Assembly: GCA_029974275.1 (NCBI GenBank)
Contig: JARKSN010000227.1
Coordinates: 1 to 32,648, forward strand
Direction: 5' to 3'
DNA from: Candidatus Hydrogenedentota bacterium
Lineage (GTDB): Bacteria > Hydrogenedentota > Hydrogenedentia > Hydrogenedentales > SLHB01
Length of the DNA: 32,648 bases
Every line of letters begins with the position of its first letter. Positions within the stretch are counted from its first letter, which is position 1. The notes below the pieces were generated by a model that made no database searches, was not told where the DNA came from, and saw only the letters and a program-made list of their open reading frames with translations. The position numbers were made by a program, and so were the translations under genes. Shown here in pieces: positions 1-32,648 of the stretch.

Positions 1-309
1 CGGATTGTACGCCAGTTCCTGACCCAGCACCGCCAGCCTGGCTGGGTCTGCCCAGTCCGCCGCCGTGCCGCCCACAAGGGTCGTGACGTCTCCTTTCACT
101 TGCGTATTCGCTGGAACAGCGCCCGCAAAGGCAGGATCGGCGAAAACGCGCGGGAATGCGTTGGAGTTGTACATCATTGTCGCCCAGCTGTCTCCCAGCA
201 AGAGAATGCGGTAGGCAGCCCATGCGTGTCCCGGCGTCAGTATGACTACTGACATTACCGCCAGAAACACAAGCGTCAGCCCAAATGAACACCGATTTCG
301 AGCAGCCAT
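1..309 (-). CDS. Secreted SGNH/GDSL hydrolase, N-terminal part (runs off window)
   Basis: Manual translation from ATG 309: MAARNRCSFGLTLVFLAVMSVVILTPGHAWAAYRILLLGDSWATMMYNSNAF...GGTAADW...LAYNP. Signal peptide, GDS block I motif, purine-rich SD upstream, no stop to the window edge. Absent from the ORF track. Confidence 0.85.
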   Translation of the reverse strand, partial: MAARNRCSFGLTLVFLAVMSVVILTPGHAWAAYRILLLGDSWATMMYNSNAFPRVFADPAFAGAVPANTQVKGDVTTLVGGTAADWADPARLAVLGQELAYNP

Positions 310-860
310 TGAAAGAGTCCCCCTTTTCCCGTGTTGCCCACTTCGCACGTTGTGTCTTACCTTACGCATCGGCGCCTCCTTGGATGGAAACGCCTTGCCT
401 TGCTCTGACGTCATTAGTGGGGTCCATTTCCGACATTTTTTCGTTGCACCGCACACTCAACATCACTTCCCGCACCGTCGTCCCCTTCCCTTGAGTCCCA
501 AGTTAGCTCGTAGGAAGTATACCCTCTTTACCGTACGGATTTCCCTTACCGAATATATAGCACAACTTTTTCACTTTGTAAAGTACTTTTTGTAGTGTTC
601 TGTATGAAAGCAAGGAGGGTACTCGTCGCAGCTGTGTATCCTACATTGAATTAGGTGTGCCCAAAATATTCATGATTGCGCTACAAACCGACTCATAAAT
701 AACTATTTTGATAATAATGATAATTTCATTCGCTTTTTGGGTTGATCCATTGAGATATATTTGGTATCATGTGCCAACTTTGTGCTGTAAATCCCCACAA
801 AACGCGTGCGCTTTCTCCGGGTTGCTCACGGAGTGGAGGTAGGGAGGCTGTTCACCAGAA

Positions 861-2555
861 ATGCTGACGCGTATATTTCGACTGGCATCTAGTTTTTCTC
901 CGACCACCGCCTCCACGTTGATGAGGTGTATTGTCGTCACGACGATCCTGTGTTTTGCCATGCATGCGCATGCGGCCGGGATCAAGAAGCGCATCTTGAT
1001 TTTGGGAGATAGTTGGGCGTCGAGTATCGCCACGACGCACCATGATCCGACCCCTCCGGGCTTTGGATCGTTTGACGCTGTCCTGGCGGAGTGCGGTTTC
1101 CCAACGTATGTCACGGAAGGAGCGACGGCGTGGGGCGGCCGCACCGCGCAGCAGTTCGCGACGCGTCAGAACTATCGCGACCTTGTCACCCAAACCCTCA
1201 CTGCCAATCCCGACATCGTCGCGGTGCATCTGCTTCTTGGCGGCAATGATTTTCTCAGTACCGTGAGCGCCACGAACATCTTTGCGGCTCCGTGGAACAG
1301 CGCTACCCGCGACATCCGGTGGAACGAGATCAAGGGGTATCTACAGAGCGTGGTTGATTTGTGCCTCTCGATTCGCCCCGGCATCAATGTGCTCATCAGC
1401 GATTATGATTATCTGGGGCGCGACCAGGCCCTCGGGGCATACGCTTCCCTGGGATGGACGTTTGGCGGAATGACTCAGTTTCAGATCAATGCCGCATTTC
1501 TTGAGTTGGGCCTGAAAAAGCAAACCCTCGCCGCACAGACCGACGGCTGCCATTATGTCTCGAATTGGGGCGTGTTTCAGCATTATTTCTCCTATCCCAT
1601 TGCAGGACTTCCCTTGCCGGGAGTTTATCCGGACTATCTGCCGTATTATGGCGGCGACGTCACCGCGAGCATGCCTCCTGCGGCCAATGTTGGCGACGGC
1701 ATTCACCCGAACGACGCGGCGCATCGCCATATCCTTCGCCGGTGCGTAGAACAGTTTTATGCACATTGGCTGCGCGACGTGGATGCGGATGGCTTATCGT
1801 ATTCGGACGAGACGCGCGATCTCGATCCCCTTGCTGCGGGCGTTCAGAACCCTTTCGATCCCGATGTGGCGGACACGACGGGCGATGTATTTTCCAATGC
1901 GCCCGACGGCGTTGTGGATGGGGACAACGATTATGACGGCGACAGTCTCAGCAATGCCGCAGAGTTGAACGAGCATCACACCAATCCCTTGTCGCCCGAT
2001 AGCGACGGCGACGGGCTTCCTGACGAATGGGAACTCGCTCACGGACTCAATCCTGTTAGCGCCATGGGGGAAAACGGGGCAAGCGGCGATCCGGATCATG
2101 ACGGGCTGGACAATGCCGAAGAGTTGGCGCGCAACACGAATCCCCGGGCGGAGGATACGGATGGGGACGGTTTGCCGGACGGCTGGGAAGCGGCGCATGC
2201 GCTGAATCCATTGCGCGGCGATGGGGATGACGGGGCGCGGGCCGATATTGACGGCGATCGGCTCGACAACGAGGGCGAATGCCTGCACGGCACGCATCCG
2301 CGCCTTCCCGACACGGATGGCGGCGGAGAAATGGATGGACCCGAGACGATGGCAGGCCGGAATCCGCTCGACGGAAACGACGACCGTCCTTATGATGTCA
2401 ACTGCGATGGGACTGTCGACATTTCGGACGTGCAACTGACCATCAACAGCGCTTTGAAACTTCCGGTGAGTTTTGTGACCGACGTAAACCTAGACGGCGC
2501 GCACGATGCGATGGACGTGCAGTTGGTCATCAATGCCGCGTTGCGGATTCTCTAG
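861..2555 (+). CDS. Secreted SGNH/GDSL esterase with Ca-binding TSP3-like repeats and C-terminal dockerin-like domain
   Basis: Signal peptide (start may be ATG 921); SGNH blocks GDSW, GG, GGND, DGIHP; DxDGDG repeats; duplicated dockerin motif DVNCDGTVDISDVQLTIN / DVNLDGAHDAMDVQLVIN. Confidence 0.88.
   Translation: MLTRIFRLASSFSPTTASTLMRCIVVTTILCFAMHAHAAGIKKRILILGDSWASSIATTHHDPTPPGFGSFDAVLAECGFPTYVTEGATAWGGRTAQQFATRQNYRDLVTQTLTANPDIVAVHLLLGGNDFLSTVSATNIFAAPWNSATRDIRWNEIKGYLQSVVDLCLSIRPGINVLISDYDYLGRDQALGAYASLGWTFGGMTQFQINAAFLELGLKKQTLAAQTDGCHYVSNWGVFQHYFSYPIAGLPLPGVYPDYLPYYGGDVTASMPPAANVGDGIHPNDAAHRHILRRCVEQFYAHWLRDVDADGLSYSDETRDLDPLAAGVQNPFDPDVADTTGDVFSNAPDGVVDGDNDYDGDSLSNAAELNEHHTNPLSPDSDGDGLPDEWELAHGLNPVSAMGENGASGDPDHDGLDNAEELARNTNPRAEDTDGDGLPDGWEAAHALNPLRGDGDDGARADIDGDRLDNEGECLHGTHPRLPDTDGGGEMDGPETMAGRNPLDGNDDRPYDVNCDGTVDISDVQLTINSALKLPVSFVTDVNLDGAHDAMDVQLVINAALRIL
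1980..2384 (+). repeat. Intragenic 156-bp (52-aa) tandem repeat, about 2.6 copies
   Basis: Units start at 1980 (TNPLSPDSDGDGLPDEWE), 2136 (TNPRAEDTDGDGLPDGWE) and 2292 (THPRLPDTDGGGEMDGPE). Confidence 0.8.
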
Positions 2556-2564
2556 GGAAGAGCG

Positions 2565-3086
2565 TCACCAAACGCCCCCGTTGCGCCCCAGCAATTCGCC
2601 AAGTCCTTCGTACCCCATGAGTTTGGCGATCCCCAACGGCGTAAGCCCCCCTGAAAAATGGTCACGCCGATTAACGTCCGCACCGTGACAAATCAGCATT
2701 TCGGCCATTTCTTCGTTTCCGTTGAGCGCCACCCAGTGCAACGGCGACATCCCATACTGATCCTGCACGTTGACATCGGCGCCTTCTTCCAGGAGTGTCG
2801 CCACCGTATCCAAATGCCCCCGGCGCACGGCCTTGTGCAAGGCGGTATCTCCCCGGGTGTCCATGGAACTCGGGTTGGCCCCTTTGGCCACCAACAAGCG
2901 AACAGCCTTCTCAAGCCCCCAATACGCGGCCCGATGCAGCAACGTCTCGCCTTCGTCCATCAGGTAAGGTTCTTGTTTCTCTACGCGCACCATGAAGTTC
3001 GCCAAGGCGTAGTGTCCGCTCTTCATCGCTCGCAACATGGGGGTCTCCCCCTCCACGTCCATTGTATTGAACCATTCCGTAGCCAT
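2565..3086 (-). CDS. Ankyrin repeat protein (173 aa)
   Basis: Repeats GETPMLRA, GETLLHRAA, GDTALHKAV, GMSPLHWVA, GLTPLGIA; start at ATG 3086 with GGAGG 7 nt upstream. Confidence 0.92.
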   Translation of the reverse strand: MATEWFNTMDVEGETPMLRAMKSGHYALANFMVRVEKQEPYLMDEGETLLHRAAYWGLEKAVRLLVAKGANPSSMDTRGDTALHKAVRRGHLDTVATLLEEGADVNVQDQYGMSPLHWVALNGNEEMAEMLICHGADVNRRDHFSGGLTPLGIAKLMGYEGLGELLGRNGGVW

Positions 3087-3412
3087 CGCGAAACCTCCAT
3101 GCCCATCGTGCGCGTGGAACGTATCGACGAAGGAACAGCATAAAGCGTGCCGCGATATGCTTTTCGCGCACATGCAGCAGAGAAGTTGCAACACATTACG
3201 TATCAATGGGTTATCATTTTCGTCGGCTCGATGTCGCGTCGCATGAGATGCCGATGGGGAAATCCGCCTTGGCAAAGTGTCAATTCTTTATCGACGCTGA
3301 TAGTCGCTTACGCTTTCCTGCGCTCCTCGCGCAGCAGTTTGCGGAAGATGCGACAAGGATGGGAGTCGATATCCTTGGGCTGGTCCGCAGCGAATTTGGG
3401 AGGCCATGTGCG

Positions 3413-4984
3413 TTAGGGGAAAGCACAGCCGTCGCCATGCGGCAAGATGAGCTCGGCAAGGATGCAAAGGGCCGTCCGGAAATCTGGGGGCGCACACCGA
3501 AGCGCGGCGCATAGAGTGCGCAGGGTTTCTTCGTCGCAGCGATCGATGCCAAGCGCCGCGCGGTGGCGATGTGTGGTTCCAAAGGCCCAGATAATCTCTG
3601 CTGCGTAGGGAGGCCGCGCCGTTTCCTTGCGCGGTTTTCCACGGCGGATATGCGCGAGGGCCTTCTCGAGGCGATCGGTCGAGGACGCGGGCAGGCCTGA
3701 AGGGAGGGCGTTCATCTCATGAGCCATGTTGACGACGGCGGCGGATTCGTACCGGGGAAGGAGCCATCGCGCCAATTCATCTTCGAGCACGCCTTCGAGC
3801 ACGAATGCCTCGGGCAAGGCGTGGCCGCCGCTTCGTAGCAGCCGGAGCATCTGACGCGCGCGGTCGGAGAACCGCTCCCAGTGCGGCATCCAGGCGTCCA
3901 GCGCGCGCCCGGCCGCATCGGGCAAGGTGCAGGTCAGCGTGACGCCTGCGGCATCCTCAGCGCAGTCCCACGCGCCGTCATGAAGGCGCACGAGACACCG
4001 GCGCGCCGAGTCCAGGTAGTGCGATCCTGCCTGGCGACGTTCCGGACCTTGGCATGCCACGGAAAGAATCGCGCAGCGGCGAGGGGCTTCGTATTCGAGG
4101 AGAAGGACAATGCCCCCGCCCTTTGGAAATGCGCGAAGGGCGTAGCGCAGGATGTTTCTCACTGCGGCGTAACAGGCGTCCCTGCGCACGGGAATGGGCG
4201 GCAAGGCGTCGCCACAGAGAAGCTCGATGCGAAGGTTGGCGGCGTCCAACAACGCGCCTGCGTCAGCGACGACCTCCTTTACGAGGGCCGCGAGGTCCGT
4301 TGGTTCAGGAAGGCGCGCCTCCGCATCGATGATCTCGAGGATCGCATCGATCGCATCCATGGCTTTTCCGGAGGCCCCCGCATCGATCGCCGCCAACGCT
4401 TCCGCGAGCCGTGCAAGCGGGCCTTCAAGTCCCGCCGCCGATTCGGGCACGGCGCGCATTCCCGAAAATCGCAACGTCACGCCCTCGGGTGTACGATCAA
4501 TGCGTCCCCCGCGCGTCGCCGCTGTCCACCTCGCCTCGAAGATCTCGAAGGGCATTTCAATCATGCCGCCCAAAGTCACCACGTCGGAAAACATGCCCGG
4601 GCCATCGAGAATGAGCGAGACGCAAGGGGTCTCCCCTTCGCAGTGCGTAACAATTCGCAGCGCGCTGTCGTCGTAGAGCGCGGCATTGGCAGCAATCGCA
4701 ACGACGCAGCGCGTAATCTGCGCCGGATCGCCGTAGCGCTCCGGCAATTCCGCCCAGACCGCTTCCCGGACGAAGTCGGGCGTGTTCTCCAGAGAGTCGC
4801 GCAGCGTCGACGTCGGCGCATAGGATTCATAGCGGGGCGGACGGTGGAGATCGAGCGCGGCATGGGCCGAAGCGATCGCGGCGCGAGCATCGGAGAAGGC
4901 TTGCCGTTCCAACGCGGCGCGAGCATGGCACAGAGCGGGCTCAATCAACGATACGGGGGCTGGCAACACGGGCGTCTCTCCCAT
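3413..4984 (-). CDS. Hypothetical protein with two degenerate HATPase_c (histidine-kinase ATPase)-like segments
   Basis: 523-aa ORF; segments GDPAQITRCVVAIAANA...LDGPG...RGGRI and DLAALVKEVV...LPPIPVRRDACYAAVRNILRYA...LHDGAW...GVTLTCTLP follow the HATPase pattern, but the boxes are degenerate. Confidence 0.6.
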   Translation of the reverse strand: MGETPVLPAPVSLIEPALCHARAALERQAFSDARAAIASAHAALDLHRPPRYESYAPTSTLRDSLENTPDFVREAVWAELPERYGDPAQITRCVVAIAANAALYDDSALRIVTHCEGETPCVSLILDGPGMFSDVVTLGGMIEMPFEIFEARWTAATRGGRIDRTPEGVTLRFSGMRAVPESAAGLEGPLARLAEALAAIDAGASGKAMDAIDAILEIIDAEARLPEPTDLAALVKEVVADAGALLDAANLRIELLCGDALPPIPVRRDACYAAVRNILRYALRAFPKGGGIVLLLEYEAPRRCAILSVACQGPERRQAGSHYLDSARRCLVRLHDGAWDCAEDAAGVTLTCTLPDAAGRALDAWMPHWERFSDRARQMLRLLRSGGHALPEAFVLEGVLEDELARWLLPRYESAAVVNMAHEMNALPSGLPASSTDRLEKALAHIRRGKPRKETARPPYAAEIIWAFGTTHRHRAALGIDRCDEETLRTLCAALRCAPPDFRTALCILAELILPHGDGCAFP

Positions 4985-5010
4985 AGCTGAAAAACGCGGG
5001 AACGCGTAAC

Positions 5011-5058
5011 ATCAAAATGCACAAGACCGGCCGCGAGTTTTTTCCGCAGCCGGTCTTG
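5011..5058 (-). terminator. Stem-loop after pilQ, probable intrinsic terminator
   Basis: CAAGACCGGC (5022-5031) / GCCGGTCTTG (5049-5058) perfect inverted repeat, extendable inward; followed on the minus strand by UGCAUUUUG. Confidence 0.55.
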
Positions 5059-5081
5059 CCGAAAATCACGCGGGGACGCGT

Positions 5082-7553
5082 TTACTTGGCGCGGCGGCCT
5101 TTCCAGAGGGGTTCGCGCATCTGACCCGGTTTCACGATTTGCTTGACCATTTCACGCTGCGCATTGGGAACCTGCGGCACGTCGCCCAGCTTGTCGTATT
5201 CCTCCTGCTGGTCGACGGTCAGCTCGGGCAGATTCTCCCCGACCACGCGACACGTCAGGAATACAAGCAGTTCCGTATGCGTCTTGTTGACTTGCGTGTT
5301 GCGGAAGAGGACGTTCATGATCGGCACGTCGCCCAGCACGGGGACTTTGTTGGCTTGAAGTTGGTCGTCGACGCGGCGTAGACCTCCAATGAAAATGGTG
5401 CGCCCGTCGGCGGTCTTGAGGGTGGTTGCCGTCTCGCGCTTGTCTTCGATGGGAATGCCGTTGGCCGTGCCGCTGATGGAGCTTTGTTTGGCCAAGATTT
5501 CGGCAATGATGTCGTTGCTGTGCGTGACGCGTGGCGTCACTTCCAGGGTGATGCCGATGTCTTTGAAAGAGGTTGAGGCCACCGGCGGTCCCTGGGTCGA
5601 TTGGGTGATTTCCTGGTAGGGATATTGCTGGACGATGCTGATGCTGGCTTTTTTGTTTTCGACCGACACCAGCATGGGATTGGCCAGAATTTCCGCGTTT
5701 CTGCTTTGCACCTCGGCCGCGATGGCCGCCTGGAGATCGAATTTCGACGTAAGGACGCCAAAGGTCAACAGGCCTGCGTTGAGGGTGCTCGTGCCGATGT
5801 TTTCGCCGAGGTTGGCGTTGTAATTGCCGTTTTTGGCGCTGCCCTTGAGATTGCCGCGCAGGTCTTGTCGATCGCGCAAAAGACCGGCCACGTTGCCGGA
5901 GGCGTCTCGCTGCTGCACCAAATCGAGCAGCCATTTGACCCCTGTCTCGGAATTGTCGGTCAATACGGCGTCGACGATCATGGCTTCGATGGAAACTTGT
6001 TTCACGGGAGAATCGACGCTTTTGATGACCTGACGCATTTGTTCGATCGCCACCGGATAGTCGGTGATGATTACGTTGCGGCCCCGCTCATCGATGGTCA
6101 CTTTGCCGACGTCCTTGGTGAGCATGGACTCGACGATCGGCTGTATGTCCGCGGGTTCGCCGTAGTTCAGGCTGATGGTTTCCGTCACGGTCGGAGCGGG
6201 AGGCTGCGTCGGCTTGGTGGTATCGAGTTCAAGGGCGAGCTGTTCCAGTTCCCGCACGCGTTTTTCGGGGCCAGAGACGATGATAACATTGGTGGCGTCG
6301 TTTGCGCTTACCGAGACCAACGTGGCGTCCGGGGCGCCCATGAGCACGTCTTGAAGGGTTTTGGAAACGTCCGTCGCTTTGGCGATTTGAAGCTTGACCG
6401 TCCGCGATACGCGGTTGATCTGCTGGGCTTGCTCATACGAAACAATACGGAAGACGCCTTCCTCCTCCACCATGCCCAAGCCGTTCATGCGCAGCACCAT
6501 CTCAATGGCCTGCCGCAAGGGAACGTTTTTGATGCTCGCAGTGACGGTCATGTTGGTCAGTTGGGTTCCGGCTAGGATGTTGATCTGGGCCTTTTGCGCG
6601 AGCAAGTTGACAACGTTGCTCAACTCCATGTCCCGGAAGTCGAGGCTGACCGGCAAGTTGAGTGGGTCCATGCCCGGCGGCAAGGGCTTGGCGTCAATGC
6701 CCACGGCCTGCCCATCGGATTTGTCTGCGGCTTTTTCGGAAGGCGCAACGCCGCCCAGCAGAATTGAAGCAGGTTGCGTGGACGAAGCGGCCTGCGATGA
6801 CGGAGCGGGACGCGCGGCGCGACTCGTCTCGTGAAGCAACTTCTTGACGTCTTGCACCATCTCGTTCATTTCAGATTGGGAAGGCTTGCCGCTCTCTTCC
6901 GCAGGATTTGCGGAGGCGGCAGGGGGAGCTTCGTCCGCCACCGAAGAGGCGGCGGGTTCGGCCTCGACCGGGAGTGGCGTCGCCGTATCTTCCGGGGAAA
7001 CCGCCAGGAGCATCGGATCCGAAAGGAATACGTCGAAGGATGCCGGGGACACGACAGACCATTCCGTCTGCGGAATGAAAGGAGCCCGACGCGTCTGTTC
7101 GCTGGGCATGGCGGCAAGATCGACGGCATTCGCTGCGGCAGACGTTTTATAGGCGGAGAGCTTCTCGGGGATGGACAGTAGATAGCCGTTTGCGCTTTCG
7201 ATCTTGGCCTGGAGCGACATGACCGCCGCGCCAGCCGCAGCCCAACGCGCCGCCCCGACCGTCGCCGGTTGCGATCGGCGGGATGGATCAGCAGCGACAT
7301 GGGGCGAAGCCAACGGCGTGCTGTGGTGCAACATATCCAGGTTGGTTTTCAGCGCGGCCATGGGATCGGCTGGCGATTCTGCCAGGCGTTGCAGGTCGGC
7401 TCCCAAACGCGCCACGGGATCGGCGTTGCCTAATGGGGGCGGCGTCGCCGGATCTTGCTGGGCCGCGGAAACGATCGCCGCCAGCGGCCACCCCATCCAG
7501 CAAATGAGGAGCGCGCCTGCCGCGATGGATATCGTGCGTTTGATGTGGCTCAT
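5082..7553 (-). CDS. pilQ: Type IV pilus secretin PilQ
   Basis: Signal peptide; VSLDFRDMEL (N0), secretin N-domain repeats, KQVSIEAMIV, GITLEVTPRV, KVPVLGDVPIMNVLFRN, ELLVFLT; last gene of pilMNOPQ. Confidence 0.9.
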   Translation of the reverse strand: MSHIKRTISIAAGALLICWMGWPLAAIVSAAQQDPATPPPLGNADPVARLGADLQRLAESPADPMAALKTNLDMLHHSTPLASPHVAADPSRRSQPATVGAARWAAAGAAVMSLQAKIESANGYLLSIPEKLSAYKTSAAANAVDLAAMPSEQTRRAPFIPQTEWSVVSPASFDVFLSDPMLLAVSPEDTATPLPVEAEPAASSVADEAPPAASANPAEESGKPSQSEMNEMVQDVKKLLHETSRAARPAPSSQAASSTQPASILLGGVAPSEKAADKSDGQAVGIDAKPLPPGMDPLNLPVSLDFRDMELSNVVNLLAQKAQINILAGTQLTNMTVTASIKNVPLRQAIEMVLRMNGLGMVEEEGVFRIVSYEQAQQINRVSRTVKLQIAKATDVSKTLQDVLMGAPDATLVSVSANDATNVIIVSGPEKRVRELEQLALELDTTKPTQPPAPTVTETISLNYGEPADIQPIVESMLTKDVGKVTIDERGRNVIITDYPVAIEQMRQVIKSVDSPVKQVSIEAMIVDAVLTDNSETGVKWLLDLVQQRDASGNVAGLLRDRQDLRGNLKGSAKNGNYNANLGENIGTSTLNAGLLTFGVLTSKFDLQAAIAAEVQSRNAEILANPMLVSVENKKASISIVQQYPYQEITQSTQGPPVASTSFKDIGITLEVTPRVTHSNDIIAEILAKQSSISGTANGIPIEDKRETATTLKTADGRTIFIGGLRRVDDQLQANKVPVLGDVPIMNVLFRNTQVNKTHTELLVFLTCRVVGENLPELTVDQQEEYDKLGDVPQVPNAQREMVKQIVKPGQMREPLWKGRRAK

Positions 7554-7556
7554 CGC

Positions 7557-8126
7557 CTATTTTTCCTCCAACTCGATGGCAATCATCGAATCATGAACCT
7601 TCAAATTCACTTTCCTGGGCCCAATGGAATGGACACTGATTCCTTGCGGAAATTCGTAGCCGGGCCAGACCACTTCGTTCTCGACAACCGCCACCGGCTT
7701 GTACGGATCCCAGATAATGCCCGTTACGCGCATTCGACGCGCATATGCTTCGAGTTGCATGGGTTGCGGAGCCTCGCCGTAACCTGCGGCGGCTCCCGAC
7801 GGGATCACCGGACGCAGCGCCGCCGCGCCGACAAGGGGACGCATCGGATCGCGCGGCATCTTTTCCGCGTCAAAGTCGAATACGTCGGTCTGGATGCCCG
7901 CCAACAATTCGTCCAGGTCTATTGGGTTCGTTTTCGCTTTGGCGGCTTGGGTCTGCGGAGCCGCCGGCGTCCCATCCGGGCCGGATGGGCCCGACGCGGA
8001 AGAGGCCGGAGCGGAGGCAGGCGGGGGGCCGTCCGGCGCGCCGCGGAGAAATTGATGCCAGATGACCGCCAGCAGCACGATTGCCAGGACGGCCACGATC
8101 AGGATTTGCTTGCGGTTGGCGTTCAC
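7557..8126 (-). CDS. pilP: PilP-like pilus assembly protein
   Basis: Position between pilO and pilQ; N-terminal TM, Pro/Ala linker, RDPMRP motif, VTGIIWD..KPVAVVE beta domain; GTG start. Confidence 0.65.
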   Translation of the reverse strand: MNANRKQILIVAVLAIVLLAVIWHQFLRGAPDGPPPASAPASSASGPSGPDGTPAAPQTQAAKAKTNPIDLDELLAGIQTDVFDFDAEKMPRDPMRPLVGAAALRPVIPSGAAAGYGEAPQPMQLEAYARRMRVTGIIWDPYKPVAVVENEVVWPGYEFPQGISVHSIGPRKVNLKVHDSMIAIELEEK

Positions 8127-8128
8127 GA

Positions 8129-8725
8129 TCAGGTTCCTGATGTCTGGGCGCTAGGTTGGGCGCCGGTGTTCGTCGGCATGAGGAATCGGAACGTGCTGAG
8201 GGTGAAGGTCGCCTCTGCGACTCCGTCCTTTTCTTCCTTGATCTCGATGTCCGATACCGCCAAGTAGCGCTCGTAACGCTCAATGCGATTGACAAAGCTT
8301 GCTATCTGGTCAAAGGTTCCCCGGGCGACGATGCCATAGGGAATCGTTTCTTTGCGTTCGTCTTTGGATCGTTTCTTGGTTTGCAATTCCACGGCAAGCC
8401 CCACTTGGTTCGCCATTTCTTCGAACTGCTTCAGCAAGCGCGCGATTTCCGCTTCGCCGGGCAAACGCTTCTCGAATTCTTTGACCAGTGTTTGGGTTTT
8501 CTCGGTCCGTGCGCGCAGTTCCTCGAATCTTCGTTCGGTTTCCTCGGCGGCCAGCATCTCGGCGCGGGTCTGATCGGTTTTAAGCGTCAATTCGTCGAGG
8601 GCGCGAAGTTGGCGGTTGTGAACGAAAAACACGAAGATCGCGCACACAAGCGCCAAAATCGCCGCCATGACGCCCACAGCCATCCAGTCTTTTGGGGTTA
8701 TCGTCCCTCTCAAGAAATCGATCAT
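8129..8725 (-). CDS. pilO: Type IV pilus assembly protein PilO
   Basis: TM plus coiled coil, RLPGEAEIARLL, GTFDQIASFVNRIE; operon position. Confidence 0.88.
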   Translation of the reverse strand: MIDFLRGTITPKDWMAVGVMAAILALVCAIFVFFVHNRQLRALDELTLKTDQTRAEMLAAEETERRFEELRARTEKTQTLVKEFEKRLPGEAEIARLLKQFEEMANQVGLAVELQTKKRSKDERKETIPYGIVARGTFDQIASFVNRIERYERYLAVSDIEIKEEKDGVAEATFTLSTFRFLMPTNTGAQPSAQTSGT

Positions 8726-9375
8726 GGCTTCTCTTCTCCCCCGGGACGGATGAAATATTCCAAGGTGAAGCTTTTGACCGGCTGTCCCTCGAAATCCGTA
8801 TCCTTGAGACTCGATGTGTCGAGTTGGAATAAGGATGAAAATTCTGGGTCTTGTTCGGTGGCCAAGGCGAGGGGGCTCACGTCACTCGTCGATCCCTGCG
8901 TCGCCACCACGTATCCGGAGACTTGGAGCATCGGTTTTTGGACGGTAACTTCTTTGGAGACCTGTTTTTTGGTGTTGGGGTCGATCACCATCACCTGTTC
9001 CGTGTAGGGTTTTTTGGCGACTTTGATGCCGCTGTACCAGAAGTTTTCCGGCGCGAGACGATCGAGGTTCCAGAGTTGGCGCGACCACAGGATGCGGGCC
9101 TGAATGATTTCGTTGATGGTGGTGATTTTCACCGCGAGCTCTTCTTCGAGGGCGGTCAGGCGTTTGGATTCGTTCACCACGGTTTGTAGTTCTTGCAGGC
9201 GCTTGGCATAGCGGTCGAGTTCGCCGCGTTTGGTCATGATCCGGGCTTGCGTGGCCACGGTCATGGAAGCCATCGCCGCAAGCGCGATGATAAAGGCCAG
9301 CACGGCCAGGATATAGGGCACGGGCGTGCGTTTGACGGGCCGTAGATGGTAAGGCAGTAAGTTGACGGTAATCAT
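8722..9375 (-). CDS. pilN: Type IV pilus assembly protein PilN
   Basis: N-terminal VNLLP PilM-binding motif, TM, coiled coil; 4-bp overlaps with pilM and pilO. Confidence 0.88.
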   Translation of the reverse strand: MITVNLLPYHLRPVKRTPVPYILAVLAFIIALAAMASMTVATQARIMTKRGELDRYAKRLQELQTVVNESKRLTALEEELAVKITTINEIIQARILWSRQLWNLDRLAPENFWYSGIKVAKKPYTEQVMVIDPNTKKQVSKEVTVQKPMLQVSGYVVATQGSTSDVSPLALATEQDPEFSSLFQLDTSSLKDTDFEGQPVKSFTLEYFIRPGGEEKP

Positions 9376-10601
9376 AAGTCCGCCATCCCCCGAGCGGCGA
9401 GTCCCAGCGCCACCATGAACGGCGCGGAGTTCTCTTGCATGCGAGCGACCTCGCGTTCGTTGCTGAAGTGTAGTCTACTTCGGGCGGGATCGGCCAATTC
9501 AAGTTGGTCCATGCCAAGGTCTTCCCGCAAAGTGTCGCGCAGCAATCCCAGGTGGGCCGCGCCTCCGCTCAGGATGAGGCGGTCCACGGGTTTTTCGTAC
9601 AGTTGGTGTTCGTAATAGTCGAACGAACGGCGAATCTCCGTCACCAGGCGTCCGAGCGGAGTGGCGAGGATGTCCGCAAGCCCGGTGGCTGCGGCAGGCG
9701 CGGCGGCCGGAGATGGCGGTTTTTGGGGAACCTCCGCCATGGCATCGAGTTCGTCGTCGAATGGGTCGAGCATGGAACCGCCAACCGGGGCAGATTCGGG
9801 AGGCGGTTCGGCTTCTGCGACATAGGCATTCTCGGGCGAAGGAAGGGGGGCTTCCTCCGAAGGATGATTTTTGTCGGCGGAAAATTCCAGGAGTTGGCGC
9901 TCGGCCTCGACGTAGTCGCATCGCGTGGCTTTGGCGATGGCTTGTATCAACTCGCGCGCTCCCCAGTTGACGTCGCGGATGAAGTTGGACATTCCGTCTT
10001 TGATGAAGTGAATGCTCGTGGTGGAAGCGCCGAGGTTTACCAAGGCCACGGTTTCTCCCACGCGAAGGAAGTCGCAGCATTCGGCTGCATCGGCCAAGGC
10101 AAGCGAATCCACGCTCAATATGCCGAATTTCACGTCCGCTGTTTGGGCTACTTGCACGCGGGTGTCGATGACTTCGTGCTTGGCCGCGACGAGAAGGACT
10201 TTTAGTTTGGTTTCTCCGGCCTCGATGACCCGATCGAGGACTGTCCAGTCGAGGAACACGTCGGAAAGCTCGTAGGGAATGCTTTGTCCCGCCTCTTTTT
10301 CGACAGCCACCGCCAATTCAGCGAGGGGCATTTCCGCAAAGCGCGGATACCGAATCACGACGGTCTGCCCCGGAAGAGCCCCTACGACAAGGCTCTGGGG
10401 CAATGGCATGTTGCGAATGGCTTCGGCGAGGGCTTCGGCTTGCGCCAGGAGTGGGTCGATGTTCATTTTGTTGGGATCGATGCGGGCGTAGCCGGCCTGG
10501 TCGACACGCATGCGCCCTCCCGCCTTGGACATTTGGATGGCCTTGACGGAATGCGTTCCGATGTCAATGCCTATCGCCTTACTCGGCTTGGAAAACAACA
10601 T
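9372..10601 (-). CDS. pilM: Type IV pilus assembly protein PilM (actin-like)
   Basis: IGIDIGTHSVK, VLLVAAK, EIRRSFDYY, LILSGGAA, VALGLAAR motifs. Confidence 0.93.
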   Translation of the reverse strand: MLFSKPSKAIGIDIGTHSVKAIQMSKAGGRMRVDQAGYARIDPNKMNIDPLLAQAEALAEAIRNMPLPQSLVVGALPGQTVVIRYPRFAEMPLAELAVAVEKEAGQSIPYELSDVFLDWTVLDRVIEAGETKLKVLLVAAKHEVIDTRVQVAQTADVKFGILSVDSLALADAAECCDFLRVGETVALVNLGASTTSIHFIKDGMSNFIRDVNWGARELIQAIAKATRCDYVEAERQLLEFSADKNHPSEEAPLPSPENAYVAEAEPPPESAPVGGSMLDPFDDELDAMAEVPQKPPSPAAAPAAATGLADILATPLGRLVTEIRRSFDYYEHQLYEKPVDRLILSGGAAHLGLLRDTLREDLGMDQLELADPARSRLHFSNEREVARMQENSAPFMVALGLAARGMADL

Positions 10602-10720
10602 CGTACATGCCTTTGTGTTCGCCGGTTCGGCGCATTTTATGACTTCGCCTCTTCTTGTTTCACACGTTCACTCCTAGGTCGTATGGCGGTCACATGAAAT
10701 ATATCCCCCTTCTTCCTTCA

Positions 10721-10749
10721 ATAATATCAAAAATACAGTGTCTTGTCAA
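10721..10749 (-). promoter_or_regulatory. sigma70 promoter of the pil operon
   Basis: Minus strand TTGACA (10749-10744), 17 nt, TATTAT (10726-10721) with extended -10 TGn; AT-rich upstream. Confidence 0.75.
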
Positions 10750-10954
10750 TACTTTATTGCGCCGCCGAATCTGCGCCGAGTGAGGCAAACCTTCCTCTAT
10801 GAAGAAGTTAGGGCGGATTTCCTGTAATTGTTTCCCCGTTTCAGAACAGTGCCATGGGGCGAAGAAGAGCGTATGGGCAAGAATGTATCGGGACAGGGAC
10901 AATTCGTTCAGGAAGATCTGGAGAAAGTGGAGGGGCGCAAGGAGGCGCGATCGC

Positions 10955-10983
10955 AAAGAAGAAGCGGGCCAAACGGCCCGCCT
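10955..10983 (-). terminator. Intrinsic terminator after the 6S-like RNA
   Basis: Minus strand GCGGGCC-GUUU-GGCCCGC followed by UUCUUCUUU. Confidence 0.7.
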
Positions 10984-10989
10984 GTTTGC

Positions 10990-11170
10990 TTTCCCCGCCA
11001 TTGCCGTTGGGAAACGGTAACTTATTGAACCTTTGCGCAACGTGGGCGCCCTCACGATGGCCGTTCGGCGTCCGCTCGGAGCGGCTTGTCGTTGGCCACA
11101 CAAATATCGGGCCCCCGGTCCAATAATTAAGGTACAAAGTTACTCGACCCATTCGAACAGGGCAGGGAAA
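10990..11170 (-). ncRNA. ssrS: 6S RNA
   Basis: 181-nt rod. 5' UUUCCCUGCC pairs with 3' GGCGGGGAAA; 6S-type motifs CCCUG..UGUUCG, GGCGCCCAC, GGUUCAA, CAACGGCA; helices GUAACU/AGUUAC, UUGUACC/GGUUCAA and GGGGGCCC/GGGCGCCC flank a central bubble; own promoter and terminator. Confidence 0.8.
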
Positions 11171-11195
11171 AACGTATTCGTTTTCCGATGTTTCC

Positions 11196-11224
11196 TTTTT
11201 ACCAGAGGCGTCTCATTTCGTCAA
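11196..11224 (-). promoter_or_regulatory. Putative sigma70 promoter for the 6S RNA
   Basis: Minus strand TTGACG, 17 nt, TAAAAA with TGn extension; about 25 nt upstream of the 6S 5' stem. Confidence 0.5.
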
Positions 11225-11512
11225 GGAAAGATTTCGGGGCGGAATAGGCGTAAGATGCTGGAAGTTTTTTTTTGGAAAGCCTTGATTGGAGCCGGGAATG
11301 TTGGGGAAGGAACCGGGGTATACTTGGTAGAGAGAGTGTGTTTGCGACCGATTGGCGGGCAAACTGGGCCCCAGGAAGGCGCGGCGAGGCGTGACTTTGA
11401 ATAGAAAATTGACGTAGACGGCAACGATGGTGTGGGATGTGGGGGCGGGAGTGGATCCGGAGAGGGGCGATGTTGCTGGCGGGTCTTGAGGAAACAGGCG
11501 AACCGAGGCGAC

Positions 11513-11950
11513 ATGAAAGTTGATGGCATTCAAGCCGCGTTTAGCGATCCGGATAGGGCGGCGGCGTATGTGGCCCAAGGGATCGCGCATGATTTCCCGA
11601 ACGCCGAGGTGGAACTGATCTTGTGCGAGCCGGGCCGAAGCCGTTACCAGACTGCTTTTTGCAGGACGCACGAGCTGGCGGCTGAGCTATCGCGCATGTG
11701 TCGTTCTTTTCCGGGGGCCTCGGTGGAATACACGCCGAACCGGGCGTATGGGTTTGTGGCGGTGATTCATAGTTCGCAGCACCGGTATTACAATCCGTCG
11801 GAGCGGACGCATGACGCATCGCGGTATCATATGGTTGCGGCGAAGAATGATGGGCGCAAAGTGGCGGTGTTTGTGCGGCAGGTGAATGCGGAAGAGGTTT
11901 TGCTGGGTTCCAAAAGCATTGTCCCCCCGACGCCGCGAGTCGCCGGATAG
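11513..11950 (+). CDS. Hypothetical protein (145 aa)
   Basis: ATG 11513 with GAGG upstream; protein-like composition (MKVDGIQAAFSDPDRAAAYVAQG...); no motif recognised. Confidence 0.55.
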   Translation: MKVDGIQAAFSDPDRAAAYVAQGIAHDFPNAEVELILCEPGRSRYQTAFCRTHELAAELSRMCRSFPGASVEYTPNRAYGFVAVIHSSQHRYYNPSERTHDASRYHMVAAKNDGRKVAVFVRQVNAEEVLLGSKSIVPPTPRVAG

Positions 11951-12191
11951 GGGTGTCGTCTTGGTACAGGTCCGTGCCCGGCATCTCCGCGCGGAAAACT
12001 GTTCGCATGGACTGTGCGCGGTGTGGTAGCATGGGGGTCTTCGGGCGCCTGGCTCGAAGGCGTGCTGATAGGAACGTCAATCAAATGAGATGGGTGCGCA
12101 CGGAAAGCGAAATTCTCGGTTCGCTTTTGGGGGAAAGGGGTTGTTTCGCATTGCTCTTTTCTGCCGTTGGGCGCCGTCTCGATAGTGAAAC

Positions 12192-13169
12192 ATGCCGATA
12201 ACGTTGCCGTTGACCGAACTATATGCTCCCATCACGACCGCGCTGGCGGACGCGCGCGTGCGTGTCGGCGATGCGTGGCGGGAAGTGTTTCGTCTTGCTT
12301 CCGGGGAGTCGTTGGACCCCATCGGGGCGAGCGGAAAGCTGTTGCGCCCTGCGGCGTGTCTTTTGTCCGCTGGCGCTTCGGGAGCCGACGATTTGGATCG
12401 GTTTGTTCCGTTGGCGACCTCGATGGAGCTGCTTCATTTGGCGGCGCTGGCGCACGATGACGTGATCGACGGCGCCGGCACCCGGCGCGGGGTCAAGTCG
12501 CTTCAGTCGTTGTGGGGAAATCATGCGGCTATTCTGGGGGGGGATTTTTTGGTGGCCCATGCTTTCGGCATGTTGGCTTCGTATGGATCGTGTGCGCTTG
12601 TTCAGACCACGGTCGAGTCGTTGCGGGAGATGGCCGAGGGCGAGTTGAGCATGGCTGGGAAAGAGGCCGCCGACTTGTCGCAGCGTCTGTGCATCGATCT
12701 TGCTCGAAAAAAGACGGGGGCTCTTTTTGCGGCGGCGTGCAGCGCGCCGTGTCATCTGATTGATTCCGAGCTGTTTGGCATGATGTGGCGCTACGGCATT
12801 GCGTTGGGCACGGCGTTTCAGCTTGTGGACGATTTGCTGGATTTGCTTCAGGACGAGGAAACGTTGGGGAAACCGGCCTGCGGCGACATCACCGAGAGGA
12901 AGCCCACTCTGCCCCTGTTGTTCTTACGAGAGGGGCTTGACGCCAAAGGGCGCGATCGTCTCAATAAGAATGCGGGCAAGGCGTTGTCTCGGGACGATCG
13001 GTTGTGGGTTTCCGAGATGCTGGAGGTCACGAACGCCCGCGAGCGCACAGAGGCGATCGCGCGGAAGTTGAGCGCCGAGGCGCAGGCGTCGATCGGCGAA
13101 TTGGCGCCGAGCCCCTTCAAAGAATCGTTGCTGGGCCTTGCGGAATTCATTCTCGTGCGCGAATCCTGA
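12192..13169 (+). CDS. Trans-polyprenyl diphosphate synthase (IspB/HepT-like, long chain)
   Basis: GKLLRP, HDDVID..RRG, WGNHAAILGGDFL, KKTGALF, FQLVDDLLD; small residues before the first DDxxD suggest a long-chain product. Confidence 0.92.
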   Translation: MPITLPLTELYAPITTALADARVRVGDAWREVFRLASGESLDPIGASGKLLRPAACLLSAGASGADDLDRFVPLATSMELLHLAALAHDDVIDGAGTRRGVKSLQSLWGNHAAILGGDFLVAHAFGMLASYGSCALVQTTVESLREMAEGELSMAGKEAADLSQRLCIDLARKKTGALFAAACSAPCHLIDSELFGMMWRYGIALGTAFQLVDDLLDLLQDEETLGKPACGDITERKPTLPLLFLREGLDAKGRDRLNKNAGKALSRDDRLWVSEMLEVTNARERTEAIARKLSAEAQASIGELAPSPFKESLLGLAEFILVRES

Positions 13170-13197
13170 TCTGGGTTTCCGGGGCGGCTTATCGAAC

Positions 13198-15336
13198 ATG
13201 ACCCGAACGTTCTTGTTTGTCGCGGTTTTATGTCTGCTGTGGATGGCGGAGGCTTCCGCCGGCAAGCAGCCGGCGTGTTTTGTTCGTGCGGGGATGAAAG
13301 GCGCTCCGGCCATCGTGGTTGACGGGAGGCCGCTCCTCCCCATTTTGCTCTCGTACGAAGGCGAGTCTCCCCCTCGTGATCGGATGTTGGGGATGGCGCG
13401 CACGGCCCATGCGTCGGGCATCGACCTGATCTGTTTCCCCATCGCGCTGGATTGGCACTGCCCAGACGCGGAAGCATCCCAGACGATAGACGCGTTCTGC
13501 TCGGCCAACCCCAATGCTTTTTTTTACGTGAAAATGTGGATGGGGCCCGACGCTTCGTGGCTTGCCGAACACCCGGACGAGTGCGCCGTGGATGCCGATG
13601 GTTCGGGTTTGGCGTATGCTTCGATCGCGAGTTTGGCATGGCGCGAGGTTGCTGCTGAAAAACTTCGCGCGCGATTGCGTTTGATCCTCGATGGGCCGTA
13701 TGGAGACCGGTTCATTGGGGTTGGGATCGCTTATCTCGAGGGGGGCGGGTGGTTCTATCCGGTGGCCACTGGGCTTACCGATTATTCGTGGCCGCATCGG
13801 GCCGCCTACCGCGCATGGCTCAGGGCAAAATATCGTTCGGACAAACGATTGCGCGTTGCCTGGGACCGGGACGATGTTACGCTGCGTTCGGCGGAGTCGC
13901 CGCGTCCCGAGGAATTCGAAGCGGCAGCCGTAGCGCCGTTCCGCGACCCGAAAGCCCAGGCGCCGGCGATTGATTTCTTGCGTTTTCAGTATGCGTCGAT
14001 GGCGGAAGCCATTGCCTATTTCGCGGGCGTGGCGAAGGAGGAAATGCAGGGCCGGGGCGTGGTGGGGGTCTGGCATGGATACACGTTCGATTTGCCTGGA
14101 GAAGGTCCTTATGCGCTCGAACGTTCCGGTCATGTGGCGCTGGGACAGCTTCTGGCGTGTAAGGATATTGATATCATTCACCTTCCTTATTCGCGTTTCG
14201 ATCGGGAAATCGGCTGTCCGGGACATGTTCCCCTTGCCGTAGACTCTCTGGCGCTTCACGGCAAGCTCGGCCTTTTGGAGGATGACACGTTTCTGCATCG
14301 ATCTTCGCCTCTCGCCGGGGACAAGGCGCCGCCGGACCGTCCGCATCGCGCCTTCACGTCCGAACAGACCTTGGCGTTGGCGCAGCGAAATGCCGGAAAT
14401 TCCCTGATGCATCGCTGCGGATATGGGTTTGTCGACCGCTTTGGGGATGAAGGTTGGAGCGGCGCGTTCGGGGGGGGCGCGACGCAGCTGTTGCGACGTA
14501 TGGCGGCGGAGACGCGGGCGTATCCCTTCCGGCCTGAAATTGCGGTCGTGGTGGACGAGGATGCCGCCTTATCGGTGTCCGGGAAAGGCCATGCGTTGTT
14601 GGAGCAGAGCCTCGGGCGTTGGCGTTTCGAACTTGATCGTCTCGGCGCGCCGGTCGGCTATTATCTCCAAAGCGACTTGGAGCGCATCCCGGATTCGGTG
14701 AAAGCGTTGATTTTGGTGAATCCTTATGTCGTTTCAAGGCGTTTTCGTCTCGATATCGATCGCTTGTATGGACGAGGCGTAACCGTCGTGTGGACGTATG
14801 CGCCGGGCGTGGCTGGACCGGATGAAATCGATTGGGGCCGCATCGGCTCCATCACGGGAATCGCCGCCGCGTCGCGCATGGATGCCGCGCCGCTCCATGT
14901 AGTGGCCGCGCCTGTCGCCGACGAGATTGATTTTGGGGCGCTGGATGGATTGCCGCGCGTCGTCATCGCCGACGAACAGGCGCATCCTCTAGCACGGTAT
15001 GCCGATTCCGGGGAAATCGCTATTGCGGCGGCGCCGTGGCGCGGCGGAACTTCGGTATTTTCGGCCGTCCCAAGAATTCCGGTCGGTTTGCTGCGGTGGA
15101 TATGCGCGCGCGCCGGGGCGAGTTTCTACCGCAGCACGCCGGGGCATGTCGCCGTGGCAGGGCCGTATCTCGTGGTCCATGCGGAGAAGACCGGCCGCCT
15201 CGCGCTGAGTTGGCCCTCCCCGTTCCGGGTCGCGGACCGCCTCCTCCCCGCTCGCATCGGATCCATTTCGGTCGAGGATGGTTCATTTGTGGACGAACTG
15301 CTCGCCGGAACGACGGCGGTGTATATCTGCGAATAG
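13198..15336 (+). CDS. Secreted glycoside hydrolase, GH-A clan (GH42/beta-galactosidase-like)
   Basis: Signal peptide MTRTFLFVAVLCLLWMAEASA; WLAEHPDE, DYS..HRAAYRAWLRAKY..L..AW, SLALHGKL..LEDDT; GH42 trimerisation-like C-terminal region. Confidence 0.7.
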   Translation: MTRTFLFVAVLCLLWMAEASAGKQPACFVRAGMKGAPAIVVDGRPLLPILLSYEGESPPRDRMLGMARTAHASGIDLICFPIALDWHCPDAEASQTIDAFCSANPNAFFYVKMWMGPDASWLAEHPDECAVDADGSGLAYASIASLAWREVAAEKLRARLRLILDGPYGDRFIGVGIAYLEGGGWFYPVATGLTDYSWPHRAAYRAWLRAKYRSDKRLRVAWDRDDVTLRSAESPRPEEFEAAAVAPFRDPKAQAPAIDFLRFQYASMAEAIAYFAGVAKEEMQGRGVVGVWHGYTFDLPGEGPYALERSGHVALGQLLACKDIDIIHLPYSRFDREIGCPGHVPLAVDSLALHGKLGLLEDDTFLHRSSPLAGDKAPPDRPHRAFTSEQTLALAQRNAGNSLMHRCGYGFVDRFGDEGWSGAFGGGATQLLRRMAAETRAYPFRPEIAVVVDEDAALSVSGKGHALLEQSLGRWRFELDRLGAPVGYYLQSDLERIPDSVKALILVNPYVVSRRFRLDIDRLYGRGVTVVWTYAPGVAGPDEIDWGRIGSITGIAAASRMDAAPLHVVAAPVADEIDFGALDGLPRVVIADEQAHPLARYADSGEIAIAAAPWRGGTSVFSAVPRIPVGLLRWICARAGASFYRSTPGHVAVAGPYLVVHAEKTGRLALSWPSPFRVADRLLPARIGSISVEDGSFVDELLAGTTAVYICE

Positions 15337-15480
15337 ACGAAGTCTTGTCGGTCTCGGTCCTGTGAATCTTGTGAAAGACTCCGTCACGTGCGCGTTGAAC
15401 CTTCAGACCTCGTGGGATAGACTGAGGAAACGGGACGTGTCTGGCGTTCCCCATTTGTGCACACGCAACGGACGGACTCG

Positions 15481-16521
15481 ATGCTTGAGATCAGCGTTGT
15501 CATACCCGCCAAAGACCATCGCCCCCAACTGGCGGCGCTGTTGGATAGTCTGCGCGAAGAGAGCCAGCGGGGTTTTCTGCGCGAAGTGATCGTGGTGGAT
15601 GACGGATCGGACCCGCCGCTTGCTCCGGTCGTAGAAGCCAGAGGCGCGCGCTGCATCCGGCTGGAACAGAACCAAGGCCCTGCGCACGGAAGAAACGTCG
15701 GCGCGCGCGAAGCCGTGGGGGATGTTCTGTTTTTTATGGATGCGGACGTGCTTTGCCCTCCTGGCGCCGTCGAGAAAGCCCACGCGGTCCTCGCCCAGAA
15801 CCCCGACACGGCGGCTGTCTCGTTCATGAACCAGGCGTTCGTCGAGCGCGACAACACTTTCCAGAATTATGGAGCGGCGATCGAGCGTTTTTGGTTCGAA
15901 TCATTTTTTGGAGACGACGAGGATGTCGCCCCCATTTCCGGGTTTATGACGCGCTGCGGCGCGATTCGGAAGGATGCCTTCTGGGCGTTGGAAGGATTCG
16001 ACGAGACCTACCGGACCAACGCGCACGAAGACTACGATTTCGGCAAGCGGCTTGGCGTTCGTTTCAAATCCGTGATGACTCGGGAGCCTGTTTTTCACCA
16101 CGACTATCCCGCCTCGCTGCGCCGTCTGATTCGGAATTATTGGGTCCGGATCACGTTATTCGTTCCTTACTACCTCGAACGGCGTCCGGCGTTGGACAAG
16201 GCCCAGATATCCCGAAAGGAAGCCTTTCTCCGCCTACTGGGCTTGCTGGCTCCCGGATTTTTTCTGCTCGCTCTTCTTCCCGCGCCCGCAAAGCTGCTGT
16301 GGGGATTGGCGGGGGCGGGTTCCCTGGCGGCATATGGCTTCTATACGCGACGTTTTCTTCGCGCCGCGCGAGCATGGAGCGGAACCTTGCGTTTCGCAGC
16401 GGCCGCTTTTGTCATCCATTATGTCAGTTCGCTCGTGATTTGCGCGGGGGGGGGGTGGGCATTGGGCCAATGCGTTCTTGGCCGGTTCCGCCGCACCGCG
16501 CGGGTTGCACCGATCCGATAA
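15481..16521 (+). CDS. GT2 glycosyltransferase with C-terminal membrane helices
   Basis: ISVVIPA, VIVVDDGS, GPAHGRNVG, FMDAD, GFDE..EDYDFG; hydrophobic C-terminus. Confidence 0.92.
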   Translation: MLEISVVIPAKDHRPQLAALLDSLREESQRGFLREVIVVDDGSDPPLAPVVEARGARCIRLEQNQGPAHGRNVGAREAVGDVLFFMDADVLCPPGAVEKAHAVLAQNPDTAAVSFMNQAFVERDNTFQNYGAAIERFWFESFFGDDEDVAPISGFMTRCGAIRKDAFWALEGFDETYRTNAHEDYDFGKRLGVRFKSVMTREPVFHHDYPASLRRLIRNYWVRITLFVPYYLERRPALDKAQISRKEAFLRLLGLLAPGFFLLALLPAPAKLLWGLAGAGSLAAYGFYTRRFLRAARAWSGTLRFAAAAFVIHYVSSLVICAGGGWALGQCVLGRFRRTARVAPIR

Positions 16522-16539
16522 CTGAGGGAAAAACGGTTT

Positions 16540-17736
16540 ATGGGCCTGAAACGGCAGATCACCGCGGCTCGCGCCATGGGCGCCGCCATGTTGCTTGGAA
16601 GGATCGAGTATCTGGTTCTGCATGTGACTTCGCAGTGCAATGCCCGCTGCCGCATGTGCTTTAACTGGGACGGGATGCGCGCGCGCGCAAAGGAAGAGTC
16701 GCATTCGGTCTCCGAACTGGTCAAGCTCGCTCGCAGCATGCGTCAGCTTCCGCAACTCACGTGCTCGGGAGGGGAGCCTCTTCTGCGTGAAGACCTGCCC
16801 GAGATCGTGCAGGCGTTTTATGAGCACTCGGGAACGCGTTTTTTCTCGATCCCGACCAATGCCCTGCGCCCCGACCGCGTCGCCTCGATGGCCGAACATT
16901 TCGTCAACCATTGCCCGGACGGTTTTTTGAACTTCTGCCTTCCCTTTCACGGGGTGGATGCGCATTTTGACGACATCCTCGGCGTTCCACAGGCATACAA
17001 GCATTTTCACGACACATGGGACGTGATTCAGAAGCTGCGCGCGCGCCACGCCAATATTTCGTGCGTCTTGAATTTCGTGATGAGCAAGTTCAACTACGGG
17101 TCCTGGCGGGAGGCGCTGGACCGCGCCATGACGGACTATGCGGACGCGCCGATCGGTGTCGCCTATGCGCGCGGCCTCACGCACGAGCGGGAGGCGTCGG
17201 ATGTGCCGCTCGATGAATATCGGGCCGCGCAAGAGTACCTGCGCCAGCACAAGCGCCAAAGCAAAAACTTCAATCCGTATGTGGTGATGTTCGACACGAT
17301 CGGAGAGCTGATTACGACGGTTGTGGCGGACGTGGCCGCAGGGAATCGACGAGACATCGGCTGCCATGCGGGGCGCCGCCTTTTGGTCGTCTATGAGAAT
17401 GGATTGGTATATCCGTGCGAGATGTTGGAGGTCGTGGGCATCCCGGAGGGAAAGTCCGGCGAGACCAAACCCGAGGATCCGTGCTTGGGTAATTTGCATG
17501 ATTTCGACTATGACATGGCGGCCCTCTTGCGCACGGAGCGGGCGCGCCTGCTTACGCGATGGATCGCCCGGCACGAGTGTGCCTGCACCTGGGAATGCGC
17601 CATCTACAACCGCACCATCCATAGCCCCTCCGAGGTTCTGAAATTGGCCGCCGCGATGACCCGCAGGGCGGTCAAGCGTTCCGGATCCGAGCGATCCGCG
17701 TCTGAGGCCGAACCAGGGAATAGCTCTAGCGGATAG
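16540..17736 (+). CDS. Radical SAM protein with SPASM/twitch-like domain
   Basis: CNARCRMC, SGGEPLLR, CHAGRR..GLVYPCE, CLGNL, CACTWEC. Confidence 0.92.
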   Translation: MGLKRQITAARAMGAAMLLGRIEYLVLHVTSQCNARCRMCFNWDGMRARAKEESHSVSELVKLARSMRQLPQLTCSGGEPLLREDLPEIVQAFYEHSGTRFFSIPTNALRPDRVASMAEHFVNHCPDGFLNFCLPFHGVDAHFDDILGVPQAYKHFHDTWDVIQKLRARHANISCVLNFVMSKFNYGSWREALDRAMTDYADAPIGVAYARGLTHEREASDVPLDEYRAAQEYLRQHKRQSKNFNPYVVMFDTIGELITTVVADVAAGNRRDIGCHAGRRLLVVYENGLVYPCEMLEVVGIPEGKSGETKPEDPCLGNLHDFDYDMAALLRTERARLLTRWIARHECACTWECAIYNRTIHSPSEVLKLAAAMTRRAVKRSGSERSASEAEPGNSSSG

Positions 17737-17826
17737 TTTGTGTCCGTCGTAAATGCTGCGCTACACTTCCGTGTTCTCGTTGGACCTATGACGGTTTTTC
17801 CGTGAAAGAATGCAGACCGCCTATGA

Positions 17827-20403
17827 GTGAAGGTATGTATGCGCGTTGACGACGCCTCCCGATGGCGCTTCTCTCGGGCAACCATGGCGTTGGCCGCGAT
17901 CACGTTGCTTGCGTTGGGCCTCCGGCTTGCTCATCTTGCGACGGCGAGCCTGTGGTATGACGAGGGCAATACGCTTGGCGTGGCGGCCTGGACCCCATAT
18001 CCCTGGCGGCTGCTCGATACCGACTGGACCGCCGAACCGCCATTGTTTCTGATCGCGACGTACTTCTGGTTCGCTTTGGGCAAGCTCTTCGTCGCTCCGG
18101 GCACGTACGCGTGTGATTTCTGGCTGCGGCTGCTGCCTTGTCTGCTTGGAGTGGCCACAGTCCCCTTGTCCTATAGGGTGGGACGGTCGTTCACTGGCCA
18201 AAAGGGGCCGGGGTTGGTCGCGGCCTTTCTCGTGGCCCTATCGCCGTTTCACTTGTTCTACGCGCAAGAGTTGCGCGCCTACACATCCATGTTGGTGTTG
18301 GCGTTGGGCGCAATGCTGTTTCTGGTTTCCGCGCTGCGCCGAGGACGACGGCGGGACTGGGCCGGCCTGACTATCCTGCTTACGTTATCGTTGTACAACC
18401 ATTATTCGACGGTTTGGCTTGTCATCGTGTTCAATCTATGTTTTTTGGTTCATCTGTTGGGACGTCTGAGTGTGGGCCTTAAGTCCATGGGCGATTTGGG
18501 GCGGCAGACGTTGAGGTGGTCGCTTTCGCAAATCGTGGTCGCCATTCTAGCGTTTCCGGCGCTTTTGCAGGTGTGGCACATCAACCGCATGACCGCGGCG
18601 ATGACGGCCACCTGGTACCCGCCGTTGAGATGGCGGGCCGGCCTGCTTACGATCAAGGCTTTTTTCGCCGGGTATAGTCCCAACGCGGCGGCGTACTATG
18701 TCCTCAGCGCGGCCGCGTTTGTGTGCGTTGCGGCGGGTCTCATTGCGTTGCGGCGCCGGCGCGAAGAACTGGTCTTTCTGCTCTTGATCTTTGTGACGCC
18801 CATTGTCGGCAATCTCGCGATCTGGCACTCGCGGAGTTTTTCTTTTTATGAACACCGCCTTTTCATCGTCTCTTCGGTGGCCTGTTTTGTTCTTGTGGGA
18901 GCGGGCGTCTGCATGTTGCGGCGACCATGGGGGCGCGTCGCCGCAATAGGCGTGTTTGGCGCAGCCATGTTGCCGTGCATCGGGGATTACTATGCAGAAC
19001 GGCTTCATCCTCTCACGGAGCATCGCTTGGGGGCGCGCGTGAAGGCTGACTTGCGCTCCGCGGCAGAACATATTCAATCGAATTGGAAGGAGGGCGATTA
19101 CCTCGCTCATTTCAGCCACCTGACGTATCCGTCAATGGCCTACTATTACCTGTCCGATAGGCAGCAATCGACCCTGAGTTTCACCCGGCACGATGAACTG
19201 GGTCTTATCGAGAGCTATGCTTTCCCCAATTCGTGGCGCCATCTCGGCATGTTGCCGGAGCGCTTGGATGTCGTGGCGGATCGTGCGGCGCGTCTATGGC
19301 TGGCGGAATCGTGGTGGGAGCCCGAGGAGACGCCCCCGTGGGCGCAATTGTACACGGGCTGGCTGGACCGCCATGGCGTTCGCGAGGAAAACCGTGCGTT
19401 TCATGCCGTGACGCTCTATCGTTACAATCTTTCGCGCCGTCCGGGCATCTCTCTGCGCGTGGCCCAGGTGGCCGACTGGGGCTATGGGGGCGCTGTCGTC
19501 TACATGCCCGGTCCCGGCGGATCAGTTTCCGACGCGCCTCCCATCGCGCCGGCGGGCAAGGACGTCCTGACGACGCGCACGCCGCTGGATTTTGGGCTGC
19601 GCGCATCCACCGCGAACAACGGCGCCTTGCCGTCTGAAAAAGGCGCGCATGCAGTCCGGCTGGTCATCGGCAATCCGGGACCGCAACCGCGCGACCTCGT
19701 GTGCCGCGTTTTTGAATGCGTGGATGCTATCGACCCTTTGGCTTTCACGCGCGCGGCGCCGGAGCAGGATCGCTGGTTTCCGTTGATTCATGCCGAATCC
19801 CATCTGGTGGATGACATGGAACGGATTACCTTGGGAATGTCGATGCGGAGGGGCGATCCGCCGGACGAAGGCCTCTATGCGGACATGCATCTCGCGCCGG
19901 GCGCGTACCGGGCTTTGGCTCGAATGTGGCGGGAGGTGCGGGCGCAAAACGATTTCCGCGCTACGTTGCGCTTTACGCTCTGCACCGTCTCGGAGAACGC
20001 AGGAATCGTGGCGACCGAGCCGTTGGGCGAGGTGACGCCGTTCGCCGTCGCGGGGAGTCAAGGGTGGGCTTGGCTTCCTATTGGATCGTTCGTCAGTTCG
20101 GGGGCCCCCCAGCGCCTGGCCGTCACGGCGCACAATGATTCTGGCCTTGCGAAGGCGTACGCCGACCTGGGCCGAATCGTTTTTGTGCGTGCAGACTCGC
20201 TCTCTTCCGAGGAGCCTTTTGGCCCCGTGTTGGAAACGGCTTTCACGGCTGATCCGCAATCGGAGCGCGAACTCATCTTTTCCTCCTCGCTGGGGAAGGA
20301 ACTCTCGCGCCGGGTGGATGTCTCTGTGTACGATCAAAATGCGCGCATTTCGCGCAACGTGAATCTCTATATCGAGCGGGGTCTTCGGTTGGGGATCGAG
20401 TGA
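17827..20403 (+). CDS. GT-C fold (PMT/ArnT-like) membrane glycosyltransferase with large extracytoplasmic C-terminal domain
   Basis: SLWYDE, EPPLF, LSPFHLFYAQELRAY, many TM helices in the first ~390 aa, then ~460-aa soluble domain; start may be ATG 17839. Confidence 0.85.
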   Translation: MKVCMRVDDASRWRFSRATMALAAITLLALGLRLAHLATASLWYDEGNTLGVAAWTPYPWRLLDTDWTAEPPLFLIATYFWFALGKLFVAPGTYACDFWLRLLPCLLGVATVPLSYRVGRSFTGQKGPGLVAAFLVALSPFHLFYAQELRAYTSMLVLALGAMLFLVSALRRGRRRDWAGLTILLTLSLYNHYSTVWLVIVFNLCFLVHLLGRLSVGLKSMGDLGRQTLRWSLSQIVVAILAFPALLQVWHINRMTAAMTATWYPPLRWRAGLLTIKAFFAGYSPNAAAYYVLSAAAFVCVAAGLIALRRRREELVFLLLIFVTPIVGNLAIWHSRSFSFYEHRLFIVSSVACFVLVGAGVCMLRRPWGRVAAIGVFGAAMLPCIGDYYAERLHPLTEHRLGARVKADLRSAAEHIQSNWKEGDYLAHFSHLTYPSMAYYYLSDRQQSTLSFTRHDELGLIESYAFPNSWRHLGMLPERLDVVADRAARLWLAESWWEPEETPPWAQLYTGWLDRHGVREENRAFHAVTLYRYNLSRRPGISLRVAQVADWGYGGAVVYMPGPGGSVSDAPPIAPAGKDVLTTRTPLDFGLRASTANNGALPSEKGAHAVRLVIGNPGPQPRDLVCRVFECVDAIDPLAFTRAAPEQDRWFPLIHAESHLVDDMERITLGMSMRRGDPPDEGLYADMHLAPGAYRALARMWREVRAQNDFRATLRFTLCTVSENAGIVATEPLGEVTPFAVAGSQGWAWLPIGSFVSSGAPQRLAVTAHNDSGLAKAYADLGRIVFVRADSLSSEEPFGPVLETAFTADPQSERELIFSSSLGKELSRRVDVSVYDQNARISRNVNLYIERGLRLGIE

Positions 20404-20515
20404 AAAGATAATGTTTCGTTCCTGTAGCACACTAAGATTATAGTATTCGATAAAAACGTCTTCATCGAGCTGCGCGAAAAACGGATCAAACCCTATATGA
20501 GAGCGCCCCCGGCTG

Positions 20516-20542
20516 TTAAGTTCTCGCCGCCGCTGCCGATAT
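20516..20542 (+). promoter_or_regulatory. sigma28 (FliA/SigD/WhiG)-type promoter, unit 1
   Basis: TTAAGTTC-N11-GCCGATAT versus consensus TAAAGTTT-N11-GCCGATA(A/T). Confidence 0.7.
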
Positions 20543-20549
20543 ATCGCAT

Positions 20550-20716
20550 GTAAGGCAGAGGCCGGGAGCCTATGCCGCCGAAGACCCCCAAGCGGACTGT
20601 TTTCTGTATCTGGATAACGTCCAAAGAGTTTAACCCCGCTCTTCGTCTTGGAGACGTCTTGGCAATATCCTCGAGCGTTCGCCGCAATCCCCTGGTTGCG
20701 GCGATTCTCTTTTTTT
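20550..20716 (+). ncRNA. Candidate sigma28-dependent sRNA 1 (~165 nt)
   Basis: Bounded by a sigma28-type promoter and a terminator; internal helices CCAAG/CUUGG, UGGA/UCCA and AAGAG/CUCUU with a C-rich loop. Ends inferred. Confidence 0.5.
20679..20716 (+). terminator. Intrinsic terminator, unit 1
   Basis: TCGCCGCAA/TTGCGGCGA 9-bp perfect stem (11 bp with inner U-G and C-G) followed by TTCTCTTTTTTT. Confidence 0.8.
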
Positions 20717-20730
20717 GGCGCGCACATCAT

Positions 20731-20757
20731 TCAAGTTTTCCCGCTGTTTGCCGATAT
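20731..20757 (+). promoter_or_regulatory. sigma28-type promoter, unit 2
   Basis: TCAAGTTT-N11-GCCGATAT, one mismatch from consensus; begins 15 bp after terminator 1. Confidence 0.75.
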
Positions 20758-20763
20758 ATGGGG

Positions 20764-20924
20764 CGCAAGCCGAGACAAGGAGGTCGAGGCTGATTTTGAC
20801 AAGGATGTCGCAGTTGCGTAAGCAACCTGGAGTGCTTCATCCCACACTTCAGGGGGGACATTGGGGCCCCGAGTCTTACCTCCAGTGAAAGCGCCGCAAT
20901 TCGTTTGCGGCGCTTTCCGTTTTT
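20764..20924 (+). ncRNA. Candidate sigma28-dependent sRNA 2 (~160 nt) with two CsrA-type sites; may also encode a 27-30 aa peptide
   Basis: GACAAGGAGGUC and UGACAAGGAUGUCG hairpins; GUUGC-GUAA-GCAAC; CCUGGAGUG/CACUUCAGG; long-range GGAGGU/ACCUCC; ends in a terminator. Confidence 0.55.
20887..20924 (+). terminator. Intrinsic terminator, unit 2
   Basis: GAAAGCGCCGCAA (20887-20899) / TTGCGGCGCTTTC (20905-20917), 13-bp perfect stem, then CGTTTTT. Confidence 0.8.
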
Positions 20925-20967
20925 CCGGCGGCGCGCGAGAAATACGAACGAGGGGTTGATGTGTTAG

Positions 20968-20996
20968 TTGGGTGCAAGCATGCGTTTCAGTATACT
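20968..20996 (+). promoter_or_regulatory. Putative sigma70 promoter of mdh
   Basis: TTGGGT-N17-TATACT, 35 bp upstream of the mdh ATG. Confidence 0.45.
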
Positions 20997-21031
20997 TGGC
21001 GAGGCGGCCCAACGAAACGGAGGCGAACACA

Positions 21032-21982
21032 ATGCCAGGGGGAAAGCGTTTTCGGATTGCGTGCATAGGGGCGGGCAACGTTGGAGCATTGGTCGCGCAG
21101 TATTGTCTGGGCATGCAGTTGGGCGACGTGGTGCTCACGGACGTCGTGGAGGGGCTGCCTCAGGGCAAGGCCTTGGATCTGACGGAGGCGGGCCCGGTCC
21201 GCGGATACAGTTGCATGGCGATGGGAACGAACGATTACGCCGATATTTCGGGCTGCAATATCTGCGTGGTCACGGCGGGCATTCCGCGCAAGCCGGGAAT
21301 GACGCGGCTTGATCTGCTGGAAACGAACGGGAAAATCGTTTCCGACATTTGCGAGAACATCGGGCGGTATGCGCCGGAGAGCGTGGTCATTATCGTTACG
21401 AATCCGCTGGACGTGATGACGTATCTTGCGTACAAGCGGCTGGGGTTTCCGCCGCGCCGGGTCATGGGAATGGCGGGGACGCTGGACAGCGCGCGCATGC
21501 GCACCTTCGTGGCGGCGGAGTTGGGCGTGAGCATGAAGAACGTGGACACCATGGTGCTGGGTTCTCATGGCGATGAGATGGTGGCGTTGCCGGAATATAC
21601 GACGGTGTCGGGGGTTCCAATCACCCAGTTGCTGCCCAGCGATCGGATCGAGGCGATCATCGATCGCACGAAGCAGGGCGGCGGCGAGATCGTGGCGTTG
21701 TTGAAGTCCGGGAGCGCCTATTTCGCCCCGGCGGCAAGCGTGGCGCGCATGGTGCAGTGCATTCTGAACGATGAGCGTCAGATTTTGCCGTGTTCGGCGT
21801 ATTTGACGGGGCAGTACGACTTGAAGGATGTGTTTATTGGCGTTCCTGTCCGGCTTGGACAGGGAGGGGTCGAGGAAGTGCTGGAGCTTGATCTGGCTCC
21901 TGACAAGCGCGAGGCGCTTCACCGATCCGCCGCCGAGGTGCGCAAGGGTATCGAGGAATTGCATCACGTGAAGTTATTGTGA
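21032..21982 (+). CDS. mdh: Malate dehydrogenase (LDH-like type)
   Basis: GAGNVG, GLPQGKALDL, TAGIPRKPGMTRLDL (Arg102), GSHGD, GSAYFAPA; ATG 21032 with GGAGG SD. Confidence 0.93.
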   Translation: MPGGKRFRIACIGAGNVGALVAQYCLGMQLGDVVLTDVVEGLPQGKALDLTEAGPVRGYSCMAMGTNDYADISGCNICVVTAGIPRKPGMTRLDLLETNGKIVSDICENIGRYAPESVVIIVTNPLDVMTYLAYKRLGFPPRRVMGMAGTLDSARMRTFVAAELGVSMKNVDTMVLGSHGDEMVALPEYTTVSGVPITQLLPSDRIEAIIDRTKQGGGEIVALLKSGSAYFAPAASVARMVQCILNDERQILPCSAYLTGQYDLKDVFIGVPVRLGQGGVEEVLELDLAPDKREALHRSAAEVRKGIEELHHVKLL

Positions 21983-21992
21983 GGGGAAAGGC

Positions 21993-23036
21993 ATGCATCG
22001 GAAACACTGGGGTTGGGCGTTGGTTTTGGCGGCTGCGGTGTACGCGCCGGCGTGGGCGGCGGATTTGGGATCGGCGATTCAGGATGCGGCGATTACGGCG
22101 CGCATCGAGACGGCCCTGCTATTGAACGACAGTTTGAGCGCGTTCAACATCAAGGCGAGGACCTCGGCTGGGGTGGTGACGTTGTCGGGCAGCGTGAGCG
22201 ACGAGATTGAGCGCGCGTTGGCCCAGTCCATTGCGGAGTCGGCGATGGGCGTGCGGCGGGTGAACAACGAGATTGTCGTCGTCGAGGAGACCCCGCGCAA
22301 GGCCGCCAAGCGTTCTTGGCAGCAGACGGTGTCCGATGAGACAACGGCGGCGGCCATCCGGTCGCGTCTGCTGTACCATAAGGAACTCGGCGGATTGAAG
22401 CTGACGGTCCGGGTCCGGGAAGCGGTGGCGACGTTGTTTGGAGTGGTCGGGTCCGATGCGCAAAAGGCGCGTGTCGAGGAAATCGCCCTTGATACGCGCG
22501 GCGTGGATCGCGTGGTGAGCAATCTCGCCGTAAATCCGGTGGTGCAGCGCGATCCGGACCGCAATTTGCTGACGATGATGTCGGACAAATGGATTGAAAA
22601 GCGCGTTGAGTCAAGCATTTTGATGAGCCAGCATCTCAGCATTCGTGATTTGAAGGTCGATGTGCAGGACAGGGTGTGCATTTTGACGGGAGAGGTGGAG
22701 TCGGCGTCGCAAAGGACCCTGGCAGAGAATATCGCGTTTAACACATCGGGGGTCGAAAGCGTTCGGAATGAGATGCGAATCGTGATTCCCAGGCCGTCTG
22801 GTCCGGATGAGGCGCCGGGCATTGTACAAGCCCCTGCCGCTCCCGAGCCCGTCTCCGACGAGGATTCCAGGACCGTTTCTTCCGAGGGCGAGACGCCGGA
22901 GGACGTGGTCAGCGCGCCGTTGCCGCCCGTTGCGGTTCCCGCGATCCCGGAATCGACCGCCCAGACGTCTTCGACTGAATCAGACGCCGAGGAGGTCGAT
23001 CTCGAACCGCTGGGATCGGCGCGGCCCAGGAAGTGA
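21993..23036 (+). CDS. Periplasmic protein with three BON domains and acidic Pro-rich tail
   Basis: Signal peptide; three repeats D..I...I/V...L..., V.L.G.V....., A....GV..V.N. Confidence 0.88.
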   Translation: MHRKHWGWALVLAAAVYAPAWAADLGSAIQDAAITARIETALLLNDSLSAFNIKARTSAGVVTLSGSVSDEIERALAQSIAESAMGVRRVNNEIVVVEETPRKAAKRSWQQTVSDETTAAAIRSRLLYHKELGGLKLTVRVREAVATLFGVVGSDAQKARVEEIALDTRGVDRVVSNLAVNPVVQRDPDRNLLTMMSDKWIEKRVESSILMSQHLSIRDLKVDVQDRVCILTGEVESASQRTLAENIAFNTSGVESVRNEMRIVIPRPSGPDEAPGIVQAPAAPEPVSDEDSRTVSSEGETPEDVVSAPLPPVAVPAIPESTAQTSSTESDAEEVDLEPLGSARPRK

Positions 23037-23150
23037 GAAGACGGCGTTTTCCGGCGCCGCGTGGCGCTTCGCGATGGCGCGTCGCATAGCGTGCGTCTGG
23101 GCTTGAAACGACGTAAGGACCAGCACTCGGTCGTGTGTTCCGGCGATTAC

Positions 23151-23912
23151 ATGCAGTTTTTGGGAACGGCGGGAGGGCGGCATGTCGTGGCGCGGCAGTT
23201 GCGCGCCTCAGGCGGCATTTTTCTCCGACTGGAACAGGTCCATATATTGATGGATCCGGGCCCTGGATCTCTGGTGCAATGCGTGAAAGCGGCGCCGCGC
23301 GTCGATCCGGCCAATCTGGATGGCATCGTTGTCACGCACGGGCATATCGATCACGCAAACGACGTCAACATCATCATTGACGCCATGACGGGCGGAGGGG
23401 ATCGCCCTCGCGGCACGTTGTTCGCTCCACGTCCCTGTTATGAGGGCAATACGTCCGTTTTGTACCATTATTTGCGTGATTTTTTGAAAGAGATCGTGCC
23501 GCTTGGGCCACGGCGGGAGTATGCGATCGGCAACGTGCGGTTCCGCACGTCCGGGGCGCATCATCACTCTGCGGAAACGTATGGCGTCATCTATCGGACG
23601 CCTCGCGTTTCGATAGGGTTCATGGTCGACACCGTGTACGATCCGGACTTGCTTGATTCCTATCGCGGCGCCGAGATGCTGGTATTCTATGCCACTTTCC
23701 ATCGCCGTGCGGACAACCCTTCGACCCTGCATTATTCTGTCGAGGATGCGGAGGAGGCTATCGCCGTTCTGCGCCCCCGCAAGGCGTTTCTCACGCATAT
23801 GGGTCTTTCGGTTCTTGCCGCCGGCCCCGATCGGGTGGCAAAGAAGCTGTCCGACAAGCTCGGCGTCGAAGTCATCGCGGCGCAAGACGGCATGGTGGTG
23901 GGTCTTCCGTAA
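23151..23912 (+). CDS. Metallo-beta-lactamase fold hydrolase
   Basis: FLGTAGG, MDPGPG, THGHIDH (HxHxDH), later H/D/H ligands; start uncertain (ATG 23151 or GTG 23133). Confidence 0.85.
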   Translation: MQFLGTAGGRHVVARQLRASGGIFLRLEQVHILMDPGPGSLVQCVKAAPRVDPANLDGIVVTHGHIDHANDVNIIIDAMTGGGDRPRGTLFAPRPCYEGNTSVLYHYLRDFLKEIVPLGPRREYAIGNVRFRTSGAHHHSAETYGVIYRTPRVSIGFMVDTVYDPDLLDSYRGAEMLVFYATFHRRADNPSTLHYSVEDAEEAIAVLRPRKAFLTHMGLSVLAAGPDRVAKKLSDKLGVEVIAAQDGMVVGLP

Positions 23913-23930
23913 GCCGGCGCCGCGCCCCGT

Positions 23931-26333
23931 TTAGTTCCGCAACGGCTTCCCGGTTTCCAGCATGTGCCGCAAGCGCGCAACGGTCTTTTCGGCGCCGCAC
24001 AGCGAAAGCATGGCCTCGCATTCCAGGTCCAGAATGTCCTGCTCGCTCATGGCGCTTCCGGAGAGCCGGTCGCCGCCGGTGAGAACGCGGGCGAGCTTTT
24101 CGGCGATGAGCGCATCGTGCTCGCTGGCGTATCCGCCCTGCGTCATTTGGTAGACGCCGACACAAAACGCCGCGTGCGCAGCGTCGCCGAGGGCCGTCAA
24201 TTTGGCCGGGCGCGGCGGGGCATAGCCCATCTTGACGAGGCCGAGGCACACGTCTTTGGCGCGTTTGATTTGGTGATCGCCGTTGATGGAGACAACGTCT
24301 TGATCGGAGAAATAGCCGAGTTCGATCAGTTCGGGGCCGCTCGTGCTGACCTTTGCGAGGGCGATCGTCTCGAAGGCGCGGCGCACGTAGGGAAAGGGGT
24401 CTCCGTCGGGGACGTTCGCGGGCACGTACGCCAGGGCGCGGCGGAGCATCTCCTTGGATCCTCCGCCTGCGGGGATGATGCCGACGCCAAATTCGACGAG
24501 TCCGCCGTAGGTTTCGCCCGCGGCGACGATCCTCGACATGTGCTGGCACATCTCGATGCCGCCGCCGAAAGCGTAGTGATGCGGCGCGCCGACGATGGGG
24601 CGCTTGCAAAAACGCATGGCCATGTTCACGTCTTGAAAGGAGCGGATGATTTTCTCGAGGGCGTCCCAGCGCCGGTGCATAATTTCGCCGAGGACGAGTT
24701 TGAGGTTGGCTCCGGCGGAAAAGTGATCGCCTTGATTGCCGACGACCATGCCTTCGAATTGTCCTTCGTTCAGCAGGCGGACGCCTTCCTGAAGCATGGC
24801 GACGAGGTTGCCGTCGATGGTGTTCATTTTCGAGTGAAACTCGGCGCATAGGACGCCGTCGCCGAGATCAACGAGGCTGCATGAGTCTGTCTTCGCGACC
24901 GTTCCGCGGGATTGCTTGAGATTGGCCAAGACAATCACGTTGGGGTTGGATGCGATGGGTTTGTATTCGCCGGAGGCAAGGTCGAAGTGATAGAGCGCTC
25001 CGTTCAGGGTTTTATAAAACGACGAATGGCCTTTCGCCAGCAAGCGTTCGGCGATTGGCGGCAATGAGAGGCCTTCTTGTTTCATGCGGTCGCAGACGTA
25101 CGGGACGCCGAGCAGGTCCCACGTTTCGAAGATGCCGATTTCCCACGCGAATCCCCATTTCACGGCGTTGTCGATGTTGACGATGTCGTCGGCCATTTCG
25201 GGAATGCGGTTGCCCGCATAGATGGCCGTGTTTGCGAAGACGGACCAGACGAACTGGGCGCCGGGATCGTGGCCGGTGTGCATTGATCTGATTCTATCCG
25301 ATAGTGAAGAGACGGTCTTCGCCGCATCAAGACAGGGGAAGGCGGTCTTCTTTTGGGGAACGTAGTCGAGGGTGTTGATGTCTATCGTGAGAATGACGGG
25401 CCGGCCGCTTTCGTCGCGCTTGTCGGTTTTTTTGTAGAACCCAGCCCCGGATTTGACGCCGAGCAAGCCTTTTTCGATCATGGCCTTCAACCATGGCGCG
25501 GGCGTCATGAGATCGCGCGCTTCATCGCTGGGGCAGTTGTCATGGACGTTTCCGATGACGTGGACATACGTGTCGAGGCCGACAAGGTCCATGGTCCGCA
25601 GCGTGGCCGAGGGGGCGTGGCCGATGATCGGCCCCGTGAGCGCGTCTACGTCCTCGACGGTCAGGCCGCGTTTCGGAAATTCGGCGAGAAGATATTGCGA
25701 GAGAAAGGTCAGGATGCGGTTTGCGATGAAATTGGGCGTATCTTTCGCATAGACCACGCCCTTGCCCAGCGCGTCTTCGGCGAAACGGGCCATGAACGCG
25801 ACCACTTCCGGCGAGGTGTCGGGGGTTGGAATGATTTCGAGCAATTTAAGATATCGGGGCGGGTTGAAAAAGTGGGCGCCGAGAAAGTGGGCGCGCATGT
25901 CGGGGTCCATCGGCTCGAGCATCTCGCGAATCTGGATGCCGCTGGTGTTGGTGGTGAGGATGGTTCCGGGGCGCCGGTGTCTGGCCACTTGCGCGAACAG
26001 CCGCCGCTTGATCGCGAGGTCCTCTTTCACGACTTCGATGATCCAATCGCATTCGGCGATGCGGGGCAGGTCGTCCTCAAAATTGCCCGTCTCGATACGC
26101 TCGATGTTATCCTTAAGGTAGAGAGGCGAGGGCTTTGTCTTGAGCAGGGCCTTTCGGTTCGTCTCGGCGATACTGTTCCGCTTGGCGCGATTTTTCGCGT
26201 CCACGCCGTCAAGGCCCGGCGGAAGGATGTCCAGCATGAGGGTTGGGATGCCGGCGTTTGCCAAATGCGCGGCGATTGCGCTGCCCATCACGCCTGAACC
26301 CAGAACCGCCGCACGGCGAATGCTCGCGATCAT
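23931..26333 (-). CDS. fadN: 3-hydroxyacyl-CoA dehydrogenase / enoyl-CoA hydratase fusion (FadN-type, 800 aa)
   Basis: GSGVMG, HFFNPPRYLKLLE, KDTPNFIANR, crotonase GGGIE and GLVEFGVGIIPAGGG, C-terminal TGKPLRN; ATG 26333 with AGGAG SD. Confidence 0.9.
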   Translation of the reverse strand: MIASIRRAAVLGSGVMGSAIAAHLANAGIPTLMLDILPPGLDGVDAKNRAKRNSIAETNRKALLKTKPSPLYLKDNIERIETGNFEDDLPRIAECDWIIEVVKEDLAIKRRLFAQVARHRRPGTILTTNTSGIQIREMLEPMDPDMRAHFLGAHFFNPPRYLKLLEIIPTPDTSPEVVAFMARFAEDALGKGVVYAKDTPNFIANRILTFLSQYLLAEFPKRGLTVEDVDALTGPIIGHAPSATLRTMDLVGLDTYVHVIGNVHDNCPSDEARDLMTPAPWLKAMIEKGLLGVKSGAGFYKKTDKRDESGRPVILTIDINTLDYVPQKKTAFPCLDAAKTVSSLSDRIRSMHTGHDPGAQFVWSVFANTAIYAGNRIPEMADDIVNIDNAVKWGFAWEIGIFETWDLLGVPYVCDRMKQEGLSLPPIAERLLAKGHSSFYKTLNGALYHFDLASGEYKPIASNPNVIVLANLKQSRGTVAKTDSCSLVDLGDGVLCAEFHSKMNTIDGNLVAMLQEGVRLLNEGQFEGMVVGNQGDHFSAGANLKLVLGEIMHRRWDALEKIIRSFQDVNMAMRFCKRPIVGAPHHYAFGGGIEMCQHMSRIVAAGETYGGLVEFGVGIIPAGGGSKEMLRRALAYVPANVPDGDPFPYVRRAFETIALAKVSTSGPELIELGYFSDQDVVSINGDHQIKRAKDVCLGLVKMGYAPPRPAKLTALGDAAHAAFCVGVYQMTQGGYASEHDALIAEKLARVLTGGDRLSGSAMSEQDILDLECEAMLSLCGAEKTVARLRHMLETGKPLRN

Positions 26334-26477
26334 GTCGCATCTCCTGTTCTGCATGCGCGTCTTTGGCGAATCGGCGCTTGCCGGTCTCGCGAAAGCCCGC
26401 GACGCTTGATTTGTCACGATGCATGTAGTGTAATCGTCCCGTGCGTTCATGACAACCCGAAACGCGGAGATTATGAC

Positions 26478-27422
26478 ATGATTCAGAAGCGGACCGTTGG
26501 CATCCTGGGCGCCGGCAAGGTCGGCATGGCGGCGGCCTACGGCATGTTCAACGCCGACACCGTCAGCGAGATGATTCTGGTCGATAAGGACGAGCAGCGC
26601 GCCGAAGGCGAGGCGATGGATCTTATGCATGGCGCTTCCCTTGCAGAGCCCGTCACCGTGCGGTCGGGCTCATTCGCTTCTCTGGGGTCTTCGCAACTGG
26701 TGGTGGTGTCGGCAGGGACGGGACGCAAGCCGGGCGAAACGCGCCTCGATCTCCTGAATCGGAACGTCGCCATTTTTCGCGAGATCGTCGCGGAACTCGA
26801 TCGGCACGCCCCCAATGCCATATTGGTGGTGGCCACCAATCCCGTTGACATCATCACGCATGTCATCCAGCAGCTCAGTCAGCGTCCTCGGTCTCGGGTC
26901 ATCGGCACCGGCACGATGCTGGACACGTCGCGCTTCAGGGCTTTGCTGGGGCAGCACTACGGCGTGGATCCTCGATCGGTGCATGCCTACATTCTCGGGG
27001 AACACGGCGATTCGGAGGTTCCGATCTGGAGCAACGCCTCGATCGGCGGTTTGCGGCTGCGGGAACGGCCTGTTCTTGGAAAGTCTTTTGACGAGGGAGC
27101 GATGAACGCCTTGTTTGAGCGCGTTCGGTTCGCCGGACGGGAAGTGATAGCGCGCAAGGGTTTCACCAGTTCGGCGATTGGCATCGTCATCCAGCATCTT
27201 TGCGAGACGATCCTCGATGATCAGCGAACGGTTTTGACCGTCAGCGTGCCGTTCGAGGGCGAATACGGCATCGAGGGCGTTTGCATGAGTCTTCCCTGTG
27301 TTGTCGGCCAGAACGGCATCGAGGGCCGCATTGTCGCCACGTTGAGCGACGAAGAGACGGTCGCGATGCGTCATTCCGCGAGCGTGATCAAGGAAAGCAT
27401 GCAGGGAATTTCTCTCGCGTAA
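26478..27422 (+). CDS. LDH/MDH-family 2-hydroxyacid dehydrogenase; LDH scaffold with Arg at specificity position 102
   Basis: GAGKVG, AEGEAMDLMH, AGTGRKPGETRLDL, GTMLDTSRFR, GEHGDSE, KGFTSSAI; ATG 26478 with GGAG SD. Confidence 0.9.
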   Translation: MIQKRTVGILGAGKVGMAAAYGMFNADTVSEMILVDKDEQRAEGEAMDLMHGASLAEPVTVRSGSFASLGSSQLVVVSAGTGRKPGETRLDLLNRNVAIFREIVAELDRHAPNAILVVATNPVDIITHVIQQLSQRPRSRVIGTGTMLDTSRFRALLGQHYGVDPRSVHAYILGEHGDSEVPIWSNASIGGLRLRERPVLGKSFDEGAMNALFERVRFAGREVIARKGFTSSAIGIVIQHLCETILDDQRTVLTVSVPFEGEYGIEGVCMSLPCVVGQNGIEGRIVATLSDEETVAMRHSASVIKESMQGISLA

Positions 27423-27532
27423 CGGCCGGTTTTCGCGCGCTGCGTGCGAAATGCCGATGACTCATCGCAGCGGCAAGCGCGCATGTCCAGAAGCGAATAG
27501 CGTGTATCTGAAACTTCCGAAAGGAAAGCGTT

Positions 27533-30127
27533 ATGTCCGAAATACACGACGGTCCTCGCTCGCCTTTGTTCACGCCACTCCCGCTAACGGGAACCTGCAC
27601 GGTGAAGACGCTTGCCCGGAAGGGAACCTCCGATGCTATGTGCAACAATGCTGCGCACGCGCCCAACGGTCCCTGCACCGCTTGGGGCGTGCCCTTCGAC
27701 ATCACCCGCGTCATTCTTGCCGTCGACAGGCCCATCACAGAGACGTGGCGCGGGTTCAAGGCGCCGTGGCTGGTGTTCATGCACACAACCGACTTCGTGT
27801 CTCCCGAACGAAACAAGGACGGGTTCGTCTCGCCGACGCGCGGGGTGGGACGGTTGAACGAATGCGTCGCGGACTACGTCTTCATGTATGCCGACGGGAC
27901 CGAGGTAGCCGTGCCCATCCTTCAGCGACGCCAAATTGGGATGCTGCAACGCGTGTGTTGGGGCGAGGTTTGTTTTGAGGCGGTCGGCCCCCAAAAGCCG
28001 CACCCCGTACGGTCGTTGACGGACCAGCCCGGATCGCAATTCTCCTGGGGGCAGTCACAGCAGCGCGTGGTGCAGGCGGATTGGGCGCCCTGGGTGAACT
28101 GGTTGTGGGCGTGGGAAAACCCGCACCCGAGCAAGCCCATCGTTGGGTTACGTGTCGAACCGTATGCGCCGGTGGTGATCTCGGCGGTAACGGCGGGCAA
28201 GGTCGCCTCGATGCCTTTGCGCTGGGAAACGAGGAAGAAAGCCGTTTGGCATTTGCCCAAGGGCGAATCGTTCGATCCGACGCTGTCGCCGCAAGGCGTG
28301 CTGAAGCAAATCCGGCTCGACCTCGGACAAGTCATATCCGTCATGCCGAAGTTCGACTATCCAAACGATCGTTGGAGCGATACCTACAACAACAAGACGC
28401 CCGAGGTGCGTCCGAATGAGTTCATCGTTGAGTACACGGCGCACCCCGAGGCGCGTTTTCATTTCGCGGACGGCTCCACCGTTCCTGCAAGCGCACTGGG
28501 CAGACGCAAGGCGCTCGTGCCGTTGGCCCCCGCGACACAACGCGTTCGCCTGCGAGTCGTCGAGAAGGGGAGCGCAAAGCTGGTCGCTGTGAAGCTGCAC
28601 GTCCACGGCGAAGCAGGTGAATATCTTGCGCCGGTCGATCGACACCGCATGCCGAATCCACAGTGGTTTGAAGACTATAGTGTCGACTTTCTAAACGAGC
28701 GTAAGCATTTCTGTACCTATATCCCTGGCGAGACGGTTATTGATCTGCCATTGGGTACGGTGTATGTCGAGATCAGCAAGGGACTTGAGATCAAGCCGAT
28801 CCGCAAGGCCGTCAAGGTCACCGCCGCTACAAAAGACGTCACCTTCACGCTGGAACGCGTACTGCCTTGGCGCGAGCGCGGCTGGGTGACGGCGGACACG
28901 CACGTCCATTTCCTATCGCCGCCGACCGCAGAACTCGAAGGCGCAGGCGAGGGCATCAACGTCGTCAACCTGTTGGCAAGCCAGTGGGGCGAGTTGATGA
29001 CCAACGTCGGCGACTTCGACGGCAAGACCACCTTTGGTTCGAAAGAAGCGGGCGGAGAGGGCGAGTATTTGGTGCGCGTCGGCTCGGAGAACCGCCAGCA
29101 CACGCTCGGCCACATCTCGCTGGTCGGCTATAACGGCCCCCTCATTGCGCCGATGTGCAGCGGCGGGCCCGACGAAGCCGCGCTCGGCGATCCGGTCGCG
29201 ATTTTGTTGACGGAATGGGCCCAGCAATGCCGCAAGCAAGGCGGCGTCGTCGTCATTCCGCATTTCCCGAATCCGCGCGCCGAACACGCGGCCACGATCA
29301 TTACCGGCAATGCCGACGCTATCGAGATGGCTTCGTGGGGCTGGCACTACGGCGGCATCGATCCGTATTCGCTGTCCGACTGGTATCGTTATCTCAACTG
29401 CGGCCACTTTATCCCCGCCGTCGCGGGCACGGACAAGATGAGTGCCGACACGAGCGTTGGCACGGTGCGCACGTACGCCAAACTTCCGCAGGGTCGCGAG
29501 TTCACCTACGATGCATGGAAGGACGCCGTGCGTTCCGGCAACACCTTCGTGACCTACGGGCCGCTTGTGGAATTTTCGGTCGAAGGCAAACCCGCCGGCT
29601 CGCGCATCGCCATGTCCCATAGCGGCGGCACCGTGGATGTCGAATGGAACGTGGCCAGCGTGACCGTGCCCATGTCGCGCGTCGAACTGGTCGTGAACGG
29701 CGAAATCCGCGAGAGCAAACGCATCAAGCCCAAACAAGACGCCGGACATTGGCGCGTGAAAATCGACAAGAGTTCGTGGCTGGCGCTGCTTGTGCGCGGG
29801 CACTATCCGGACAAGCACGAGATCGTCGCCGCGCACACGTCACCGGTGGCCGTTCCGGTCGAGGGGTCGACCTTCTTCGCTGCTGCGGACGCGCTGACCA
29901 TTCTCGAACAGATCGAGGGCGCTATCGCGTATTTCGACACGATGGCTACGCGCGCCGACGATGCCGCGCGCAAGCGGATGCGGCTCGTGCTGACCGGCGC
30001 CTATCGCGCCTTGCACAATCGTTTGCACCAAGACGGCCACGACCACGGCCATACCCACACCACCGATCACCCGGAGCATCACGCGAAAAACAAGCGGCAT
30101 GCCCCCGGAAACTCTCGGCGTTCTTGA
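27533..30127 (+). CDS. CehA/McbA-like (PHP-fold) metallohydrolase with His-rich tail
   Basis: GWVTADTHVH, ENRQHTLGH, PHFP, WYRYLNCG..P..AGTD, GNTFVTYGP, AHTSPV. Confidence 0.75.
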   Translation: MSEIHDGPRSPLFTPLPLTGTCTVKTLARKGTSDAMCNNAAHAPNGPCTAWGVPFDITRVILAVDRPITETWRGFKAPWLVFMHTTDFVSPERNKDGFVSPTRGVGRLNECVADYVFMYADGTEVAVPILQRRQIGMLQRVCWGEVCFEAVGPQKPHPVRSLTDQPGSQFSWGQSQQRVVQADWAPWVNWLWAWENPHPSKPIVGLRVEPYAPVVISAVTAGKVASMPLRWETRKKAVWHLPKGESFDPTLSPQGVLKQIRLDLGQVISVMPKFDYPNDRWSDTYNNKTPEVRPNEFIVEYTAHPEARFHFADGSTVPASALGRRKALVPLAPATQRVRLRVVEKGSAKLVAVKLHVHGEAGEYLAPVDRHRMPNPQWFEDYSVDFLNERKHFCTYIPGETVIDLPLGTVYVEISKGLEIKPIRKAVKVTAATKDVTFTLERVLPWRERGWVTADTHVHFLSPPTAELEGAGEGINVVNLLASQWGELMTNVGDFDGKTTFGSKEAGGEGEYLVRVGSENRQHTLGHISLVGYNGPLIAPMCSGGPDEAALGDPVAILLTEWAQQCRKQGGVVVIPHFPNPRAEHAATIITGNADAIEMASWGWHYGGIDPYSLSDWYRYLNCGHFIPAVAGTDKMSADTSVGTVRTYAKLPQGREFTYDAWKDAVRSGNTFVTYGPLVEFSVEGKPAGSRIAMSHSGGTVDVEWNVASVTVPMSRVELVVNGEIRESKRIKPKQDAGHWRVKIDKSSWLALLVRGHYPDKHEIVAAHTSPVAVPVEGSTFFAAADALTILEQIEGAIAYFDTMATRADDAARKRMRLVLTGAYRALHNRLHQDGHDHGHTHTTDHPEHHAKNKRHAPGNSRRS

Positions 30128-30152
30128 CGCATGGGACAACGTATGCTACCTT
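30124..30152 (+). promoter_or_regulatory. Putative sigma70 promoter for the RidA/TPR-peptidase genes
   Basis: TTGACG-N17-TACCTT with TGn extension. Confidence 0.5.
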
Positions 30153-30209
30153 TTGGGCGCGTGTAACACCGTCTTGGGACGACGCCGCAAACGCGTCGTG
30201 GAGGATAGC

Positions 30210-30593
30210 GTGAACAAGACCTGTATTGAGGCAAAAGATGCTCCGCCTGCGGTCGGCCCCTATTCTCATGCCGTGTCGGCGGGCGGGTTCCTTTATGTTT
30301 CGGGCATGGGCCCCTTCACCCGAGAGGGAAACGCGCTTGAAGGCTCTTTCGAAGAGTGCGTCCGGCTGACATTCGAAAACCTCAAGGCCGTGCTCGCCGC
30401 GGCAGGAGCCGATTTGAATCATGTAGTCAAAACGACCGTCTATCTCGTCGACATGAACGACTTCCCTGAACTGAATCGAGTGTACGCGGAATGTTTTTTG
30501 GCGGATTTTCCCGCGCGCACCACGTTACAGGCGGCGCGACTTCCCAAAGGGATTCCTGTGGAGATAGACGCCATCGCCATCGTGCAATCATGA
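30210..30593 (+). CDS. ridA: RidA/YjgF family enamine/imine deaminase
   Basis: APPAVGPYSHAV, VVKTTVYL, FPART (catalytic Arg), LPKGIPVEIDAIA; GTG 30210 with GGAGG SD. Confidence 0.9.
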   Translation: MNKTCIEAKDAPPAVGPYSHAVSAGGFLYVSGMGPFTREGNALEGSFEECVRLTFENLKAVLAAAGADLNHVVKTTVYLVDMNDFPELNRVYAECFLADFPARTTLQAARLPKGIPVEIDAIAIVQS

Positions 30594-30619
30594 TGCCGTC
30601 TGTTGGTCTGGAGGATGCC

Positions 30620-31882
30620 ATGCGCAGAGCCTGCGGCGTGTTGTGCGTATTGCTGGCCGTTGTCGCGGCGGCGACCGCCTCGGCGCAACCCACGGCAAGC
30701 GAATTCAACGCCGCCGGCGTCGAACAATACAACGCGAAGCAGTACGTCTCGGCAATCGCATCCTTCAAAAAGGCGTACGATCTGGCTCCGGACAATGCCA
30801 CCGTGAAGCGCAACCTTTCGAACGCATATCAGGCTCAAGCCAACGAGTCGGCAAAGAACAACGATTTGGACGCTGCCATTGAGACGCTTGGGCTGGCCAT
30901 CGGCGTCGATCCGGGAAACGCGTTGCCGTTGACGCAGCTCGGATTTTACTGCCTGCGCAAGGACCTTGTGGCCGATGCCGCCTTCCGGCTCGAAGAGGCC
31001 GTGGAACTCGATCCGCAGAGCATCGACGCGCGGGAACTTCTGGGCGAAGCATACTTCCGGCAGAACGACTTGGCTTCGGCGCTGGCGCAGTGGGAATGGG
31101 TGCTGGAAGTTCAGCCCAACCGTCCAGGCCTTCGCCAGAAATTCGAGAACGCCCTTCGCCAAGAAGCCGTCGAAGGAAACTTCGGAAAGTCGGGTTCGCG
31201 TCATTTCCAAGTGAGTTATGCCCCCGGCACGCGCGGCGGCGACCTTAGCAGGCTCCTCATGATCCTCGAACGCGCCCGTTGGGAGATAGGGCGCAAATTC
31301 GGCGGGGCCTATCCCCCGGCTCCGATACAGGTCATCGTGTACACCGCCGATCAGTTCGCCCAGGCAAACCAGGTTGACGAGCACGTCGGAGCCTTGTACG
31401 ACGGGAAAATACGCGTTCCCCTCAAGGACAAGGCGGGCGCGGTGATCAGTCCGAACGAACTGCAACGCCGGTTATATCACGAGTACACGCATGCCGTCGT
31501 TCGCTTCGTAGCCAAGGACAATGTGCCGTGGTGGTTGAACGAGGGATTGGCGGAGACGTTTTCCAACGATCTCAGCAGCGCCGATGTCGCCGTTCTCCAG
31601 GAAGCCAACCGCCGTGGACAGCTGCATCCGCTGCATCGTTTGGAGGAGGGCCAACTCGGCAAGCTCGACGCCAGCGCGCTCGGTTTGGCGTATCTACAGG
31701 CCCACGCCTGCGTCAACTATCTCTGGAACAAATTCGGTCAACTCCCCTTGCAGCGCATGATGACGGAACTGGCCTCGGGCGTCGCGCCTGAACAGGCCCT
31801 CGTCGAAAATTACCGCCGCAATTACCGGACCTTGGAGCTTGAAGTCGCGGCCAATACGGGACGTTCCGGATCTGGCTCATGA
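30620..31882 (+). CDS. Secreted TPR protein with gluzincin (peptidase MA-like) domain
   Basis: Signal peptide, TPR repeats, HEYTH...PWWLNEGLAE; ATG 30620 with GGAGG SD. Confidence 0.88.
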   Translation: MRRACGVLCVLLAVVAAATASAQPTASEFNAAGVEQYNAKQYVSAIASFKKAYDLAPDNATVKRNLSNAYQAQANESAKNNDLDAAIETLGLAIGVDPGNALPLTQLGFYCLRKDLVADAAFRLEEAVELDPQSIDARELLGEAYFRQNDLASALAQWEWVLEVQPNRPGLRQKFENALRQEAVEGNFGKSGSRHFQVSYAPGTRGGDLSRLLMILERARWEIGRKFGGAYPPAPIQVIVYTADQFAQANQVDEHVGALYDGKIRVPLKDKAGAVISPNELQRRLYHEYTHAVVRFVAKDNVPWWLNEGLAETFSNDLSSADVAVLQEANRRGQLHPLHRLEEGQLGKLDASALGLAYLQAHACVNYLWNKFGQLPLQRMMTELASGVAPEQALVENYRRNYRTLELEVAANTGRSGSGS

Positions 31883-31939
31883 TCCGGCGGCGTTCCCTTG
31901 CTCTTTTCCAGGCTCCGCAATTTTCTCCACACGGTTTTG

Positions 31940-31980
31940 TTGACAAGGACAACGCGGATTTGCTATATAAGGCGTCCGCC
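31940..31980 (+). promoter_or_regulatory. sigma70 promoter of the tRNA-tuf operon
   Basis: TTGACA (31940-31945), TGcTATATA (31961-31969), GC-rich discriminator GGCGTCCGCC. Confidence 0.6.
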
Positions 31981-32016
31981 GCCCGATGGGGCGGTGCTTG
32001 ATTTTTGAGACCTTTT

Positions 32017-32092
32017 GCTGGCGTAGCTCAGCTGGTAGAGCAGCTGACTTGTAATCAGCAGGTCGGGGGTTCGATTCCCTTCGCCAGCTCCA
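32017..32092 (+). tRNA. tRNA-Thr(UGU)
   Basis: Cloverleaf; anticodon arm GCTGA-CTTGTAA-TCAGC; GGTTCGATTCC; CCA encoded. Confidence 0.97.
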
Positions 32093-32134
32093 GGCATGGC
32101 GGCGCGTCAGCCAAAGGGGTGGCGTTTTCGTTGT

Positions 32135-32217
32135 GGTGGGATGTCCGAGTGGCTAAAGGAGACGGGCTGTAAACCCGTTGGCTAGCGCCTACGTAGGTTC
32201 GAATCCTACTCCCACCA
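32135..32217 (+). tRNA. tRNA-Tyr(GUA)
   Basis: GGTGGGA/TCCCACC acceptor stem; ACGGG-CTGTAAA-CCCGT; long variable arm; CCA not encoded. Confidence 0.97.
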
Positions 32218-32234
32218 TTTTTCTTTCGATATCG

Positions 32235-32311
32235 GCGGGAATAGCTCAGTTGGCTAGAGCGTCAGCCTTCCAAGCTGAGGGTCGCGGGTTCGAATCCCGT
32301 TTCCCGCTCCA
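32235..32311 (+). tRNA. tRNA-Gly(UCC)
   Basis: TCAGC-CTTCCAA-GCTGA anticodon arm; CCA encoded. Confidence 0.97.
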
Positions 32312-32328
32312 TAATGCCTGTATCCCGG

Positions 32329-32404
32329 GCCCGCGTAGCTCAGTCGGTAGAGCACCACCATGGTAAGGTGGGGGTCATCAGTTCGATTCTGATCGCGGGC
32401 TCCA
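32329..32404 (+). tRNA. tRNA-Thr(GGU)
   Basis: CCACC-ATGGTAA-GGTGG anticodon arm; CCA encoded. Confidence 0.97.
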
Positions 32405-32507
32405 TGTGCGTAACGTTGGCGACGGAAGCGGGCCACGGGCGGCGCGGCAAAAAGCGTTCCGCCGCCGAACGCGCTCGTCCCATCCTGGTTAAGGAGGCAT
32501 GCAGACG

Positions 32508-32648
32508 ATGGCTAAGGAAAAGTTTGAGCGGACCAAGCCGCACGTGAACATTGGCACGATCGGACACGTTGATCACGGCAAGACGACGTTGACGAGCGCG
32601 ATCACGCGCGTGTTGGCCGAACAGGGCCGGGCCAAGGTGATGGCGTAT
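32508..32648 (+). CDS. tuf: Elongation factor Tu (5' part, runs off window)
   Basis: [38 protein letters not shown]; classic Thr-Tyr-Gly-Thr-tufB arrangement. Confidence 0.98.

Follow-up and report, generated by a model that had tools for sequence, protein, structure and literature searches.

Genomic context and layout of the two units

The window analyzed here, the whole 32,648-nucleotide stretch of DNA, is one contig (C106) of a 4.38-Mb, 100%-complete genome of a Candidatus Hydrogenedentota bacterium (the source genome). It encodes a type IV pilus cluster with PilM, PilO and a secretin (5082-10601, minus strand), a 6S RNA (10988-11171, minus strand), the mdh gene at 21032, a second and distant malate/lactate dehydrogenase-like frame with 28% identity to mdh (26493-27404, plus strand) and four tRNAs (32017-32401, plus strand). 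The region upstream of mdh contains two tandem units, each with a promoter of the sigma28 (FliA) type, a predicted structured RNA and an intrinsic terminator (Table 1).

Table 1. Features of the two units. Positions are those of the window; R1 and R2 are the covariance models described in the text, and RBS is ribosome-binding site.
Feature	Position	Strand	Details
Promoter 1, sigma28 (FliA)-type	20516..20542	+	-35 octamer 20516-20523, 11 nt, -10 octamer 20535-20542
Unit 1	20549..20716	+	predicted ~165-nt RNA; canonical CsrA module absent; promoter and terminator give the predicted ends; R2 match 20599-20712
Unit 1 5' hairpin	20554..20576	+	single, degenerate GGA loop, perhaps a weak CsrA site; from fold; no R1 match
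Unit 1 C-rich-loop hairpin (module B)	20624..20643	+	loop 20630-20637; from fold
Unit 1 seed	20660..20672	+	13 nt, perfectly complementary to flagellin 1 over its RBS and the first base of its start codon
Unit 1 intrinsic terminator and U tract	20679..20716	+	hairpin 20679-20704; covaries across family
Promoter 2, sigma28 (FliA)-type	20731..20757	+	-35 octamer 20731-20738, 11 nt, -10 octamer 20750-20757
Unit 2	20764..20924	+	predicted ~160-nt RNA: CsrA module, loop hairpin, seed, terminator
Unit 2 CsrA-consensus hairpin 1	20769..20790	+	GAC-ANGGAN-GUC on GCC/GGC stem, GA/GA internal loop
Unit 2 CsrA-consensus hairpin 2	20798..20809	+	stem invariant in 33/33 aligned homologs
Unit 2 AUCCC-loop hairpin (module B)	20827..20852	+	loop complementary to GGGAU loop of flagellin 2 leader
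Unit 2 seed	20866..20883	+	pairs across flagellin 2 RBS and start codon
Unit 2 intrinsic terminator and tail	20887..20924	+	hairpin 20887-20917

An earlier note on this DNA had described structured sequence behind each promoter and a core shared by the two terminators. Folding z-scores of -2.6 for unit 1 and -4.4 for unit 2 bear out the former (3 of 200 and 0 of 200 shuffled sequences, respectively, fold equally well), and the core is found in both terminator hairpins, where it is the terminator consensus of the RNA family described below. In the predicted fold of unit 2, hairpin 1 sequesters the seed. The note had recognized neither unit as a known RNA family, and no Rfam model reaches its gathering score in 20516..20924; the four sub-threshold matches there are at chance level (E 2-9), none of them to a Csr/Rsm family. 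The Rfam models of RsaE/RoxS and of Csr/Rsm RNAs leave both units unmatched, and over nine related loci no family reached the gathering score except one tRNA.

The proposed independence of the units from mdh agrees with a terminator between the units and mdh and with the occurrence of the promoter at 0 of 29 mdh loci of relatives. Conserved synteny with mdh was considered and none was found in relatives. For the separate mdh promoter that had been placed at 20968-20996, a TATACT hexamer is present at 20991-20996, whereas a sigma70 scan returned no sites, which leaves this promoter weakly supported.

Sigma28 promoters and the late flagellar regulon

The two sigma28-like motifs with 11-nt spacers, from which the earlier note had started, are present exactly where it placed them. 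A pattern built from both sites and the consensus, a mildly circular choice, matches the window twice and 100 shuffled versions of it not at all; the textbook TAAAG form has no match in the window because the sites read TTAAG and TCAAG. Genome-wide, seven sites match the strict sigma28 pattern and ten match a looser one. Six of these ten lie upstream of flgK, flgN(-flgL), fliD, two flgM-like genes and a flagellin operon; the remaining four are those of units 1 and 2, that of a paralog on contig C310 and one within an open reading frame. An additional sigma28 site lies 79 nt ahead of the stand-alone flagellin. The motif is shared with late flagellar genes and is therefore the late-flagellar promoter of the source genome. 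Two checks that had been suggested, for a sigma28-family factor and for the same promoter before flagellar genes, came out in favor of the assignment: the genome encodes a FliA/WhiG factor (TIGR02479, 247.8 bits, above cut-off), and the motif precedes the flgK, flgN, fliD, flgM-like and flagellin genes.

The two flgM-like genes (L426 and L427, on contigs C112 and C239) score 24.8 and 24.5 bits with Pfam, slightly below the 25-bit cut-off, and each has its own sigma28 promoter; the leader of the C112 gene contains a CsrA-like hairpin. The operon of flagellins 1 and 2 (L046:2100-2556 (-), on contig C151) has a 432-nt leader downstream of its sigma28 promoter, with several GGA hairpins, an internal terminator-like hairpin and no Rfam match. 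Leaders of 200-570 nt are frequent on first-in-operon flagellins of relatives.

A structured RNA family in the order

Searches with unit 2 identified a paralog on contig C310 (14348-14525, minus strand; L045:550-745 (-)), 73% identical over 182 nt (E 1e-16), and BLAST matches in 50 of the 133 genomes of the order. Four modules are common to the homologs: module A, two GAC-ANGGAN-GUC hairpins located 14-20 nt downstream of the -10 box; module B, a hairpin with an AUCCC loop; module C, a C/U-rich strand immediately before the terminator; and the terminator. We trained two covariance models without any source-genome sequence, R1 for module A and R2 for modules B and C with the terminator; the training set of R2 was selected by promoter, the promoter itself being outside the model. 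R1 matches 98 and R2 matches 100 of the 133 genomes.

In the source genome R2 recovers unit 2 (E 7e-10), the C310 copy (1e-7) and unit 1 (5e-6), with the next match at 0.01. R1 does not match unit 1 at E<=1, and a BLAST search with unit 1 over the 133 genomes returned itself and four short, weak matches, so that unit 1 is placed by the structure model only. As the third-best R2 match it is therefore a family member, despite having neither a BLAST homolog nor an R1 match. The suggestion of a duplicated and diverged pair of motility-regulon small RNAs thus gains support from a model trained without either unit, which assigns both to one family, and the tandem arrangement recurs in 14 of 42 other loci.

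Altogether we collected 128 distinct R2 matches from 55 genomes, 122 of them with a sigma28 promoter upstream and with predicted lengths of 121-275 nt across the family. Two CsrA-consensus hairpins are present in 87 of the 128 members, none in 29, one in 9 and four in 3. In module A, 99% of alignment cells are paired, with 7 cells changed on both sides and an A-U pair replaced by G-C in 5 of 33 sequences; hairpin 2 is uninformative on covariation because it is invariant. The terminator covaries at 14 of 14 pairs on an unfitted alignment. Unaided RNAalifold on the MAFFT alignment recovered the terminator only and not helix B, the stem of the loop hairpin. Helix B has double changes at 5 of 5 pairs and 84% of cells paired, exceeding shuffled and slid controls, on an alignment that was fitted to the model and as such leans toward it. 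The C-rich UCCC loop is predicted to be unpaired in 94 of 106 members and makes up the most conserved columns of the alignment of modules B and C and the terminator (A2).

The distribution of the family follows that of flagellar regulators, with members in the majority of flagellated relatives. FliA is encoded in 101 and CsrA in 102 of the 133 genomes of the order, and FliW in 105 of 135 genomes of the phylum. When R1 is set against the presence of FliA or CsrA, 95 of the 133 genomes have both, 3 have the RNA only, 10 have a gene only and 25 have neither, a co-occurrence that rests on few lineages of non-independent kin, since 21 of the 25 double negatives are from family f11. In this largely non-flagellated family R1 is confined to the two FliA-bearing genomes. 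FliW is also present in 93 of the 98 genomes with R1 matches (counted by hand). The two members of the phylum outside the order encode FliW, but the promoter-hairpin pattern and R2 are found in neither (0 of 2). Viral contigs gave no matches to the promoter with two hairpins.

Scanning named genomes for pairs of CsrA-type hairpins gave at least 135 matches, at least 20 of them with an upstream sigma28 promoter. Among the matches listed, the 20 promoter-bearing ones include, by record titles, 9 from Ca. Hydrogenedentota, 8 from uncultured Nitrospirales/Nitrospiraceae and 1 from Hydrogenispora. The eight Nitrospirales/Nitrospiraceae-titled records (L087, L100, L104, L109, L165, L169, L180, L185) have the promoter and both hairpins, and several have the full family layout. 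Two loci, L078:367-465 (+), from the Hydrogenispora-titled record, and L422:130-450 (-), combine a sigma28 promoter, 2-3 CsrA-consensus hairpins and a terminator without a loop or seed module. Both lie near a tRNA gene (confirmed by Rfam for L078, by eye for L422), and L422 has two such units in tandem; 2 of 301 genomes in the sample of that phylum matched. These units could possibly be pure CsrA sponges in Firmicutes-related bacteria.

We conclude that the two units belong to a real and apparently undescribed RNA family. In a search through listings of mostly open-access literature, we found no report of this family or of its combination of features in a FliW lineage.

Predicted pairing of the seeds with flagellin translation starts

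The CsrA-consensus hairpins of unit 2 and the flagellin-specific antisense seeds, which the earlier note had missed, indicate what the units may do. The source genome encodes three full flagellins of 271 amino acids. Flagellins 1 (start at 16097) and 2 (14177-14992) are encoded on the minus strand of contig C151 and share 89% identity; flagellin 3, on contig C81, has 72-74% identity with either. By complementarity, the seeds are antisense to flagellin RBSs, that of unit 1 to flagellin 1 and that of unit 2 to flagellin 2. The reverse complement of the unit 1 13-mer has two occurrences in the genome. One is simply the opposite strand of unit 1; the other, the single match in trans, covers the flagellin 1 RBS and the first base of the flagellin 1 start codon. 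The predicted duplex of unit 1 has an energy of -31.6 kcal/mol with flagellin 1, against -16.8 and -17.4 with the other two flagellins; the values for unit 2 are -29.0 kcal/mol with flagellin 2 against -18.0 and -18.9, and those for the C310 copy -29.3 kcal/mol with flagellin 2 against -18.2 and -14.4. Flagellin 3 is thus spared by the seeds of both units.

Against a background of 3349 other start regions, which were crudely called, the pairing of unit 1 with flagellin 1 ranks first and is equaled by none. The pairing of unit 2 with flagellin 2 is matched or beaten by 25 of the 3349 (15 of the 643 with a Shine-Dalgarno, SD, sequence), and that of the C310 copy with flagellin 2 by 24 of 3349. 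Since the pairing of unit 2 is not unique, its case rests on the family. Energies of the loop-loop contact do not separate flagellins 1 and 2, and the base beside UCCC finds a pairing partner in the leader in only 51 of 67 cases. A coiled-coil gene on contig C84 was set aside as a target, its partial seed match lying 42 nt inside the longest open reading frame.

For the family as a whole, we compared seeds with the flagellins of their own genomes. Flagellin searches gave 194 matches in 50 of 52 chosen genomes, reduced to 145 start regions in 49 genomes including the source genome; 116 of the 128 RNAs have a full seed and come from these genomes, and for 82 RNAs the genome has three or more flagellin starts. 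Seeds pair better with the flagellins of their own genome than with size-matched flagellin sets of other genera for 70 of these 82 RNAs and in 19 of 20 genera, with mean duplex energies of -35.4 (own) and -30.5 (foreign); for the other 12 RNAs foreign flagellins fit at least equally well. When only operon-type flagellins are considered, the cognate set is better for 72 of 84 RNAs and in 20 of 21 genera, and it is still better in 15 of 16 genera when the foreign operon-type flagellins are drawn from the same family. Exact complementarity of 11 bases or more to a flagellin of the same genome is found in 28 of 116 seeds, compared with 0-2 in 20 draws of SD-bearing controls, and the longest exact complements are 20, 19, 17 and 16 nt. 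For 58 of the 82 RNAs, none of 150 SD-bearing control starts pairs as well as the cognate flagellins. The duplexes of the best-target pairs listed span the SD sequence and the start codon. Paralogous RNAs divide two or more flagellins among them in 19 of 28 genomes, and members without CsrA hairpins pair about as well as those with them (-34.4 and -36.2 kcal/mol). At L402:34-147, paired with L350 (genome G040), an atypical flagellin RBS is matched over 16 exact bases by an equally atypical seed; this seed has at most 10 exact bases with any of 137 foreign flagellins, a joint departure from consensus.

Regular expressions, with some misassignments, sort the flagellin leaders into three types, according to whether the gene stands alone, comes first in a tandem operon or lies downstream in one. 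Of the 43 stand-alone genes, 36 have a sigma28 promoter no more than 110 nt away. Leaders of downstream genes have a GGGA hairpin loop at a median of 37 nt upstream of the start; this type-defining loop is mostly outside the scoring because the scored window ends at -28. The best target is a downstream-operon gene for 70 of the 82 RNAs, a first-in-operon gene for 11 and a stand-alone gene for 1, with 56, 33 and 27 such starts available. In a tree of the 90 full-length sequences among 144 flagellin proteins, the three leader types do not separate into clades. Regulation of the targeted flagellins by sigma54 was considered and is unsupported: the sigma54 motif searched for occurs in none of 139 flagellin upstream regions, even though RpoN is present.

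CsrA and FliW

The csrA gene adjoins fliW in the source genome. Its product has Asn at position 55, the residue described for B. subtilis CsrA as required for FliW binding (10.1101/2020.07.02.184341). Hfq was not found in the source genome. The two hairpins of unit 2, for which unit 1 has no counterpart, match the SELEX consensus RUACARGGAUGU and the six-nucleotide loop as summarized in PMC7652899. Flagellin leaders of all types, including the spared ones, have about two CsrA-like ANGGA sites per 60 nt of leader, and the leader of the stand-alone flagellin resembles module A, being the third R1 match in the genome (E 0.011). The 29 of the 128 members that have no CsrA hairpins, unit 1 among them, pair similarly, so that CsrA is not necessary for the seed to exist, and since the leaders themselves bear CsrA-like sites, the need for a guide is not obvious. 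Unmasking of the seed by CsrA was predicted for unit 2 but rejected as a general feature, accessibility increasing in only 19 of 77 members.

Comparison with known RNAs

The mechanisms are related to parts already known from CjNC1/4, FliX, PasE and the UCCC seeds of RsaE. CjNC1 and CjNC4 of Campylobacter jejuni (CJnc10/CJnc170, or FlmR) are paralogous, sigma28-dependent RNAs, as is predicted of the units. These RNAs are Hfq-independent and predicted to pair over flagellar RBSs, including that of the minor flagellin flaB, in an organism with CsrA and FliW. They differ in being ~45 nt long with one shared seed and sigma54 class II targets (PMC4626219, PMC11187230), whereas the present family has 121-275 nt, paralog-specific seeds for particular flagellins and in most members a CsrA module, and no Rfam match links the two.

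PasE of enteropathogenic E. coli resembles unit 2 in placing two CsrA-binding hairpins and a seed on one RNA, a layout found in unit 2 and in 87 of the 128 members, and not in unit 1. PasE is stabilized by CsrA, which is guided to the paired mRNA; unlike unit 2, it is 56 nt long with a 5' seed and virulence targets, in an organism with CsrB and Hfq (10.64898/2026.08.12.744399). RNAs of the unit 2 type, here compared with PasE by architecture, have a 3' seed, an additional UCCC loop, a sigma28 promoter and a CsrA of the FliW-regulated type, and their predicted targets are flagellin starts that already bear CsrA-like sites.

CsrB, CsrC and RsmX/Y/Z share with unit 2 the GGA in short SELEX-type hairpin loops and the stand-alone, terminated RNA, and are under BarA-UvrY (PMC7652899), whereas the present family has promoters of the sigma28 type. 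It also differs in having two sites (four in 3 of 128 members), a fused antisense seed, a FliW-bearing phylum and no Rfam match; the many GGA hairpins that characterize CsrB-type sponges are absent from the 128 members. The E. coli RNAs UhpU, MotR, FliX and FlgO are sigma28-dependent, as is predicted of the units, and FliX pairs with fliC mRNA and lowers flagellin, but they are UTR-derived, bound by Hfq and pair within the coding sequence of a single flagellin (PMC10578931); CsrA does not occur in the main text of that paper. RsaE of Staphylococcus directs an unpaired UCCC motif against translation-initiation regions without Hfq (PMC2790875), and in SR1-ahrC of Bacillus subtilis, a FliW organism, CsrA promotes the pairing of sRNA and mRNA (PMC6546359), as proposed here. 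Both RsaE and SR1 differ in having metabolic targets, other promoters and no Rfam match to the family.

Proposed mechanism and alternatives

Pairing of a bacterial small RNA across the SD sequence and AUG most likely represses translation. The explanation we favor, with moderate confidence, is that the units are sigma28-driven antisense RNAs that would repress selected flagellin paralogs, CsrA serving as cofactor for members of the unit 2 type. Its antisense core, which is common to this explanation and to the first alternative below, is well supported and is probably correct; the role of CsrA, argued from analogy, would be the weaker step. In this scheme FliA would transcribe both ~160-nt, trans-acting RNAs alongside the flagellins, after completion of the hook. 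The exposed C-rich loop would make the first contact with the GGGA loop ~37 nt upstream of the target start, a plausible contact, after which the seed would pair across SD and AUG, with a predicted block of flagellin translation. Operon flagellins would be lowered and the stand-alone flagellin, with its own close sigma28 promoter, spared, and the ratio or order of subunits would thereby be set. On unit 2, CsrA may act as a stabilizer or guide through the two consensus hairpins; it is favored as the cofactor because Hfq was not found and by analogy to PasE and SR1. With CsrA as cofactor, repression would be coupled to free CsrA, which would rise through the FliW partner switch when unsecreted flagellin builds up.

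The most serious alternative, which we consider possible though unlikely, keeps the antisense arm and detaches it from CsrA: the seed would repress operon flagellins, and the hairpins would merely titrate CsrA as a small CsrB/RsmZ-like sponge. Titration would lift CsrA repression of the spared stand-alone flagellin, and so both arms would shift the filament toward that flagellin. The hairpins are 24 nt apart in the RNA, and two hairpins at this spacing would suit a single CsrA dimer clamping the RNA alone. The resemblance of the stand-alone leader to module A, the four hairpins of 3 of the 128 members and the seedless sigma28 units with 2-3 hairpins in L078 and L422 also fit two independent arms. 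Known sponges are nevertheless far richer in sites (13-22 in CsrB/C; PMC6546359), the module is fused to a seed in all Hydrogenedentota members inspected, and FliW already antagonizes this type of CsrA.

We regard it as improbable that the pairing, although real, does not block ribosomes and instead causes the polycistronic flagellin mRNA to be processed or degraded, or changes the structure of leaders such that CsrA is displaced. Duplexes of up to 20 exact base pairs would be long enough for a double-strand nuclease, and the targets are mostly downstream cistrons with neither a sigma28 nor a sigma54 motif of their own nearby. A duplex over SD and start codon is, on the other hand, the usual geometry of translational repression, with which activation is hard to reconcile.

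Still less credible is that the RNAs are pure CsrA sponges, whose C/U-rich 3' strand would be an internal anti-GGA strand or a generic anti-SD sequence that matches flagellins incidentally. The 3' strand of unit 2 does pair with hairpin 1 in the predicted fold, and any CCUCC can pair with SD sequences; but only 11 of 77 members are predicted to pair internally in this way, seeds co-vary with the flagellins of their own genomes and mostly prefer these to every SD-bearing control, and unit 1, which has no CsrA module, still has its unique 13-nt match. The idea that this is no regulatory RNA at all, and instead a small-protein gene (an ATG in hairpin 2 of unit 2 opens a 27-codon frame from 20805), an mdh leader or silent remnants, can practically be set aside, as the ATG is present in 41 of 77 members with frames of 2 to 100 codons and no conserved reading frame, a terminator precedes mdh, the promoter is missing from relatives' mdh loci, and the stems co-vary.

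Implications for flagellin regulation

For bacteria that make several near-identical flagellins, it is poorly explained how the ratio between them is set. Extending the antisense explanation with CsrA as cofactor, we tentatively suggest, as an idea less likely than that explanation itself, that the order as a whole might use CsrA-loaded guide RNAs, each with a seed addressing one flagellin start and delivering FliW-regulated CsrA to it, so that the repertoire of RNAs would encode the order and ratio of 3-7 near-identical flagellins. Matched pairs of RNA and target co-vary over some 20 genera, and the predictions are therefore testable with simple reporters. A 2020 review (PMC7652899) lists joint action of FliW and small RNAs on CsrA as still to be determined in any species; the reading of these RNAs as CsrA guides, if true, would provide an example in which FliW and dedicated small RNAs both act on one CsrA. 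The more than 100 natural variants of the family, with and without the CsrA module, would allow CsrA guiding to be tested outside E. coli, in bacteria of which the source genome is one where no Hfq was found.

Follow-up and report, generated by a model that had tools for sequence, protein, structure and literature searches.

Does a flagellated bacterium that controls CsrA through the protein FliW also make a dedicated RNA that competes for CsrA? The control of CsrA is usually told as two solutions, sponge small RNAs in the Gammaproteobacteria on the one hand and FliW with the ancestral flagellar system on the other. To our knowledge, the flagellin mRNA itself is the only RNA antagonist of CsrA described in FliW-type bacteria. 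The question is raised here by a 630-nt gap between a membrane glycosyltransferase-like gene (PMT_2, 17827-20403) and a malate dehydrogenase gene (mdh, 21032-21982) of a Candidatus Hydrogenedentota genome, located in the window, by which we mean the whole 32,648-nt stretch of DNA analysed. The gap contains two tandem units on the + strand, each with its own sigma28-type promoter and its own intrinsic terminator. A sequence-only reading had proposed that the second of them, unit 2, is a flagellin-leader-like RNA able to titrate CsrA, an interpretation which the comparative analysis below supports at the level of predicted features. We suggest, with confidence slightly above even, that unit 2 encodes a CsrA decoy which is driven by sigma28, descends from a flagellin leader and acts beside FliW.

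Anatomy of unit 2

Unit 2 is predicted to encode a small RNA of ~160 nt (20764..20925, +), with its start placed by promoter geometry and its end by the terminator. The sigma28 (FliA)-type promoter occupies 20731..20757 (+), with a -35 element TCAAGTTT at 20731-20738 and a -10 element GCCGATAT at 20750-20757. Two hairpins carrying the CANGGANG hexaloop motif make up the 5' domain. Hairpin 1 (20769..20790, +) has the form GCC-GA-GAC-[AAGGAG]-GUC-GA-GGC, and its core GACAAGGAGGTC (20774-20785, +) is a 3-bp stem around the AAGGAG hexaloop; hairpin 2, TGACAAGGATGTCG (20797..20810, +), has the form U-GAC-[AAGGAU]-GUC-G and again a 3-bp stem, and its GGA sits 24 nt past that of hairpin 1. The positions and letters originally assigned to the two GGA hairpins (20774-20785 and 20797-20810, + strand) proved correct, as did the proposal that ANGGA is presented in hairpin loops, here the hexaloops AAGGAG and AAGGAU, each on a 3-bp stem. 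Hairpin 2 had also been matched to ACARGGAUGU, which we take to be the core of the high-affinity CsrA SELEX consensus.

The 5' domain is followed by a small hairpin (20813-20826, +), a central hairpin (20827..20852, +) which in the MFE fold holds the tetranucleotide UCCC (20840-20843) in its loop, a C-rich, anti-Shine-Dalgarno-like 3' motif GUCUUACCUCC (20873..20883, +) and the intrinsic terminator (20887..20925, +), consisting of a 13-bp stem (20887-20917) and a U-run. The 161-nt RNA has a predicted folding energy of -68.8 kcal/mol (z-score -4.6). The conserved C-rich 3' half had been passed over in the sequence-only reading, and may confer a second activity on the RNA.

An RNA family conserved across the order

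BLAST searches with unit 2 returned matches in 20 of the 41 genomes searched, the window's own included, while searching the species collection for hairpin 1 as an exact pattern gave 59 loci. Of these, 46 combine an upstream sigma28-like promoter with a second hairpin further down; their titles mark 28 as Hydrogenedentota-type and 14 as Nitrospirales/Nitrospiraceae, and leave 4 unlabelled. The NCBI Nitrospirales/Nitrospiraceae labels look wrong, since several of the loci are identical to relatives placed by GTDB in the same order; the fourteen MAG records with such titles that carry this Hydrogenedentota RNA include L036, L041, L042 and L047. The remaining 13 of the 59 loci belong to unrelated MAGs and have neither the promoter nor the second hairpin. 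The 22-nt hairpin-1 sequence was seen in exact form and with no sigma28 promoter in L050, L065 (Shewanella sp. MAG), L057 (Chromatiales MAG), L064, L084 and L091, and one Rhodospirillaceae MAG contains it seven times (L035, L037, L055, L056, L058, L067 and L081) inside a longer repeat with more GGA motifs. Nine non-Hydrogenedentota loci with the 22-mer, scanned against Rfam, matched no family except a tRNA.

A covariance model of the 5' domain, R1 (64 positions and 9 pairs, built from 58 sequences, promoter excluded), separates the family clearly in its own genome: unit 2 scores 56.8 bits, a paralog on contig C310 (71% identical to unit 2 over ~200 nt) 56.9 bits and the next match 16.3 bits. 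R1 finds matches in 98 of the 133 genomes of the order, including 66 of the 84 high-quality ones, and in 99 of the 135 genomes analysed from the phylum (Candidatus Hydrogenedentota). Copies usually number 1-4 per genome and often stand in tandem. Rfam 15 offers no family for unit 2, with none at the gathering score in a scan of the window and none relevant at E up to 10 in a scan of 20350-21100. On these sequence comparisons, the predicted RNA of unit 2 is a member of an RNA family that Rfam 15 does not contain. Two further RNA loci of the window are a 6S RNA (10988-11171, -; Rfam RF00013, 60.3 bits) and a cluster of four tRNA genes (32017-32401, +).

The upstream tandem unit, unit 1 (20516..20716, +), has a -35 element TTAAGTTC at 20516-20523, a -10 element GCCGATAT at 20535-20542 and a terminator at 20679-20704 followed by a U-run. 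Its likeness to the family in BLAST is confined to the terminator. When the filters were turned off, R1 placed it in the same register at 5.3 bits, with loops CGGGA and UUGGA and an expanded second hairpin, and no homolog of unit 1 was found elsewhere. Unit 1 may be a decayed tandem copy.

Conservation of the hairpin loops was tabulated over the R1 matches with E up to 1e-4, of which there are 64, 62 of them distinct, distributed over 55 loci. Hairpin 1 reads C (62), A (62), N (A 31, C 21, G 5, T 4, gap 1), G (61), G (62), A (62), N (G 36, T 14, A 9, C 3) and G (62); hairpin 2 reads C (62), A (62), N (C 42, A 13, T 4, G 3), G (62), G (62), A (62), N (T 27, G 13, C 12, A 10) and G (62). The fixed letters of both loops are therefore C-A-N-G-G-A-N-G, with all four bases occurring at both N positions, and the only deviations from the fixed pattern among the 62 members are one substitution and one 1-nt deletion, both in hairpin 1. 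Conservation of both ANGGA loops among homologs, on which the earlier proposal depended, is thus borne out in 62 distinct members. The high-affinity CsrA/RsmE site is described by Duss et al. (2014, PMC4005645) as an ANGGAX hexaloop sitting directly on a stem. This arrangement is found in hairpin 1 of 60/62 members and hairpin 2 of 62/62, counts to be read in the knowledge that the search pattern itself demanded the hairpin-1 letters in the 46 loci it supplied and that R1 favours its own consensus. Hairpin 2 lay outside the search pattern, and members scoring 26-39 bits still keep both loops.

The stems show a corresponding degree of constraint. Base pairing is retained in 98% of cells, versus 11-47% in slid controls, and compensatory changes affect 6 of the 9 pairs (22 cells) in outer and inner stems alike, a level reached by 0 of 500 shuffles. 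G-U pairs occur on the unit 2 strand only. The GGA-to-GGA spacing within the family is 20-30 nt with a mode of 23. Covariation extends to the terminator stem (46 members), where up to 13 sequences have changed on both sides of one pair. Four CANGGANG hairpins, arising through internal duplication of the two-hairpin module, were seen in L012 (1293-1551, -) and L114.

How much of this could be due to chance? Single CANGGANG hairpins show no genome-wide enrichment, with 508 in the 4.38-Mb genome compared to 476-505 in five Markov-simulated genomes. Tandem hairpin pairs number 3 in the real genome versus 0, 2, 2, 1 and 0 in the simulated ones; a tandem pair of GGA hairpins alone is not rare. The three real pairs are unit 2, the C310 paralog and the leader of a flagellin gene on contig C81, and a sigma28-type promoter precedes all three. 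It is the conservation of both hairpins which lifts this feature of unit 2 beyond chance.

Neighbouring genes and coding potential

In agreement with the earlier description of a leader with no flagellin attached, neither a flagellin gene nor any other conserved ORF follows unit 2. Its second hairpin does not overlap the ribosome-binding site of a downstream coding region. Across 25 loci the flanking genes vary (aldo-keto reductase, EF-G, rhomboid, rpoB, lptF/G, transposase and others), and a divergent flagellin gene flanks the RNA at 1 locus of the 25. Because the flanking genes are so diverse, the RNA is unlikely to be the leader of any fixed gene. A convergent truA gene (tRNA pseudouridine synthase) was observed just downstream of the sRNA in four loci (L012, L018, L021 and L023), so that the neighbourhood is conserved in part.

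We considered whether the locus could do without a regulatory RNA altogether and be a small-protein gene, a cis leader of mdh or a pair of DNA operators for a repressor. An ATG does lie within hairpin 2, and the 27-aa ORF that it opens (ATG 20805, stop 20888) ends just ahead of the terminator and is held in frame across a 3-nt indel in the C310 paralog; the ATG is, however, present in just 27 of 54 members, and of the nearest relatives one (L010) stops after 3 codons and another (L029) has no ATG, so that the ORF was rejected. The cis leader of mdh was likewise rejected, as the genes downstream differ from locus to locus and each unit ends in its own terminator. As to operators, GAC-N6-GTC is a DNA inverted repeat, but the asymmetric conservation of the loops, the G-U pairs and the compensatory changes fit an RNA and not a palindrome read by a protein. 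Taken in all its forms, this explanation appears to us highly improbable.

Probable sigma28 control

The promoter of unit 2 is an exact match to AAGTT-N13-GCCGATA, one of 8 in the genome. Promoters of the same type also precede the C81 flagellin gene, a long flagellin leader on contig C151, fliD, flgK and a FlgM-like gene, the last of which was recognised by a match of 24.5 bits, slightly below the Pfam cut-off of 25. The genome encodes FliA itself (247.8 bits against a cut-off of 189.6). Across the family, [ACT]AAG-N12-19-C[CG]GAT[AG] occurs upstream of 56 of 60 distinct R1 matches, compared to 308 of 20000 random control windows. The other four upstream windows comprise two near-misses (GTCGATA) and two second modules inside four-hairpin RNAs. 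A fixed-spacing promoter matrix was left out of these counts, as it misses promoters with other spacers. The sigma28 promoter suggested for unit 2 is accordingly a near-universal trait of the family (56/60), and we infer, on good grounds, that unit 2 is under sigma28 control.

Likeness to flagellin leaders

The two-hairpin module recurs at the start of flagellin genes. With its filters off, R1 aligns to the start region of the genome's own C81 flagellin gene at 16.2 bits, in an alignment ending at the AUG, and to two flagellin start regions of a relative (G118) at 16.5 and 24.7 bits. Between -130 and +12, one or more copies of CANGGANG occur in 17 of 20 flagellin genes from five other genomes, and two copies in 10 of the 20. 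The form that recurs is GCC-GA-UGC-[ANGGAN]-GCA-GA-GGC, followed after a GGA-GGA distance of 21-26 nt by UC-[ACGGAG]-GA over the Shine-Dalgarno sequence, and then the AUG. When 8 sRNAs were aligned jointly with 10 flagellin leaders, no columns were invariant except the C, A, G, G, A, G columns of the two hairpins. The 5' domain of the sRNA is collinear with the flagellin translation-initiation leaders in outer stem, GA/GA internal loop, hexaloops and spacing, and essentially the inner stem alone differs between the two versions of hairpin 1 (GAC/GUC in the sRNA versus UGC/GCA in flagellin). Alignment with native flagellin 5' leaders, proposed earlier as a check, therefore recovers the same two-hairpin module at the same spacing.

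A further arrangement was seen on contig C151 (~16560-16390, -) and also at L139:1000-1640 (-), where ~430-560 nt separate a sigma28-type promoter from the flagellin gene downstream of it. The promoter is followed by two GGA hairpins and, in the window's own genome, by a terminator-like hairpin, CGCG-GCGGA-CGCG plus U5. This region may be one long flagellin leader holding four GGA sites, or a further short, decoy-like transcript.

CsrA and FliW in the genome and in the order

Both csrA and fliW, the presence of which the sequence-only reading had presupposed, are found in the genome, where csrA (73 aa, beginning MLVLTRK) comes directly after fliW on contig C169. Among solved structures, this CsrA is nearest to that of B. 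subtilis (1t3o) and to the Geobacillus CsrA of the FliW complex (5dmb). Among the 133 genomes of the order, 92 have both the RNA and csrA, 6 the RNA only (completeness 60-95%), 10 csrA only and 25 neither, a co-occurrence which links the RNA with the flagellar-CsrA module and not with CsrA specifically, since the absences come mostly from one clade without everything flagellar and kin are not independent. That clade, family f11, supplies most of the 25 genomes without RNA and csrA, and within it the sole genus with csrA is also the sole genus with the RNA. Flagellin is also absent from five near-complete genomes that have neither RNA nor csrA, of which four belong to f11 and the fifth to the family of the window's own genome. 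The ten csrA-only genomes belong to flagellated lineages and count against the decoy reading. In five of them flagellin is present throughout, and a laxer search of these five gave a single match, of 24.7 bits, corresponding to part of a flagellin leader, with the other four blank.

Proposed mechanism and relation to known systems

On this basis, unit 2 would be a free-standing small RNA gene of ~160 nt, transcribed from its sigma28 (FliA) promoter alongside the late flagellar genes. Its 5' domain would be a copy of a flagellin mRNA leader, with two ANGGAN hexaloop hairpins ~23 nt apart, a form to which CsrA dimers bind tightly, and the coding region absent. Each RNA would most likely capture one CsrA dimer, spanning both hairpins, and would compete with flagellin and other flagellar messages for CsrA, such that CsrA repression would relax in step with sigma28 activity and in parallel to the protein antagonist FliW. 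We infer the transcription of the RNA, its binding to CsrA, the titration and the physiological direction of the effect from sequence and its comparison. With two sites per RNA (four in a few members), far below the number in classical sponges, the capacity for titration would depend on abundance.

The closest parallels are the flagellin leaders themselves. In the B. subtilis hag leader, two GGA stem-loops are bound by CsrA, with FliW as the antagonist, and the CsrA-titrating flaA leader of C. jejuni is reported to contain CANGGANG hexaloops (Dugar et al. 2016, PMC4894983), the form also found in unit 2. Both leaders share with unit 2 a sigma28/SigD-type promoter and two nearby GGA hairpins, and their hosts, like that of unit 2, have FliW. 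Unlike these leaders, members of the unit 2 family have no flagellin or conserved ORF after them and a second hairpin untied to a start codon, and they possess their own terminator, a conserved C-rich 3' half and unrelated neighbour genes.

Similarity to CsrB, CsrC and RsmX/Y/Z of the Gammaproteobacteria lies in being non-coding and in presenting high-affinity GGA hairpin loops, and the sequestration of CsrA for which those RNAs are known is what we propose for unit 2. In contrast to them, the unit 2 family has no Rfam match and 2 (up to 4) sites rather than many, and unit 2 stands behind a sigma28 promoter in a fliW-carrying phylum, whereas CsrB, CsrC and RsmX/Y/Z are under the control of GacA/UvrY. 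According to a review (PMC7652899), fliW is absent from the Gammaproteobacteria and anti-correlated with BarA-UvrY, the driver of the Csr sRNAs.

A literature search covering few subscription journals turned up no account of an RNA like this, either in Hydrogenedentota or in FliW-type systems of any kind. If our reading is true, dedicated RNA decoys for CsrA evolved within FliW-type systems too, and one plausible route to them would be that a target leader was duplicated and its coding part lost. The compact two-hairpin RNA and the 73-residue CsrA make tests feasible in vitro, or with B. subtilis as a chassis, in spite of the uncultured state of the phylum.

Folding of the RNA and the C-rich 3' half

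The two hairpins of unit 2 are predicted to differ in accessibility. In the full-length ensemble hairpin 2 forms with p=0.98 and hairpin 1 with p=0.03, and in the MFE structure the GGAGGU of hairpin 1 is paired with the ACCUCC of the 3' motif; enforcing hairpin 1 gives -64.0 kcal/mol versus -68.8 kcal/mol for the MFE. Hairpin 1 is nevertheless predicted to form in nascent prefixes of 50-110 nt. Of the 54 full-length members, 43 are predicted to form hairpin 1 at p>0.5, compared to 31 for hairpin 2. A conserved long-range helix between hairpin 1 and the 3' motif was considered and found unsupported, as compensatory change is lacking in the C310 paralog and just 38 of the 62 distinct members contain GGAGG.

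These predictions bear on the idea that the hairpins serve a role other than CsrA binding, be it recognition by another RNA-binding protein, loop-loop contacts with UCC-containing RNAs (the UCCC and CCUCC of the RNA itself included) or processing signals. The GGA loops are indeed complementary to the RNA's own UCC-containing motifs, hairpins with a GGAGG loop are often predicted to pair elsewhere, and the lack of enrichment of single CANGGANG hairpins (508 versus 476-505 simulated) is compatible with such a role. Against it, the loops divide into invariant and free positions just as the published CsrA/RsmE site does, and the module recurs on the start regions of flagellin genes, which CsrA is established to regulate in B. 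subtilis and C. jejuni; the long-range helix is unsupported in the paralog, and GGAGG occurs in just 38/62 members. We consider a role unconnected with CsrA improbable.

A stronger case can be made for the 3' half. UCCC occurs in the middle region of 50/54 members (19/54 for shuffled sequences), and in 44/54 the MFE leaves it unpaired; a C-rich motif stands ahead of the terminator in 52/54. A pure decoy leaves the conserved UCCC loop and the C-rich 3' motif unexplained, and they may be base-pairing seeds. The RNA could then be mainly a base-pairing regulator, its C-rich elements pairing with G-rich ribosome-binding sites while CsrA stabilises, chaperones or gates it, with a dual function also possible. 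The 3' motif is complementary to Shine-Dalgarno-like GGAGG, and CsrA is reported to affect sRNA-mRNA pairs (PMC7652899, PMC10729762). The known sigma28-dependent sRNAs, UTR-derived in E. coli (PMC10578931) and CJnc170 in C. jejuni (PMC11187230), resemble unit 2 in their FliA promoter and their place in the late flagellar regulon; unlike what we propose for unit 2, they work, going by the abstracts, by base pairing with mRNAs, and no CsrA-type hexaloop pair is described for them there. None of these sRNA families matches unit 2 in Rfam. The strictest conservation is nonetheless that of the CsrA-type loops, while the C-rich 3' motif drifts in sequence (ACCUCC, ACCCUC, AUCCCC, UAUCC), and some divergent members have lost it and kept both hairpins. 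Base pairing, as the main function or as one of two, seems to us rather unlikely, although it is the chief competitor, and the decoy reading remains the one we favour.

A dual role would have a parallel in McaS of E. coli, a dual-function sRNA which both base-pairs and binds CsrA, with few GGA sites alongside other functional regions. McaS and unit 2 could be alike in function, with unrelated sequences and different promoter classes. More speculatively, the two halves of unit 2 might form a switch in which CsrA on the 5' leader mimic decides whether the C-rich 3' half pairs with other ribosome-binding sites, and which would turn the level of free CsrA into base-pairing control of a second gene set during flagellar assembly. 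Such a switch would need hairpin 1 and the 3' motif to compete, as they are predicted to do in unit 2; we regard the switch, together with the second gene set that it implies, as doubtful.

Finally, under a loose pattern, a motif like CAGUUGAA was seen within 30 nt after hairpin 2 in 18/54 members, and by eye a CAGUUGAA-like motif is present ~100 nt past the second hairpin in long flagellin leaders of the window's own genome and of G118.
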